Notes under the pieces: model-generated
What the model saw: the letters and a program-made list of their open reading frames with translations, nothing else
What the model was told of the DNA's origin: nothing
Database searches by the model: none
Program-made: the position numbers and the translations under genes
In this document: positions 1 to 64,000 of the stretch, one piece after another
Numbering within the stretch: the stretch's first letter is position 1
Layout of the letters: each line of letters begins with the position of its first letter
NCBI GenBank assembly: GCA_032117235.1
Contig: JAULZW010000012.1
Location: 3,230 to 67,229, forward strand
Length of the DNA stretch: 64,000 nt
Source of the DNA: Minisyncoccota bacterium
Lineage (GTDB): Bacteria > Patescibacteriota > Minisyncoccia > SW-4-49-11
Direction of reading: 5' to 3'

Positions 1-291
1 ATAAAAATCAAATCCACATTCTCCAATTGCAACTATATCTTCATTAGATAGTATATTCTCCATATCTTGATGGACTAAGTCTAAATCTATTATTTTATAT
101 TCGTGAGGATGAACACCTAATGAAGAGTATAAAAATTCGTAATTCTTAGCTAGTTTCATAGCTAGAATACTATCTTCAATATTAGTACCTACCAATACTG
201 CCTGTATATTATTTTCTTTAAGTTGAGAGCATATATGCTCTCTATTATCATCAAATTCTTTATCGTGTAGGTGACAATGAGTATCAATCAT
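1..291 (-). CDS. tatD: TatD-family metal-dependent hydrolase/DNase. N-terminal part only; the gene continues past the window start
   Basis: The minus-strand translation starts MIDTHCHLHDKEF. The IDTHCHL motif is the TatD signature. The ATG overlaps the stop of the following PBP gene by 1 nt. Confidence 0.65.
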   Translation of the reverse strand, partial: MIDTHCHLHDKEFDDNREHICSQLKENNIQAVLVGTNIEDSILAMKLAKNYEFLYSSLGVHPHEYKIIDLDLVHQDMENILSNEDIVAIGECGFDFY

Positions 292-3071
292 TACTTAATA
301 ATTTTATTGCTAGTTGTAACATTCCCAGATATGTCTGTAGCTTTCAAATAAAAACTAAAGCTTCCAATACCTACTGATGGTTTATAATTATAGGTAAAAG
401 TTTTCGGAGTTATGGTTGGATTTTTTAGAATAACTAACTGCCCCTTAATATCATCATAAAATTCTACCTGAGAGACTCCCTGAATATCCGTTACATTAGC
501 AGATAACACAAAGCCAGATGCAGAATCTCCTGAAACAGTAAAGCTTTCTACCAGTGGGCTAACTGAATCTAATTTTATATTAATATTTATACTAGTTTCA
601 GATTTGTTAAGATAAATATCAAATGCTCTAACTGTTAATTTTTTATCTCCTCCTGAAGGAGCAATAATAGTTTTATTAATCTCACCAGATTCAGTAGAAA
701 GTACAGCTACATCATCCAAATATACATCTACTTGCTTTATACCTTGTGGGGCAGTAACTCTAATATCCAAAGGAACACTATTACCACTAATTGAGCTTCC
801 ATTTGTAGGACTATTAATAACAATATTAGGCTTATTATCATCTGTATAAACCTTGTCTCTGTCATCAGGTATATTTGTAATATATCCTTTAGACCTAGCC
901 CAAGCTAAAACAGGTTTTTCCCAATTTTCAAATTGAGGATTTTCTTTTGGATTTTTTGGCCAATCCCCCAAAATATCATCCAATTTTACATAATATAGTT
1001 CACTGTGTACAGTTTGTACTTCTCTTTCCTCAACTAGTTCTGGAGGTGTTAAATCAGTTGAAATTTTACCAGTAGCTTTATTTATTTTGAATTTTTGATT
1101 ATATTCAAAGCCTCCAGTATTAACCATTGGCTTATTACCTCTTTTAATTTCTGGTTTAGTAAATTGTCCGGGCTTTCTACCACTAGCAATTGCCTCTCTC
1201 ATAAATCTATTCCAAATTGGGGAAGCTACAACTGATCCATCTGCTCCATTTTTCATTGGTTTATTATCATTGCGACCAACCCAAACACCAGCTACTAGAT
1301 TATTAGTGTATCCCACAGTTAGAGCATCTCTAAATTCTTGACTAGTTCCTGTTTTAGAAGCTATTTCTACTCCTGGTATACTAAGATTATTAGTAAATCC
1401 AAAAACTGGAGCCCGAGCATCATTATCAGATAAGATATCTGTAATTTGTCGTGCCACATTAGCATCTAATACTTGCTTTTCATTTTTTTTCCAAGAATAT
1501 AATACTTCTCCTGATGTTTTGGTTACTTTCATTAGAGGATTAATTTGATTAAACTTTCCATCATTAGCAAAAGCGGAAAATGAACCAAAATGTTCTATTA
1601 ATTTCAACTCTGAACCTCCAAGAGCCATAGCTAATCCAGCTTCTCTACCTCTTGAATAATCTGTAATTCCTAGATTACCTCCTAATTCTAATGTGTCTTT
1701 AATACCAGCCAGATATAAAGCTTTCACAGCTGGTACATTCAAAGAAGTAGATAAAGCTCTTCTTATACTAACAGGACCATTGAATTGTAAATTAAAGTTA
1801 TTAGGTTCATAGGGTGGTAATCCTGGAGTTGTTTCAAAATTTGTTGGTAAGTCAAATAAATAAGAGTTGGGATTATAACCTTTAGTAAAAGCTTGTGCAT
1901 AGACTAAGGGCTTAATAGATGAGCCTGGAGATTGTTGAGTTGTCAATACATTTACATTCCCATCATCATCAGTATTAAAGTAATCTTTGGAGCCAACTAA
2001 TGCCAGTATATCTCCATTAGCAGGGTCAATGGCTCCCAAAGCTGCATTTCGAGTGTCATATCTAGATCTAGTTTTTTCAACTTCTTCTTTTACTGTCTTT
2101 TCAGCTATTTGTTGTAAATTCCAATCCAATGTAGTTTGAACTTTTAGACCACCTTGATCCAAAACATCTTCACCAAATTGTTCAGCTAATTTATCTCGCA
2201 CATAAAATACAAAGTGTGGAGCTTTAATATTCTGAGCAAATGGCTTAATAGTCAATTTTTGTTCTTTTTGCTGACTATATACTTCATTATTAATATATCC
2301 TTGTTCTTTCATTTTTAGCAATACCAATTGCTGTCTTGACTCTAACTTATCAAAATTAGCACCATACGGTGAATAAAAAGTAGGTCTTTGAATAATAGCT
2401 GCCATCATCGCAGCTTGATAAGGCTCTATATCCATAGGTTTTTTACCAAAGAAACTCTGAGAAGCTGCCTCTACCCCATAAATATTTCCTCCAAATGGAA
2501 TTTCATTTAGATAAAAAGCTAAAATTTCATCTTTAGAATATTTCTGCTCAATTTGAATAGATAAAATTGCTTCTCTAATCTTACGCATTATAGACTTGTC
2601 GCTAGTTAATAATGCATTTTTTACAAATTGCTGAGTAATAGTAGACCCTCCACCACCAATACCACTACCTGTAATATTCTGAAAAGCTGCTCTGATAATG
2701 GCGGCTGGGCGTACTCCCCAGTGTTTATAAAACTCTTGATCCTCAATAGATATAAATGCTTGCTTTAAAATATCAGGTATTTGATCTTCTGGTATAATTG
2801 TTCTGTTTTCATTCCCAGAAATTTCATATAATAGCTCTTTGCCTGTTCTATCATATATTTGAGTTGACTGAATAATTTTTCTATCATCTAAATTGACAAC
2901 ACTTGGCAAGTCTTTAGATACATAAGCATATAATACTATAAAAGATATTGTAAAAAATCCTAATAATCCTAATAGAATTCTATATGTTATTTTTACCCAT
3001 TTTTTATTCCAAAATGATGGTTGTTTGTAAACCACTTTACTCAAATTTTTGGAATGTTTCTTTTTAGTCAT
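291..3071 (-). CDS. Class A penicillin-binding protein (PBP1A-type transglycosylase/transpeptidase) with C-terminal Ig-like extension
   Basis: N-terminal TM anchor. GT51 motifs (EDQEFYKHWG, RAAFQNITGS, GGSTITQQ). Transpeptidase motifs SPGSSIKP (SxxK) and KTGTS. Confidence 0.85.
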   Translation of the reverse strand: MTKKKHSKNLSKVVYKQPSFWNKKWVKITYRILLGLLGFFTISFIVLYAYVSKDLPSVVNLDDRKIIQSTQIYDRTGKELLYEISGNENRTIIPEDQIPDILKQAFISIEDQEFYKHWGVRPAAIIRAAFQNITGSGIGGGGSTITQQFVKNALLTSDKSIMRKIREAILSIQIEQKYSKDEILAFYLNEIPFGGNIYGVEAASQSFFGKKPMDIEPYQAAMMAAIIQRPTFYSPYGANFDKLESRQQLVLLKMKEQGYINNEVYSQQKEQKLTIKPFAQNIKAPHFVFYVRDKLAEQFGEDVLDQGGLKVQTTLDWNLQQIAEKTVKEEVEKTRSRYDTRNAALGAIDPANGDILALVGSKDYFNTDDDGNVNVLTTQQSPGSSIKPLVYAQAFTKGYNPNSYLFDLPTNFETTPGLPPYEPNNFNLQFNGPVSIRRALSTSLNVPAVKALYLAGIKDTLELGGNLGITDYSRGREAGLAMALGGSELKLIEHFGSFSAFANDGKFNQINPLMKVTKTSGEVLYSWKKNEKQVLDANVARQITDILSDNDARAPVFGFTNNLSIPGVEIASKTGTSQEFRDALTVGYTNNLVAGVWVGRNDNKPMKNGADGSVVASPIWNRFMREAIASGRKPGQFTKPEIKRGNKPMVNTGGFEYNQKFKINKATGKISTDLTPPELVEEREVQTVHSELYYVKLDDILGDWPKNPKENPQFENWEKPVLAWARSKGYITNIPDDRDKVYTDDNKPNIVINSPTNGSSISGNSVPLDIRVTAPQGIKQVDVYLDDVAVLSTESGEINKTIIAPSGGDKKLTVRAFDIYLNKSETSININIKLDSVSPLVESFTVSGDSASGFVLSANVTDIQGVSQVEFYDDIKGQLVILKNPTITPKTFTYNYKPSVGIGSFSFYLKATDISGNVTTSNKIIK

Positions 3072-3100
3072 AGAATTACATTCTAAAGAATTATAAAGAT

Positions 3101-3442
3101 TTATGACACAACTTCTTCTGCTTCAGGCAATATCTCTAATCTTCTTTCATCAATTAACTCCCCGGTATGAATATCTCTTCCATATGTACCATCTTCTATT
3201 CTAGCTAATGCTAGATCAATAGCTGTTAAAGTTTCTTCCAAAGTTCCTTCAACTAAAATATCACGTTCATAATTAACCTGTTCTTGAATATTATCTTCTT
3301 CATCTTCACTAATATTTTCATATTTAACCTCATAGCTAGAACTAAGCTTATCTTTAGTTGCAACAGAATTAAGTTCAGACAAAATTCTATCTTTTTTCTC
3401 TAATAATTTTTTACGATAATAATCTAATTTTTGTGAATCCAT
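3101..3442 (-). CDS. DksA/TraR-family protein, cysteine-free variant
   Basis: Coiled-coil N-terminal region with an acidic tip (EDEEDN). The C-terminus YGRDIHTGELIDERRLEILP aligns with the DksA YGxCxxCGxxIxxxRLExxP pattern, with Cys replaced by D/T. Confidence 0.5.
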   Translation of the reverse strand: MDSQKLDYYRKKLLEKKDRILSELNSVATKDKLSSSYEVKYENISEDEEDNIQEQVNYERDILVEGTLEETLTAIDLALARIEDGTYGRDIHTGELIDERRLEILPEAEEVVS

Positions 3443-3475
3443 ATATTTAATAAGTTATATTTTAATTATATCATA

Positions 3476-4237
3476 TTATAACATAGAAGTAAATATAAGA
3501 CTAAGCGACAATAAAAAAACAAGAGCTACCCTAGATATTATTTTTTTAAAGCTCAATATTCTCCAATATGCATCCCTAAAAATTGAAGCTGAGAATAAAA
3601 GATACATTGTTAGCAAAATAGATTGAGTTAAGTGAGTAAAAGGTAAAATACGCAAACCAATGAATATCTGAGTTATAATCATGGCTCCAATTAATGAAAT
3701 TATAATATAATATTTAGCCTCAATGCTATATATCCATAAAATATATGTAATTATGTTAAAAGCAGAAATAAAAGCAAATATGCTAAGGATAATAGGATGA
3801 ATATTAGTTATAAATATTGAGCCGAATAAATAAGCATATGTAGCAAAAGACATAAATACAATACCTGATAGGACTATTTGTCTCATAATCTCCGATGTTT
3901 TATATTCTTCATTTGATATAATGTCCTGCACAAAAAACAAACTGAAGCCCAATACACTTACAATAATAAACAGAGGGACTGTATCACCTCTAATGACTCT
4001 TGTAAATAAAATTGAGGATATTATAAAATGTAATGGTATTTGATAATATCTAATTTTATTTCTATATAAAAAAAACAAATATACACATAAAATAATAAAT
4101 CCACCCAAACTAAATATACTTAACAAAGGGTATTTAGTTTGTAAAATATAAAGATAAGTTGGAAAAAATATAATCAGGAATAAAATGTTCCAGGTATTTT
4201 TATTATATATAAGCCTTAACAACTGATTATTTAACAT
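3476..4237 (-). CDS. Polytopic membrane protein, unknown function
   Basis: 253 aa with about 7 hydrophobic helices. No recognisable motif. Confidence 0.4.
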   Translation of the reverse strand: MLNNQLLRLIYNKNTWNILFLIIFFPTYLYILQTKYPLLSIFSLGGFIILCVYLFFLYRNKIRYYQIPLHFIISSILFTRVIRGDTVPLFIIVSVLGFSLFFVQDIISNEEYKTSEIMRQIVLSGIVFMSFATYAYLFGSIFITNIHPIILSIFAFISAFNIITYILWIYSIEAKYYIIISLIGAMIITQIFIGLRILPFTHLTQSILLTMYLLFSASIFRDAYWRILSFKKIISRVALVFLLSLSLIFTSML

Positions 4238-4240
4238 AGA

Positions 4241-6061
4241 TTATTTATCAAAATTAATGGATTTACTTTTATACATATCATTTTTTTTACTTTCCTTTTC
4301 CACCATTAAGTTTGATTTTACTTCCACCAAAAGCTCATCAACTAATGAAGATATACTCAGGGTATCTTCTTTAGCAGATTGATTTAAGTCTTTCAGTAAT
4401 TTTTCTTTAATCAAATATTCTGAGTCTCCGTATGCAGATGTAGACCTACTAAATACCTCTTTTAATTTTTTTGCCATTATGGGATTATTAGGTATTTGAG
4501 AAGTGGCTTGTTCTAAATTTATGGTTAAATCTTCTACTTTAGGAGGCTTAGGATTAGGTTGATTGTCTTCAGGAATTGATTCTTTTACTATTTCTATGGA
4601 TTTGATAGGTTGAATATCTAGTGGTTTTTCAACAGATAATTGTTCCTGGATTGGTTTTACTTTTGATTGCTGGGCTTCAAATCTAGGTTTTTGGCCTAAT
4701 GGTTTTTCCTTAGGCAAATTATATGACTTGGATTGGGTTTGAGAAGAATTATCTCGGGATATTGGTTTTTCTGTATGTTCTTTCTGTTCTTCAATAGGAG
4801 CTCCTCTGAGTGAAGACTTAGCATTTCCATATTTTTGACGAGAATATTCAATAATTTTAGCTCTATTGGATATTAACTCTGGTTCTGGATCAGGAAGTGT
4901 ATCAGCGCTAAAAGGCTGACTTGTAGCTCCATCTATCATAAGTTTCAGATATATTTTCCATTTAGGAAGATTGACCAAATCCTCAATAGTAAGAACAGGA
5001 CTAAATTCTCTCTCCATAAATTCAGCATCAGCAGCCCCAATTCTAAATACAATGGTAGTTCCAACATTACCAAATACGGCTCCACGAACAATATCAGATA
5101 ATTGCTCCACATATTGATGGGCTAATATAAGACTTAATCGATATTTACGAGCTTCGGATAAAATTTCAGCAAAAGAATCTGTAGAGAAGTTTTGAAACTC
5201 ATCAATATAGGCATAAAAATCTTGTCTATCTTTTTCTGGAATATCTACTCTACTCATAGCAGCTAATTGCATTTTGGTAATCATCATAGCTCCTAGTAAT
5301 TGAGCCCCCCCTTCACCTACTGCTCCCTTAGATAAGTTCATAATCAGAATTTTTTTCTGATCCATAATTTCTCTTAAGTTAATAGAAGATTTGGCTTGCC
5401 CAATAATATTTCTTATTAATGGAGAGGAAGTAAATTGTCCAACTTTGTTTTGAATAGGAGAGATAGCCTCTACCAATAATTTGTCAGTATACCCATCATA
5501 TTCATTAAGCCAAAACTGTTTTAGTACTGGGTCTTGCATTTTATATACAATATTAGCTCTAAAATTTTTATCAACTAAAATTCTCATTATATCAAGTAAG
5601 GTGCTGTTTTCATTCTCAAGCAAAGTCAAAATGGTATTTCTTAAAATATATTCCAATCTAGGACCCCAAGAGTCAGCCCATATTTTTTTAAATACTCCAA
5701 CTAATCCATCTGAGACAATGTGTCTTTGGTTGATTGGAACATCACCAAGTACATTAAAGGCAATTGGATAATCTAAGTCTTGTGGATTAAAATAAACTAC
5801 ATCTTTAATTCTATCTTCTGGAATATAATCTAATAAAGCATCTGCTATATCTCCATGAGGATCTACAAAAGCAAACCCTGAGCCATTTCTAATATCTGAC
5901 ACTGCCATATTTAAAAGTAAGGATGTCTTTCCCATTCCAGTTTTTCCAATAATATGCATATGCCTCCTTCTATCATCTCTTTTAATTCCAAAAAGCCTCC
6001 CCTGACCATGAAAATTAGTCTTGGCTATTATTGTTATATCTTGACTATTATTATCATTCAT
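4241..6061 (-). CDS. FtsK/HerA/TraD(VirD4)-superfamily P-loop ATPase with long low-complexity K/E/Q/P-rich C-terminal tail
   Basis: Walker A RRHMHIIGKTGMGKTS. Walker B AYIDEFQNF. Arginine finger region EARKYRLSLILAHQ, typical of DUF87/TraD-type ATPases. No TM segment. Confidence 0.6.
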   Translation of the reverse strand: MNDNNSQDITIIAKTNFHGQGRLFGIKRDDRRRHMHIIGKTGMGKTSLLLNMAVSDIRNGSGFAFVDPHGDIADALLDYIPEDRIKDVVYFNPQDLDYPIAFNVLGDVPINQRHIVSDGLVGVFKKIWADSWGPRLEYILRNTILTLLENENSTLLDIMRILVDKNFRANIVYKMQDPVLKQFWLNEYDGYTDKLLVEAISPIQNKVGQFTSSPLIRNIIGQAKSSINLREIMDQKKILIMNLSKGAVGEGGAQLLGAMMITKMQLAAMSRVDIPEKDRQDFYAYIDEFQNFSTDSFAEILSEARKYRLSLILAHQYVEQLSDIVRGAVFGNVGTTIVFRIGAADAEFMEREFSPVLTIEDLVNLPKWKIYLKLMIDGATSQPFSADTLPDPEPELISNRAKIIEYSRQKYGNAKSSLRGAPIEEQKEHTEKPISRDNSSQTQSKSYNLPKEKPLGQKPRFEAQQSKVKPIQEQLSVEKPLDIQPIKSIEIVKESIPEDNQPNPKPPKVEDLTINLEQATSQIPNNPIMAKKLKEVFSRSTSAYGDSEYLIKEKLLKDLNQSAKEDTLSISSLVDELLVEVKSNLMVEKESKKNDMYKSKSINFDK

Positions 6062-6073
6062 AAACTATTTTGA

Positions 6074-7354
6074 TTAACTATCAATAATAGGAAGTCCGAT
6101 TGGAGGGTTAGCTTTTTTAGCTTGAACTCTTTTCAAAGTAGAAGTTGTAACTGATCCTCCTGGGAAATGAAATATTGTTGTCAATTCTTCGGTGTTGAAT
6201 ATAAACTTGGTACTAGCAATTTTTCTTTTAATATAATTATCTAATAATAAAATTTTCTTTAGCCTCTCCAAACCTCTTTGTGGACGATTAAAAAAATCTG
6301 ATACAGATGGAATTGTTTTATCATCTGGTTTAAATGAATTCAAAGTAGAGTCATTGAATTGCTGTAATGCACTTATTACTGATTTTACTGGAGATGGGTT
6401 AAATATTGACTTTGGAGCGATATATATAATCCTAAAAGCAGTTAAGAACCCAGGTTTTGTCATACTAGATTCAATTACCTCAATCATATTTTTTTTACCT
6501 GGAGTCAAATTCTGATCTACTCCAAATTTCTGTTCTTTAGGAGTTGGTGGTTTAGGAGCAGGAACTAGACCAAAAGAAATAAATTCTATAATTGGGGCTA
6601 TATATTTATCTAAAAATGTTCTTTTATCTTCACTACCCCTTTCTAAAATTTTATCTAATTCTTTTTTACTAACTTTTGTCCAAGAGTCATCAAGTGGCAC
6701 AATTGGTAATTGCAACCAAACCTGTTCAGTTGGTTCTATGTTAGACATAACTTCTAAGACTTGGGATAAAGGGTCATTAATTTTCGCATCGATATTAGGG
6801 TCTAAGAATTGTTGATAAGTTCTAATTGGATAAGCATCATTTTTAGACATACCTAAATCCAATCCAAACACATCATATTCTACTTCTAATTTATCATTAG
6901 TATAACCCTTAGTATAATCAGAAACTTCAGTAATCTCAACTTCTGGGAAGGCTGCATATATTCCACTCTCTACCATTTTTCTATATTTGGTATGAGTTCT
7001 AATTAAAAAATGCAAACTTCCTCCAATAGATACCATCTCTAATGAAAACATATCTGGCAAAGCTCCTTCTACATTAGTTTCCCACCAAGAATAGGAAGAT
7101 TGCCCACCGTGTAGTGTAGTCAAAAATTGTTCCATAGATTTAGGTGTTTTTTCCTCACCTTTTTCTAGTACAATCTCTAATAATACAAATTCCAAATTCT
7201 TTGATATCCAATTACCTCTAATATAATCATAATATAAGGTTTTGAGAATTGTCCATAAAATCATAGGTAGCCAGACCCACCAAGTACCAGCTATAGCTTG
7301 AAATAAAAAGAATGGATTATCTATTGATATATATTGACTAATTAGATCAAACAT
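6074..7354 (-). CDS. Hypothetical protein with N-terminal two-TM anchor. Possible partner of the adjacent ATPase
   Basis: 426 aa. The N-terminus (FFLFQAIAGTWWVWLPMILWTIL) is hydrophobic. No recognised domain. It lies immediately upstream of the ATPase on the same strand. Confidence 0.4.
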   Translation of the reverse strand: MFDLISQYISIDNPFFLFQAIAGTWWVWLPMILWTILKTLYYDYIRGNWISKNLEFVLLEIVLEKGEEKTPKSMEQFLTTLHGGQSSYSWWETNVEGALPDMFSLEMVSIGGSLHFLIRTHTKYRKMVESGIYAAFPEVEITEVSDYTKGYTNDKLEVEYDVFGLDLGMSKNDAYPIRTYQQFLDPNIDAKINDPLSQVLEVMSNIEPTEQVWLQLPIVPLDDSWTKVSKKELDKILERGSEDKRTFLDKYIAPIIEFISFGLVPAPKPPTPKEQKFGVDQNLTPGKKNMIEVIESSMTKPGFLTAFRIIYIAPKSIFNPSPVKSVISALQQFNDSTLNSFKPDDKTIPSVSDFFNRPQRGLERLKKILLLDNYIKRKIASTKFIFNTEELTTIFHFPGGSVTTSTLKRVQAKKANPPIGLPIIDS

Positions 7355-7417
7355 AAATATTTATATCTTATATATATAAGTATATCAATTATTATCTACT
7401 TCGTCTACTGAACTTTG

Positions 7418-8557
7418 TTAAGAATTAAAAATAGAAACTATCTTATCATTGAGTTCTTCTCCTACGGTATGTATATCTTTATCTGACACATAATTATAAA
7501 CTAATACACCTTCTTGATACTCACCCTCTAAGTATGATTGCAAGTGACTCATATCAAAGTTGGGTATATTTATATATCCTTGTTTACTACTTTTAGCATT
7601 ATCTACTACTATATGCAATCCTATTATATCTTTTGGTAAATATCTAAATAATTCTCTATATATAAAGATTATATCTTGAGGTTTTGTATGAGTTTTATTA
7701 AAATCATGAGAAAATAGTTTTGAATAGGCATATCGTATATTTTGACCTTGCTTCTCAAAACTTATAAATTCAAGATGAGCTAAAATGCGACCTATTAATA
7801 GCCTTTGTTGATCTGAAATAATAGAGTCTAGAGATTGATTTATAGCTTCATAGTCATTTGGTAATTCTCGTAATGCGATAATTGTTTTTTCTAAAGATAG
7901 ATTTTTATTATTAGACAATACCAGAGATAAAAGAAGTCCATTTACAATATTTTTGTCATTTAGACTGTGTTTAGAATATGCTTTTATATATTCAAAGATA
8001 ATTTCTGCACTAGATATGTATTGATTTTCAATAATTGTTCTTTCTGAGTATGGATGTGGGATATTTTTTGCAGAGACGGCAATAGAAGGAGTTTCTAAAA
8101 ATATATGTGGGTATTGTAAGAAGGTATTACCTAATTGAGTCCAATTCTTAGTGTCTAAAGTAAGTACTAAATCATAAGGATATTTACCTGGTTGAATAGA
8201 AACTAAATCTGAATTAAATTTATTTGAAGATGAGTTTATATAAATTCTCAACTCTTTATCATTGGTATCATATTTGATTGATTCTATTGGATATTGAGTT
8301 ATATCTATACTAATAACAGACTCAACTGAGGCCTGTATGATTGAGGTTACATTGGATAAATCTAAAAAATCAAGCTTATTTTGCAAGTTAACATAAGAAG
8401 ATAAAATAGTTACATTCTTACCTTCTGCTTTTAATAGTGCAGACATTGCCAAAGCTGTACCCAAAATATCTTCTCCTTGTATTGCTGGTACTGGAATTAA
8501 AATTGAATTTGCTTGATGTAGAGTATTATAGATTAACTCTAAATTTTTCTCATTCAT
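7418..8557 (-). CDS. DHH/DHHA1-like phosphoesterase family protein (NrnA-like) with degenerate catalytic motifs
   Basis: Motif I-like segment PAIQGEDILGTALAMSALLKAEGKNVTIL resembles HxxPDGDALGS...GK.V. The size fits. A canonical DHH triad was not found. Confidence 0.3.
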   Translation of the reverse strand: MNEKNLELIYNTLHQANSILIPVPAIQGEDILGTALAMSALLKAEGKNVTILSSYVNLQNKLDFLDLSNVTSIIQASVESVISIDITQYPIESIKYDTNDKELRIYINSSSNKFNSDLVSIQPGKYPYDLVLTLDTKNWTQLGNTFLQYPHIFLETPSIAVSAKNIPHPYSERTIIENQYISSAEIIFEYIKAYSKHSLNDKNIVNGLLLSLVLSNNKNLSLEKTIIALRELPNDYEAINQSLDSIISDQQRLLIGRILAHLEFISFEKQGQNIRYAYSKLFSHDFNKTHTKPQDIIFIYRELFRYLPKDIIGLHIVVDNAKSSKQGYINIPNFDMSHLQSYLEGEYQEGVLVYNYVSDKDIHTVGEELNDKIVSIFNS

Positions 8558-8559
8558 AA

Positions 8560-9489
8560 TTAATTTCTATTATCCCGTTTTTTATACCAAATTCTATAAA
8601 ATACTATTAATAATGGAGATGCAATAAATATAGATGAATATGTTCCAAAGAAAATACCTAAGAATAATGCTAAAGCAAAATATTGAACTGAAGCTCCCCC
8701 ATAAAAAAATATACCACCTAATACGACTAATAATGTTAATGAGGTATTAATTGAGCGAGTTAAACTCTGATCAATACTCTGCCCTACAATTTCTTCAAAT
8801 TTATCTCCACCATATCGTCTAACATTTTCTCTAATTCTATCGAAAACTACTATAGTATCATTAACTGATGAGCCTAAAATAGATAATAAAGCAATTATAA
8901 ATAAAACATCTATTTGTAAGATACCTATATATGATAAATAAGCAAATATAGCAGTTGGTATAATAATATCATGAACTAAAGCTATGATGGCAGTAAGACC
9001 ATAAAATCTTGACGGAACAGGATAGGACACTCCTCTAAACACATAAGTCATAAATAATATTATAGTAATTAAAACTACTATAATAGCTATTATGGATCTA
9101 TTTTTCAACTCTTTTCCTATAGTAGAACTAATAAGTACATTAGACTTTTCCTTAATAATATCAGCTTTGGATATATCCTGAGTATCATATTTTAGAGCTA
9201 TAGATTCCTTTAACTTTGTATAATCTTCATCATTAATAGGGTTTAATTCTATTTCGAATATGTTATCATTCTTTTTTATTGTTCTTGGTTGTTGACCATT
9301 ATCCATTAAAGCTTGTTTTAAGTCTTCACTAGATAAATCAGGCTTACTAGTAATCTCCCAATCTAAAGTTCTACCTCCTATAAAATCTGGACCTAATTTC
9401 AAACCAAATACTAATATACTAGAAATTGAAGCTACAACTAAAGTAAGTCCTAGTATTAACCATATTTTAGTGTATTTTATAATCCACAT
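8560..9489 (-). CDS. secF: Protein translocase subunit SecF
   Basis: About 300 aa with the 6-TM SecF architecture. It lies directly downstream of secD. The hydrophobic C-terminal half is conserved. Confidence 0.8.
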   Translation of the reverse strand: MWIIKYTKIWLILGLTLVVASISSILVFGLKLGPDFIGGRTLDWEITSKPDLSSEDLKQALMDNGQQPRTIKKNDNIFEIELNPINDEDYTKLKESIALKYDTQDISKADIIKEKSNVLISSTIGKELKNRSIIAIIVVLITIILFMTYVFRGVSYPVPSRFYGLTAIIALVHDIIIPTAIFAYLSYIGILQIDVLFIIALLSILGSSVNDTIVVFDRIRENVRRYGGDKFEEIVGQSIDQSLTRSINTSLTLLVVLGGIFFYGGASVQYFALALFLGIFFGTYSSIFIASPLLIVFYRIWYKKRDNRN

Positions 9490-9491
9490 AA

Positions 9492-11048
9492 TTATTTCTG
9501 TAATGTTATAAATTTACCAAATTTAGTGCCTAGTAGCCACTTTTGATAACCTAATAAAGTAACAAATAATCTACTGACCGTAATAGCGGTAAATAAACTA
9601 ACTACTATACCAATTACTAAAGTTAAACCAAATCCTCTAACCACTCCAGAGGCTAGATAAAATAGAATAAGAGCTGAAATTAAAGTAGTAACCTGAGAGT
9701 CACGAATAGATTCCCATGCTCTTCTAAATCCCTCTTGAGTACTTGCGTCAAAGTCTCTACCACTTTTAAGCTCCTCTTTCATCCTCTCAAAAATAAGAAC
9801 ATTACCATCTACAGCTAGACCGATACTAACTATAAATCCAGTAATACCAGCAATGGTAAGAGTAAATCCAAATAAATTAAATATAGCTAAGACTAAAATT
9901 GAATATATAGCTAAAGCAAATACCGCAACAACTCCTAAAGCCCTATAAAAAACAATCATAAAAATAGCAACTAATAATAGTCCTACAGCTCCAGCTTTTA
10001 TACTCTGATATAAAGACTCTATACCTAAGCTAGCCTCAACGGTTTGTTGAGATGTAATCGTAATTGGTACTGGTAAAGCTCCAGCATTGAGTCCATCTAC
10101 TAATTCTTTAGCTGAGGTAGCTGTAAAGTCTCCAGAAATAGTAGCTTGACCATTTGGAATTTCTTGGTTAATACGAGGAGCACTAATTACATCCCCATCT
10201 AAAAGTATATATAATATTTCTCCAATATTATTTTTGGTAAAGTCAGCAAATCTCTTTTTGCCTTCATCATCAAAACTAACTCCTACTTGTGGCTGTTGAG
10301 TTTGAGGATCAAAAACAACCTCAGCAGTTTTGATATTTTTTCCTGTTAATACAGCTGGCTCTATAAAGTATGGATTTTGAAATTTTTCAAAATTTCCAGT
10401 TTTGAATTGTTCTAATAGTTGCTTAGTTTCTTCAGCAGGACGAGCTTGATAGAAAGTTAAGTTTGGAGTTTGGCCAATTTGTTTAACCGCTTCTTCAGGA
10501 TTTTCAATACCAGCAAGCTCCACTACTAATCTAACAGTATCTCCTTCCTCTAAATATATTCTTGGCTCACTCACTCCAAAACTATCTACTCTCTTAGTAA
10601 CAACTTTTTGTAAACTATCTAAAGCCTGACTTTTATCAGATTCACTTACCTCACTCAAATCAACATCATAAACTACTCTAACACCACCTTGTAAATCTAG
10701 ACCTAGTATAAATGTATTGTCTGGTAATTTAGAGACTTCTCTTTGGGCCAACCATTGATCAAAACCTCTTTGTTTAAAAGGTAATTGTTCCCAATTAGAT
10801 AATTTCTCAATTCTAGAATTCAGATAATCTACAGCTATATTAGCTGGTTTTGCATAAATATAAAATAAAGATGTTATAGATAATAAAACTATTCCTATAG
10901 ATTGCCTTACTATATTCCCTTTTTTAGTCTTACCCTTAATACAATACCAAATAAAATTTAATAATATACTAAATGGCAACCATATTATATTCAACACATT
11001 CTTAGATAGTCTTTTCAGCCAATTCAGCATAATTTTATAGTTGGTCAA
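9492..11048 (-). CDS. secD: Protein translocase subunit SecD
   Basis: LGLDLQGG motif, a large periplasmic domain and a C-terminal RND-like TM bundle. Adjacent to secF. Confidence 0.8.
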   Translation of the reverse strand: MTNYKIMLNWLKRLSKNVLNIIWLPFSILLNFIWYCIKGKTKKGNIVRQSIGIVLLSITSLFYIYAKPANIAVDYLNSRIEKLSNWEQLPFKQRGFDQWLAQREVSKLPDNTFILGLDLQGGVRVVYDVDLSEVSESDKSQALDSLQKVVTKRVDSFGVSEPRIYLEEGDTVRLVVELAGIENPEEAVKQIGQTPNLTFYQARPAEETKQLLEQFKTGNFEKFQNPYFIEPAVLTGKNIKTAEVVFDPQTQQPQVGVSFDDEGKKRFADFTKNNIGEILYILLDGDVISAPRINQEIPNGQATISGDFTATSAKELVDGLNAGALPVPITITSQQTVEASLGIESLYQSIKAGAVGLLLVAIFMIVFYRALGVVAVFALAIYSILVLAIFNLFGFTLTIAGITGFIVSIGLAVDGNVLIFERMKEELKSGRDFDASTQEGFRRAWESIRDSQVTTLISALILFYLASGVVRGFGLTLVIGIVVSLFTAITVSRLFVTLLGYQKWLLGTKFGKFITLQK

Positions 11049-11049
11049 A

Positions 11050-11328
11050 TTACATTCCCATGCCCATCTCAGACGCTACTTCTTTTTGTAAATCTTTTTT
11101 AGCAGATTCGATTGTCTCAATTATAGTTTTTTCTAATCTTGATTTATCCTGCATTAGCTCATCGCTAATTTTTAATTCTTTGATAGCCTGAGTCCCATCC
11201 ATAGTAACAGAAACTCCTTTATAATCTTTAGTAATTCTTTTTTTAGCTAACTTTTTTTGTAGCTTTTGCATCTCAGAAAATTGAGAAAACATTTCTTTTG
11301 CTTGATTAAATCCATCGAACATTCCCAT
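11050..11328 (-). CDS. ybaB: YbaB/EbfC nucleoid-associated protein
   Basis: 92 aa. The MGMFDGFNQ start and the coiled-coil dimer pattern typical of YbaB, with conserved small size. Confidence 0.75.
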   Translation of the reverse strand: MGMFDGFNQAKEMFSQFSEMQKLQKKLAKKRITKDYKGVSVTMDGTQAIKELKISDELMQDKSRLEKTIIETIESAKKDLQKEVASEMGMGM

Positions 11329-11472
11329 ATTAATATCTATTAACTATTACTATAGTTGTAATTATAACACAAAATTTTATTTTTGAGAATAGTTTGTATT
11401 TAAATTAATAAATTATAAGAATTCTTTACCTAATTGGCGAGCAACAAAAAACATTCGCATACTTCAGAACTT

Positions 11473-12603
11473 TTACTGCTCCAAAAGTAATTTTTTATAG
11501 ACATTGTAAGTTTGTTTTGCCATATTAGACCAAGTGAATGATTTGGCTCTCTCTAATCCCTTATCTTTATATTCTTTAGCTACCATAGGGTTGTGAACTA
11601 AAGTTGTTATTGCACTTGTAATCCCTTTAAGATCATAGGGATCTAACAAGATCCCAGCACTTCCTACAACTTCAGGTAAACACGAAGAATTGGAACTAAT
11701 AACTGGAGTATTTAAACTCATAGCTTCAATTAAAGGAATACCAAAACCTTCATATAGACTCAAGTAAATAAAAACTTTAGCTTTTTTTAATAACAATATT
11801 TTTTCTTCATCTGTAATAAATCCAACAAATATTACTTTATCTTGTAGACCATATTCTGCAATTACTGTATCAATTTGAGTGTCATAATTATAGCCTTTAC
11901 CACCTGCAATTATAAATTTTAGTTTACTGTCTGAATGAAATTTTAAATATTCAGCAAAAGCCTTAATTGATGTTGGTATATTTTTACGAGGCTGAAGACT
12001 ACCAAGATATAGTATATATTCTTCTTTTAATACCATATTTACCTTTTGAGAGGTGCTAATTACTGTCGGTATATTATTTATATACCCTCCATTATATATA
12101 GTATGTACTCTCTCTAAATCTGTCCCGAAAATATTTTGGATTGCATATTTAGAGTGTTTAGATACTGTTATGATAGCATCTGATTTTTTTATTGACTGTG
12201 GAATCAAAATGTTTAATAAAAATTTATCCAAAAACTTAATATGATGCGGTACAAATTTCCAAGATATATCATGAATAGTATTGAGCATTTTGGTATACTG
12301 AGGCAAACCAAATAAAGGAGCAATATATTGAATATGTAATAAATCTATATGATATTTGTGACAAGCTCTAGGTAGTAAATATTCGGTCCATATTAACTTA
12401 GAGTTTGGCAATAAAGGAATAACTCGCCAATTTTGAGGTAAATCTTTTAAGATCTTGATTTGATACCAATCTTCTGTATCAGTAAATAAATAAAAATTAT
12501 GTCCTACCTCTAATTGGATTAAACCCTTAATTAATTCCAAAGTATAGACTTCATCACCAGTACGTTTTTTACCTATTGCTCTTATATCTATAGCTATATT
12601 CAT
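11473..12603 (-). CDS. GT4-family glycosyltransferase
   Basis: EGFGIPLIEAMSLNTPVISSNSSCLPEVVG, the classic GT-B/GT4 EX7E region. Confidence 0.8.
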   Translation of the reverse strand: MNIAIDIRAIGKKRTGDEVYTLELIKGLIQLEVGHNFYLFTDTEDWYQIKILKDLPQNWRVIPLLPNSKLIWTEYLLPRACHKYHIDLLHIQYIAPLFGLPQYTKMLNTIHDISWKFVPHHIKFLDKFLLNILIPQSIKKSDAIITVSKHSKYAIQNIFGTDLERVHTIYNGGYINNIPTVISTSQKVNMVLKEEYILYLGSLQPRKNIPTSIKAFAEYLKFHSDSKLKFIIAGGKGYNYDTQIDTVIAEYGLQDKVIFVGFITDEEKILLLKKAKVFIYLSLYEGFGIPLIEAMSLNTPVISSNSSCLPEVVGSAGILLDPYDLKGITSAITTLVHNPMVAKEYKDKGLERAKSFTWSNMAKQTYNVYKKLLLEQ

Positions 12604-12606
12604 ATC

Positions 12607-14466
12607 TTACTCTTTAAAACCTCTATTCTGATAATACCACTCATATACTTTTTTAGTAATAGGGATAGTGGTTTTAAAACTCTCATCGCCTTCCTCTACA
12701 AGTACAATTATAGATATTTGGGGCTTTTCTGTTGGGCCATAAGAAACAAACCAAGAATTATTTTTAACTCTACCAGTTTGAGCAGTCCCAGTTTTACCAG
12801 CAGTTGAGAAAGGTAAGTCCTTTAGTTGATAAGCTGTCCCATCTGTAATAGTTTGGCGCATTGCTTCTTTTATTATATTATAATTTTCTTCAGCTACTGG
12901 AACTTCTTTTAAAAGATTGTTTTCTTTTACTTCTGAGTCTAATTGATCATCTTTTCTAATTCCTTGATATAAATAAGGTTTATATAATTTACCTTTAGTA
13001 GCAATGGCATTAACACTATTAAGAATTTGTATTGGAGTTGCAAGCATCCCACCTTGTCCAATAGAGGCATTATAGGTGTCTCCCAAAAGCCAAGATTCTT
13101 TTTTTGTTTCCTGTTTCCAAGTAGCATCGGCTACATTACCCTTAACTTCACCAGTTAAATCAATTTGTGTATACGATCCGAAACCATAATATCTATAATA
13201 TTGTGCTAATTTTTCAATTCCCAAACCTTTTTGTTTTGGAGTTCCACCCACAAAAGTGTAATAAAATACATTAACAGAATCAGAAATAGATTTATAAGTA
13301 TTAGAAATACCATGAATTTTCCAATCTGGATATACAAAGGGTTGATCTGGATTATAAGGATTGTCTACTATTAATTTACCAATAGGATCATTAATGGTAG
13401 TATTAGCTGTAATAATACCTTCCTGAAGTAAACCAGTAGCAATCAGTGGTTTCACTGTTGAAGCTGGTGCATATTCTCCACCTATACATCTATTTAGAAG
13501 AGGGTTATCTTTATTTGCTAATAAATTATCATACTCTTCTTGACTAATACCTTTTGTAAATAAATTATTATCAAAACTTGGAAGACTAACCATTGCTAAA
13601 ACCTCACCTCTTTGGGGATCCATAACTATAGCAGCTGCTTTTGTTAAATCTGTCCCAGCCAACACCTCTTGTATACTATCTTGTAATACTTTCTGTAATT
13701 CTGCATCAATAGTTAATTGTATTGAGATACCATTCTGTACTGACTTAATAGGTATTTCGCCATTACGAGGATTTATTATACCATAATCTCCCTTTAATTT
13801 AGTCTCATAAACCTTTTCAATACCCTTTTTACCAATAATATCATCTCTTAAATATCTTGGGTTATTATCTATATCTATATTAGATAATTTACCAGTATAT
13901 CCTATTAAGTGTGAGAAATATTGTGCATCTGGATATCTCCTAATATTAGACCTAGACAATTCAAATCCAGGATATTTATCCTGACTAACTTCAAATGCTA
14001 TGGCTTGTTCCTGAGGAACACTATCTAATAGCACTATTTCTTCTTCCTGACTACTCAAATCTTGATTGAAAGTTTCTTCGTCTAAATTAAAAAATTTTTT
14101 GATATCTTGCACAACTTGAGTCCTTAAATCTTCGTCTTTAGGCAACAATTTAGGTTTAAATATTAAAGAAAACACTACCTCATTATAAGCCAATATAACA
14201 CCATTCCTATCATAGATATTACCTCTTAATGGCTTAATATAATTTTTACTTATAATTCTAGATTGAACTAAATCTTGTTCTTTTGTATTACCAAATTGCA
14301 ATTGAAAAACACGGAACCAGAATAATCCTATGGCAAGTATAATTATAATTCCTAAAAATATAACCCGCTTATAATTATCTAAATCATTAATGTATAGAGC
14401 TGAATTTCCATCTCTATCTAAAAATAAATCTTCTGGAGTAATATCGTTATCAAATAGATTTTTCAT
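12607..14466 (-). CDS. mrdA: Class B penicillin-binding protein PBP2 (peptidoglycan D,D-transpeptidase)
   Basis: N-terminal TM anchor. STVKP (SxxK) and KTGTAQ motifs. It sits directly downstream of mreBCD. Confidence 0.85.
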   Translation of the reverse strand: MKNLFDNDITPEDLFLDRDGNSALYINDLDNYKRVIFLGIIIILAIGLFWFRVFQLQFGNTKEQDLVQSRIISKNYIKPLRGNIYDRNGVILAYNEVVFSLIFKPKLLPKDEDLRTQVVQDIKKFFNLDEETFNQDLSSQEEEIVLLDSVPQEQAIAFEVSQDKYPGFELSRSNIRRYPDAQYFSHLIGYTGKLSNIDIDNNPRYLRDDIIGKKGIEKVYETKLKGDYGIINPRNGEIPIKSVQNGISIQLTIDAELQKVLQDSIQEVLAGTDLTKAAAIVMDPQRGEVLAMVSLPSFDNNLFTKGISQEEYDNLLANKDNPLLNRCIGGEYAPASTVKPLIATGLLQEGIITANTTINDPIGKLIVDNPYNPDQPFVYPDWKIHGISNTYKSISDSVNVFYYTFVGGTPKQKGLGIEKLAQYYRYYGFGSYTQIDLTGEVKGNVADATWKQETKKESWLLGDTYNASIGQGGMLATPIQILNSVNAIATKGKLYKPYLYQGIRKDDQLDSEVKENNLLKEVPVAEENYNIIKEAMRQTITDGTAYQLKDLPFSTAGKTGTAQTGRVKNNSWFVSYGPTEKPQISIIVLVEEGDESFKTTIPITKKVYEWYYQNRGFKE

Positions 14467-14878
14467 ATACTTTTAATTTTTCAGCCATATAAAGTACTAT
14501 ACCTATCCCAATCCCATTTACTGATGTATATATCCCCCAATTAATATAATCTATATTAAATTTATTCAGTATTAAGTGAGAAAATGATAAAAATATAGTA
14601 GCCATAATGCTCTGTACGGGCCAGCTTTTATCAAGAGTAATACTGCCAATATACACAAATGTACTCCATAGAAAATAATACAAGGCAAATTGCCACCACG
14701 GAGTCAAACTAGAGACTTGTAATATTAATACAATTATAATATTCCATATTAATAAAGCCCAATATTGACGATCTAAAATATAAACAATCAGAGTTCCTAG
14801 AAAAAACAATGGGAAAAATATACTAGGTATTATAATATGTAAAAATATGCCGAGTAATAATATTAAACTCAATACCAT
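14450..14878 (-). CDS. mreD: Rod shape-determining protein MreD
   Basis: Small polytopic membrane protein lying between mreC and mrdA. Confidence 0.65.
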   Translation of the reverse strand: MVLSLILLLGIFLHIIIPSIFFPLFFLGTLIVYILDRQYWALLIWNIIIVLILQVSSLTPWWQFALYYFLWSTFVYIGSITLDKSWPVQSIMATIFLSFSHLILNKFNIDYINWGIYTSVNGIGIGIVLYMAEKLKVYEKSI

Positions 14879-14881
14879 AAC

Positions 14882-15610
14882 TTAAGTTTTTAAAATAAAT
14901 ACTTCGGAAAGTTGATAGAAATTAATAGGATAATTAACTATAATTTTATGGAATAAATCCCCTTCTGATACTGACTTCACTTTACCAATTTTTAAGCCGG
15001 CCGGAATGGTATCTGTAGCGGTAGTAATAATATTATTTTCTTGATTGACTGATTCTAATTTAGAAATTGAATCAACTTCAAGAGAAGTTCCGAAATTAGA
15101 TTTCAAAATACCTTGAGAAGAGTTTGCATTTTGTATAGATACTGATATTTTAATATCAGCATCATTCAAAAATTGTATTTTACTTGAATATGCAGAGACC
15201 TCCTTAACAATACCGACTAAATGACCTAAGTAAATTACTGGCTGACTTACTTTTACCCCCTCATTCTCACCAACGCCTACCAAAGCTGAGCTACGGGTAA
15301 AATTATTATCGAAAGTAATGATTTTAGCCTGAATTGGAGTAATACCAATTTCATTTTTAGTTTCAATCGCACTTTTTAGTAATTCATTTTCAGACTTCAA
15401 ATACAAAAGACTTGCTACCTCCGCTTCTAGTGCAATAACTCTAGATTGTAGCTGTTCTTGTGATAACTGATTATTTGTCTCTAACATATCTCCCAATGCA
15501 ACTAGTGGTAATTTACTCAGCATTTTACTAATAAACCCAGATAAGACTAGAGTTAATATCACAATCAAAGATATACTAGCTATAATAATAGATTTATATT
15601 GTTTTATCAT
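14882..15610 (-). CDS. mreC: Rod shape-determining protein MreC
   Basis: N-terminal TM, a coiled-coil segment, then a beta-rich domain. Sits between mreB and mreD. Confidence 0.75.
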   Translation of the reverse strand: MIKQYKSIIIASISLIVILTLVLSGFISKMLSKLPLVALGDMLETNNQLSQEQLQSRVIALEAEVASLLYLKSENELLKSAIETKNEIGITPIQAKIITFDNNFTRSSALVGVGENEGVKVSQPVIYLGHLVGIVKEVSAYSSKIQFLNDADIKISVSIQNANSSQGILKSNFGTSLEVDSISKLESVNQENNIITTATDTIPAGLKIGKVKSVSEGDLFHKIIVNYPINFYQLSEVFILKT

Positions 15611-15612
15611 AT

Positions 15613-16704
15613 CTATAAATTAGGTCTTTTACCTATATCTAGGGGAATTAATAATTCCTTAAGAGAATCCAAATCTTCCAGAACCATACCTGTTCCCCTG
15701 ACTACTACAGTCAAAGGATCAGAGGCAATCAAAGTGGGTACTCTAGTAGTATTCGTAATCAGAACATCTAAACATTTTAATAGAGCTCCACCTCCTGCAA
15801 GAATTATCCCTCTCTCCATAATATCACCAATCAATTCGGGAGGAGTCTCCTCAATTGAAGTCTTGACCGCACTAGCAATTTGCATAATAGAATTAGCCAT
15901 AGCCTTTCTAATATCAGTGTCATTCACTACAACTTCTTTTGGGAGTCCAGAAATAATGTCTCTACCTTTAACTCCCATTTCCATAGGCTCACTTAAAGCA
16001 TAGGCAGAACCAATATTAATCTTAACACTTTCAGCCGTTCTCTCTCCAATGGCTAATTTATAATGTGTACGGATATACCTAATAATATCAGTGTTTAATT
16101 TATCCCCAGCCACTCTAAGGCTTTTAGAAATTACTACACCGCCCAAAGACATTACAGCTATCTCAGTAGTTCCTCCTCCTATATCTACAATAATACTACC
16201 AGTAGCTTCTTGAATTGGAAGTCTAGCCCCAATGGCTGCCGCGATTGGCTCTTCAATCAAATATACCTCTCTTGCTCCAGCGTTACGAGTTGCATCATAT
16301 ACCGCTCTTTTTTCTACTTCTGTAACTCCAGAGGGGATACCAACTACTACTCTAGTTTTCCAATGATGTAAAAACCCCCGCTTAGTAACTTTATTTAGAA
16401 AATATTTTAGCATATGTTCAGTTATCTCAAAGTCTGAGACAACACCATTAACCAAAGGCCTAGTAGCTACAATATGGGCAGGAGTTCTACCAACCATAGT
16501 TTTAGCATCTTGACCAATAGCAAGAACTTGTCCACTTTTTTTATTCACCGCCACTACGGATGGTTCATTTATAACAATTCCTCTATTTTTTACATAGACT
16601 AAAGTATTAGCTGTACCAAGATCAATGCCAATATCTTGCCCAAATGAACCTAATAAATTAGATAATAATTTTCCCTTAGATTTTACTTGCCTACTACTTT
16701 TCAT
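15613..16704 (-). CDS. mreB: Rod shape-determining protein MreB (actin homologue). Start trimmed to the internal ATG
   Basis: MKSSRQ...LGSFGQDIGIDLGTANTLVYV matches the MreB N-terminus. The 400-aa ORF carries a 37-aa extension that overlaps the dut CDS. The ATG at 16704 removes that overlap. Confidence 0.85.
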   Translation of the reverse strand: MKSSRQVKSKGKLLSNLLGSFGQDIGIDLGTANTLVYVKNRGIVINEPSVVAVNKKSGQVLAIGQDAKTMVGRTPAHIVATRPLVNGVVSDFEITEHMLKYFLNKVTKRGFLHHWKTRVVVGIPSGVTEVEKRAVYDATRNAGAREVYLIEEPIAAAIGARLPIQEATGSIIVDIGGGTTEIAVMSLGGVVISKSLRVAGDKLNTDIIRYIRTHYKLAIGERTAESVKINIGSAYALSEPMEMGVKGRDIISGLPKEVVVNDTDIRKAMANSIMQIASAVKTSIEETPPELIGDIMERGIILAGGGALLKCLDVLITNTTRVPTLIASDPLTVVVRGTGMVLEDLDSLKELLIPLDIGKRPNL

Positions 16705-16756
16705 ATATATTCTATTGTATATGAAATTCAAAATTCTGTAAACAGTTTTATATACA

Positions 16757-17182
16757 CTAAAATTTTCCTGTACTTCCAAATCCTCCAGAACCTCTAATTC
16801 CGTCACTGACTTCATCTACAAATTCAATCTCACAATGCTCTACTTTTTGAATTAGAAGTTGAATAAATTTAGACCCTTTTTCTAAAACAACAACTTCATC
16901 AGATAAATTAATTAGAATAACTTTCATTTCACCAGTATATCCACTATCAATAACCCCTCCCAAACTTTTTAACCCCTTTTGCATAGCTACACTACTTTTG
17001 TCCCAAAATAAAGCTACATATCCAGTGGGCAAATCTATAGCCAAGCCAGTAGGGATAATAACTTTTTCTCTCGGGTGTATAATAGTTTTTTCTAAAGTAT
17101 ATAAATCCATTCCAGCGTCTGTAGAGTGAGCATAGCTGGGTAATTTTGAGTCCTTATTAAGTTTTTTGAATCTTATTTTCAT
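16757..17182 (-). CDS. dut: dUTP diphosphatase
   Basis: 141 aa. KLPSYAHSTDAGMDLYT and the later GxxDxGYxGE motifs of trimeric dUTPase. Confidence 0.85.
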   Translation of the reverse strand: MKIRFKKLNKDSKLPSYAHSTDAGMDLYTLEKTIIHPREKVIIPTGLAIDLPTGYVALFWDKSSVAMQKGLKSLGGVIDSGYTGEMKVILINLSDEVVVLEKGSKFIQLLIQKVEHCEIEFVDEVSDGIRGSGGFGSTGKF

Positions 17183-17242
17183 CCAATTTATTATAGCATA
17201 TTATGATGTTATGTTATAATAAATAAACTTAAATCTAAATTT

Positions 17243-17683
17243 ATGCCGAATATATTTTTAGCAAAAACTGAACCATCAACATTTTCTATAGATGATTTTG
17301 AAAAAGAAAACATTACTCTTTGGGATGGTGTACATAGTTATCAAGCAATTAATATAATCAAGACTTGGCAAGTTGGAGACTATGTTTTAATCTATCATTC
17401 AGTCAAAGATAAATGTTTAGTTGGTTTATCTAAGGCAATAGAAGAACCATATCATAACTTAGCTGATTCTAGATTTAGTTGGGCTTCAAAATTAAAATTT
17501 ATATATAAATTTAAGCCAAATGAAAGAATAAGCTTAGCTAAAATTAAGCAAAGTAATTTATTTGATAATTTTCTTTTAGTTACTAATAGCCGACTCTCTG
17601 TAATGCCATGCCCCGATAATTTTGTAATTTGGATAAAAGAACAAAATCCTAAATTGAAAGATTTATTAAGTAATAAAATCTAA
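17243..17683 (+). CDS. EVE (PUA-like) domain protein
   Basis: AKTEPSTFSIDDFEKENITLWDGVHSYQAINIIKTWQVGDYVLIYHS matches the EVE consensus (KSEPDEFSIDDL...WDGVRNYQARN...GDLVLFYHS). Confidence 0.6.
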   Translation: MPNIFLAKTEPSTFSIDDFEKENITLWDGVHSYQAINIIKTWQVGDYVLIYHSVKDKCLVGLSKAIEEPYHNLADSRFSWASKLKFIYKFKPNERISLAKIKQSNLFDNFLLVTNSRLSVMPCPDNFVIWIKEQNPKLKDLLSNKI

Positions 17684-17696
17684 AAAACAATAAAGT

Positions 17697-18440
17697 ATGC
17701 AGGATATTGAGCATAATATTATCTACGAATTAAATATATATTCTACAGATTTTAGCGATAAACTGATATCAATTTTGTCTAATTCAAAAATAAATAAAAT
17801 ATCCATAACTAATAAAAAACATAATACTCCTATATTAGAAATTATAAAAAAAATCAAAGATATAAATCCTAAATTAGAAATCATACCCTACTATTCCTTG
17901 AAATATAATCAACAATCTTCCACACAAGAGACTGCTTTAGCTTTTATTGAGAAGCTAAAAGCATATCAAAATCTAGGCATTAAAGAAGTTTTATTAGTAA
18001 GTGGAGTTCCCAAATCGAAATACAATACTATTCAAACTTTAGATGCTTTAAGGACAATCTATACATCAGAGCAATTACCTAAAATTGCTGTTGCTTATAA
18101 TCCTTTTCTAAATGGAATAGAGTTAGAAATGGAAAATACTTCTATTAAGTCTAAACTTCAATCTGGGATAATATCTAGTGTATATCTACAGATAGGAGTA
18201 GACTTAAAAATACTAAGAGAATCTATACAATATTTAATAAAATTACAACCAAAGCTGAGTGTTTGTATTAGTATAATTAATCCTACCCCTACCCGTCTAG
18301 CTCAATTCAATTATAGACCTTGGAAGGGAGTTTATTTACCAAAAGAGTATCTAAAATCCACAACAAATGCTATAAACATTAATCAAGATATTTATCGTTT
18401 AGCACAAGAACTAAATATAAACATTATACAAGGCGATTAA
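17697..18440 (+). CDS. Methylenetetrahydrofolate reductase (MetF)-like TIM-barrel protein, putative
   Basis: GIKEVLLVSGVPKSK vs MetF GIRHIVALRGDLPPGSGK. IAVAYNPF vs ISVAAYPE. KLQSGIISSVYLQIGVD vs KVDAGANRAITQFFFDV. A weak, remembered alignment only. Confidence 0.3.
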   Translation: MQDIEHNIIYELNIYSTDFSDKLISILSNSKINKISITNKKHNTPILEIIKKIKDINPKLEIIPYYSLKYNQQSSTQETALAFIEKLKAYQNLGIKEVLLVSGVPKSKYNTIQTLDALRTIYTSEQLPKIAVAYNPFLNGIELEMENTSIKSKLQSGIISSVYLQIGVDLKILRESIQYLIKLQPKLSVCISIINPTPTRLAQFNYRPWKGVYLPKEYLKSTTNAININQDIYRLAQELNINIIQGD

Positions 18441-18444
18441 ATTT

Positions 18445-19116
18445 ATGTTACAAGATTTATTATCTGAGCCAAGCTGGAGAAAAGCTCTATATAAAAAATT
18501 ACAAAAAGAATATATCAAAAATTTATATCAATTCATTAGATCGGAATATATAAATAATAATATTTATCCAAGTTGGGATAATATATTACTAGCTCTAAAT
18601 ATATGTCCTATAAGTCAAATCAAGGTTGTAATTATAGGACAGGATCCATATCACAAACACAATCAAGCTACTGGATTGGCCTTTAGTATACCAACTCATT
18701 CTACTATTCCACCATCACTTAATAATATATTCAAGGAAATTGAAAATGATTTAAAAATTATACCAAATCAAAATGGAGATTTATCTCGTTGGACAAAACA
18801 AGGAGTATTATTACTTAATACAACCTTAACCGTAAGAGAGCATAAACCTGCATCACATAGAAATAGAGGATGGGAAATATTTACAGATAATATAATAAAA
18901 ATTATATCTGAAGAAAAAGATCATATAGTTTTTATCCTATGGGGTAAATATGCTCAAACTAAAAAAACTCTAATAAACCAGAATAAACATCTAATTTTAG
19001 AATCAAATCACCCATCACCACTATCCGCATATAGAGGTTTTTGGGGTAATAAACATTTTAGCCAAACAAATGAATATCTAATAAAGCATAAAGTTAAACC
19101 CATAAATTGGATATAA
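18445..19116 (+). CDS. ung: Uracil-DNA glycosylase, family 1
   Basis: VVIIGQDPYHKHNQATGLAFSIP (GQDPYH motif) and HPSPLSAYRGFWGNKHFSQTNEYL (HPSPLS motif). Confidence 0.9.
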   Translation: MLQDLLSEPSWRKALYKKLQKEYIKNLYQFIRSEYINNNIYPSWDNILLALNICPISQIKVVIIGQDPYHKHNQATGLAFSIPTHSTIPPSLNNIFKEIENDLKIIPNQNGDLSRWTKQGVLLLNTTLTVREHKPASHRNRGWEIFTDNIIKIISEEKDHIVFILWGKYAQTKKTLINQNKHLILESNHPSPLSAYRGFWGNKHFSQTNEYLIKHKVKPINWI

Positions 19117-19141
19117 ACAGTAGTGCTAGTTTTTATATTTA

Positions 19142-19762
19142 TTAAATAGATAAGTTTTTAATTTCTTGTAAAATTATTTCTACACCCTCTTCTACAGTTA
19201 AATTATTGGTATTAATTTCAATAGCATCTTCTGCCTTACGCAAAGGAGAATGATCTCTTTCAATATCCTGCCTATCCCTTTTAGAAATTGATTCTAAAAT
19301 ATGTTCATAATTAGCCTCTAAACCATCTTTTTGCATTTGAGAATATCGTCTTTTAGCTCTTATTTCTAGTGAAGCTGTAAAATAAAATTTATAATTAGCA
19401 TCTGGGAACACTACCGTCCCCATATCTCTACCCTCTACGACTATATTTTTATCTTTAGCATAATTTCTTTGAATCTCAACAATTTCAGCACGAATAGAAG
19501 GAATACTAGCAATGTTAGCTACATTATCAGACACATTTTGCTCTCGCAATACATTATAATTAATATTACCATAATCTAATTCTTGAGATAATTTTAATAA
19601 AACATCTGGATCATTGAGATCCAGATGTTTTATTAAAGCATTAAAAGTAATCCAGCGATATAAAGTTCCTGAGTTGAGATTATAATATCCTAATCGTTTG
19701 GCTAATAATTCAGCTGTCGTACTCTTACCAGTTCCTGATGGACCATCTATTGTAATAACCAT
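19142..19762 (-). CDS. cmk: Cytidylate kinase
   Basis: ITIDGPSGTGKSTTAELLAKRLGYYNLNSGTLYR, a P-loop with the Cmk-specific context. Confidence 0.8.
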   Translation of the reverse strand: MVITIDGPSGTGKSTTAELLAKRLGYYNLNSGTLYRWITFNALIKHLDLNDPDVLLKLSQELDYGNINYNVLREQNVSDNVANIASIPSIRAEIVEIQRNYAKDKNIVVEGRDMGTVVFPDANYKFYFTASLEIRAKRRYSQMQKDGLEANYEHILESISKRDRQDIERDHSPLRKAEDAIEINTNNLTVEEGVEIILQEIKNLSI

Positions 19763-19855
19763 ATAATTTTTTCACTTAATCTATATAAAACCTAGAAATT
19801 ATAATATCATAAATTTTATAAGTTGTAAAAAATTAAACCTATATTTCATACATTA

Positions 19856-21649
19856 TCAATGCTTCAATACCTCTAGATAAACTTCTTTTGGAATGTGAAT
19901 ACGGGCAGTATCACGCATTCTCTTTTTACCCTCTTTTTGTTTTTTAAGTAACTTGTCCTTACGAGTTCTATCTCCTCCATATAGTTTAGCTGTGACATCT
20001 TTTCGGAAAGCTGAGAGAGTCTCTCTGGCAACTATAGTGCCTCCTATAGTTGCTTGTAAGGCTACGGTGTACTGCTGTCTAGGTAAGGATTGTTTTAATT
20101 TATGAACAATTCTCTTACCTTCATCATGAGATTCATCTTTATACACTATATGAGACAAAGCTTCTTGAGCCTCTCCTGCCACCATTATGTCTAATTTAAC
20201 TAAATTAGCCTCTTGTGGGGGTAATGGATAATAGTTTACAGAAGCATAGCCTGAAGTGATGCTTTTGAGTATATCATAAAAATCAACTATAACCTTAGCT
20301 AGTGGAATTTTATATTCTACTATAGCTCTATCTTCTCCAATATATTTAGTATTAATAAATTGTCCTCGTCTTTTTTGTAACAAATCCATGACTGAACCTA
20401 TATAATCTTTAGGTGTCATTATTTCTAGCCTCACATAAGGTTCTAAAATCCTAGCTAATTTTGTATTGTCTGGAAAGTCTGAGGCAGAATAAATTGTATA
20501 CGTATCTCCATTAGTTTGCTCTACTATATAGGCTACTGAAGGGGTGCTAATTATTAAATCCAAATCATATTCTCGTCTCAATCTCTCAGTAATAATATCT
20601 AAATGTAACATACCCAAAAATCCACATCGAAAACCTTTACCTAGAGCTTCTTTGGATTCAGGTTCGAATACAAGAGAAGAGTCCGATAATTGCAATTTAT
20701 TCAGAGCATCCCGCAATATGGGATATTCTTCCGTACTTTCCACAAAAATACTGGCATAGACTACTGGTACTGGTTCCATATACTCTGCTAATGGAGGTAA
20801 GTCTTGCCCAACAGGATTTTTAATAATGGTATCTCCTACTCTAACATTCTCTACATTTTTAAGACCTGTAGCTATATAACCTATCATACCAGCAGAGAGA
20901 GTATCTAGTTTTGTCATTTTGGGCGTAAAAACTCCTAATTCTAATACCTGAGCTTCCTGTTTTTTAGCTAACATTTTGATATTATCGGCAGTTGAAATAT
21001 GTCCATCTACAACTCTAATATGAGCAATTACTCCTTTATAAGAATCAAAAGCAGAGTCAAATATCAAAGCTCTAAAATCATCCGGGTTAACAGAATTAGT
21101 TTTCGGGGCTGGAATTTCTGTTATAACTCTATCTAATAATTCAAGTACTCCCTGTCCTGTTTTACCTGATATTTCTAAAATCTCAGATTCCTCTACTCCT
21201 AATAATTCACATATTTCCTGTTTTACTTCAGCCACTCTAGCATGTGGTAAATCTACTTTATTCACTACAGGAATAATCACCAAATCTTGATCTATAGCCA
21301 AATAAACATTAGCAATAGTTTGTGCCTGTATACCTTGAGTGGCATCAACTAATAAAATTGCCCCCTCAACCGCCGCCAGACTGCGAGAAACTTCATAAGA
21401 AAAATCGACATGTCCTGGAGTATCAATTAAATTAAACATATATTCTTGATTTTGGTATATATATTTTACTCTAACTGGTTGCATTTTAATCGTAATCCCA
21501 CGCTCTTGCTCTAATTCCATAGAGTCCAAAAGTTGCTCTTTCATATTTCTCTTCTCAACAGTTTGAGTCAATTCTAAAATACGATCAGACAAGGTTGATT
21601 TACCATGATCAATATGAGCGATAATACTAAAATTTCTAATATATTGCAT
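19856..21649 (-). CDS. lepA: Elongation factor 4 (LepA)
   Basis: IRNFSIIAHIDHGKSTLSDR, the G1-G5 motifs, a 597-aa length and the LepA-specific C-terminal domain. Confidence 0.9.
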   Translation of the reverse strand: MQYIRNFSIIAHIDHGKSTLSDRILELTQTVEKRNMKEQLLDSMELEQERGITIKMQPVRVKYIYQNQEYMFNLIDTPGHVDFSYEVSRSLAAVEGAILLVDATQGIQAQTIANVYLAIDQDLVIIPVVNKVDLPHARVAEVKQEICELLGVEESEILEISGKTGQGVLELLDRVITEIPAPKTNSVNPDDFRALIFDSAFDSYKGVIAHIRVVDGHISTADNIKMLAKKQEAQVLELGVFTPKMTKLDTLSAGMIGYIATGLKNVENVRVGDTIIKNPVGQDLPPLAEYMEPVPVVYASIFVESTEEYPILRDALNKLQLSDSSLVFEPESKEALGKGFRCGFLGMLHLDIITERLRREYDLDLIISTPSVAYIVEQTNGDTYTIYSASDFPDNTKLARILEPYVRLEIMTPKDYIGSVMDLLQKRRGQFINTKYIGEDRAIVEYKIPLAKVIVDFYDILKSITSGYASVNYYPLPPQEANLVKLDIMVAGEAQEALSHIVYKDESHDEGKRIVHKLKQSLPRQQYTVALQATIGGTIVARETLSAFRKDVTAKLYGGDRTRKDKLLKKQKEGKKRMRDTARIHIPKEVYLEVLKH

Positions 21650-21710
21650 ATGACATATATTATAGCTAAAATTTGGATATTTTACAAATTAAAGAAATAA
21701 TCGAGCTCCA

Positions 21711-21920
21711 TCAAGGAGTTCGGTTATGAGTTGTTGATTCTAACTTAGATGAATATTCTTCTAGAAAAAATATCCCCACTGCGAAATAACAAATACTAAA
21801 GCAAACTAAGCACACCCGAGCTAATATATTTCCTTTTAGAAAAAAACAAACAAGAACAATAGTTGTAATATGGAAAATTATGCAAAGTAATAAGATAGCT
21901 AAAGTTAGTGTTTTAGACAT
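21711..21920 (-). CDS. Small hydrophobic protein, hypothetical
   Basis: 69 aa with two predicted TM helices in an intergenic position. May be spurious. Confidence 0.2.
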   Translation of the reverse strand: MSKTLTLAILLLCIIFHITTIVLVCFFLKGNILARVCLVCFSICYFAVGIFFLEEYSSKLESTTHNRTP

Positions 21921-21977
21921 AAGAAGATAAAGAGCAACATCTAAAATAGATTACCCTAAACCACCTATCCTGTCAGA

Positions 21978-23621
21978 TTATAACTTAGACTGATTTTTAT
22001 TCGATAAGACTTTAGTTAAGCCCAATTTCCAAATAATAAAAATATAAATAGCAAGGGCTGGAAAGGATGCTCCTAATACTTGAATTATAAGTGATAGAAA
22101 AGTTTCTGTTCCCAAATATGATCCTATAAAATGTTTTAGAATATAAGATATTCCCAGCATTCCAAATGACCACATCGATACTTGTAATCCATATATAATT
22201 GTTCTAATAACACTACCATGATTGATGGCTCTAAATATAATAAATATATATATAAGACAAGTGATGACCATAGTTATAGAAAAGGCTGCTGCTACCCCCA
22301 ATACTCCCCAGTAATGGCTCAAAAATATAGCTAATACTATATTAATTATCATACTAATAATTCCCACTATCATTGGAGTTTTAGTATCGTGCCTTGCAAA
22401 TAAAGCTCTACTCAGTAACGGTATTAAACCTTGAAAAGGTATAGAAAGGGCTAAAATAGTAAAAGTGTTAAAAGTAATTCTAGTTGCCTCCCAATTGAAT
22501 CCCCCACCACCATACACTATTCTTACAATTTGAGACCTGAAGTTTAGCATTAACATCATTACAGGTATAAGTAATAATAAATTCTTAGCTATGCCATTAA
22601 TCACATAATTTCTAAAAACCTCTTCATCTTCTTTAGCATAAGCTTCAGTCAAAAATGGGAATATAGCAGTGGCAAAGGATATAGCAATTACTCCTATTGG
22701 CAAAGCATTAAGATTAAAGGCTAAAGTAAAATAGGTTACCGCGTCTGGTTTAGTTGAGGCAATAATAGTCCCAATGAATAGACTTAACATTGCAGTATCT
22801 ATTACTAATAATCTTGGCCAATACAAATCCCATAGTCTTTTTAGATTTTTAAGATATAATTTGGTATCTACTTTTAGACTAATATTTAGTTTTAAAATAC
22901 TAGGAATCTGTATAAGAAGATGAAAGACAGCTCCCAAAACTACTCCATAACCTAATCCAGCTACTCCCCAAATTGGATACAACCAAATGATTCCAATTAT
23001 AATTCCAATATTATAGACAATTGGGGCAAGAGCTACTATTATAAATTTTTTATGCGCATTAAGAACACTAGATAAAACACTAGATACGCTGAATATAAAA
23101 GGTGATATTGCCATAATACGAGTAAGAGTGACTGTATCTGTAAATTTCTGTCCTTCATAGGAAATAGCTACTAATTTAACTAAATAGGGTGCAAAAACAA
23201 TCATTATTATAGATATTATACCCATCACAGCTCCTACAATTAGCAAAACATCATCTACTAAACTCTGAGCTTCTTGCTGTTTATCTTTACGATGAATTAA
23301 TCTACTAAATAGCGGTATAAAAGCACTAGATAATGTACCTAAAATCAAAATATTATATAGAAAATCTGGTATTCTAAAGGCTGAAAAATAAGCATCTAGA
23401 ATTGATGTGTCAAAATTACTGGTTAATAATCTATCTCTAAATAATCCCAATAAACGAGAAAATATACTTAAGATAACCAAATATCCTGTAATATGTATAA
23501 TAGCTGACTTAGGCAAAAATTGCTTTAATTTTTTTACTGAAAACATAATAAAATTATTATACACTATTTTAGTATAAAATAAAACAGATTTCTCAATATT
23601 AGAGAAATCTGTTTTATTCAA
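21978..23621 (-). CDS. murJ: Lipid II flippase MurJ (MviN)
   Basis: 547 aa with about 14 TM helices. FSAFRIPDFLY...ILGTLSSAFIPLFS and RALFARHDTKTP are MurJ-like. Confidence 0.8.
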   Translation of the reverse strand: MNKTDFSNIEKSVLFYTKIVYNNFIMFSVKKLKQFLPKSAIIHITGYLVILSIFSRLLGLFRDRLLTSNFDTSILDAYFSAFRIPDFLYNILILGTLSSAFIPLFSRLIHRKDKQQEAQSLVDDVLLIVGAVMGIISIIMIVFAPYLVKLVAISYEGQKFTDTVTLTRIMAISPFIFSVSSVLSSVLNAHKKFIIVALAPIVYNIGIIIGIIWLYPIWGVAGLGYGVVLGAVFHLLIQIPSILKLNISLKVDTKLYLKNLKRLWDLYWPRLLVIDTAMLSLFIGTIIASTKPDAVTYFTLAFNLNALPIGVIAISFATAIFPFLTEAYAKEDEEVFRNYVINGIAKNLLLLIPVMMLMLNFRSQIVRIVYGGGGFNWEATRITFNTFTILALSIPFQGLIPLLSRALFARHDTKTPMIVGIISMIINIVLAIFLSHYWGVLGVAAAFSITMVITCLIYIFIIFRAINHGSVIRTIIYGLQVSMWSFGMLGISYILKHFIGSYLGTETFLSLIIQVLGASFPALAIYIFIIWKLGLTKVLSNKNQSKL

Positions 23622-23677
23622 TCAATCAATAACTAGATCAGATATTAGTAAATAGCTTTTAGCAACAATCTGACGCA

Positions 23678-23704
23678 CCTTGTCTCAAAAGACAAGGATT
23701 TTTT
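23678..23704 (+). terminator. Hairpin plus T-run (intrinsic-terminator-like) oriented on the plus strand, between the 16S 3' end and murJ
   Basis: ccttgtctcaaaagacaagg followed by attttttgg. No plus-strand gene lies upstream, so its function is uncertain. It may be an rRNA processing stem. Confidence 0.25.
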
Positions 23705-23777
23705 GGTGTAAAAGTTATCAAGATATAAATCTTGACCGACCATTCCTTGTTGAATTACTTCAACAGGCATATCCTTA

Positions 23778-25280
<1,503 letters not shown>

Positions 25281-25410
25281 ACGTCAGATTGTTCCTAAAA
25301 AACATCTACTCTTTAAATATTCAGGATATAGTTATTGAACCTTACAATTTTTAGTTGTAAGTTGATTGAATTATAAATGAACTGTCTTATGTATTTAAGA
25401 CGGTATGTAT

Positions 25411-25439
25411 ATAATAATTTAAATATAGACTTTTGTCAA
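25411..25439 (-). promoter_or_regulatory. Sigma70-type promoter for 16S rRNA
   Basis: The minus strand reads cTTGACAaaagtctatatttaaatTATTATatac: -35 TTGACA, a 17-nt spacer, then -10 TATTAT, about 125 nt upstream of the 16S 5' end. Confidence 0.6.
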
Positions 25440-25461
25440 GAGATTTAGAGACACTTTTTAT

Positions 25462-27066
25462 TTATTTTTGATTCAATCTAGGAAATATCTGTAATTCCTC
25501 ACCATTTAAGAGTTTTTGCATCAATATTGAGGTGCTTGGCATAATAGGACTTATAACTTCTGTAATCAAAGCTAAATCTTGTAGCCACTTTTTAATATTT
25601 TGTTCTAATTCTAATTTTTGACCTGATTTATATAATTCCCAAGGTTTAGTTATCTCAATTTCTCTTCCAACATTAGTTATCATTAAAAAAATAATTTTTA
25701 TTGCACCATAAATATCATTTTGTTCCATACTATTTTTATAAAAACCATATAATGATTCGCTACTTATTGATTTTGAAGATAATAAACTATCTATCTCAAT
25801 ATCAAATTTACTAGTGTCATTCAAACCTAAGTTTATAAGAGATTGTATTTTTTCTGTATCGTCAATAAAGTCTGGTAATTCAAAGAAAAGTTTTATATCA
25901 TATTTCTTAGCCATACCAACTACTCTGCTAAAGGTATTCCCAAATTTATTAACTAATTCTGAGTCATAAACAGACATAATTTTCTCTTTGGTAATATCTC
26001 CGTCATTGCCAATTTTCATTTCTCTTAAGATTACATATCTTAGAATATCATCACCAAGATTATTTGTGATTTGATTAAATTCCTCAATTATATCTTTAGG
26101 AACTATCACATTCCCAATGCTTTTACTCATTTTTCTACCTCCTGATAATAAAAACCCTGTAATTAACATTGTCTTTGGTAATTTATCCTCAGGTACTCCA
26201 ATAGCTAATAAAAAGGCTGGCCAAAATATAGTATGAAATTTCATTATATCCTTACCTAAAACCTGTAAGTCTGGAGCCCAAATATCTTGGATTTTCTCAA
26301 GAATTTCATCTATGGATAAATTACTAATATCAATATTCTTACTAGCTATAATTCCAGACATATAATTAAACAAAGCATCAATCCACACATATAAAGTTTG
26401 TGTGGTATCAAATGGAATAGGTATCCCCCAACTTACCTTTTCTCTCGTGACAGAAAAATCTACTACATCTGGATTTTTAAGCAATTCTAGAGCCTCATTT
26501 TTTCGTGATTCTGGAATAATTTGAATAGTATTATTCTCTATTAACTCACGAACTCTATTTTTATACTTAGTAAGCCGAAAAAAGTAATTTTTCTCTAAGA
26601 TTATCTGAGGTTTTTCATCATGATAGGGACACAAGCCCCCTTCTCTTAATTCAGATTGAGTGACAAAAGATTCATCTCCCACACAGTACAAAGCTTCATA
26701 AGAATGGGGATAAACTGCATCATTCTCCAATAATTTGGTAATTACAAACTGACACAGAGCCTTATGTACTGGATTGGTAGTACGAATAAAATAATCATAG
26801 CTAAGCCCTAATTTATCCCAAGAATCCTGCCAAATTTTTGACATTTTGTCAGTATATTCTTGAGGAGATAAATTATTTTTCTGAGCAGCATCAGCTACTT
26901 TTTGTCCATGCTCATCTGTGCCAGTTAGAAAGAATGCACCCGAAGAAAATTGCCGATGATAGCGAGCTAAGACATCAGCAATAGTAGTGGCATAATAATG
27001 GCCAAGATGAGGTTCTCCATTTAAGTAATAGATTGGAGTAGTGACAAAAAATTCTTTCTCTTTCAT
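25462..27066 (-). CDS. metG: Methionyl-tRNA synthetase
   Basis: PIYYLNGEPHLGHYY (HIGH-type HLGH) and the KMSKS motif. 534 aa. Confidence 0.9.
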   Translation of the reverse strand: MKEKEFFVTTPIYYLNGEPHLGHYYATTIADVLARYHRQFSSGAFFLTGTDEHGQKVADAAQKNNLSPQEYTDKMSKIWQDSWDKLGLSYDYFIRTTNPVHKALCQFVITKLLENDAVYPHSYEALYCVGDESFVTQSELREGGLCPYHDEKPQIILEKNYFFRLTKYKNRVRELIENNTIQIIPESRKNEALELLKNPDVVDFSVTREKVSWGIPIPFDTTQTLYVWIDALFNYMSGIIASKNIDISNLSIDEILEKIQDIWAPDLQVLGKDIMKFHTIFWPAFLLAIGVPEDKLPKTMLITGFLLSGGRKMSKSIGNVIVPKDIIEEFNQITNNLGDDILRYVILREMKIGNDGDITKEKIMSVYDSELVNKFGNTFSRVVGMAKKYDIKLFFELPDFIDDTEKIQSLINLGLNDTSKFDIEIDSLLSSKSISSESLYGFYKNSMEQNDIYGAIKIIFLMITNVGREIEITKPWELYKSGQKLELEQNIKKWLQDLALITEVISPIMPSTSILMQKLLNGEELQIFPRLNQK

Positions 27067-27120
27067 ATATCTATTACTATATCAGATTAATACTTTTGCT
27101 TCAAGTAACCAAGTGTTAAT

Positions 27121-27576
27121 CTACTTGATCTCCAAAATTGTATATCTCTGAACACCAGCTGGGGTTTCTACCTCAACCTCTTCACCAACACTACGGTGTA
27201 TGAAAGCTTGTCCAAGAGGAGATTCATCGGAGATTTTTCTCTCAGCTGGATTAGCTTCTGATGCTCCTACGATTAAAAATTCTCTCTCCCCAGTCCCATT
27301 CCTAACTTTAACCTGAGACCCTAAGGACACAAATTGAGAATTAGTTGGAGATTGAACAACTTCAGCATTGCGAATCAAATCTTCTAGTTCTAGGATTTTA
27401 GATTCATTGAAGGCCATATCATTTTTAGCCTCATGATATTCTCCATTCTCCTTTAAATCTCCTTGTTCTTTAGCGGCTTTGATTTTCTCGATTATTTCTT
27501 TGCGCCTTAAAACCAGAGCTTCAAGTTCTATTTGTGCTTTCTCAAGACCAGATTGTGTCATATGATATTTCTTCAT
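27121..27576 (-). CDS. greA: Transcription elongation factor GreA
   Basis: 151 aa with an N-terminal coiled coil and a C-terminal FKBP-like domain. LTQSGLEKAQIELEAL is typical of GreA. Confidence 0.85.
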   Translation of the reverse strand: MKKYHMTQSGLEKAQIELEALVLRRKEIIEKIKAAKEQGDLKENGEYHEAKNDMAFNESKILELEDLIRNAEVVQSPTNSQFVSLGSQVKVRNGTGEREFLIVGASEANPAERKISDESPLGQAFIHRSVGEEVEVETPAGVQRYTILEIK

Positions 27577-27692
27577 ACTTAGATATAATTAGTTTAATAA
27601 AATAAAGCAAATACTTATATTTTATATTGAGCTTAATTTTGATTGATGTGATTTGATATTCACTTTTACTGTTAATGGAGTATACTATATAT

Positions 27693-29630
27693 ATGTATAT
27701 TTTGCAAGTAGTACCTCTTATCAAACTTCCAGGCCAAATGAGCCATACTTTAACATATTATTCATCCGAGAGAATACTCCCGGGTAGCCTTGTCCTAGTG
27801 GAAGTTCGTACAATATATATTACATCAATTGTTTACTTTTGTCAAGAGCTGACAAAAGATAGACAAAATATCCGTAAATTTGCTAGTTTTAGCCCTAAAC
27901 CGATAGAAAAAACTTTTTCCAATACTCCTCTTTTAACTAATAATCAATTAAAATTAGCTGAGTGGATTAGCAATTATTATGCTCATCCTTTAGGTAATAT
28001 CATTAAATGGTTTCTACCTAGATTATCAAATAAAATTAAAAGATATCCCAAAATACTAGAATCTCCTTCTGATAACTTAAAACTTGGTAAAAAATACATA
28101 CCTAAATTAATCATTTATCCCACCTCCAAAAGACTTAAGCATTACCATCAAATTATCCTTCAAAACCAAGGACAGATTTTAATTTTAACTCCAGACAATA
28201 TTAGTCTTGAAATGCTAACTAAAGAATTACAAAACTATCAACCTACAATTATTAATTCTCAACTAAAAACTAGTGAGTTTAGAAAAGTATGGATGCAAAT
28301 AAAATCGGGAGAAGCCAAGCTAATTCTAGGGACAAGGAGTAGTTTATTTCTACCATTTCAAAATTTAGAACATATTATTATAGAAGATGAATCTTCTGAA
28401 GCTTATTATTCTTTTGAAACTAAACCACATTATCAGACTACTAAGATTGCAATTAAACTAGCTAAGTTACACAAATCTAATTTAACTTTAGCCTCTAATA
28501 TACCGAGTATAAATTCCATAAAGATTTTAGAAAAAAATCACTTAACTTTACCAGCTGAATTTTATCCTGCCAATAATAATTTGAAAACTGAATTAATAGA
28601 AATGCCCGTAGAATTTTATAAAGGCAACAAAGAATTACTATCTATTCCAGCACAAAAAGCAATCACTGAGTCACTTAAAAAAAATCAATCTGTTATTATA
28701 TATATTAATCGTCGTGGGGAATCACTATATATGTCTTGCCGTGACTGCGGATATCATTTAAGAGACCCTAAATCTGGTACCTTATTAACAGTCCATAGAG
28801 TAGATACTTTATCCAAAAAAATTCCCAACTATAATAAGAGTCAAATCCTGATGTCACATACATCTCGTAAATGGTTCAAGATGATAGATAAATGCCCTCA
28901 ATGCAAATCTCTTAATCTCAAACAAGGTGGTATAGGTATACAAAAAATCCAATCTATGATACAAGAACTATATCCAAAAACTTCAAACTTTATTCTTTCC
29001 AGCGACACTGCGTCTGATGTTAGTACACAGAAAAATATTATAGATAAATTTATACATACCACTCCTGCTATATTACTAAGTACTAGTATGATTCATAAAT
29101 TTTTAGACATTATACCAAAAACAATCACTATTATTCCATCTGCCGAATCTTTAATTAATTTTCCGGACTACAGTATTCAAGAAAAATCAATCCAGACATT
29201 AACTGAACTTATTCAGCATAGTGAAAAAACTTTAATTCAAACCTTCACTAAATGGAATAGGGACGAAGAGCTACCATCTCATATTTATAATATTATCAAT
29301 AGGCCCATATCAGACCTATGGCAACAAGAATATAATAATAGAAAATTATATCAATATCCTCCTCATTGTCAAATTATTGCCATCCATTCCCAAAATAGCA
29401 AAAGAAATTATGCCTTAGATCAAGCCTTAAGAATTAAAAATGCTCTTTATACTATTAATATAAACGCACTAGGTCCATTAGAAAAATATTTAGCTAAAGG
29501 AAAAGGAATCTATAAATTTACTCTAATTATACAAAGCACACCTACTCAAGCAAAAGCCATAAAAGCTAAATTAGTACCCATCTTAGAAAGAGGACAAGAT
29601 ATTGAAATCAATCCGCAGAATTTATTATAG
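27693..29630 (+). CDS. priA: Primosomal protein N' (PriA)-like, with degenerate helicase and zinc-binding motifs
   Basis: The N-terminal YYAHPLGN matches the PriA 3'-DNA-binding domain. CRDCG...CPQCKS matches PriA Cys-rich region but only 2 of the 4 Cys pairs remain. In place of Walker A (GVTGSGKT) it reads IYPTSKRLK. The DExH motif is partly kept (IIIEDESSEAY). Confidence 0.6.
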   Translation: MYILQVVPLIKLPGQMSHTLTYYSSERILPGSLVLVEVRTIYITSIVYFCQELTKDRQNIRKFASFSPKPIEKTFSNTPLLTNNQLKLAEWISNYYAHPLGNIIKWFLPRLSNKIKRYPKILESPSDNLKLGKKYIPKLIIYPTSKRLKHYHQIILQNQGQILILTPDNISLEMLTKELQNYQPTIINSQLKTSEFRKVWMQIKSGEAKLILGTRSSLFLPFQNLEHIIIEDESSEAYYSFETKPHYQTTKIAIKLAKLHKSNLTLASNIPSINSIKILEKNHLTLPAEFYPANNNLKTELIEMPVEFYKGNKELLSIPAQKAITESLKKNQSVIIYINRRGESLYMSCRDCGYHLRDPKSGTLLTVHRVDTLSKKIPNYNKSQILMSHTSRKWFKMIDKCPQCKSLNLKQGGIGIQKIQSMIQELYPKTSNFILSSDTASDVSTQKNIIDKFIHTTPAILLSTSMIHKFLDIIPKTITIIPSAESLINFPDYSIQEKSIQTLTELIQHSEKTLIQTFTKWNRDEELPSHIYNIINRPISDLWQQEYNNRKLYQYPPHCQIIAIHSQNSKRNYALDQALRIKNALYTININALGPLEKYLAKGKGIYKFTLIIQSTPTQAKAIKAKLVPILERGQDIEINPQNLL

Positions 29631-31994
29631 AGAGTTTTTATACCTCAACACACCCAGATAACCCCACCAGATCAGGTTCAAAGCTATAGCTATACTAAAG
29701 TATTTATAATCTACAATCATTTGCCATAGATTATTATAAAAACTTGTGTTATTATTTTTAACTTTATCATTTTCTCCAGGAATTTTATATTCATCTAACC
29801 CTCTGTATCCTATAATTGTATTAGCAGTAGTATTAGATGCACTGTTATCAAGTACTGTTTTATTTATTTTTATATTATTTTGAGCTAATTTCTTTATTTC
29901 TGGAATCGCTTTAATTTGATTTACATTCCAAGGAATTACCCTTATTTCTCCATCATAAACTTCTATAAATCCAGTAACTTTCACTATATCCCCTTTTCCC
30001 ATCTTAGGTTTAGTGATTTTATTAGCATATAGTTTAACTGCTGTGTTCTGGTTTTTGTTATTGATTACCAATTTGTTTTTAGTATTGGTATCCAATATTC
30101 CTGTAATATTAACTATTTTACCCCAATCTGAGTTTTCTAATTTTGCAATACTTTGAATTTGTATATCTATTTTATGCTCTGTTATTATCTGTATATTATC
30201 TGGAGAGCTAGTTTTAAGATATTGTTGAGTGTCAGTATTATGCCATTCAGCCTGAACCTTAACTATATCACCCTCTTTAAGCGTCGGAAATCTCTTCTTA
30301 TTATCATAAATTTTGACAACTCTATTGTCTTTGATTATATAAAAACTATTATCCACCAACTCTCCCGCTGAAATTATAACTTGACCTTCTATTTCTATAT
30401 ATTCGCCATCTTCTATAACTGCTAAATTCTCTATATTATCAATTTTGGTATAAGTTTTAGTATTCTCTGAATTAGTATTCTCAGTGAATATATTGGGAGT
30501 ATTAGGAGTTAAGGTTTGTGTCCAACTCCAAGTTTGCAAAACTGGGATATAGGAGAGACCTTTATAGGCTTTGGTATAAGAGGTCGTGGATTGGATTTGA
30601 TTATAATTATCTGTGAGAGTAATTGTCTCACTAGTATTATTGAGTGCTATCTTGGTCTCTGATTGATTATAAACTCTATAACCTTTGGCGGGAATAATTC
30701 CTGAGAGAATATATATTTTAGCTAAATCAGATATTTCCCAACTTGTTAAATCTATATCTTGTTCCGTATTATTATAAAGTTCTATGAATTCCTCTCCTAT
30801 AATAGGATACGGGTAAAGTTCAGAGATAATTATACTGCCAACATTATATTTTGGTAGTTGGGGGATTATTGAAATAACTGGCTTTGGCTCAATCGGAATA
30901 ATTTCTACGGATGGAGATACTGGAGCTATATTAATAGAATTTGGTGAAGGGATTATATTCCAAGCCCAAATATTATCTACATACATATAACTAGATCCTT
31001 TTTGAGATGTTTTCATTGTATAATCTACCTGAGATTGAATTTTACCATCTGGGTCATATAGTATAACTGAATCTTGATCATTATTAAGTCCAATTTTAAG
31101 ACCTATTCCACTCTCTAAGAGCATAAAACCTTTAGCTGGTATAATTCCTGTTAAAGTCTGTATAACAGAGCTTGGTATTGGACTAGTATCAGGAATATCA
31201 TCTAATTTCCAATTTACTAAATCTATATCTTTATCTGTAGTATTATATAATTCTACAAATTCCTTACCCCCTTCGGCTGGGTTTGGGTAAATCTCAGAGA
31301 GAATGACTCCTCCATAATTAATTTTCCCTAGTTCTGGAGTTGGGATAGGACTAGGTGTAGGTGTGGGTGTTGGTGTTGGGGTAGAAGGTATATTAAGTGG
31401 AGAATGTGGCTTGACTTCCCATATCAAATTACTAACTTTATGCAGAGATTGAGTATTAGTAGTGGTAGCAGGCCATTTGTTACGAAAATTTACCGCATCA
31501 ATGGTTATTCCTTTATTATCCCTTAACTCTATATATGCTCCTAAATTATTATTTAGAGATCCAAAATTATTACTAGTTATGTTAATAACATTATCAATAG
31601 GTGGCAGACTACTTTGAGCTGAGGTAATTCTACGAATAACTATATACTCAGTAATAGTACCAGATAAAGTTATAGTTCTATCAGATGTACTACTCGATCC
31701 TGATAAAATCCTCAAAGTCCAGCCATCTAATATAAGTGGTGTACTAGGATTAGGATTCTTTAGTTCAATAAACTCATCATCAGCGTCAGTCTTATTATCA
31801 TCAGGCCATATTGTATGTCCTGAATAATTTATTTCGTTAATTTCAACTAATTGAAAACTCGCAAATGTAAAATGTGGGATAAACAAAAATAGCCCCAAGA
31901 TTAGGGCTAAAAGTTTAGGAGTTTTGGGTGTTGTTATTATTGTCTTGCGATTTTGAATTTGGATCTGTTTTTGTTGGATCATAAGTATATGCAT
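29625..31994 (-). CDS. Lamin-tail-domain (LTD) repeat surface protein
   Basis: Three LTD-like units (EFIELKNPNP...LDGWTL; LSEIYPNPAEGGKEFVELYNTTDKDIDLVNWKL; ISELYPYPIIGEEFIELYNNTEQDIDLTSWEI). N-terminal TM, a PTPTPTPSPIPTP linker and a C-terminal TM. Confidence 0.65.
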   Translation of the reverse strand: MHILMIQQKQIQIQNRKTIITTPKTPKLLALILGLFLFIPHFTFASFQLVEINEINYSGHTIWPDDNKTDADDEFIELKNPNPSTPLILDGWTLRILSGSSSTSDRTITLSGTITEYIVIRRITSAQSSLPPIDNVINITSNNFGSLNNNLGAYIELRDNKGITIDAVNFRNKWPATTTNTQSLHKVSNLIWEVKPHSPLNIPSTPTPTPTPTPSPIPTPELGKINYGGVILSEIYPNPAEGGKEFVELYNTTDKDIDLVNWKLDDIPDTSPIPSSVIQTLTGIIPAKGFMLLESGIGLKIGLNNDQDSVILYDPDGKIQSQVDYTMKTSQKGSSYMYVDNIWAWNIIPSPNSINIAPVSPSVEIIPIEPKPVISIIPQLPKYNVGSIIISELYPYPIIGEEFIELYNNTEQDIDLTSWEISDLAKIYILSGIIPAKGYRVYNQSETKIALNNTSETITLTDNYNQIQSTTSYTKAYKGLSYIPVLQTWSWTQTLTPNTPNIFTENTNSENTKTYTKIDNIENLAVIEDGEYIEIEGQVIISAGELVDNSFYIIKDNRVVKIYDNKKRFPTLKEGDIVKVQAEWHNTDTQQYLKTSSPDNIQIITEHKIDIQIQSIAKLENSDWGKIVNITGILDTNTKNKLVINNKNQNTAVKLYANKITKPKMGKGDIVKVTGFIEVYDGEIRVIPWNVNQIKAIPEIKKLAQNNIKINKTVLDNSASNTTANTIIGYRGLDEYKIPGENDKVKNNNTSFYNNLWQMIVDYKYFSIAIALNLIWWGYLGVLRYKNSL

Positions 31995-32547
31995 TATGTA
32001 ATTCTACTTTTCTATTGTCCTCAGCAAATTTTAAGATAATATCTTTCGCCTTATAGGGATATGGGATATTATCAAAGAATAATATCCTCTGATCCGCTCC
32101 AGCGGTCTGTATTCGCACATCTCCAAAGTTTAAAATACTAGCAAAAAATCCTTTTGCCACTACTTCTATATCTTGGACATTTCCAATATCTGCCTCGGAG
32201 ACTTTGCGATTAAAAAAATCAATTTGATCAATAGTCAAGACTCTCTGATTAGTTACAATATAAGCATCAAGATAATAATGTGTCCAAGTCAAAAAAGCAG
32301 TATATAAAATAAAGATAATAATCAAAGTTATAATAAAATCAAAAATTGATACTATAAAAGGGTCTTGTAATATGGCTATATTATTAGGTAAAATATTAGA
32401 TGAAATTAATAATATGACTAAAAGAATTAGATTTAGTATATATGGAACTATTAAGAAAAAAATTGACCTTCTAAATACAATCTTTACTTCTTCATCTTTA
32501 TGTTGACCTGGAAAATGTAGATGTTTACCTGTAATTCTATCCAGCAT
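31915..32547 (-). CDS. Membrane protein with bacterial PH domain (bPH_2/YdbT-like)
   Basis: Two N-terminal TM helices, then AYIVTNQRVLTIDQIDFFNRKVSEADIGNVQDIEV, typical of bPH_2. Confidence 0.45.
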   Translation of the reverse strand: MLDRITGKHLHFPGQHKDEEVKIVFRRSIFFLIVPYILNLILLVILLISSNILPNNIAILQDPFIVSIFDFIITLIIIFILYTAFLTWTHYYLDAYIVTNQRVLTIDQIDFFNRKVSEADIGNVQDIEVVAKGFFASILNFGDVRIQTAGADQRILFFDNIPYPYKAKDIILKFAEDNRKVELHNAYTYDPTKTDPNSKSQDNNNNTQNS

Positions 32548-32551
32548 ATTT

Positions 32552-32758
32552 TTAATTAGTTAAATTCAAAATAGTTTGTAAATTCGTATACAGTAAAATC
32601 AATAATAATACACTACCTACAATGTAAGCAATGGTAGACACTAACCCTACTTTAGTATTTATCCCAAAAGCAAAAATATGATAAATCATAACTGAACTAC
32701 CTATAATATAGGCTAAAAGTATAATTATATATGTAATAACAAATAATTGATTAGACAT
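32552..32758 (-). CDS. Small two-TM membrane protein
   Basis: 68 aa, hydrophobic, tightly spaced between neighbouring genes. Confidence 0.3.
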   Translation of the reverse strand: MSNQLFVITYIIILLAYIIGSSVMIYHIFAFGINTKVGLVSTIAYIVGSVLLLILLYTNLQTILNLTN

Positions 32759-32769
32759 AAATTTTTAAA

Positions 32770-33768
32770 TTAGAGGTTTTTAGGTGGTAATTTACCAAAA
32801 TACTCATAACACAAGCTAGTCACCATTCTACCTTTGGGAGTTCTTTGTAAAAGTCCCTGTCGCATCAAAAATGGCTCATAAATTTCCTCTATAGTCACAG
32901 TCTCCTCCGAAGTGGAAGCTGCCAAAGTAGACAATCCTACTGGACCACCATTAAAGATATTCATAATAGTCTCAAGAATTTTTCTATCCCCTGCCTCAAG
33001 GCCTTTATCATCTACATCCAGCAGGTCAAAAGTCTCTTTAATAACTTTATCATCAATCACTCCGTCATTATGAACTTCCGCAAAATCTCGTACTCGCTTT
33101 AATAATCTATTGGCTACTCTGGGAGTATGGCGACTTCTAGTAGCAATATGCTGATAAACCTCTGGAGAGTCCGCTTTGACCGACAAGATATTACTAGACC
33201 GCTTCAAAATATCTATAATATGGTCCTGATTATAAAAGTCAAAACTATAAATATTCCCAAAACGACTACGGAATGGCCCAGATAATGAGCCGAATTTAGT
33301 AGTAGCTCCAATCAGAGTAAATTTTGGCAAATCAAGTCTCAAAGTTCGAGCAGATGGCCCCTTACCCACAATAATATCCAAGACGAAATCCTCCATAGCT
33401 GAGTATAAAATCTCTTCTAAAGTCTTAGACAGACGATGAATTTCATCAATAAACAAAATATCCCCAGCCTCAATATTAGTTAGTATGGAAGCCAAGTCTC
33501 CCGCCTTCTCAAGAGCCGGACCCGAAGTAACCTTCATATTAGACCCAAGATACTTGGCAATCAGATAAGCTAAACTAGTCTTACCAAGTCCAGGAGGACC
33601 ATAGAATAAAAGATGATCTAGAGCCTCCCCCCTTTTTTGAGCCGCTTGAATAGAGATAGAAAGATTTTTTTTAATTTGATCTTGCCCAATATACTCCTCA
33701 AAAGTCTGTGGCCGCAAACTCTGATCTATACTACTATCTTCTTGTATTTCTTTTGATGATGTAATCAT
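32770..33768 (-). CDS. ruvB: Holliday junction ATP-dependent DNA helicase RuvB
   Basis: LRPQTFEEYIGQDQIKKNL...LLFYGPPGLGKTSLA, plus sensor and winged-helix regions. Confidence 0.9.
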   Translation of the reverse strand: MITSSKEIQEDSSIDQSLRPQTFEEYIGQDQIKKNLSISIQAAQKRGEALDHLLFYGPPGLGKTSLAYLIAKYLGSNMKVTSGPALEKAGDLASILTNIEAGDILFIDEIHRLSKTLEEILYSAMEDFVLDIIVGKGPSARTLRLDLPKFTLIGATTKFGSLSGPFRSRFGNIYSFDFYNQDHIIDILKRSSNILSVKADSPEVYQHIATRSRHTPRVANRLLKRVRDFAEVHNDGVIDDKVIKETFDLLDVDDKGLEAGDRKILETIMNIFNGGPVGLSTLAASTSEETVTIEEIYEPFLMRQGLLQRTPKGRMVTSLCYEYFGKLPPKNL

Positions 33769-33854
33769 AGATTACGATAATTATATAATATAATTATATC
33801 ATATTTTGAGGGGTTTGTATATAGTTTGGATAAGATAAGAGTGGGCTAAGATTT

Positions 33855-35078
33855 TTATTCATAAAATATAATTTCTCTTGTCCCGAAATTATATGCATTA
33901 AATACAATGTCCCATTCTTTAATAATATCATCAAGCTTTACTTCTTCTCTTGACTTATTATCATATAATGATTGTACATAATATTTTACATTATCATTTA
34001 AACTACATCCTTCATTAGCTAATCTGTATAGAACTGACTTATTGTCAGGTGAAAAACTAATAGGAGTCATAGGTTCTTCTGGGTTTCCTTTAAATGAAGC
34101 TATTTCTTTACCTGATAATGTCTCTAATACACTATATGAGTTTGGCAGTACGGTAGTATCATCTTCCCCATAACATGTTGGGAACCCTCTTGTAGTAAAT
34201 GTTTTAGGCTTAGTAAATAATGTATTATCAGTGTTGAATAAATCTATTCTTTCTGAAAGTAAAGAAAATTTTTGATTTGGAAAGGCTGATATTGTTTTAT
34301 TATCTTTATTAAATATATAGAACTCTTGTCTGAAGGAAGGGTTTTTTGTCGTAGTTTCTAAAGAATAACTTAATAAAATCTTATTTTCAGGCAACCACCT
34401 AGGATTGAATATTCCTGAGCGGGTTGTTACTGTTTTAATGATTTCATTTTTTTGACTTTCAATATTATACAAATAAAAATCATAATTTTTATCTCTATTA
34501 TTAGATTTGTATTTAGATCTTAGGAAAAATACTTCTTTAGAATTAGGAGAAAATATTGGATATTCTATATTAAAACCTGATTTAGATACAAGAATATCTC
34601 GAGTTTCTTTAGTCTCTATATTGAATAATTGTAATTTATCAGAACCTGAACCAGATCCATCATATGCATCTTCATACGAAATAAGTAAATTTTTTCTGTC
34701 TGGACTAAGGTCTACATTATAAGGTACAAATTGACCAACTAATGCATCTCTAAGCTCTAAGGTGGTCAAAAGTTCAGGATTAACATCATTAATAGTTCTT
34801 AAAACTTTTATATCCCAATTATCACCACTTTCATCAACTTTAACTTGCTCTGTATATATCTTTACTTTACTCTTTTCATTCTCCTCTACTGGCTCTGGTT
34901 CCACTACTTTTGGATCTGTATTAGCTGGTGCTGGGGATGGTGCTGGGGATGGCTCTATAACACTTACCTCAGCTATTGGCTCCTTGTTCATATCCCATAA
35001 TAGATACCCAAATACTGCTAAAATTACAAATATTATCCCGAAACCGATTATTGTTAATTTATCTTTTTCCCAATTCAT
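33855..35078 (-). CDS. Membrane-anchored, probably extracytoplasmic protein, paralogue A (beta-propeller-like C-terminal region)
   Basis: N-terminal MNWEKDKLTIIGFGIIFVILAVFGYLLWDMNKEPIAEVSV anchor, a Pro/Ala-rich linker, and a 330-aa divergent domain. Confidence 0.5.
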   Translation of the reverse strand: MNWEKDKLTIIGFGIIFVILAVFGYLLWDMNKEPIAEVSVIEPSPAPSPAPANTDPKVVEPEPVEENEKSKVKIYTEQVKVDESGDNWDIKVLRTINDVNPELLTTLELRDALVGQFVPYNVDLSPDRKNLLISYEDAYDGSGSGSDKLQLFNIETKETRDILVSKSGFNIEYPIFSPNSKEVFFLRSKYKSNNRDKNYDFYLYNIESQKNEIIKTVTTRSGIFNPRWLPENKILLSYSLETTTKNPSFRQEFYIFNKDNKTISAFPNQKFSLLSERIDLFNTDNTLFTKPKTFTTRGFPTCYGEDDTTVLPNSYSVLETLSGKEIASFKGNPEEPMTPISFSPDNKSVLYRLANEGCSLNDNVKYYVQSLYDNKSREEVKLDDIIKEWDIVFNAYNFGTREIIFYE

Positions 35079-35105
35079 AGTTTATGATTTAGTTTATTAT
35101 ATTTA

Positions 35106-36059
35106 CTACAAAACCTCTATTGTACTGAGAATGGTGTACATTATATTAGTGGCTTTCATCTCTTCATTTTCTGGATATGCAGATTGTGTGATAATTGCAA
35201 ACTTATCATTACCTAAATCAATTACAAATACTAGCTGATTATCAAATTCAATTTCTGGATCATCCATATTGTTTTCAGAATAATCTTGAGACCCAATAGC
35301 AATAGGATATTTAATCAATTGAGATGCCTTGTCTGTACTAATAAATGGATTCTTATATTGTAAAATTTCTTTTCCACTAACTCTTAAATTAATAATATCT
35401 ACTATTTTTTGAGATTCTCTACCTTTCGATGAAGAATTATATGCTATAAACTTTTCATCTGTACTACATTTCTCATCTAGAGTATATGGTGTCATACCTT
35501 CAGTCGGTATTATTGTATAGTTACACGTTTGATTTAATAATATATTTTCTATATCACTTAAATTTAACTCGGAAGTTTCCACAATATCAATATTTATTCT
35601 ACCTCGTGCTGGATCATAAGGCCCACCCCCACAATTAATACAATCATTAATACTTATCTTATCATACCCCTTTCCCAGTCTTTCTTTATTGTCTACTCCA
35701 AACATTAATCCGCCTATATCATATTTACCTAAATCGAAATGAGGGTCTAAAAATGATGAGTCTCCACTTCTATTATCTAAATCTTTATTCATTACCTTAT
35801 ACCTGATACCCACATCTCCCAATTTAGTCTCTCGGTATTCCCAACCTGTTGTATCTACTTTTGTAATAGGATATTCTGGTAAATCTTTTTTCTCTACTGG
35901 TTTTGGTATAACTGGAGATAGGGTTGGAGCTGGATCCGTCACACTTACCTCAGCTATCGGCTCTCGGTTCATATCCCATAATAGATACCCGAATACTCCC
36001 AAGATTACAAATATTATCCCGAATCCGATTATTGTTAATTTATCTTTTTGCCAATTCAT
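35106..36059 (-). CDS. Membrane-anchored, probably extracytoplasmic protein, paralogue B
   Basis: Its N-terminal 45 aa are nearly identical to paralogue A (about 90% nucleotide identity over about 140 nt). The C-terminal domain is unrelated. Confidence 0.5.
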   Translation of the reverse strand: MNWQKDKLTIIGFGIIFVILGVFGYLLWDMNREPIAEVSVTDPAPTLSPVIPKPVEKKDLPEYPITKVDTTGWEYRETKLGDVGIRYKVMNKDLDNRSGDSSFLDPHFDLGKYDIGGLMFGVDNKERLGKGYDKISINDCINCGGGPYDPARGRINIDIVETSELNLSDIENILLNQTCNYTIIPTEGMTPYTLDEKCSTDEKFIAYNSSSKGRESQKIVDIINLRVSGKEILQYKNPFISTDKASQLIKYPIAIGSQDYSENNMDDPEIEFDNQLVFVIDLGNDKFAIITQSAYPENEEMKATNIMYTILSTIEVL

Positions 36060-36097
36060 AATTTATGATTTAGTTATATTATATTTTCTCATCTTTA

Positions 36098-36125
36098 AGT
36101 ATACCCCCCCCCCCGATTTTGTCCA
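36098..36125 (-). promoter_or_regulatory. Candidate phase-variable promoter: -35 TGGACA, a 16-nt spacer containing G11, then -10 TATACT
   Basis: The minus strand reads cTGGACAaaatcGGGGGGGGGGGTATACTtaaag, about 40 nt upstream of the ATG at 36059. The homopolymer is C11 at plus 36104-36114. Confidence 0.45.
36104..36114. repeat. Homopolymeric C11/G11 tract
   Basis: Eleven consecutive C on the plus strand in an otherwise about 30% GC region. Confidence 0.9.
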
Positions 36126-36150
36126 GATTACTTATCCACAATTATAGCTT

Positions 36151-36978
36151 TTATTTTTTTAATTGTATCTCATATATTTGTGGCCAGAGTTTACCCGTTA
36201 TGAATACGGTATCGGTACTCGCTTTATAGGCAATACCATTTAACTCAGCTATATTGGGGTCTTTCTCTCGTGCTTGTGCGACGATATCGGACAAATCTAA
36301 TACCCCTAGTATTTCCCCATTATCAGGATTAATTTTGACAATTTTGTTGGTCTGATAAATATTGGCATATATGTAGCCAGCGACATATTCTAGCTCATTT
36401 AGATTATATTGAGGGCTATTCTGATACTTGACTGAGATTTGTCTTTTGGCTACAAAATCATTGAGATCAAGATAGGTTATTTTATCTGTGCCATCACTCA
36501 TAATTAGATTCTCTCCATCATTGGTCAATCCCCAACCTTCTCTACTCTCAAATTCAAAAGTCTGAATTTGCTCAAAAGTTTTAGCATCATAGACGAATCC
36601 TTTTTGATTCTTATAGGTGAGCTGATATATTTTATTATTGAGTATTGTACTCCCCTCTCCAAAATAGATATTACGGTCAAGTTCAGTTTTGATATCAATA
36701 TTACCTGTCTCTAAATCTAATGGACCTAGAATTGATTGTGTCTGTGGTAAATAGTCTGGCGAGCCAGTACTTTCATACAGTGTGTCTCCATAAAAAAATA
36801 ATCCCTGAGTATATGAATTAATATTATGAGGGTATTGATTAATTATCCTATATGAGAGAGATAGTATTTGGGGTGATTGATTATGGTTAAAGCTCCTATA
36901 GCTAATAATACCACCAAGTATACAAATACAAGATATAGCGATAAGAATAGCTATTCTTTTGTGATACCAATAAATCAT
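36151..36978 (-). CDS. Glutaminyl-peptide cyclotransferase (bacterial/plant beta-propeller type)
   Basis: N-terminal TM. YTQGLFFYGDTLYESTGSPDY and repeated propeller blades resemble PF05096. Confidence 0.5.
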   Translation of the reverse strand: MIYWYHKRIAILIAISCICILGGIISYRSFNHNQSPQILSLSYRIINQYPHNINSYTQGLFFYGDTLYESTGSPDYLPQTQSILGPLDLETGNIDIKTELDRNIYFGEGSTILNNKIYQLTYKNQKGFVYDAKTFEQIQTFEFESREGWGLTNDGENLIMSDGTDKITYLDLNDFVAKRQISVKYQNSPQYNLNELEYVAGYIYANIYQTNKIVKINPDNGEILGVLDLSDIVAQAREKDPNIAELNGIAYKASTDTVFITGKLWPQIYEIQLKK

Positions 36979-36982
36979 ATAC

Positions 36983-37528
36983 TTACTTTTCTAATTTCTT
37001 GAGAATAGTTTGTAATAATTCTAATTGTTGAGTCTGAATAGTATAAAGACTTTTAATTTGCTCATCAAATAATAAGTCGATTTTTTGGTGAAGTCCCCTT
37101 ACCTCAATTTCTGCTTTGAGATTAACAAGATAATCATTTTCTGCTCTTTGCCTATCTTTTTCTTCTTTGCGATTTTGACTCATCATAATAATAGGAGCTT
37201 GGAGAGCTGCAATACACGATAATACCAAATTCATCAGGATAAATGGATAAGGGTCAAATCTAAATACTCCCGTCATTACAATATTAAATATAATCCAGAT
37301 GGCAAGTAAGGTTAAAAAAGTAATAATAAATTTCCAACTACCTCCAAATTGAGCAACTTTATCAGATAAAGATTGACCACGGGTAAGTGTCTTTGTCGGT
37401 GGATTAAGAAGATGTTTGAGAATAAGTCTCTCCTCTTTAATACTATCTTCTACAATAGCATTAAGATCTTGTAAGTATTTTTTTTGCTCTTTTACAATTG
37501 CATTTATTTGTTTTTGATCTGGGCTCAT
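36983..37528 (-). CDS. DUF1003 membrane protein
   Basis: DPYPFILMNLVLSCIAALQAPIIMMSQNRKEEKDRQRAENDYLVNLKAEIE matches the DUF1003 consensus. Confidence 0.6.
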   Translation of the reverse strand: MSPDQKQINAIVKEQKKYLQDLNAIVEDSIKEERLILKHLLNPPTKTLTRGQSLSDKVAQFGGSWKFIITFLTLLAIWIIFNIVMTGVFRFDPYPFILMNLVLSCIAALQAPIIMMSQNRKEEKDRQRAENDYLVNLKAEIEVRGLHQKIDLLFDEQIKSLYTIQTQQLELLQTILKKLEK

Positions 37529-37547
37529 ATAATTTTTTATTAGTTAA

Positions 37548-37593
37548 ATTTATCATTCTCTAGCTTCGCTGCTCGAATGCAGGGACTCGGTCA
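37548..37593. repeat. 42-nt direct repeat, copy A (partial tRNA-Gln 3' end plus 25 nt of downstream flank)
   Basis: tttatcattctctAgcttcgctgCtcgaatgcagggactcg. It differs by 2 mismatches from 37713-37754. Confidence 0.8.
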
Positions 37594-37735
37594 CAAGTAA
37601 TTTACCTGACGGTAAATTCTCGCTACCCCGTCTCGCCGTGTTCGCCTTGCGCATAGCACAAACTCACACATGGCTCCGACTTTCTCGTCCTGACTAAAGC
37701 CAATAAATTGGCTTTATCATTCTCTCGCTTCGCTG

Positions 37736-37806
37736 TTCGAATGCAGGGACTCGAACCCCAATTGCTGGTGCCAGAAACCAGTGTCCTACCGTTAGACGAC
37801 ATTCGA
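37736..37806 (-). tRNA. tRNA-Gln (anticodon CUG)
   Basis: Manual fold. Acceptor TCGAATG/CATTCGA with U1-A72. D-stem GTCT/GGAC with a GG loop. Anticodon stem CTGGT/ACCAG with loop TTCTGGC (CUG). T-arm TGGGG-TTCGAGT-CCCTG. CCA is not encoded. Confidence 0.7.
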
Positions 37807-37843
37807 TTTACATTTTTTATTATATATTATATAAGACTATGTT

Positions 37844-38356
37844 TCAAGCTAAAGGTTTTTGTGTTTTAAAATTCCCCTCTTGAGGGGTGGAGTATTTTGC
37901 AACTTGAATTTTTGTCTCCCTTTGGAGGGAGTACCCGCAAGGGGGAGGGTGGATAAAGTTTAATCTATAAATCTTATGTAAGAATTTTAATCTAATTATG
38001 TTGTGCCACCTCCTCCACCTGTCTACCTTAGGTAGAAGGGAGGACAATATTATCAGATACCCAAGATAAAATAAGATATAAATATTATAATTCAAGCTAG
38101 CTTCCCCTCCTGATACATAAACTATACCATTTATTCTACTTAATTCTTTTGTTAAAATACTGTATAAAAACCAGCCTAAACCTATTTGAATAAGATAAAT
38201 GAAAGAGAATTTCCAATTTTTAATAAATTGATATAGGTATATTAGTGGCATAATAAATACTACACTAAAAAATAGTGAAAGTGCAAAAGTAAATGGTACT
38301 AAAGCTAATGCTATTATTAGAACTATAAGTTTTATATAAAATACTATTTTAAACAC
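37844..38356 (-). CDS. Polytopic membrane protein, hypothetical. Its C-terminal about 45 codons read through a GC-rich repeat
   Basis: 4-5 TM helices. The tail HPPPCGYSLQRETKIQ is encoded by the repeat at 37867-37965, so the true stop is uncertain. Confidence 0.3.
   Translation of the reverse strand: MFKIVFYIKLIVLIIALALVPFTFALSLFFSVVFIMPLIYLYQFIKNWKFSFIYLIQIGLGWFLYSILTKELSRINGIVYVSGGEASLNYNIYILFYLGYLIILSSLLPKVDRWRRWHNIIRLKFLHKIYRLNFIHPPPCGYSLQRETKIQVAKYSTPQEGNFKTQKPLA
37867..37965. repeat. GC-rich multi-hairpin repeat unit (family with copies at 41199, 41640 inverted, and 41847)
   Basis: aaaattcccctcttgaggggtgg ... ctccctttggagggag ... cccgcaaggggg ... gggtggataaag. GC-rich palindromes in an AT-rich background. 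Confidence 0.7.
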
Positions 38357-38360
38357 ATTA

Positions 38361-38762
38361 TTATTTAATCCTCAACATAAGTGACATAATAGATTTGAAA
38401 ATAATTGACATAAAAAATAATAAGAAGAATATAGGTTGTATATTATAATAAGTTGGATTTTGTATGTATCCGATCGCCTCCATAGATATAGTTGGTGGAT
38501 ACAGTATCCCAAGGATATATAGTCCAATAACTACCAAAAGCGCAGCTCCATAGAACCATATATACTTTTTGACCTTATATCCCTTAATTAAAAAATTGAT
38601 ATCTAAAAAAATTGCTATTAGTATATTAATTACAAATATAAGCCCAGTCACAAACCAGACCCCCATATTTATCACTTGACCAAATAAAGAAGAGTTTATC
38701 ATAATCTCTATCATTATTAGAGAAGTTATAATTAACATTATGTTGACTATTTTATACAGCAT
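38361..38762 (-). CDS. Polytopic membrane protein, hypothetical
   Basis: 133 aa with 4 hydrophobic helices. Confidence 0.3.
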   Translation of the reverse strand: MLYKIVNIMLIITSLIMIEIMINSSLFGQVINMGVWFVTGLIFVINILIAIFLDINFLIKGYKVKKYIWFYGAALLVVIGLYILGILYPPTISMEAIGYIQNPTYYNIQPIFFLLFFMSIIFKSIMSLMLRIK

Positions 38763-38774
38763 ATTCGTATAACA

Positions 38775-39881
38775 TTATAAAGCTTTATAAATATTTCCTG
38801 GATAAAAACACCCAAATTGAGCCTGAGGATTATAATCAGGATCATTATGAGATTCCCCCCAATTAGTTCCTTTGTTATAATTGTTATATAATGCAGTTGA
38901 GTATGCAGCACAGTTTCGAGAGCATACATGATAATTTTGATTCACATAATCACCTATATTATATCCTCTCATATACTTAATTTCTTCAAGTCTTTGCTTT
39001 GGAATGGCTGATGTCACCCTTCTATAACCTCCAAACTCTCCTCCCAAAAAATTGATATTAAGATCTCCATTCAACCAGTCACTGTGATGGTCTGTTTGTA
39101 AATATGCAAAACTACCATTATAATTTATTCTAGCATGCATATTATTAGTTTTTCCCATATCATTACTATTATTACTATCTCTAGTATTCCAAAAGCTAAA
39201 TGTATTAGTATTCCTCCAATAGTTGTTTGATTTCTCTAGTTTAGGAAGTGAAACAAAGGCATGACCAGTAAGATTGTCGCTTGTATATTGACTCATGGAT
39301 GCATGTAGTCTTATAAAATACTCAAATTTTCCAAAATCTTCTTCTCCTATTTGAAATTTTTGATTAGACCCTCCATTACATTGCCAGAGATGCAATGTAC
39401 TTCCTTGAGCTATACCTGCACTAGCATCAAGACAATAATTATGATTATTAAGTGGTTTTATCTCTCCAGTTGGAAAAGCAATCCATTTTTGAGCTTCAGT
39501 TCCATTACATGAATATAATTGTATTTTTGTACCATTTCTATATTCATTTCTATCTCTATCTAAACAAAAACTTTGATTATTAGCATATTTAATTTCACCA
39601 CTTTCATCTATAAATTTAAATTTCTGAGCATTACCTCCATTTGCTTGCCAGAGATGAAATCCATTTCCATTATATACACCATTACCCTTTAAGTCTATTC
39701 TAAGACCGATACTAGATCTTGGATATATAATTAAATCTGCTATAAAGTTATTAAGAGAACCTGCTTGCACTTCAGGCATAAGCATACTAATAGCTCTTTG
39801 TTTTAGCTCTTCTCTTTTCCAAATTTTATCTAGACCCAATTCTTTAATTTGTTTTCTCTCTTCTAAAATTTCATAATTCAT
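38775..39881 (-). CDS. Ricin-B (beta-trefoil) lectin domain protein with unknown C-terminal domain
   Basis: Three QxW-type repeats (HLWQANGGNAQKF, QLYSCNGTEAQKW, LHLWQCNGGSNQKF). No signal peptide. The C-terminal 170 aa are unassigned. Confidence 0.6.
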   Translation of the reverse strand: MNYEILEERKQIKELGLDKIWKREELKQRAISMLMPEVQAGSLNNFIADLIIYPRSSIGLRIDLKGNGVYNGNGFHLWQANGGNAQKFKFIDESGEIKYANNQSFCLDRDRNEYRNGTKIQLYSCNGTEAQKWIAFPTGEIKPLNNHNYCLDASAGIAQGSTLHLWQCNGGSNQKFQIGEEDFGKFEYFIRLHASMSQYTSDNLTGHAFVSLPKLEKSNNYWRNTNTFSFWNTRDSNNSNDMGKTNNMHARINYNGSFAYLQTDHHSDWLNGDLNINFLGGEFGGYRRVTSAIPKQRLEEIKYMRGYNIGDYVNQNYHVCSRNCAAYSTALYNNYNKGTNWGESHNDPDYNPQAQFGCFYPGNIYKAL

Positions 39882-40986
39882 TTTTTTATTATAATTTCTT
39901 CTGGATCAAGATATAATCTGCCTATTCTATAATCAGCATAACCTTCTGGTCTGTTATTATTCACGGCATATTTACCTTCTGGAGGATTTGGTATATTATG
40001 CACAGTTTTGAATTGGTTATATAACATTACACTTCTATCTAAGTTATAATGTTCATGATAATAACTAGCTGGACCTTTTATCTGATGATGTACAAAGACT
40101 TCCCAATTAATTTGCTCAGTTGTAAATTCTATATATGGACCATGATCTCCATAGACTACTCTCTCATAGCCTATAGCTAAAATTTTTCCATTTTTATCAT
40201 AAAATATAAATTCATTTGACCCTTTTTCTGGTAAATTATATTCTTTTTCTATCCTCTGACGGTCTCGCTCACGATTAGGAGTATCTACTGTAGACTTCCA
40301 TTTTGTAGATTTTGGCAACATTTCGGGTAAATCCATCCCAACCGCCTGCCAAGACTGAGATAATAATTTATCAAATTCCTCTTTAGATGTATTTTCTAGC
40401 TCAATGTAGAATTTGTGTGGATTTGGAGTGTTTTCTTGAATATTATCTTGTACATTAAACTTGGGGTTCATCCTTAAAATAACATCTTTACGGTTTGGAT
40501 ATTCCTTCATTCCATCATTTGTAAACCCAAAGGAAGTATATGGATTTATAACATATTGATTCCAAACTGCTGAGTTAATTTGAATACTATAATTAACAGA
40601 TCCTTTTAGATGGTAAAATTTTATATTAAGTTCTAACCATAGTTTCAATAACTGTTTGGCAATACCTTGCCTCCTATAATTTGATTTTACAGCTAATTCA
40701 GATATATATATATAGTATTTTGGGGATAGAGATTATTATTTTCTGATTGCCTTTCATAGGCTATAATTATAGCTATTGGTGTTTTATTATCAAAAACTAT
40801 AAGACTATGCTCCCATTTCCCATAGAATATTCTATCTTTTTTATAATCTGCTAAAATATCTTGCTCTTTATATTCAACTAAAGGAATATCATTTACTAAA
40901 TTAGTTATTTGTTTAATACATAGTGTAGCTATATCTTTATCTAATTTATATACAATGTATCTTGCAATTTGTCCGACTTTTTTCAT
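39878..40986 (-). pseudogene. GNAT N-acetyltransferase fused to an unknown about 200-aa domain, split by a frameshift in a (TA)6 tract (ORFs 40693-40986 and 39878-40648)
   Basis: The upstream ORF ends ...NTIYIYLN*. The other frame reads through the same (AT)n tract as ...YIYISELAVKSNYRRQGIAKQLLKLWLE, containing the GNAT motif A (RxxGxA), and continues into the 256-aa ORF, which begins at a TTG. Confidence 0.55.
40692..40704. repeat. (TA)6 dinucleotide tract at the frameshift site
   Basis: gATATATATATATag. Loss of one TA unit (or gain of 1 nt) fuses the two ORFs. Confidence 0.8.
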
Positions 40987-41089
40987 ACAATATAATTATT
41001 TCATATAATATAGCATATTTTAGATTAAATAATAAATGGTTATTATATTTTGTAGACTCTTATCATATTGATTGCGATCATAAATTTCG

Positions 41090-41258
41090 TAGGGGCGACC
41101 TGCCAGTCGCCTGCTTTTGTCCTCCCTCCAAAGGGAGACAAAAATGTATAGATCTCAACTGTCCTACCTTGGAAGAGGTGGCACGAATTGGATTGTTCTA
41201 AAATTCCCCTCTTGAGGGGTGGTAGGCTATGCCTGACGGGGTGGAAAAAATTTATCTC
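41090..41258. repeat. Cluster of GC-rich hairpin repeats, including an inverted copy of the DUF559 5' segment
   Basis: ggcgacctgccagtcgcc; ttgtcctccctccaaagggagacaa; gaagaggtggcac (inverted match to 38010-38060); aaaattcccctcttgaggggtgg...gacggggtggaaa at 41199-41256. Confidence 0.7.
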
Positions 41259-41719
41259 ACAAAACTCTCTATATACTTCTCTCTATTTTGTATAGACAAC
41301 ATAACCTGCACCACTACTCCGTCCATTGCTTTTTTGATTGCTATATCTTCACAATGTACTATTTCTAAATTGAGACTTTGTAAAAACTCTTCTCTTATTG
41401 TATCATATTCTCCTTTATAATTATGACTTTCTCCATCTATCTCTAATACTAAACCCAATTCAGGGATCAAAAAGTCTACAATATAGTTTCCTATAATCAC
41501 TTGTCTATCTATATCATATCCTAATAGTTTTTTGTCCTTAAATGCAAGCCAAAATAATACTTCTGATAATACACCTGCTTGCCTTAATTCTTTTGCTTTA
41601 GTTTTAAGTCTGGGATTCTTTGGTAGTTTAGAGTAATTATATTTCCACCCCGTCTTTGTTTCACAAATCCACCCCTCAAGAGGGGAATATTTTAGCTCCA
41701 TATTTTTATTATATCTCAA
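41252..41719 (-). CDS. DUF559 (Vsr-like endonuclease fold) domain protein
   Basis: LLGYDIDRQVIIGNYIVDFLIPELGLVLEIDGESHN matches the DUF559 core (KFRRQ..IG.YIVDF....KLVIELDG..H). The N-terminal codons SPLEGW...TGW are encoded by the GC-rich repeat. Confidence 0.65.
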   Translation of the reverse strand: MRYNKNMELKYSPLEGWICETKTGWKYNYSKLPKNPRLKTKAKELRQAGVLSEVLFWLAFKDKKLLGYDIDRQVIIGNYIVDFLIPELGLVLEIDGESHNYKGEYDTIREEFLQSLNLEIVHCEDIAIKKAMDGVVVQVMLSIQNREKYIESFVR

Positions 41720-41846
41720 ATAAAGTATATCATAAGTTTATTATAATTATATAACCAATAGATATTGTTTGAGGTTTCAACTTGCTCTTTCGACTATTCC
41801 CCTCTTAATAGTTAGATTATTACCATGTTTAAGAATTTGAACGCAC

Positions 41847-41900
41847 TAAAATTCCCCTCTTGAGGGGTGCCGTCTTTAGACGGTGGGGTGGAATAATATT
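41847..41900. repeat. GC-rich hairpin repeat unit (plus orientation) upstream of the DUF559 gene
   Basis: aaaattcccctcttgaggggtgccgtctttagacggtggggtggaataat. Confidence 0.7.
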
Positions 41901-41937
41901 TAATTATACTTTTAGACTTAAATTCTAAGTTCGATTA

Positions 41938-42138
41938 TTATTGAGATTGTTCATACCGCTTACGAAGTTCAATAAAATCCTGAGTTTCATCATACAAATC
42001 TATTAAAAACCATCCCCCTAATACAATACCTCCTAAAACTAATATAATTAGAATACGACTAAGCACCTGACGCCAACCTGGTTTTGATCTGAGTAATAGA
42101 GCCAATAAAGCAAGTAATGAAAGATAATTTAAAATCAT
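41938..42138 (-). CDS. Small two-TM protein, hypothetical
   Basis: 66 aa, hydrophobic. Confidence 0.25.
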   Translation of the reverse strand: MILNYLSLLALLALLLRSKPGWRQVLSRILIILVLGGIVLGGWFLIDLYDETQDFIELRKRYEQSQ

Positions 42139-42154
42139 ATTAATAATATTATAC

Positions 42155-42376
42155 CTACTCTAACCAAAAATAAGGATTGCCAAATAAAAATGGGATTTTG
42201 TGTAGATAATATATGTTAAACCTACTAAAAATAAACACTTCTGCATAGATAATTAAAATTGGGAATATACACAATATAATATAAATAATAGCTTCTTTTT
42301 TCCCTAATTTTTTAGGTATAAAAAATCTTATACTAAAGTAAATTGTTAATAGAAATGGGTAAAAGGTATCTAACAT
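42155..42376 (-). CDS. Small membrane protein, hypothetical
   Basis: 73 aa, hydrophobic. Confidence 0.25.
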   Translation of the reverse strand: MLDTFYPFLLTIYFSIRFFIPKKLGKKEAIIYIILCIFPILIIYAEVFIFSRFNIYYLHKIPFLFGNPYFWLE

Positions 42377-42391
42377 ATTGAATATTAAGAT

Positions 42392-42850
42392 TTATAATTG
42401 TGTAAAATCAAGATATGGTTTAAATTTTTTAATAGATTCCTTAAATTGGTGTCCAAACCAATCTTGTATCTCATAAAAACTATCAGGATCTCTTGTCTCG
42501 AGATTATACGTATCTCTCATAGCTACACCTTTTTTATACATCTCATCGAGATAATTAACAATATCTTGATTAAATAAAAACTCTACTTCTAGCGTATCTC
42601 TTAAAAACATTTGCAAATTCTCCGTCGTACAATAATTATTCCCTACAATAATAGCAATAAACTCTTGTACTTTTATATAAATATCATAACGTTTTCGATA
42701 AAGTTCTAATTTTACTTTATCTTTTTCTATCCTATATTGCCCATATGCTATTACTGCAACACATATACCAGTTATTAATGAGATAATAAGAGCAACAGAT
42801 TCAATTCTCATTGAAAAAATTATATTTAAAATTAGATAGCAAACATCCAT
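42392..42850 (-). CDS. Hypothetical protein with N-terminal TM
   Basis: 152 aa. A TATAAT-like element lies upstream. No domain recognised. Confidence 0.35.
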   Translation of the reverse strand: MDVCYLILNIIFSMRIESVALIISLITGICVAVIAYGQYRIEKDKVKLELYRKRYDIYIKVQEFIAIIVGNNYCTTENLQMFLRDTLEVEFLFNQDIVNYLDEMYKKGVAMRDTYNLETRDPDSFYEIQDWFGHQFKESIKKFKPYLDFTQL

Positions 42851-42885
42851 AAAAATATGGTTATATTTTATATTATACTACTTAT

Positions 42886-42904
42886 TTTTCAACAAAACAA
42901 AAAA
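42886..42904 (-). terminator. T-rich tract after the 5S terminal helix. Likely an rRNA operon terminator
   Basis: The minus strand reads ...CAAGGGCttttttgttttgttg immediately after the 5S 3' end. Confidence 0.4.
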
Positions 42905-43015
42905 GCCCTTGCGATGATCTACTTTCCCCACGAGGAGTATCATCGACTCACAGAGGCTTAACTTCTAGGTTCGGAATGTAACTAGGTGTACCCCTCTGTG
43001 ATAAATCACAAGGAC
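42905..43015 (-). rRNA. rrf: 5S ribosomal RNA
   Basis: The reverse complement gives GTCCTTGTGAT...CCGAACCTAGAAGTTAAGC...GGGAAAGTAGATCATCGCAAGGGC. It has the conserved CCGAAC..AGAAGTTAAGC loop-C region and a terminal helix I. Confidence 0.85.
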
Positions 43016-43126
43016 ATTTTTGTTCTCGAACACAAGATTATCTAAAAAAGATAATCTCATGCTCCAGAATTGGTGTAAATTTAGGTAAAGCAACACTACA
43101 TAACCTTGAGTATCAATCAAAAGTTA

Positions 43127-46135
<3,009 letters not shown>

Positions 46136-46318
46136 TTTTAAATTCTGATTCATACTTTTGGTGAAAGTAGTAAAATTGCATTACCTAAATTTACTTGTGA
46201 ATGAACCCTCTTATAGAAACAGATGATAATGTCTCAAAGGTTGAACTTTAAGAGGTCATCTCTGTCGCTATATACACTTCAAAAGTGAGTTAAGTGTGAA
46301 GTTGCGAGTACGATATTT

Positions 46319-46347
46319 ATAATACACGAAATCTTGAGGAGTGTCAA
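46319..46347 (-). promoter_or_regulatory. Sigma70-type promoter for 23S-5S rRNA
   Basis: The minus strand reads cTTGACActcctcaagatttcgtgTATTATaaat: -35 TTGACA, a 17-nt spacer, then -10 TATTAT. The same architecture as the 16S promoter. Confidence 0.55.
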
Positions 46348-46460
46348 GCGTTTTGGGGGAGAAGTGGAAGAAATAAGACAAGTAGCAATTCTGCCTCTAT
46401 TTTTTGGTAATAATAAACATAAAACCCTTGCCCTAATTCCATCTTTTATCATTAACTAAA

Positions 46461-46497
46461 CTAAAAAACCCATTATATCCTAGAATATAATGGGTTT
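46461..46497 (-). terminator. Rho-independent terminator for the lipoprotein gene
   Basis: The minus strand reads aaacccattatattctaggatataatgggttttttag: a 12-bp stem, an 8-nt loop and a T-run. Confidence 0.6.
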
Positions 46498-46511
46498 ACA
46501 CATAAACGCTA

Positions 46512-46841
46512 TCAGCTACATTTTGAAATTCCTCCAGATTGAATATTTTTGCAGTAAAGCTGCCTATTCCCCCAGACTCTTCCATACTCTGTTATGGCTA
46601 CAATTTCGTAACCCTCTGGAGGGATTATTACTTTACCAATTTGCCCCTTTTTATATTCATATATACGACCATCCCTATCTTTTATGTAAAGTGTAGTGTT
46701 GGGTAAATAATTACCAAAACTGGATGCTGTAAAGAAGTTGTAACCATTAGGAATTGATATATCACTGACACCATTTGCATTTGAATCAGCACATGAAGTC
46801 AAAAGTATTATCAAAATGATTGCCACTACAGTTCTTTTCAT
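46512..46841 (-). CDS. Putative lipoprotein
   Basis: Signal peptide MKRTVVAIILIILLTSC with an LTSC lipobox. A 90-aa mature domain of unknown function. Confidence 0.5.
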   Translation of the reverse strand: MKRTVVAIILIILLTSCADSNANGVSDISIPNGYNFFTASSFGNYLPNTTLYIKDRDGRIYEYKKGQIGKVIIPPEGYEIVAITEYGRVWGNRQLYCKNIQSGGISKCS

Positions 46842-46995
46842 TTGAATATTTCTCCAGAAAGAGCTTTATTATAATATCATATTTTCATTTTTTATCAAGA
46901 GATACTCATGATTCACTCCTCTAACCTTCGACATTAGTTGGGGAGTTTTTAGTTGACCCCAAAAAGCATCTTATGAAGAGTATAGTCTTTTATAT

Positions 46996-47036
46996 CCCCC
47001 TTTGGAGGGGGAAGTCTGCAAGACGGGGGTGGATTA
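46996..47036. repeat. GC-rich hairpin plus terminal inverted-repeat motif downstream of the second DUF559 gene
   Basis: ccccctttggaggggg followed by agacgggggtggattaa. The core gggggtggat is the inverted complement of 47480-47489. Confidence 0.65.
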
Positions 47037-47047
47037 ACCCAATACTC

Positions 47048-47431
47048 CTACTTTATTTTCAATATATGCTCTTGTTCTTCTATGACTTGTTCAATCATAA
47101 TATCTACACTAGATAATTCTTTTAGAATTTCATCATCAGTAAATCTCATTACTCTAAATCCTAGTTTTTCCAATCGATTTTGCCTAATACTATCATTGTT
47201 GGCTATTTCAATATGATTATGACTTTCTCCATCTACTTCTATGATGAGATGCAATTCTAAACACACAAAATCTACTATATATTGATCAATAACTCTTTGT
47301 CTACGGAATTTATGTCTTGTTTTAACCCCTTTCAAAATATATTTCCATAAACAAACTTCTGCCTTTGTCATCTCTTTTTTTAATGTATCAGCAATAGGTT
47401 TGAGTTGTATATTATAATGATGGTTTGGCAT
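47048..47431 (-). CDS. DUF559 (Vsr-like endonuclease fold) domain protein, second copy
   Basis: KFRRQRVIDQYIVDFVCLELHLIIEVDGESHN...RLEKLGFRVMRF matches the DUF559 consensus closely. Confidence 0.7.
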   Translation of the reverse strand: MPNHHYNIQLKPIADTLKKEMTKAEVCLWKYILKGVKTRHKFRRQRVIDQYIVDFVCLELHLIIEVDGESHNHIEIANNDSIRQNRLEKLGFRVMRFTDDEILKELSSVDIMIEQVIEEQEHILKIK

Positions 47432-47478
47432 ATATGATTTTGATATACACAGATTATACTATATATTCTGCTATCTTA

Positions 47479-47596
47479 TCCACCCCCGCCCTGCGGGCAC
47501 CCCCTCCGAAGGGGGATACATACTTTTGATATTCTATGAATATTTTTGCCCCCCTTTGGAGGGAGAATCACATAGCGGTGGGCGTGGATAAAATCC
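47479..47596. repeat. GC-rich hairpin cluster upstream of the second DUF559 gene
   Basis: atccacccccgccctgcgggcaccccctccgaagggggat; cccccctttggagggag; gcggtgggcgtggataaaatcc. Confidence 0.65.
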
Positions 47597-47662
47597 AATC
47601 TGTAAATAATATTGTGTCTACCTGTAACATAGCAGATAGGTCTACGAGGTTTCTCATCTTGT

Positions 47663-48454
47663 TTAATCTTTCCAACTATTATGTAGTGGTATTATATTTT
47701 TTAACTCTATTATCTCTTTATCACAATCTTTTAGATCATCTTCCCAACAAATAATAACATCATATTGATATTGAGGTTTATAGATACCCTCTCGTGTATA
47801 TGAGGACTTATATGTGGAGTAGAAAACTGTTCCCTCTTTTTGTGCTGAAAAAATCCTATCAAACACACTTAAGAACATATCCCTAATCCGCTTATCTGAA
47901 ATTGATTTAATGAATTCTTTATTTCTTAATAGACTACAAAATAGTTGCACACTATTTCTCATTACAACATCAATATATTCTAGAAGAGGAACAGAATCCT
48001 CTTTATATCTATTAATATTCGCTTCTGTAGTTAAGTTATCATATTGAGATAAATTTATTTTCCATTTGTTAAATAAATTTTTCACCTCTATGGTATCTTG
48101 ATAAATTCCTAAGATTAATTGCTTATCAAGATCAGATATATTCCAATTAGATAACATCTGTATATCAATTAATTTCTCAAGAACAGCAATACGAGGAGAA
48201 AATTTAGGATCATGGATATAAGGATCTTGAATATTTAGGTTATTATTATATGATTTTTCAATTGATGTAATAAAATTCATATTTTCCCATATCTCTATTA
48301 CCAAAGTAGTTTCAAAAAAATGCTGCAACTTTTCACGCTGTTTACGATCTTTATGTAAAGGGATTACAAGTCCAAATATTGCAATAATTAATCCGAGGAT
48401 ATTAATTAGATTATTTTGAATAGAGCAATTAATAACATCTATAAGATTATTCAT
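47663..48454 (-). CDS. Hypothetical protein with an N-terminal TM helix. Last gene of the putative defence operon
   Basis: 263 aa. A TM helix at residues about 15-35, then a soluble domain with no recognised motif. Lies 5 nt downstream of the DUF262-HNH gene. Confidence 0.45.
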   Translation of the reverse strand: MNNLIDVINCSIQNNLINILGLIIAIFGLVIPLHKDRKQREKLQHFFETTLVIEIWENMNFITSIEKSYNNNLNIQDPYIHDPKFSPRIAVLEKLIDIQMLSNWNISDLDKQLILGIYQDTIEVKNLFNKWKINLSQYDNLTTEANINRYKEDSVPLLEYIDVVMRNSVQLFCSLLRNKEFIKSISDKRIRDMFLSVFDRIFSAQKEGTVFYSTYKSSYTREGIYKPQYQYDVIICWEDDLKDCDKEIIELKNIIPLHNSWKD

Positions 48455-48459
48455 CCCAC

Positions 48460-49662
48460 CTACCGATTTCCCTTTGCTCTATTATGTGTCTTACATAACA
48501 TCTGACAATTCTTGATATCCGTTGCACCACCTTTACTCCAAGCAGTGATATGATCGGCGTCCATATCAGCTAAGCTCCAAATTTTATCTTTGTTGGCGTC
48601 ATTCCCGATCGTACAAAGAGGACAATTGGATATTCCTTTGCTTTTGGCTTCTTCTGTCTGTGTAGCATAGACGGATTTTTTAATTGCCTCATCAAAAATT
48701 CTAACATCAAGTAATTTAGTATCGATTGAACCTCCCAAGATATATTCAAATATTCCTTTACGGTTTTTGACATACGGATCGGCATAGAGTTGATGTACCT
48801 TGGCTGATACTTCACTAGGATTATAAGCTGTTTTATGATACATCTCATATAATCTCCCCCATTCGAGTCCCCGCATTTCAGATTCTACATCAATGAATAC
48901 TCCAGACACCCAATCAATCACGGTATTGAAGTATGTTTTGAGTTCAGCAATATTGTTATCATAGCGATGACGGCTCATATAGTCTCCAATATTTCCTTTA
49001 CTTACCCAATCAAGAGCTCTCTCAAGGAATTCCTGTCTATTGGCACTTCCTGAGATATAGGCTGACCATTTTTGGATATTTGCATTTTGGGTATTACTAA
49101 ATTCTTCTTTCCCAAGTGTAATAAAAGGTCCAGAATATACCGCATTCAATAATTCCTGATTATTAAGCGGAACTCCAGCGATATTGATAGTTCTGAACCA
49201 TTCCTTAATCTCACTTTCTGTCCCTTCACATTCATAAATCAAGAGTTTTGTCTCAAGGATTTTGGTTTGTTTATCCTCGGCAATTCCACTAAAATACTGC
49301 TCCATTCCATTCTCATCTTTAACCGCAAATTTATTGGTTACATATCGTCCAATACTGGTAATTCTCTGCTGTCCATCTAATACCTCAAAGTTATCTGTAC
49401 CAACGGTATTAAAATATATCAATCCCAAAGGATACCCCTTGAGAATAGATTCTATGACAGCTACATCTCGTTTCCCGTCAGCATAAATATAATTCCGCTG
49501 ATATTCTGGCTGAATAGTAAGTTTCCCCGCAAGTCCGAATAGCCCTTTTCCCTCTAGTTCATTGTATACAAAGCCATCACAAATATCTCGCACCATAATG
49601 TCTGTTCTCAATATTGTCTTCATATTATTTCTTCTTAATAGTATTTTTGAGCTTTTTGCCAA
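48460..49662 (-). CDS. DUF262 (ParB-like NTP-binding) plus C-terminal HNH nuclease. A GmrSD-like, type IV restriction-like enzyme
   Basis: [10 protein letters not shown] and LDGQQRITS are the DUF262 signatures. The C-terminus CPLC...[29 protein letters not shown] is an HNH/His-Me finger. The annotated start is a TTG. An alternative ATG lies at 49623. Confidence 0.7.
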
Positions 49663-50593
49663 GAGCTTTGATACTGTCTAAATATTCTTTTTCTACTGGA
49701 GATAATGTCTTTGCTTGATATTTGCGATATTCTTGTATGACTTTTTCTTGAGCTTTTTTATTACTTATTGTACCTGAATTTTTGAGTATTCCCTTACCAA
49801 AATTATCAGAGAACTTATCCAACTCCCTCATCCAGTCTTCCATACGCATTTCTTGATGTTCTTGAGCTTTGATTTCGGCTAAATCAAAGAAAGCCGATAC
49901 CAGCCGATTCAGACGAAACAGCTCCTCCTCAGTCAAATAATTTTTGGCTATACTTACATCAGACAATGTTGGGATAGCTCCAGCAAATGTAGTCAATCCC
50001 ATAAAATCTTTGGTCGCATCCGCTCGACTATACATTGTTTCAGCAGCAGTATGGGCATTGGTAGCATAATGTAATTTATTTTGTACAATCTTAAAGAATG
50101 TTACCGAAGTTTTACTTTTGGGATTATAATCCATACTTGTAGCATAGAGATCTAGTACTTGTCGATAGAGAGCTTTTTCACTACTGCGAATATCTCGAAT
50201 TCGATTCAGAAGTTCCTTCCAATATCTACCTCCACCGGTTTCTTTGAGCCTCTCATCATCCATCACATATCCTTTGATAATATATTCACGAATTTGACGA
50301 GTTGCCCATTGACGAAAACGGGTACCTTGTACAGAACTCACACGATAACCAACGGATATAATGACATCTAAATTATAATAATTAGTCGGCTTGGTAGAAA
50401 AATCGGAATTTCCGATTTTTCTACTGGTATCTTCTGGAGCTAACTCTTCTTCCTTATAAATATTCAAAATATGTTCATTGATAGTAGATCGACTTTTATT
50501 GAATAGTTGTGCCATTTGTTCAATACTCAACCATACCGTCTCATCTTGTAATTTCACCTGAATAGCTGGCTGACCATTGGCATTCTCATACAT
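49625..50593 (-). CDS. RhuM-family (Virulence_RhuM, PF13310) protein
   Basis: [45 protein letters not shown] is the RhuM hallmark. The ATG at 50593 is preceded by AAAGGTGAG. The ORF caller's longer N-terminus would overlap the methyltransferase. Confidence 0.65.
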
Positions 50594-50630
50594 AATAATC
50601 TCACCTTTGATATCTTTATCTTGCATAGAT

Positions 50631-51773
50631 TTATCGCTTATGTTTAATAAGTACTCGAGCATAAGGAACTTCAACTAGTCCATTTTTTATCATATATAAA
50701 TCACCATCCACTACCCCTCTTTTTTGAACCTCTTTACGATATTTTCTATGTTCTGGTTTATAAGGTCTTACTCCTATCGATAACCCCAAATTAGCTATTC
50801 CCAATCCGATAATCTCAAATTGCTCAGGACTATATTTATCTAAGAAACTTATCGGCACTCCCATTATTCCATCATAATCACTGGGGATGGCATTAGTATA
50901 TGGGATTTCTATGGCATCATAATTATCATATTTCTGATAACTATTTGGGTTAGTCTGAACCTTATTATTAAAGCGTTTATTATCCTCCATAGACATCAAG
51001 GGTAGGAGTTGATGTCTTTTGCCATGATCAATATTAGTAAACCAGCGAACACCTTTAACCCGAATATATCTTTTTCCAGCTTCATCAATTCTCCAACCAG
51101 CTGATTCTAAAGGATAACTTTCAGGAACTTCAAACTCCCTATCTCCACTCGAAATACTTTGTCCTAACCACATTTTATTTTCTTTAATCAAGGGGAAAAT
51201 TTCTTTATAGGTAATAGCATTCATATTCCCAATAACCACAAATTGCTTGTTAACTTCAGTAATCCATTCTAAAAATTCTCGGAATAAGGAAAAAGGCGGA
51301 TTGGTAATAATAATATCTGCCTCATCTCGCAATTTCTTGATCTCATCACTTCTGAAGTCTCCATCCCCTTTGAGATATTGCCATTCTAAATCTTCGACAT
51401 TGACTTTCCCTTCTCCTGTCTTATCTTGGGTTAAAGTGAAGATTTTCCCATTTTTGGCGGTTTTCTTTTTATCATATTGAGGGCTTGATTGTTCGAATAA
51501 GCTCGGTTGATAGATTTCTTTTAGATGTTTGCTTTCGGCAGCATAGCTAGTGCTAATTAGTTTTTTGAGTCCAAATTCTTGGAACTTTTGAGCAAAAAAC
51601 TTAGTAAAATTACTCCATTCTGGATCATCACAAGGAAGTAAAATAGTTTTATCTCGGAATATATCAGGATTATATTCTAAATAGGCAGATATTTCTTTTT
51701 CAATATCATGATATTGTGTATAAAATTCATCATTTTTTGCATTCTTTGCCCTTGTTAGATTGCTATTTGCCAT
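50631..51773 (-). CDS. N6-adenine DNA methyltransferase, EcoRI-methylase family (gamma-class, NPPF)
   Basis: The N-terminal NDEFYTQYHDIEKEI...DKTILLPCDDPEWSNFTKFF...GLKKLIS and the catalytic IIITNPPFSLFREFL closely match remembered M.EcoRI segments (SDEFYTQY...; TNPPFSLFREY). Confidence 0.7.
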   Translation of the reverse strand: MANSNLTRAKNAKNDEFYTQYHDIEKEISAYLEYNPDIFRDKTILLPCDDPEWSNFTKFFAQKFQEFGLKKLISTSYAAESKHLKEIYQPSLFEQSSPQYDKKKTAKNGKIFTLTQDKTGEGKVNVEDLEWQYLKGDGDFRSDEIKKLRDEADIIITNPPFSLFREFLEWITEVNKQFVVIGNMNAITYKEIFPLIKENKMWLGQSISSGDREFEVPESYPLESAGWRIDEAGKRYIRVKGVRWFTNIDHGKRHQLLPLMSMEDNKRFNNKVQTNPNSYQKYDNYDAIEIPYTNAIPSDYDGIMGVPISFLDKYSPEQFEIIGLGIANLGLSIGVRPYKPEHRKYRKEVQKRGVVDGDLYMIKNGLVEVPYARVLIKHKR

Positions 51774-51912
51774 ATTCTATTATTGTAATATATATTCATT
51801 ATATCATCTCCTAAGCTATTTGTTAAATATAAAAGACATTACGTAAGTGTATATTTAATAGTGAGAGATTGTTTTTTCATATTATTGATTAAATATTTAT
51901 ATTATACCATCT

Positions 51913-52476
51913 TTAAATCCAATCTTTATACCATAATTCTTTTTTTATAAATAAAGTTATAATCATAAATATAATAGACAATATCATACCAAAGAAGCTA
52001 AAATACATAATCGTTCTTCCTATATTGATTGAGTAGTCTAATAATCCCCATTGACTAAATAGATACCACCAATCATGAGAATCTGGATCTCCTGTAATCA
52101 GTGGCATAGCTCTATCCTTAGCATCAGCTATATAATAAGATATATCCAAGACACTTTGAAATCCCCACCAAGACGTTACACAAGATGCAAACCAGTCTGT
52201 CTGCCTTATAAATACAATCATAAAGAAAAATGGGATTATAATTTGCAATCCAGTTCCCATAATAACCATAATTTGTCTAGGTGCCCAAAAGAAGATAAAG
52301 TGACCAGCTTCATGGAAAACCAAATTTATAGAGTGCATAAAGTTAAATTCCCATAAATTAATAGCTATAATATAATCACCTCTAACAGGCCAAAATTTAA
52401 TACTCCACCAAAACAACAGGATTATTGTAAATATTCTGGGTATATTTGATACTTGTAAAAAATTCTTTAATTTCAT
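51913..52476 (-). CDS. Integral membrane protein with HExxH motif. Putative intramembrane metalloprotease
   Basis: 187 aa with 5-6 TM helices. HEAGH lies in a TM segment. No close family assignment. Confidence 0.35.
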   Translation of the reverse strand: MKLKNFLQVSNIPRIFTIILLFWWSIKFWPVRGDYIIAINLWEFNFMHSINLVFHEAGHFIFFWAPRQIMVIMGTGLQIIIPFFFMIVFIRQTDWFASCVTSWWGFQSVLDISYYIADAKDRAMPLITGDPDSHDWWYLFSQWGLLDYSINIGRTIMYFSFFGMILSIIFMIITLFIKKELWYKDWI

Positions 52477-52579
52477 TAATTTTTTGATATTAAATATATT
52501 AAATTTAATATATCACTATATCTCTTTGAGTTCAAGTTGTGAGTGTGCTATAATTTATCCATTATCTGGATAAAAATTT

Positions 52580-54244
52580 ATGATGAAAGAAAAAATTAAG
52601 CCTATTTATTGTTTTCTTATCGTCACGATTTTTATTTTCCACTACAAGATAGGGATTACTAATGTCATTCCAACCAATGTAGACTGGCTACTACAAGCAG
52701 CGGATTGGCCTCAACATTATTTAGGATGGGAGTTTTTTAGACGGACACCATGGGGTTATCCTCTGGGTGAATTTAGTAATTTATTATATCCAGTTGCAAC
52801 TAATATTGGTTTTACAGATAGTATTCCACTTTTAGCAATTAGCCTCAAATTATTCAATCTAGTTTTACCAGATTTCTTTCAATACATCGGGCTATGGATA
52901 TTTATAAATATATTATTGCAAGCATACCTAGGTTATCTAATTTTTAGAAAACTGAATTTTTCAATAATGGCAGCAACCAGTGCTGGAATCATAATGCAAC
53001 TAACTCCAGCTCTAATTGCAAGATTAAATCATCCCGCCCTCACAGCACATTGGCTGATTTTACTAGCCATATATAATTATCTTAGTTTCGAGAGTAAAAA
53101 AAAGGATATTTATCTAAATTTTTTAGCTATTATATTGAGTAGCTTGATTCACCCTTATTTAGCAATTATGATAATTCCTATTAGTTTAGCTAATTTGTGG
53201 AGATTTAAATCTTGGCCAAAAATTATAATTTTGACAATTGTAGGACTAATAATACCTATTATACTTTGGGCTGGGATTGGTTATTTTGTAGATTATTCTA
53301 TTGGGGATCCTCAGAATTTAGGTTATTATTCTACAAGCTTACAATCTTTTTTTAATCCAGAATATGCAATATGGGATAATCATCTCAAAGATGCCTCATT
53401 GTGGCTAGATTCAAGAGGAATAAGATATCCATCTCAATATGAAGGATTTGCCTATCTTGGATTAGGAGTATTATCTGGCATAATTCTAACAATAGCAATG
53501 CTATTAATAAAAACCACTATTCACACCGAAGAATCACTCTTAACTATTAAAACTATCGCCGTATCATTATCAAAGGAAAGAAAAATATTTTTTATCATCT
53601 GTATTATACTTATTTCACTGTATTCTATTATACACAAAGATAATGTGACATATTTAGAACAGTATAATAATATCCTAATTATTGATATGTTTTTAGAAAA
53701 ATCTGGAGTAATCCGAGCGAATGGTAGATTTATATGGCCACTTATGTATATAGTTATTATTATAACCCTATATGGTATACAAAAAATATTCAAGAAACAT
53801 ACATTTTATATACTAACCATACTTGCACTAATTCAAGTAGTTGATATCACTCCCCTCATAAAAGAACGTCTATTTAGGGATCAGGAGTTTGTATCTATAA
53901 AGTCAGAATCTAGTATATTTTGGAAAAACACTATTAAAGATTATAAGGCTGTCAATATATACCCAGGGGGACAGAGAAGCTATAATCGAGCTGATGATTA
54001 TATTATATTTGCATTTTGGGCGGCTCAGAATAATATTCCAATCAATGCTGGTTATTTATCCAGATACGATATTGAAATCTCCAGAAAATTCAATCTAGAA
54101 CTAGAAAAAAACCTAAACAACAATAATCTAGATAAAAATAGTTTATATATCACCACCAAAGATTATAAAACACTATTCCAAAATATAAGCCAAAATACAA
54201 GCCGAGAATTAGTAGAATATGACAATTATTATATTTTGAAATAA
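52580..54244 (+). CDS. Large polytopic membrane protein. Possible GT-C-like glycosyltransferase
   Basis: 554 aa with more than 10 TM helices and a conserved N-terminal DWLLQAADWPQHYLGWEFFRRTPWGYPLG loop. The family is uncertain. Confidence 0.3.
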   Translation: MMKEKIKPIYCFLIVTIFIFHYKIGITNVIPTNVDWLLQAADWPQHYLGWEFFRRTPWGYPLGEFSNLLYPVATNIGFTDSIPLLAISLKLFNLVLPDFFQYIGLWIFINILLQAYLGYLIFRKLNFSIMAATSAGIIMQLTPALIARLNHPALTAHWLILLAIYNYLSFESKKKDIYLNFLAIILSSLIHPYLAIMIIPISLANLWRFKSWPKIIILTIVGLIIPIILWAGIGYFVDYSIGDPQNLGYYSTSLQSFFNPEYAIWDNHLKDASLWLDSRGIRYPSQYEGFAYLGLGVLSGIILTIAMLLIKTTIHTEESLLTIKTIAVSLSKERKIFFIICIILISLYSIIHKDNVTYLEQYNNILIIDMFLEKSGVIRANGRFIWPLMYIVIIITLYGIQKIFKKHTFYILTILALIQVVDITPLIKERLFRDQEFVSIKSESSIFWKNTIKDYKAVNIYPGGQRSYNRADDYIIFAFWAAQNNIPINAGYLSRYDIEISRKFNLELEKNLNNNNLDKNSLYITTKDYKTLFQNISQNTSRELVEYDNYYILK

Positions 54245-54399
54245 ATACCTCTGCGAAGAGAGAGTCAAAAAATTAGAATTGTATAGACTTTTGTAGAATC
54301 TGCGACCTGGCCGACATTATCTCTAATAACGGAAAGTTTAGTCATCATATATATACCATAAAATGGCAATAATATCAGTATTTATAGACAATTAGTGAT

Positions 54400-54408
54400 G
54401 GGGGGGGG
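54400..54408. repeat. Homopolymeric G9 tract
   Basis: gtgatGGGGGGGGGttatg, immediately 3' of the stop of the minus-strand MsrQ-like gene, at a convergent gene junction. Confidence 0.9.
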
Positions 54409-54996
54409 TTATGCTTTTGACTGAAGGACTTTTTGGCGATAATATATATGTGAATATATCTGAATCACTAGTATGATAGCACTTGGAAGTCCATAGATGA
54501 GCGCATAATCTTGTCCTTGTAATGCGGTATGTAAAACCAGTAAAAACATTATAGGATAAACTAAAGTATGTAGAGTTTTCCAATATTTACCTAATTTCTT
54601 GACTGAAAAATTGTTAGATGTAAGAAATAATGGGGTTGTAAGTATAAGTGCGAATGAACCAAAAACCTGATATAAAGGGATATTACTAGGAATTCCTGAT
54701 TGAATTATATCAAAGCCACGCATCCACATAAAGTGAATAAAGGCAAAATTAAACATTATTATACCTAGATATCTGCGATGTTTCATTAGGAATAGCTGAA
54801 TTTTTTGTAGTTTATTTTTGACTCTAAATCTTTGAAATATCCCTGGAATAGCAATAATCCAAAATGTCCAAATTGAGAATTTACCACTAAAAGCTCCCAC
54901 TAGCTTTAAATCATAGTTATAAAAAACTAGACTCACCATAAAAACAGTAATTTGTAAATATATAAAGATTTTGAAATACCTTTTATACGAGTTCAT
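54409..54996 (-). CDS. MsrQ/YedZ-family ferric-reductase-like transmembrane haem protein
   Basis: [27 protein letters not shown] vs E. coli MsrQ [43 protein letters not shown] vs RRLLGLWCFAWATLHL. 6 TM helices with conserved His. Confidence 0.55.
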   Translation of the reverse strand: [195 protein letters not shown]

Positions 54997-55126
54997 ATAA
55001 TGTTAGGTTTTATAATGCTTAATAAAATATATTATATAGGTATTATAATTAAATGGCAATAAGTAATTATAATCTATGATCTTTTATGTTATAATAGTAA
55101 GGTCAGGTATAAAATCATAATTTAGT

Positions 55127-55471
55127 ATGAGTTTAATAATATCAATCATTGCGAATAGTGTAGGGTTATATGTGGCCAGTGTTGTTGTGCCAGGATTTAC
55201 GGTTGATCCCACTGTGCCTTTGTATTACTTTCTAATAGCTGGCCTTGTATTTACTATTATTTTTTCTATTGTATTGCCAATTGTTAAATTGATATCTTTT
55301 CCAATTATTTTTTTAACCTTAGGTTTATTTTCTTTTATATTAAATCTAATCGCTTTTTATACTCTGGATCAGCTATTGACTGGCTTAGAGTTTAATTCTA
55401 TTTTGGCAATGATATTGACCTCAATCGTAATTAGTAGTATAAATATGTTGTCTAATGTATTTTTAAGATAA
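55127..55471 (+). CDS. DUF360/YvlD-type four-TM membrane protein (phage-holin-4-like family)
   Basis: 114 aa. VVPGFTVD and a hydrophobic pattern typical of PF04020. Confidence 0.5.
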   Translation: MSLIISIIANSVGLYVASVVVPGFTVDPTVPLYYFLIAGLVFTIIFSIVLPIVKLISFPIIFLTLGLFSFILNLIAFYTLDQLLTGLEFNSILAMILTSIVISSINMLSNVFLR

Positions 55472-55483
55472 TAATTAATTCTT

Positions 55484-55699
55484 ATGGAAACCTATATTTC
55501 TATTGCTCTCATTACCCTATCCGTATTATTAGTAACTTCAGTTTTGTTACAACAAATGGGAAGCGGTTTATCATCAACCTTTGGTGGAAGTGGGGCTTCT
55601 TATCAGACTAGACGAGGTTTGGAAAAAGTTTTATTTAGAGCTACGATAGTTTTGGGTGTTTTGATTGTAGTAGGAAGTATTGTCTATATTGCTCTATAG
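55484..55699 (+). CDS. secG: Preprotein translocase subunit SecG
   Basis: 71 aa. LLQQMGSGLSSTFGGSGASYQTRRGLEKVLFRAT matches the SecG Gly-rich loop consensus. Confidence 0.7.
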   Translation: METYISIALITLSVLLVTSVLLQQMGSGLSSTFGGSGASYQTRRGLEKVLFRATIVLGVLIVVGSIVYIAL

Positions 55700-55731
55700 A
55701 TTTTAATATTTTAACTAATTAAATTATATTT

Positions 55732-57534
55732 ATGGACATTATAAAAAGAATTCCTAAGCCTATTGAACCTAAGAGTATTCCCAAGTCTATTGACCTCAAA
55801 AATATTCCTAAACAACTAAAAGGTATTTCTAAAAAAAATCCTTTAAAAAATCTAAATATTAAAGATATTTCTAAAAATATATCAACTAGTAATTTACCTA
55901 CACAGCTTAAGAATAATATATTCCTCAACTTTACAATTATATTTATTGTTTTAATTGTAATCGGAAGTATAGCTTATGGTATGATGACCAAAGATATACC
56001 AACAGTTGGTGGTTTTATAAGAGAAGGGATTATAGGGCAACCCCAATATATTAACCCTGTATTGTCATTCTCCAATGATGTCAATAAGCCTGATAGGGTT
56101 TTGGAATATTTGATTTATCCGACTTTATTCAGACTAGATGCAGAAGGTAATCTTGCTAATGAATTAGTGGAAGGATATACTGTTAGTGATAATGGGAAGG
56201 AATATATTTTCAAGATTAAATCTGGAGTTACTTGGGATGATAATACCCCACTTACTGTTGATGATGTAATATTTACTATAGAAACCATAAAAAATCCTGA
56301 TTATAATAGCCCTCTTAACTCAGCCTTAAAGGGAGTAAACATAACTAGAGTGGATGATTCTACTCTAAAAATAAATCTAAATAGTAGTTATTCTCCATTT
56401 TTATCTGGACTAACCTTTGGAATTCTACCAAAACATATTTGGAATAATCTAGAACCTAGCGCCTTTCTTTTAGCGAAAGCTAACTTAGAACCAGTAGGTG
56501 CTGGTAAGTTTAGATATAAATCTATTCAAAAAAAGAAGGACGGCAATATTGCATCTATAACAATTGAAAGGAATCCGAACTATTTTGGAGCAAAACCCAA
56601 TATAGACACTTTTACTCTGGTTTTCTATAAACAAAATGAAGAAGATAAGATGATCAAAGATTTCAAACAAAATGAATTACAGGCCATTACCCAACTCAAA
56701 AACACTTTGTCAGAATCTGATAAATTTCAGGCTAATATTTTGAATACTCCTCAATCTTTTGGAATGATATTCAATGTAAAAGACCCTTTATTAACTAATA
56801 AAGAGATTCGACAAGCTATAGCTAGCTCTATCAATAAAGATGAAATTGTAAATAATATTTTACAAGGAGAAGCAACTTCTGTTAATGGTGTACTTAGTAC
56901 TTTTAATAAATTTTATGTAGATACTCCTATTGAACAAAACATAGATAATGCAAAGCAAATATTAGATAATGCTAACTGGAAAGATGTAGATGGTGATGGA
57001 ATTAGAGAAAAAGATAATCAAAAAGCTGAATTCACCCTATTAGTAGCTAGTGGAAATAAAGTAGATGAAGTGACTCAAAAACTAAAAGCACAAATTAAAG
57101 AAATTGGTATACAGATGAATACCGAAGTAATTCCATTTAACGAATTATCCAATAACCAGATCCGTAATCGCTCTTATCAAGCTCTGTTCTTAGGAATTGG
57201 ATTAAATATATATCCTGATCCTTATATATATTGGCATTCTTCTCAAGTCAATAGTCCTGGATTGAATTTAGCTCAATACACTAATATAAATAATGACGGC
57301 TATATTGAAACTGCTAGAACTAATACGGATATCAATGTTATCTCATCTAGTCTAGCCCAATTTCAACAGCAAATAGCCAGCGATGTACCAGCTATATTTA
57401 TATATTCTCCACAATATCTATACTATACAAAACCTATTATTAGTAATATTAGACTATCTACTGGAAATTCATCTGTGGATAGATATGCCTCTATTTCTGA
57501 ATGGTATGTACGCACCAAAAGAGTATTAAAGTAA
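55732..57534 (+). CDS. ABC transporter substrate-binding protein, family 5 (peptide/nickel type). Membrane-anchored
   Basis: A Lys/Pro-rich N-terminal region plus a TM anchor. The SBP_bac_5 fold pattern (GTGPFKxxxxxxGxxxxLxRNxNYW-like: GAGKFRYKSIQKKKDGNIASITIERNPNYFG). Confidence 0.6.
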   Translation: MDIIKRIPKPIEPKSIPKSIDLKNIPKQLKGISKKNPLKNLNIKDISKNISTSNLPTQLKNNIFLNFTIIFIVLIVIGSIAYGMMTKDIPTVGGFIREGIIGQPQYINPVLSFSNDVNKPDRVLEYLIYPTLFRLDAEGNLANELVEGYTVSDNGKEYIFKIKSGVTWDDNTPLTVDDVIFTIETIKNPDYNSPLNSALKGVNITRVDDSTLKINLNSSYSPFLSGLTFGILPKHIWNNLEPSAFLLAKANLEPVGAGKFRYKSIQKKKDGNIASITIERNPNYFGAKPNIDTFTLVFYKQNEEDKMIKDFKQNELQAITQLKNTLSESDKFQANILNTPQSFGMIFNVKDPLLTNKEIRQAIASSINKDEIVNNILQGEATSVNGVLSTFNKFYVDTPIEQNIDNAKQILDNANWKDVDGDGIREKDNQKAEFTLLVASGNKVDEVTQKLKAQIKEIGIQMNTEVIPFNELSNNQIRNRSYQALFLGIGLNIYPDPYIYWHSSQVNSPGLNLAQYTNINNDGYIETARTNTDINVISSSLAQFQQQIASDVPAIFIYSPQYLYYTKPIISNIRLSTGNSSVDRYASISEWYVRTKRVLK

Positions 57535-57536
57535 AT

Positions 57537-58235
57537 ATGGGATACTTTATCTTTGATCCTATAACTAAAAATTTAAGTTTAGATGAAATTCATCATATCA
57601 AAGATGTATTAAGATTAAAACCTGGCTCAAATCTAAAAGCTACTGATGGGAAAGGGAATTTATATAGTTTAAGAATAACCCATATAAAACCATTTGGTCT
57701 TGATGTTCTCAATATAACCACAATACCACCTGCTAATATTTATATTCGTTGTATTATAGCTACAATCAAAATACCCTTGTTGGAGTTAGCAATTCAAAAA
57801 TTAACTGAAATTGGGGTAGATGAAATTATAATTACAAAAACTAAATTTGCTCAAATCGAGCTAGAAAAGATTGAAAACAAACTAAGTAGATGGCAGACTA
57901 TAATTAATACTGCTTGCAAACAGTCTGAAAGAGTATACTTTCCTAATATTTCAATACAAAAGATAGAAAATATTGAATATGACGGCTATAATAATCTAAA
58001 TTTAATTGGTGATACTCAATTTAGTAATAATACTCAAAATATTAAATCTATTGTTTTAGATAATATTAAAAATATTACTTTATTAATTGGTCCGGAAGGA
58101 GGTTTTGAAAAGCAAGAATATGTAGATTTAATTGATAAATATAATTATATACCAGTTATCTTTACCCCATATATTTTAAGATCCGAGACGGCCGCCATTG
58201 TAGGCTCAGGAATATTGAAAAATTTAAGCCTCTAA
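57537..58235 (+). CDS. rsmE: 16S rRNA (uracil1498-N3)-methyltransferase RsmE
   Basis: GPEGGFE motif and a PUA-like N-terminus. The ATG at 57537 (MGYFIFD) directly follows the SBP stop. Confidence 0.7.
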   Translation: MGYFIFDPITKNLSLDEIHHIKDVLRLKPGSNLKATDGKGNLYSLRITHIKPFGLDVLNITTIPPANIYIRCIIATIKIPLLELAIQKLTEIGVDEIIITKTKFAQIELEKIENKLSRWQTIINTACKQSERVYFPNISIQKIENIEYDGYNNLNLIGDTQFSNNTQNIKSIVLDNIKNITLLIGPEGGFEKQEYVDLIDKYNYIPVIFTPYILRSETAAIVGSGILKNLSL

Positions 58236-59519
58236 TTCTGATTCTGCTGTTTCTATCAAGTCAACTTCTCTTTTTCCAATTTCAAAGGTATCTACATTTT
58301 TTAGTTTTCTCTCAATAGCTCTTGCTCTAGTAGCTCCTGCATCAATTTGATTAGATGCTTCTTGTAATTTTTTCTGCGTACGCTCTAATATTTCACCAAA
58401 TCGTCCAAATTCTGTTTTTACCTCAGATAAGGTTTGCCATATCTCACTTGATTGTTGCTCAATAGCAAGAGTTCTGAATCCCATTTGCAAACTGTTTAAA
58501 ATTGCAGTTATAGTAGTAGGGCCAGTAATCATAACTCTATATTCTCGCTGTATTGATTCTACTAATCCTGGTATTTTTAATAGTTGAGCATATAAGCCCT
58601 CAATTGGGATAAAGAGAATAGCAAAATCTGTGGTATAAGGAGGATCAATATATTTAGCTTGTATTTTCTTACCTTCATCTTTTAATCTCTTCTCAATAGC
58701 TTTATTGGCAGAATCAATAGCTGGTCTATCATTAGCATCTTCTGCCTCAATTAATCTCTGATAATCTTCTATAGGGAATTTAGCATCAATTGGTAGCCAG
58801 ATATGATTAAGATTTTTATCCTTACCTGGTAATTTTATAGCATATTCTACCACATCTTTAGAATTTTTTTTGGTTGCGACATTAGACTGATATTGTTCTT
58901 TGGTTAGAATTTGCTCTAACAAATTACCAAGTTGAACTTCTCCCCAAGTTCCACGAGTTTTAACGTTAGATAAAACTTTTTTCAAATCCCCTACTCCCAC
59001 AGCTAAATGTTGCATTTCTCCAAGTCCTTTATGAACTTGTTCTAATCTTTCACTAACTGATTGAAATGACTGAGCTAAACGTTTTTCTAAGGTAGATTGT
59101 AGTTTTTCATCTACAGTTTCTCTCATTTTTTCAAGCTTCTGATTATTATCTTTCTGGAGTTCAGTCAATCTTTGTTCTACGGTATTCCGAATAAGTTCTA
59201 ATTTAGTAGCATTTTGTTTGGTCAACTCAACTAATTGCTGAGAAAATATTTCTAGCTGATTTTTCTGCATAATAGAGGCTTCATGCATTCGCTTGAATAA
59301 AGTATTTCCAAATGTGTTTAAATTGTTTCCCATCTCAACCCTGCCCTCTTGAGCTAATTCTCTAGATTCTTTACGAATATTCTGCAAATCATCTTTTAGT
59401 CTTTTTTCTGAGTTAATTAATAATTGATCGAAATTATTATCCGTTTTATTATTTTTAATAAAAAATATAATTAATATCTGTAAACTAATAGTAATTAATC
59501 CTACAATATAAATTTCCAT
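58224..59519 (-). CDS. rmuC: DNA recombination protein RmuC
   Basis: N-terminal TM, a long coiled coil, and the C-terminal RmuC nuclease-like domain (GTWGEVQLGNLLEQIL...). Confidence 0.7.
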   Translation of the reverse strand: MEIYIVGLITISLQILIIFFIKNNKTDNNFDQLLINSEKRLKDDLQNIRKESRELAQEGRVEMGNNLNTFGNTLFKRMHEASIMQKNQLEIFSQQLVELTKQNATKLELIRNTVEQRLTELQKDNNQKLEKMRETVDEKLQSTLEKRLAQSFQSVSERLEQVHKGLGEMQHLAVGVGDLKKVLSNVKTRGTWGEVQLGNLLEQILTKEQYQSNVATKKNSKDVVEYAIKLPGKDKNLNHIWLPIDAKFPIEDYQRLIEAEDANDRPAIDSANKAIEKRLKDEGKKIQAKYIDPPYTTDFAILFIPIEGLYAQLLKIPGLVESIQREYRVMITGPTTITAILNSLQMGFRTLAIEQQSSEIWQTLSEVKTEFGRFGEILERTQKKLQEASNQIDAGATRARAIERKLKNVDTFEIGKREVDLIETAESELEA

Positions 59520-59520
59520 A

Positions 59521-60558
59521 TTATTCTTCTTCTAAACCTTTTACAAAAATTGAAATAACAGATACTACCGGCAAAGCAATTAATGCCCCTAAAGCCCCAG
59601 CTAATGAAGCGCCTAATAGAATCACAATCATTACAATAAGAGTGTGTATACCAGTAACTTTTCTCATAATTAATGGTGTCATAAAATTACCATCTATCTG
59701 CTGTAATATAAGATAAAATAGTCCAGTAGCTAAAAATGTTTTAAAACCTATGGTCAAAGCCAAAATTAAAGCTGGCACCGCAGATAGAATTGGTCCAATA
59801 ATTGGAATAATATTAAAAAAAGCAGCTATAACGGATAATAGTAAGGCATACGGCACTTTGATAATTAATAAAAATGGATAGGTTAAGACAGCTAATATAA
59901 CTGAAATTAATAACTGTCCAGTCAACCAATACCCTACTTTTTGCCTAGCCTGATTAACTTTACTACTTACTAATATATGTTGTTTAGTAGGGAAAAATAA
60001 ATTAATAATATCATCTAAATTCTTTGGTCTAATTGCCATATAAAAGGTAGCCGCAAAGAAGAATGCTATATAAAAAATAATATTAATTATATTTTGAGTT
60101 GTAAAAAACAAACCTGTAATAATATCCCAAGTAACTGTACCTATATTAATATTACCTCCTGTTGTAGAATTAAAATATTCTACCAAATTAAAGTCTGGTT
60201 TATCAATTATATTACCTATAAATAAGTTAGCGTCACTAAATAATTTAGGGAAATTATTTACTAAAGCTGTGAATTCACTACTAATAGTAGGTACAATTAA
60301 TTGATATAATATTAAAGATATTCCAAACATTATAGAGAGCACCAAAAAGACACCCACCTGATAAGGGATTTTAAACAAACTATTTATTAACCTTGCGCCC
60401 AATACTATACCTGAAGATAAAATAAAAGCCACAATAGTAATAACCAAGACATCTCTCAATAAAAATAAACACCATATTCCAGCTATAATTAAAGCCCCTT
60501 GAAATAATGATTTCAAATCAACATCCAGTACATAATGGTTATTTTGTTTCATATACAT
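59521..60558 (-). CDS. AI-2E family transporter (PerM/UPF0118)
   Basis: 345 aa, 8 TM helices and the AI-2E topology. Confidence 0.55.
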   Translation of the reverse strand: MYMKQNNHYVLDVDLKSLFQGALIIAGIWCLFLLRDVLVITIVAFILSSGIVLGARLINSLFKIPYQVGVFLVLSIMFGISLILYQLIVPTISSEFTALVNNFPKLFSDANLFIGNIIDKPDFNLVEYFNSTTGGNINIGTVTWDIITGLFFTTQNIINIIFYIAFFFAATFYMAIRPKNLDDIINLFFPTKQHILVSSKVNQARQKVGYWLTGQLLISVILAVLTYPFLLIIKVPYALLLSVIAAFFNIIPIIGPILSAVPALILALTIGFKTFLATGLFYLILQQIDGNFMTPLIMRKVTGIHTLIVMIVILLGASLAGALGALIALPVVSVISIFVKGLEEE

Positions 60559-60583
60559 TAAAGTTATACAATCAAATTATACA

Positions 60584-61480
60584 CTATTTTTGACAAAATT
60601 GACAGAATACAGTAGTACGACTGTTTATAATAGTTTTTTGTAAAGTACGCTCACATTCAAGACAAAGTCTTCCTGCTTTCCCATAAACCTTATGTTCTCT
60701 AGCATAAGTCCCTCTTGAACCATCGGCCATAATATAATTAGCAATGGATGAACCTCCCATTTCAACTGCCTTAGGAATAATTTCTATAATAGCTTTATAT
60801 AATTTTTCTACCTCTTTTTTGGTTAAAGTATTAGTTAATCTAACTGGCAAAATACCAGCCTTGAAACACACTTCATCCGCATATATATTACCAAGTCCTG
60901 TCACAATCTCCTGATTTAATAGTACAGTTTTAAGTTTGGATTTTTTACCTTTGAAATTTTTATATAAATAATCAGCTGTAAATGTATCATCAAAAGGATC
61001 AAGTCCAATTTTATCAAAGTGTCCTAGTTTATAAATAGTATCTAAATCTGGATAAAGTAACACATAGCCAAACATTCTCACATCATTATAATACAAAGTT
61101 CCTTGATTCAATTCAAATACAATGTGACTATGCTGATTAGGCAGCTTACTTTCAGATAATTCAATCGGATGCCCGCCTAAAACCTTATTTTTATTCTCGT
61201 CCTGATAAACTAACTGTCCTGTCATTTTTAGATGAACCAAAAAAACTTGACCATCACTCAAATGTATAATTAAATTTTTTGCAACCCTAGTAATATCTGT
61301 AATTTGATTACCGATAGGTTTTGTTTCAAATTCTTGTTTTTTCTGATCTAAAGGCTGCCTGACTGTGCCAGAACCACTGACCAATTTGGGTTTATGTACG
61401 GTTATTGATTTTATGGTCTTACCAATAATATAAGGTTTTAGACTTCTTCTTAAACTCTCTACTTCTGGTAGTTCTGGCAT
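60584..61480 (-). CDS. mutM: Formamidopyrimidine-DNA glycosylase (Fpg/MutM)
   Basis: The N-terminal MPELPEVE, an H2TH region and a C-terminal CxxC...CxxC zinc finger. Confidence 0.85.
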   Translation of the reverse strand: MPELPEVESLRRSLKPYIIGKTIKSITVHKPKLVSGSGTVRQPLDQKKQEFETKPIGNQITDITRVAKNLIIHLSDGQVFLVHLKMTGQLVYQDENKNKVLGGHPIELSESKLPNQHSHIVFELNQGTLYYNDVRMFGYVLLYPDLDTIYKLGHFDKIGLDPFDDTFTADYLYKNFKGKKSKLKTVLLNQEIVTGLGNIYADEVCFKAGILPVRLTNTLTKKEVEKLYKAIIEIIPKAVEMGGSSIANYIMADGSRGTYAREHKVYGKAGRLCLECERTLQKTIINSRTTVFCQFCQK

Positions 61481-61493
61481 ATATTTTAGATAA

Positions 61494-62234
61494 TTATTTT
61501 TTCTTATATTCTAGTTTTTGTCTTAAATCATCCACAAAATCAGTTTTAATATCTAAAGAATCATATAGATTAGAGTAGGCTTTTTCATTAGGTACTAATA
61601 AGGTGTTTAACTTACCTTGACTTTTTAGATATTGAACCAAGGTATAAAAGTCTCCGTCACCACTCACTATGACCGCCTGATCATATTGATTGATTTGAGT
61701 TAAAGCATATAATACCATTTCTGCATCAACATTACCTTTTAAATCACCTTGTTTAGTAGCTAAAGTAGGCTTGAAAACCAAATGATATCCGAAATCCTGT
61801 AAAGCTGAGTATAATTGTTGATTAGTATTTACCATTCCAATAAACATATAGGCTTTTTTAACACCATAATGCTTATCTAAATAATTCCTAAATTCTTTAT
61901 AATCTAAACTCCACCCTTGACTTTGAATAGATTTATTCAAATTCTGACCATCAATAAAAGCAAAGTTTGGTCGCTTTGAAGCTGGTTTCGATTGTGAAGT
62001 ATGTAAGGTATTATGTCTAACACCTTTAGGTATATGCTTTACAGCTTTGGACTGCAATATTTGTGAAGGGTTGTGTGCTTTATGCTCTGATTGAGTTGTC
62101 TTAACTTTAAGATCTGAACTGTCAGATTTACTTTCAATATTAGAGTTTTGACTAATAGTCTTGTCTACAATTTCATCAGCACTACTAAAGAAGCTTCCTT
62201 TAGGTCTAAAGGTATGCTTGTATTTTTTTTTCAT
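61494..62234 (-). CDS. NYN-domain (LabA-like) protein
   Basis: AFIDGQNLNKS and VIVSGDGDF motifs of the NYN/PIN-like nuclease fold. N-terminal low-complexity region. Confidence 0.55.
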   Translation of the reverse strand: MKKKYKHTFRPKGSFFSSADEIVDKTISQNSNIESKSDSSDLKVKTTQSEHKAHNPSQILQSKAVKHIPKGVRHNTLHTSQSKPASKRPNFAFIDGQNLNKSIQSQGWSLDYKEFRNYLDKHYGVKKAYMFIGMVNTNQQLYSALQDFGYHLVFKPTLATKQGDLKGNVDAEMVLYALTQINQYDQAVIVSGDGDFYTLVQYLKSQGKLNTLLVPNEKAYSNLYDSLDIKTDFVDDLRQKLEYKKK

Positions 62235-62331
62235 AACAAAATATTAAAATAATAACAATTAAAGTAATAGTATTTAATTAAAAATAATTTCAAATAACCA
62301 ATATTAAATACTACTCTTCATTTATTATAGC

Positions 62332-64000: not shown

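Follow-up and report, generated by a model that had tools for sequence, protein, structure and literature searches.

An uninterrupted run of eleven G residues upstream of two tandem genes for predicted anchored proteins raises the question of whether homopolymer length could set the spacing of a promoter, and with it the expression of envelope proteins, in a freshwater bacterium of the Paceibacteria, within the CPR group. The run (36104-36114, minus strand; C11 on the plus strand) is the proposed slippage-prone element, and was analysed within the window, by which we mean the whole 64-kb stretch of DNA, with a GC content of 32.0%.

The homopolymer and the genes behind it

The first-pass annotation had placed a -35-like and a -10-like hexamer about 40 nt before the ATG at 36059, with a 16-nt spacer made largely of the G run, and both statements hold on the minus strand, which reads ...GTGGATAAGTAATC TGGACA AAATC GGGGGGGGGGG TATACT TAAAGATGAGAAAATATAATATAACTAAATCATAAATT ATG. 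The -35-like hexamer TGGACA (36120-36125, minus) matches TTGACA at five of six positions and is followed by AAATC (36115-36119, minus) and then by the G11, which is abutted by the -10-like hexamer TATACT (36098-36103, minus), a sequence present in every tract locus. The spacer from TGGACA to TATACT is 16 nt and TATACT stands 38 nt from the ATG, upstream of which no Shine-Dalgarno sequence was found. The homopolymer itself is highly non-random, as had been argued from the low GC content, since a G/C run of at least 11 is expected only 4e-4 to 4e-3 times per window (3.7e-4 with independent bases, about 4e-3 under a first-order Markov model), and the single other G/C run of at least eight in the 64 kb is a G9 at 54400-54408. 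In a consensus scan of 33500-37800 the pair TGGACA-16-TATACT came joint top with 10 of 12 matches; promoter-like pairs as a class are not enriched in that interval, with 28 found against 23.5 +/- 5.6 in shuffles, and so the hexamer match alone is weak evidence. The tract is not in a reading frame and hence does not belong with the intragenic frameshift switches of the Campylobacter and Neisseria type. An explanation of the tract at the RNA level was tried and set aside, the leader structure being at chance level (z = -0.17), with no Rfam match at E <= 1 and no terminator-like site in 33500-37800, including none that separates the preceding cyclase gene from the cassette.

The gene order on the minus strand is a DUF1003 gene (36983-37528), a glutaminyl cyclase gene (36151-36978; PF05096, E 2.8e-81) that forms the upstream border of the variable locus, the tract, a 317-aa gene (35106-36059), a 407-aa gene (33855-35078) and ruvB (32770-33768). 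Within it the tract stands 45 nt before the ATG and 36 nt past the stop codon of the preceding gene. The first cassette gene encodes an N-terminal transmembrane anchor, a disordered Pro-rich linker and an alpha/beta domain, and the second the same anchor module and then a beta-propeller domain. In the AlphaFold models of both products a helix (residues 3-30) is joined by a disordered Pro-rich linker to a folded outer domain. For the 317-aa product (pLDDT 80) the best PDB matches are to PsbP and are weak (E 6e-3, not significant at 1e-3), and the 407-aa product (pLDDT 74.5) matches the propellers of S9 peptidases, oligogalacturonate lyase and WD40 proteins with E about 4e-8. No Pfam family was found for either product, and neither has a Cys in its first 60 residues, so that a lipobox is lacking. 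The earlier description of these proteins as membrane-anchored and probably surface-exposed is supported by prediction, namely by the N-terminal helix, the linker and the outer domain. Their description as tandem paralogues holds for the 5' anchor module that they have in common, but not for the outer domains, which are unrelated.

Indeed the products are alike only over their first ~40 residues, where identity is 93% (MNW[Q/E]KDKLTIIGFGIIFVIL.VFGYLLWDMN.EPIAEVSV), and are unrelated beyond. At the DNA level this shared 5' module is a direct repeat of 164 nt and 87% identity, made up of 16 nt before the ATG and 148 nt of coding sequence, with one copy at 35912-36075 and the other, a candidate substrate for the gain, loss and reordering of cassettes, at 34931-35094 (both minus). 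Only 27 nt precede the second gene and these carry no tract, which thus stands solely before the first cassette. The family to which the genes belong is a small one, with 65 detectable homologues that diverge from one another and vary in copy number, and the few members named by their source are assigned to Parcubacteria, Paceibacterota or Minisyncoccia. The closest genome records for the glutaminyl cyclase are likewise MAGs labelled Candidatus Paceibacteria/Parcubacteria, at 81-82% amino-acid identity, and the Lake Mendota series accounts for several of these.

Among the other genes of the window are those for an LTD (Lamin Tail Domain) protein, MurJ, LepA and PriA as well as RuvB. The rRNA genes (23779-25279, 42906-43013 and 43128-46135, all minus) are unlinked, with ~18 kb separating the 16S gene from the 23S-5S pair, and the 23S match of 3,008 nt against a model of 2,925 positions suggests a small insertion. 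Genes of a defence type are clustered at 47048-51773 (minus), with a further stretch at 41252-41719, and encode a RhuM family protein, a GmrSD_N + HNH endonuclease, two DUF559 (Vsr-like) proteins and an EcoRI-like adenine methyltransferase (50631-51773, minus). In most genes of the window a (TGn)TATAAT precedes the start codon by 10-30 nt and a Shine-Dalgarno motif is lacking, a pattern which suggests that initiation here relies little on Shine-Dalgarno pairing and that promoters are dominated by the -10 element.

Tract length in related strains

Related contigs were retrieved from JGI, ENA, Logan and NCBI by a protein-guided search; an exact DNA scan of metagenome contigs with the 22-nt upstream flank gave no match. 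A complete tract at the identical position is found in 17 independent contigs from related Paceibacteria, the window counted. The window's proteins are also encoded on two contigs from JGI sample 3300059473, which were not counted, being broken near the locus although not at the tract. The lengths are G8 in three contigs, G9 in one, G10 in six, G11 in five (including the window) and G15 in one, and the remaining contig has an interrupted GGAG7. Behind the -35-like box TGGACA the tract is G11 in the window and in L070 and L071, and G8 in L066, L067 and L068, which come from three samples, in each case with no TAA after the tract; with the same box and a TAA after the tract it is G10 in L011 and L012 and G15 in L010. 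The other lineages all have the TAA: those with TAGACA have G9 (L017), the interrupted GGAG7 (L021) or G10 (L079), and those with TATACA have G11 (L023, which equals L073, and L075), G10 (L076), or G10 with A instead of C before the tract (L074, L077).

The sharpest comparison is that of L010 with L012, two samples of one project, which align over 5,954 nt with no mismatches and a single gap, of 5 nt, that is the tract itself (G15 against G10). Similarly one and the same protein, P0028, is found behind G11 and behind G10. A check on related genomes had been proposed for the idea of a variable tract, with a fixed length in related strains named as the outcome that would speak against it; what is seen is the opposite, with lengths of 8, 9, 10, 11 and 15 among orthologous loci. 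Of four groups of identical contigs, three are each uniform in tract length (L073 and L075; L066, L067 and L068; L070 and L071), and because most such groups agree the consensus lengths are stable on short time scales, yet not fixed. By the same token, with G8 retained in three samples, switching is not extremely fast at the consensus level.

The related loci, 218 kb in total, contain 17 G/C runs of at least eight, every one of them at the promoter tract site or at the second tract described below, and a hypermutable tract is the simplest reading of these data. Between the lineages there is no compensation between the TAA indel and tract length, those without the TAA having tracts of 8, 11 and 11 against 9-11 and 15 in those with it. 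Purity of the tract (one interruption in 11 lineages) was considered as a sign of selection and set aside, since by an estimate made by eye it is not clearly above the conservation of the flanks. The tract also breaks assemblies at this locus, which is a practical warning: four contigs end within 10 nt of it, with L001 ending 8 nt 3' of the tract, L011 starting 3 nt 5' of it, L072 starting 1 nt past it and L078 starting at its last G; such breaks may be an indirect hint of length change within populations.

The second homopolymer of the window (54400-54408, G9 on the plus and C9 on the minus strand) directly follows the stop codon of a ferric-reductase-like gene (54409-54996, minus), in a convergent intergenic region and ~60 nt upstream of a 27-codon minus-strand ORF. 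Its length too varies while the protein is identical, as TAA-C9 in the window and L062, TAAA-C6 in L061 and L063, and TAAA-C7 in L064 and L065. In L080-L082 the 317-aa gene (P0067) occupies the second place of the array, lacks a promoter tract and contains an in-frame G9 (TGT GGG GGG GGG CCT) that could be a frameshift-type switch; the corresponding CGGGP motif near codon 143 is written GGGGGTGGG in the window, and GGGGGTGGG or GGGGGTGGC in other strains. Separately, a GC-rich modular hairpin element (...CCCCCTTCGGAGGGGG..GCCCGCAGGGC..GGGGGTGGATAAGATA) is present at 47465-47600 (minus) of the window and is repeated at different loci, being found also in L021, L022, L024, L025, L028 and L077-L081; it folds at -59.9 kcal/mol (z = -4.8) and belongs to no Rfam family.

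Candidate promoter elements around the tract

Whether the boxes on either side of the tract belong to a promoter at all is best addressed by comparison with other promoters of the lineage. The ruvB promoter TATACA-N17-TGATATAAT (33793-33821, minus) is another top match of the consensus scan, and in the form CTATACA-N17-TG(A/C)TATAAT, ending 26 nt before the ATG, it is kept in ~30 related loci across species. This conservation therefore shows the promoter form of the lineage, in which TATACA serves as the -35 and the -10 is an extended one. Relatives without a tract (L013, L018, L020, L022, L028 and L083-85) have TATACA-N16-TGCTAATAT at the homologous place before the cassette gene, where the element likewise stops 26 nt short of the ATG, and the -35-like box of the tract loci is positionally homologous to the TATACA of both the ruvB promoter and these tract-free cassette promoters. 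The left part remains the same in tract loci, L023 reading CTATACAAAATC-G11 and others CTGGACAAAATC or CTAGACAAAATC, and relative to the tract-free homologues Gn replaces the central spacer, the TGn is lost and TATACT comes next. Because of this homology of the -35-like box, the tract probably occupies the spacer in a promoter of a genuine type.

By established sigma-70 logic a promoter that lacks the TGn depends on its -35 element and hence would depend on spacing, with functional spacers of 16-18 nt. In most tract lineages the -35 matches TTGACA at five of six positions, and the implied spacers between it and TATACT are, by lineage, 13, 16, 16, 17, 18 (six lineages), 19 and 23 nt. Most are thus in or beside the 16-18 range, and the two outliers (13 and 23) would be predicted to be off.

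The reading that we favour, with modest confidence though with good support from the comparison of strains, is that tract length sets the -35/-10 spacing in a slipped-strand switch of the porA, opc and vlp type. The G11 would be a slippage-prone run in the spacer of a sigma-70-type promoter (T[G/A][G/T]ACA ... TATACT) from which the first gene, and probably the entire tandem array of genes for anchored outer-domain proteins, is transcribed, and replication slippage, by gaining or losing a G, would shift the distance between the two boxes. As that distance changes, expression is predicted to be on or graded at about 16-18 nt and to be off at lengths such as the outlying ones. Loss of the TGn together with the better -35 of most lineages would leave the promoter reliant on the -35 contact and so on spacing. 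We infer that the tract promoter is probably in use, that tract length would control its transcription, and that switching within populations would be frequent and reversible.

It is rather unlikely, although to be taken seriously, that the tract is hypermutable and has no regulatory role, being a remnant of the GC-rich hairpin element, or a recombination junction with it, that varies in length simply as any long homopolymer does by slippage, beside genes that are transcribed independently. The tract may derive from or recombine with that element, because in L080 and L081 the element's G-rich right end GGCGGGGGTGG is fused straight to GTAATATACTTATAGATGAG, the sequence normally found after the tract; the terminal motif of the element, GTGGATAAG, which is its right terminus, also occurs at 36131-36139 (minus), just upstream of the -35-like box. 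That tract length does not compensate for the TAA indel, and that purity is not clearly above that of the flanks, likewise speaks for a tract without function. Against this, the tract persists in exactly one position, with conserved promoter-like boxes on either side, in lineages that share only ~81-90% identity in the cyclase gene, which is notable in genomes of 32-36% GC where 218 kb carry G/C runs of at least eight at only one other site, and most of the implied spacers come to 16-19 nt.

Improbable in our judgement is an effect of the tract on expression by some route other than the spacing of TATACT, either with a downstream TATAAT as the real -10, so that the tract alters upstream contacts, or with the tract in a 5' UTR. 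The downstream TATAAT (36078-36083, minus), which the first-pass annotation had named as a possible start element that would take the tract out of the promoter, is an exact rival -10 element at a distance of 18 nt from the ATG. It belongs to the 5' module of each cassette and so recurs before the second gene, is kept in all tract and tract-free loci, sits at the usual -10 distance of this genome from the ATG, and would put the tract at about -33 to -43; against it, the element has neither a TGn nor a recognisable -35. A 5' UTR location would follow from a possible third promoter, GATACA-N17-TATAAT, whose TATAAT (36141-36146, minus) lies upstream of the tract, or, in a read-through version, from the want of a terminator after the cyclase gene, and effects of simple sequence repeats via the 5' UTR are known in Haemophilus (PMC12721329). 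That upstream TATAAT is however absent from the tract loci L010-L012, and the leader, as given above, has no more structure than chance and no Rfam match. A sequencing or assembly artefact, whether of the tract or of its length differences, is rejected because, error-prone as homopolymers are and though several contigs break at the tract, it recurs at one position in 17 contigs, which stem from four data sources and were built by several assemblers, identical strains from different samples agree in length in three of four groups, and the 5-nt consensus difference between G10 and G15 is beyond typical Illumina consensus error.

Cassette exchange and comparison with known switches

Besides the putative switch in promoter spacing, the slot between the cyclase gene and ruvB varies in content, holding from none to three cassettes depending on the strain. 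In L026, L027 and L029 there is no cassette and the cyclase gene adjoins ruvB; a single PsbP-like cassette is found in L003-5, L010-12 and L066-68, and a single propeller cassette in L018, L019, L022, L070 and L083. The window has the PsbP-like cassette followed by the propeller cassette, L017 and L080 have the reverse order, and L021, L028 and L069 have three cassettes. L070 is the same as the window from the 3' end of the cyclase gene across the intergenic region and for 133 nt into the cassette gene, and then continues with the window's second cassette, an arrangement that amounts to deletion of cassette 1 between the two 5' modules. In L007 the flanks are 99.5% identical to the window and the second cassette is different. 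Because of these two arrangements it seems that the outer domain behind the tract promoter changes by recombination between modules. In L028 (2977-5400) two tandem propeller cassettes, both of 397 aa and with identical similarity scores to the window's 407-aa protein, look like a recent tandem duplication in the array. Recombination between the 164-nt 5' modules would thereby supply a second layer of variation, in which both the cassette next to the switchable promoter and the number of cassettes vary.

In its architecture the locus corresponds to those simple-sequence contingency loci that have the repeat in a promoter spacer. The tract of Neisseria meningitidis porA is reportedly about 9-11 long, with strains differing in length and with spacing setting expression, and the promoter tract of opc in the same species is said to give graded or on-off expression. 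Like the locus here, porA has a poly-G between the -35 and -10 of a surface-protein gene (van der Ende et al. 1995, J Bacteriol 177:2475, via PMC5084427), and opc has a homopolymeric promoter tract, of poly-C, at the gene of an outer surface protein (Sarkari et al. 1994, Mol Microbiol 13:207, via PMC5084427). The porA case is that of a mucosal pathogen with one porin gene, whereas here the organism is an uncultivated freshwater CPR bacterium, the promoter stands before a recombining cassette array and the effect of length is a prediction; opc differs in the same way, in its host and in being a single gene instead of a cassette array.

Closer in gene organisation are the vlp genes of Mycoplasma hyorhinis, in which on/off switching occurs by indels in a promoter homopolymer (Citti and Wise 1995, summarised in PMC10502178). 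These resemble the present locus in belonging to a genome-reduced bacterium and in being tandem surface genes with a conserved 5' region, for a leader or anchor, and divergent outer parts; the vlp tract is poly-A, stands before every gene and controls lipoproteins, whereas here it is poly-G, before the first gene only, and the anchor helix is uncleaved and without a lipobox. A homopolymer promoter of its own for each member, as in vlp, is thus not what is found here. Vmm of Mycoplasma mycoides (Persson et al. 2002, summarised in PMC10502178) is also a variable surface protein with a repeat in its promoter spacer, and the repeat is a dinucleotide. Within the CPR group the nearest report found concerns a PTD-repeat surface protein of Gracilibacteria (BD1-5) (PMC6851277), which like the proteins here has a predicted N-terminal anchor, is extracellular and shows hypervariation at the population level with a broken assembly, but which has intragenic 9-nt repeats and synonymous variation and is without a promoter homopolymer or on/off logic (PMC6851277).

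Taken as a whole, a two-layer contingency locus in a CPR bacterium, with a poly-G spacer switch and the shuffling of 0-3 PsbP-like/beta-propeller cassettes, by which clonal, ultra-small and probably host-attached freshwater cells would vary their displayed envelope proteins, is a tentative proposal that falls just short of what we would call probable. No description of homopolymer phase variation in Patescibacteria, CPR or Saccharibacteria was met with in the literature searched, and to our knowledge nearly all recorded cases of slipped-strand phase variation are in host-adapted pathogens and mycoplasmas. Several of the related contigs come from Lake Mendota time-series metagenomes. If the proposal is right, no simple-sequence contingency locus would have been described in the CPR group before this one. 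Display would then be varied for example for host attachment or phage evasion, and the shuffled envelope proteins would be candidates for host attachment and phage interaction, both of which are poorly understood in the CPR group. It would also mean that CPR bacteria, too, bet-hedge the composition of their surface.

Follow-up and report, generated by a model that had tools for sequence, protein, structure and literature searches.

Enzymes of the GmrSD/BrxU/SspE/TgvB group are type IV or PT-dependent nucleases that carry a DUF1524 domain; their substrate is modified DNA, and they lack a cognate methyltransferase. PrrC is a toxin, or abortive-infection effector, that is held latent by EcoPrrI and freed when a phage inhibits restriction. 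The operons of type I restriction-modification (R-M), BREX, DISARM and Hma systems contain embedded defence genes, the basis of guilt-by-embedding, and minimal two-gene type II pairs were not among the systems analysed (Payne et al. 2024, bioRxiv 10.1101/2024.01.29.577857). RhuM and Fic/Doc are embedded between hsd genes, RhuM occupying in R-M operons the position of Doc toxins (PMC3710099), and TgvAB is a further embedded example (PMC11411939). In E. coli, a PDC-S05/RhuM gene on its own protected about 1000-fold against T7 and T5 (bioRxiv 10.1101/2024.09.26.614923).

The stretch of 64,000 nucleotides analysed here (the window) contains four co-directional minus-strand ORFs, termed M, RhuM, R and ORF4 (Table 1). 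A sequence-only reading of this DNA had called the same four genes, noted their close packing and suggested that they act together as an unnamed defence system. The gene calls and the packing stand, and the ORFs lie where that reading had put them. The claim of a new four-gene defence system does not hold. At a probability of about 0.78, we take the locus to be a mobile two-gene type II-style R-M cassette, M followed by R, with embedded defence cargo: two independently acquired passengers, RhuM and ORF4.

Table 1. Features of the locus, with positions in the window
Feature	Position	Strand	Length	Description
ORF4	47663..48454	minus	263 aa	Membrane-anchored protein, cargo in the slot 3' of R
R	48460..49623	minus	387 aa	DUF262 fused to a C-terminal zinc-finger HNH nuclease
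RhuM-stop/R-start junction	49621..49627	minus		TAA-T-ATG; right border of the insertion, restoring translational coupling to R
RhuM	49625..50626	minus	333 aa	RhuM-family protein, cargo between M and R
Perfect inverted repeat	50394..50424		14 bp, 3-nt loop	GTAGAAAAATCGGA-AAT-TCCGATTTTTCTAC, inside the RhuM ORF
M-stop/RhuM-start junction	50624..50633	minus		TAA-ATCT-ATG; left border of the RhuM insertion
M	50631..51773	minus	380 aa	EcoRI-family N6-adenine DNA methyltransferase
Promoter-like site	51798..51826	minus		TTAACA-17-TATAAT, TG extended -10; 25 nt upstream of the methyltransferase ATG

The mechanical ORF call placed the starts of RhuM and R too far upstream. With the starts corrected to ATG 50626 and ATG 49623, respectively, on the basis of homologue lengths and the junction alignment, the spacings are 4 nt (M/RhuM), 1 nt (RhuM/R) and 5 nt (R/ORF4), with zero overlaps. 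The site upstream of M is the top sigma70-like match (11/12) within a 5.9-kb region, by consensus match alone, and is presumed to be the operon promoter. No convincing minus-strand terminators were found between the four genes in a scan of the region. From the spacing and the consensus promoter only, we infer that the four genes are probably co-transcribed. The short spacings, the single promoter-like site and the lack of internal terminators also favour a reading in which the methyltransferase, RhuM, the DUF262-HNH protein and the transmembrane protein are four obligate parts of one undescribed defence system. We consider this very improbable on the comparative data given below.

The domain assignments of the sequence-only reading are borne out by profile searches. 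M matches PF13651 (EcoRI_methylase) over its full length (2.1e-132, 1-345/345) and PADLOC MTase_II (5e-98), and its NPPF catalytic motif lies at aa 158-161 (window 51291-51302), as expected of a SAM-dependent type II methyltransferase with an (N/D)PP(F/Y/W) motif. RhuM matches PF13310 (Virulence_RhuM, 1.7e-99) and, over 5-327/330, the PADLOC candidate single-gene defence PDC-S05 (5.6e-142). R matches both PF03235 (GmrSD_N, 9.5e-22) and PF01844 (HNH, 4.3e-08). Its DUF262 part belongs to the ParB/GmrS-like NTPase fold, with QPEYQR at aa 38-43 and DGQQR at aa 83-87, and its HNH part contains CPLC (334-337), DH (357-358), N372 and N381. Every invariant catalytic residue is kept in R, which is under strong purifying selection (dN/dS 0.05). 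Since the invariant DGQQR/QPEYQR ParB-like NTPase signature is present, the involvement of an NTP is plausible.

Is R a type IV enzyme? The sequence-only reading had assigned it to the GmrSD/BrxU/SspE type, and one could suppose that R is a modification-dependent, GmrSD/BrxU-like nuclease merely lying beside an unrelated or orphan methyltransferase. Consistent with this are its N-terminal DUF262 domain, whose DGQQR motif is shared with GmrSD, BrxU and SspE, and weak PADLOC matches to HEC-05/06. However, the nuclease domain matches only PF01844/PF14279 HNH, with no PF07510 (DUF1524) match at E<=0.01, and R matches the PADLOC "Type II restriction enzyme" model REase_II (PDLC03418) at 1.6e-86 over 5-371/372, against 1e-4 for HEC-05. 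The linkage to a methyltransferase, found in nearly all surveyed loci (see below), is the opposite of type IV logic, and a type IV enzyme so strictly coupled would be self-toxic unless the marks differ. We therefore regard the type IV assignment as extremely improbable. The REase_II and MTase_II models of PADLOC are derived from REBASE; literature and PDB searches found no characterised REBASE enzyme behind PDLC03418, and the literature yielded no biochemical evidence on any member of the family of R. PDB sequence searches with R, M and RhuM returned nothing usable, leaving R without a PDB relative, and NCBIfam gave no useful match for M, R or ORF4.

Homologues of R are abundant, with more than 8000 protein clusters and at least 593 matches among GTDB species-representative genomes. 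We surveyed the 80 loci closest to the R of the window, out of these at least 593, and 65 had enough upstream sequence. An EcoRI-family methyltransferase lies upstream of R in 64/65; the two genes abut in 54 loci and have an insert between them in 10, and one locus lacks M. The distance from M to R is usually 2-14 nt, or the genes overlap. On inspected plasmids of E. faecium, Arthrobacter, Pediococcus and Rhodococcus, M abuts or overlaps R in 4/4, and neither RhuM nor ORF4 is present in these four M-R loci. The surveyed loci and the plasmids together argue that the conserved unit is a highly mobile two-gene M-R cassette, and gene order shows this pair to be conserved across many phyla and plasmids. 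The assertion that the methyltransferase stands outside any classical type II pair gives way to the full-length REase_II match and to this coupling in 64/65 loci and four plasmids; the endonuclease gene is separate and linked to the methyltransferase. R would then be the cognate restriction endonuclease of M. "Type II" may be a label of convenience here, a DUF262 NTPase domain being unusual among classical Mg-only type II enzymes.

Median identity is 81% for R versus 63% for M, R being about 80% identical across phyla. Swapping of M lineages against a constant R was considered and rejected. The identities of M form a continuum and rise with those of R (Spearman 0.39), which favours a difference in rate. 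Palindrome depletion in the window is greatest for CATG (O/E 0.44) and GATC (0.63), and GAATTC is weakly depleted (15 versus 25 expected). We dropped the inference of a target site from these values, which are not attributable to M-R; CATG and GATC are suggestive at most.

How did RhuM come to lie between M and R? The syntenic CPR relatives L006-L008 have neither RhuM nor ORF4 and read M-TAA-ATCT-ATG-R. In the alignment, the sequence that joins M to RhuM in the window is the very one that joins M to R in these relatives, and window 50656-50616 matches the M/R junction of L008 at 90%; the left border of the insertion is assigned on that identity. Junction alignment thus shows RhuM to have been inserted exactly into the 4-nt spacer between the M stop and the R start. 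The inserted gene now uses the coupling signal that lay upstream of R, and provides R with TAA-T-ATG in its place. In L005/L009 a 653-bp internal deletion reduces RhuM to a 112-aa stump. As far as sequence comparison goes, such loss shows that the cassette can persist without RhuM, but does not show that RhuM functions independently, and its translational coupling into the operon would fit functional cooperation as well. The earlier remark that RhuM recurs inside R-M loci is right in general, plasmid homologues adjoining type I hsdM. The inverted repeat inside the RhuM ORF is unchanged in L005/L009 though adjacent bases differ, and its RNA fold reaches -18.3 kcal/mol (z = -5.9, 0/200 shuffles equally stable).

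ORF4 has, as the sequence-only reading stated, no known domain: Pfam, PADLOC and NCBIfam searches gave no match. One strongly hydrophobic segment lies near its N-terminus (aa 16-33, Kyte-Doolittle 2.4), and the predicted fold (AF2 pLDDT 91.4) combines an N-terminal hydrophobic helix with a helical bundle and, at the C-terminus, a small beta-sheet; structure comparison returned generic 4-helix-bundle matches only. The family is small and unannotated, with 3 close homologues and 37 remote clusters, and the family motifs are present. ORF4 is a real gene, because it is under purifying selection (dN/dS 0.37 against L005). Its GC content is 26.6% versus 34-38% for M, RhuM and R, it has its own SD-like AGGTGG, and its relatives elsewhere stand alone, with no M, R or RhuM neighbours in exact look-ups on contigs mostly of about 1 kb. 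All three features speak against ORF4 as an obligate part of a four-gene system. We infer that it is a lineage-specific passenger, which its position alone makes a candidate for a defence or accessory role.

Comparison across loci weighs further against the four-part reading. The four genes stand in this order in the window alone, with a decayed version in L005/L009; M abuts R in most surveyed loci, and among the nearest syntenic relatives RhuM and ORF4 are missing or RhuM is deleted. Both genes are confined to the lineage of the window, and the slot that RhuM occupies here holds unrelated defence genes elsewhere. The notion of an unnamed system also fails at annotation, the locus being "RM type II + PDC-S05" to current tools. 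It thus matches a described system, and homologous clusters do not keep its genes together. On gene order and content, the four-part reading is already largely refuted.

The M/R junction behaves, on the evidence of its contents, as a cargo slot. Eight surveyed loci have other cargo in it, and a ninth (L065) has an insert without an ORF. The cargo found at this junction elsewhere includes Bro-N/PDC-S13, SoFic (1.4e-115), OLD-family nucleases, DUF2130, T5orf172/PDC-S57 and a CBASS pair of cyclase and Cap15 effector. RhuM, a variable gene between the core genes of its host system, fits this pattern. The slot 3' of R elsewhere contains Old, PDC-S06, PD-T7-5-like genes, DUF2130 or unknowns. Direct repeats flanking the insert, that is, junction duplications, are clear in L065, L010, L054 and L021; by the same check they are not clear in the window itself. 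It is conceivable, though rather doubtful, that the M/R spacer and the 3' flank form a dedicated defence docking site filled by junction-duplicating recombination, with R representing a new modification-blocked class in which the ParB-like domain is an NTPase or clamp. If so, guilt-by-embedding would apply to type II pairs, and the 37-cluster family of ORF4, DUF2130 and a 201-aa transmembrane protein in L083 would become nominated defence genes.

How would the cassette and its passengers work? M would methylate adenine within a short target sequence of the host's DNA, and R would cut DNA without this mark via its HNH active site, the ParB-like DGQQR domain possibly rendering cleavage NTP-dependent or NTP-stimulated. 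These putative roles agree with the earlier suggestion of methylation as the mark of self and the DUF262-HNH protein as the restricting enzyme. Transcription of all four genes would start at the promoter upstream of M, so that M would be made before R. RhuM would be a defence or toxin module that works as a single autonomous gene (PDC-S05), hitch-hiking on the R-M operon and co-expressed with it. ORF4 occupies a second variable position, immediately 3' of R. Alternatively, RhuM and perhaps ORF4 could be wired to R-M as a guard or back-up, for example latent until a phage inhibits restriction. PrrC/EcoPrrI is a precedent for such wiring, which would also suit the insertion of RhuM inside the operon with translational coupling preserved and the many unrelated toxin-like or Abi-like genes in the same M/R slot; RhuM has moreover been proposed as a toxin in multilevel R-M defence (PMC3710099). 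Yet M-R persists where RhuM is deleted (L005/L009) or absent (L006-L008), the cargoes of the slot include self-sufficient systems (CBASS cyclase plus effector, SoFic, Old), and the PDC-S05 gene alone protected E. coli (bioRxiv 10.1101/2024.09.26.614923). We consider the guard arrangement unlikely and retain the cassette with independent passengers.

On the cassette reading, at least several hundred species would have a DUF262(ParB-like)-HNH nuclease as the cognate enzyme of their EcoRI-family methylases. The M/R spacer repeatedly takes unrelated defence genes, with coupling preserved, which brings minimal type II pairs within the concept of embedded defence and makes spacer contents a cheap route to nominating new defence candidates. 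ORF4 adds a small, confidently foldable, unannotated membrane-protein family found in an M-R cargo slot.

How does the locus compare with known systems? Like EcoRI-like classical type II systems, it has an M of the M.EcoRI family (PF13651) and separate, adjacent, co-oriented M and R genes; the pair fits the MTase_II/REase_II models and is highly mobile and plasmid-borne. Unlike them, its R is a ParB/DUF262 NTPase-fold protein with HNH rather than a PD-(D/E)XK EcoRI-like enzyme, and R is more conserved than M (81% versus 63%), the reverse of the usual. With GmrSD/BrxU/SspE/TgvB it shares an N-terminal DUF262 with DGQQR and a C-terminal His-Me-finger-type nuclease, but here the nuclease domain is a PF01844 HNH bearing a CxxC zinc finger, and an m6A methyltransferase is its obligate partner. 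RhuM shows no detected family-level difference from RhuM/PDC-S05, its own feature being the conserved 14-bp perfect hairpin in the coding region, and its embedding has parallels in type I R-M operons, which harbour PrrC, Fic/Doc and RhuM genes. As with other embedded defence genes, RhuM, SoFic, OLD, PDC-S13, PDC-S57 and CBASS lie co-directionally between R-M core genes, and the cargo varies. In contrast to Hma, BREX, DISARM and type I hosts, the system housing the cargo is here a type II pair of just two genes, in which a single M/R spacer of 1-14 nt receives the cargo with coupling kept and, in some loci, with junction duplications.

Four co-directional minus-strand ORFs occupy positions 47663-51773, as the sequence-only reading had claimed, and HMM searches matched all of the domains it had named (PF13651, RhuM, DUF262 and HNH). 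We refer to them in order as M (EcoRI-family adenine methyltransferase), RhuM, R (DUF262-HNH nuclease) and ORF4, which has no matches in Pfam, PADLOC or NCBIfam. The TTG starts from the mechanical ORF call are overlong for RhuM and R, as judged by homologue length (387 aa) and base-level junction alignments. After start correction, the intergenic gaps are 4 nt (M/RhuM), 1 nt (RhuM/R) and 5 nt (R/ORF4). The region's top promoter-like site lies just 5′ of M, and no convincing minus-strand terminator was found between the four genes.

Table. Features of the window (bare coordinates) and of comparison loci in database genomes (L-numbers)
Feature	Location	Strand	Details
16S rRNA gene	23779-25279		unlinked from 23S-5S, ~18 kb apart
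tRNA-Gln (CTG)	37735-37806		
5S rRNA gene	42906-43013		
23S rRNA gene	43128-46135		
DUF559 gene	47048-47431		Vsr-like endonuclease fold
ORF4	47663-48454	minus	263 aa
R	48460-49623	minus	387 aa; GmrSD_N/DUF262 9.5e-22, C-terminal HNH 4.3e-08
RhuM	49625-50626	minus	333 aa; PF13310 full length, 1.7e-99
Segment deleted in L005/L009	50300-49648		~653 bp
Inverted repeat in RhuM	50394-50424		14 bp, 3-nt loop
M	50631-51773	minus	380 aa; PF13651 full length, 2.1e-132; NPPF aa 158-161
Variable segment of M	50657-50810		residues ~322-372
Promoter-like site	51826-51798		
Membrane protein	52580-54244		554 aa, multi-pass
PF01035 gene	L006:6504-6986; L007:3275-3757; L008:1706-2188		160 aa
Bro-N/PDC-S13	L010, L022, L054		M/R insert; 1.8e-112
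DUF2130	L010, L039		M/R insert
OLD-family ATPase-TOPRIM nucleases	L039, L063		M/R insert
T5orf172/PDC-S57	L021		M/R insert
SoFic	L040, L083		M/R insert; 1.4e-115, 1.5e-104
CBASS pair, complete	L040		M/R insert; oligonucleotide cyclase (3.6e-85), Cap15 2TM effector
CBASS pair and SoFic	L040:2868-5689		
201-aa protein	L083:4028-4633		
ORF-less insert	L065:1593-1947		353 nt
DUF2130	L018, L036, L055		3′ of R
Old	L051		3′ of R
PDC-S06	L066		3′ of R
PD-T7-5-like protein	L063		3′ of R
Second DUF262-HNH paralogue	L079:7221-8576		directly 3′ of R; 451 aa, very divergent, 29% identity
RhuM gene	L070:3726-4694		~195 nt upstream of M

Which of these genes belong together? R aligns end to end with the PADLOC REase_II model 'Type II restriction enzyme' PDLC03418 (1.6e-86, profile positions 5-371 of 372) and M matches MTase_II (5e-98), both models presumably derived from REBASE reference enzymes. 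Homologues of R form more than 8000 clusters, many of them 82-85% identical and reaching Cloacimonas, Spirochaetota, Bacteroidota, Chloroflexota and CPR phyla. In the four annotated plasmids inspected (from Enterococcus faecium, Arthrobacter, Pediococcus and Rhodococcus), the R homologue directly follows or overlaps a gene labelled 'adenine-specific methyltransferase EcoRI family protein', and equivalents of RhuM and ORF4 are missing. A survey of species-representative genomes gave at least 593 matches to R, and the best 80 loci were mapped by tblastn with the four window proteins. Among the 65 loci whose sequence extends at least 1.3 kb beyond R on the upstream side, M abuts R in 54 (typical gap 2-14 nt), is separated from it by an insert in 10 and is missing in one. 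The earlier view of a methylase without a partner endonuclease is therefore wrong, given the REase_II match and these counts.

The window R keeps all residues invariant among homologues down to 29% identity (QPEYQR, DGQQR, CPxC and HNH D-H...N...N). Against the orthologues in L005, a syntenic relative, dN/dS is 0.05 for R, a sign of very strong purifying selection, and 0.21 for M. The position of M next to or before R across loci and plasmids, the retained catalytic residues and the strength of selection argue that the conserved, selectable unit is a two-gene M-to-R cassette with R-M logic. A type IV, modification-sensing nuclease had been proposed for R. This is disfavoured because linkage to the methyltransferase is obligate and the nuclease domain is a PF01844 HNH, whereas type IV enzymes of the GmrSD/BrxU type carry DUF1524.

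R is consistently the more conserved partner, with a median pairwise identity of 81% versus 63% for M. Swapping of M lineages against R was rejected, since the divergences of the two are continuous and correlated (Spearman 0.39) and fit a rate difference instead. The C-terminal part of M is variable: many homologues align only up to residue ~323, and the segment differs between the window and L005 within flanks ~90% identical at the DNA level, which points to mosaicism among M genes or to a subdomain that varies. In RhuM-less relatives, a PF01035 gene (methylated-DNA-protein-cysteine methyltransferase DNA-binding domain, Ogt/ATL-like), absent from the window, overlaps the M start and may be a further accessory in a 5′ slot.

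How did RhuM come to separate M from R? Four loci share the window's chromosomal setting: SBP_bac_5, SecG, holin_4_2 and Ferric_reduct lie at one end, and 23S rRNA, 96-99% identical, lies at the opposite end. The relatives L006-L008 have ...CATAAGCGATAA at the end of M, a spacer ATCT and ATGAAGACA at the beginning of R. The window has ...CATAAGCGATAA-ATCT-ATG unchanged, but here it leads into RhuM (ATGCAAGAT...), whose own 3′ end, ...AAATAA-T-ATGAAGACA, re-creates the R start. This base-level match argues that the RhuM insertion fell precisely within the 4-nt coupling spacer between M and R. In the closest relatives, L005 and its twin L009 (R 94% identical), RhuM has been cut down to a 112-aa stump by a clean deletion, while M, R and the ORF4 homologue are intact. 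With RhuM absent from L006-L008, a stump in L005/L009 and M-R intact throughout, RhuM is gained and lost while the R-M pair persists. RhuM would act on its own, as a toxin or defence module; we regard a PrrC-like 'guard' link of RhuM to the R-M proteins as a minor possibility.

The RhuM coding region contains a perfect inverted repeat (RNA fold -18.3 kcal/mol, z -5.9) that is too long for chance and is identical in L005/L009, where adjacent bases vary. It might act in RNA stability or attenuation, or as a site of recombination.

The ten loci with an M/R insert comprise L009, with its RhuM stump, the ORF-less L065 and eight with co-directional ORFs. Cargo ORFs usually start 1-5 nt past the M stop (23 nt in L010, 18 nt in L040), and ...TAAT-ATG at R closes the cargo in about half of the ORF-bearing loci. 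Inserts have a copy of the junction sequence at either end in L065 and, over a shorter length, in L010, L021 and L054; the window has no flanking junction repeat. The L065 insert contains no ORF of at least 100 aa and lies between direct copies of a 54-nt stretch from the R 5′ end (score 70 versus a shuffle maximum of 36); it looks like a scar of cargo insertion or excision. The M/R junction behaves as a cargo slot.

In L040, a Moraniibacteria MAG, the CBASS pair and SoFic lie co-directionally between M and R, so that a two-gene R-M encloses three defence modules. The L083 protein beside SoFic between M and R has an N-terminal hydrophobic segment and no match in Pfam or PADLOC; by its embedding it is another candidate. 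The position directly 3′ of R is likewise variable among surveyed loci; besides the genes tabulated, it can hold unannotated ORFs. The RhuM gene of L070, a Prolixibacteraceae MAG, is unrelated to the window RhuM (42% identity) and represents an independent association with the M-R cassette at a different position. RhuM homologues on annotated plasmids overlap or abut type I hsdM.

In the window, the 3′ slot holds ORF4. A word-indexed search returned only three close homologues; an exhaustive profile search extended this to 37 clusters, of which 22 reach E<=1e-10, whose ~250-aa proteins share the motifs ELWxNxNF, HxPxxxPR, MxNM, YKSS, CWxNDW and IELK..LHxSWK following one, sometimes two, N-terminal hydrophobic helices. 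The family matches none in Pfam. Where context was available, members elsewhere stand alone, without M, R or RhuM neighbours: L092 has one beside DUF559 and HicA, L095 and L096 near reverse transcriptase, resolvase and DUF3800. ORF4 has a GC content of 26.6% versus 34-38% for the M/RhuM/R cassette, its own AGGTGG Shine-Dalgarno, which RhuM and R lack, and a dN/dS of 0.37, indicating purifying selection. ORF4 is best seen as a passenger specific to this lineage; position alone suggests a defence role.

The window is bacterial chromosome, and its unlinked rRNA genes, sole tRNA and 32% GC fit a CPR/Patescibacteria genome; the nearest database relatives are MAGs labelled Parcubacteria, Saccharibacteria or Patescibacteria. 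The entire Ferric_reduct-to-23S rRNA interval is a variable region. Neither the DUF559 gene downstream of ORF4 nor the membrane protein upstream of the cassette has a counterpart there in syntenic relatives. CATG (49 observed versus 111 expected, z -5.9) and GATC (126 versus 200, z -5.2) are the window's most depleted 4-mer palindromes, and GAATTC is only mildly low (15 versus 25); R-M systems, past or present, may have left such footprints, which are not assignable to M-R here.

Sequence and comparison show which genes are present, how their junctions are built, what is conserved and that the catalytic motifs are intact; the working order that follows is inferred. One transcript would run from the promoter upstream of M, M would methylate adenine in a short site, and R, translated after M by coupling, would cut unmethylated DNA through its HNH centre. 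R carries an invariant ParB/GmrS-type DGQQR domain, whose presence suggests that cleavage is modulated by the binding or hydrolysis of NTP, as established for GmrSD and BrxU (PMC12707154).

Is this an undescribed four-gene system? That proposal is not supported: the locus matches described RM type II plus PDC-S05 (the PADLOC RhuM model), the label that current tools would give it judging by the PADLOC HMM hits, and its genes are not conserved together, RhuM being lost in relatives and the plasmids lacking RhuM and ORF4. Both outcomes are ones that the sequence-only reading had itself named as refuting it. RhuM is known from R-M operons, where it is embedded at the place of Doc toxins (PMC3710099), TgvAB is known from within a type I operon (PMC11411939), and a PDC-S05/RhuM gene alone gives ~1000-fold protection against T7 and T5 (bioRxiv 10.1101/2024.09.26.614923). 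We found no biochemical description of a DUF262-HNH cognate nuclease in the literature; such a protein as partner of an EcoRI-family methyltransferase goes beyond the textbook, as does the small, unannotated ORF4 family. Embedded defence genes, the source of the PADLOC PDC and HEC candidates, were conceived for Hma, BREX, DISARM and type I R-M (bioRxiv 10.1101/2024.01.29.577857). The window RhuM adds a further case to this pattern; the host here, in contrast to those described, is a minimal type II pair carrying its cargo at a single short spacer, which is likewise beyond the textbook.
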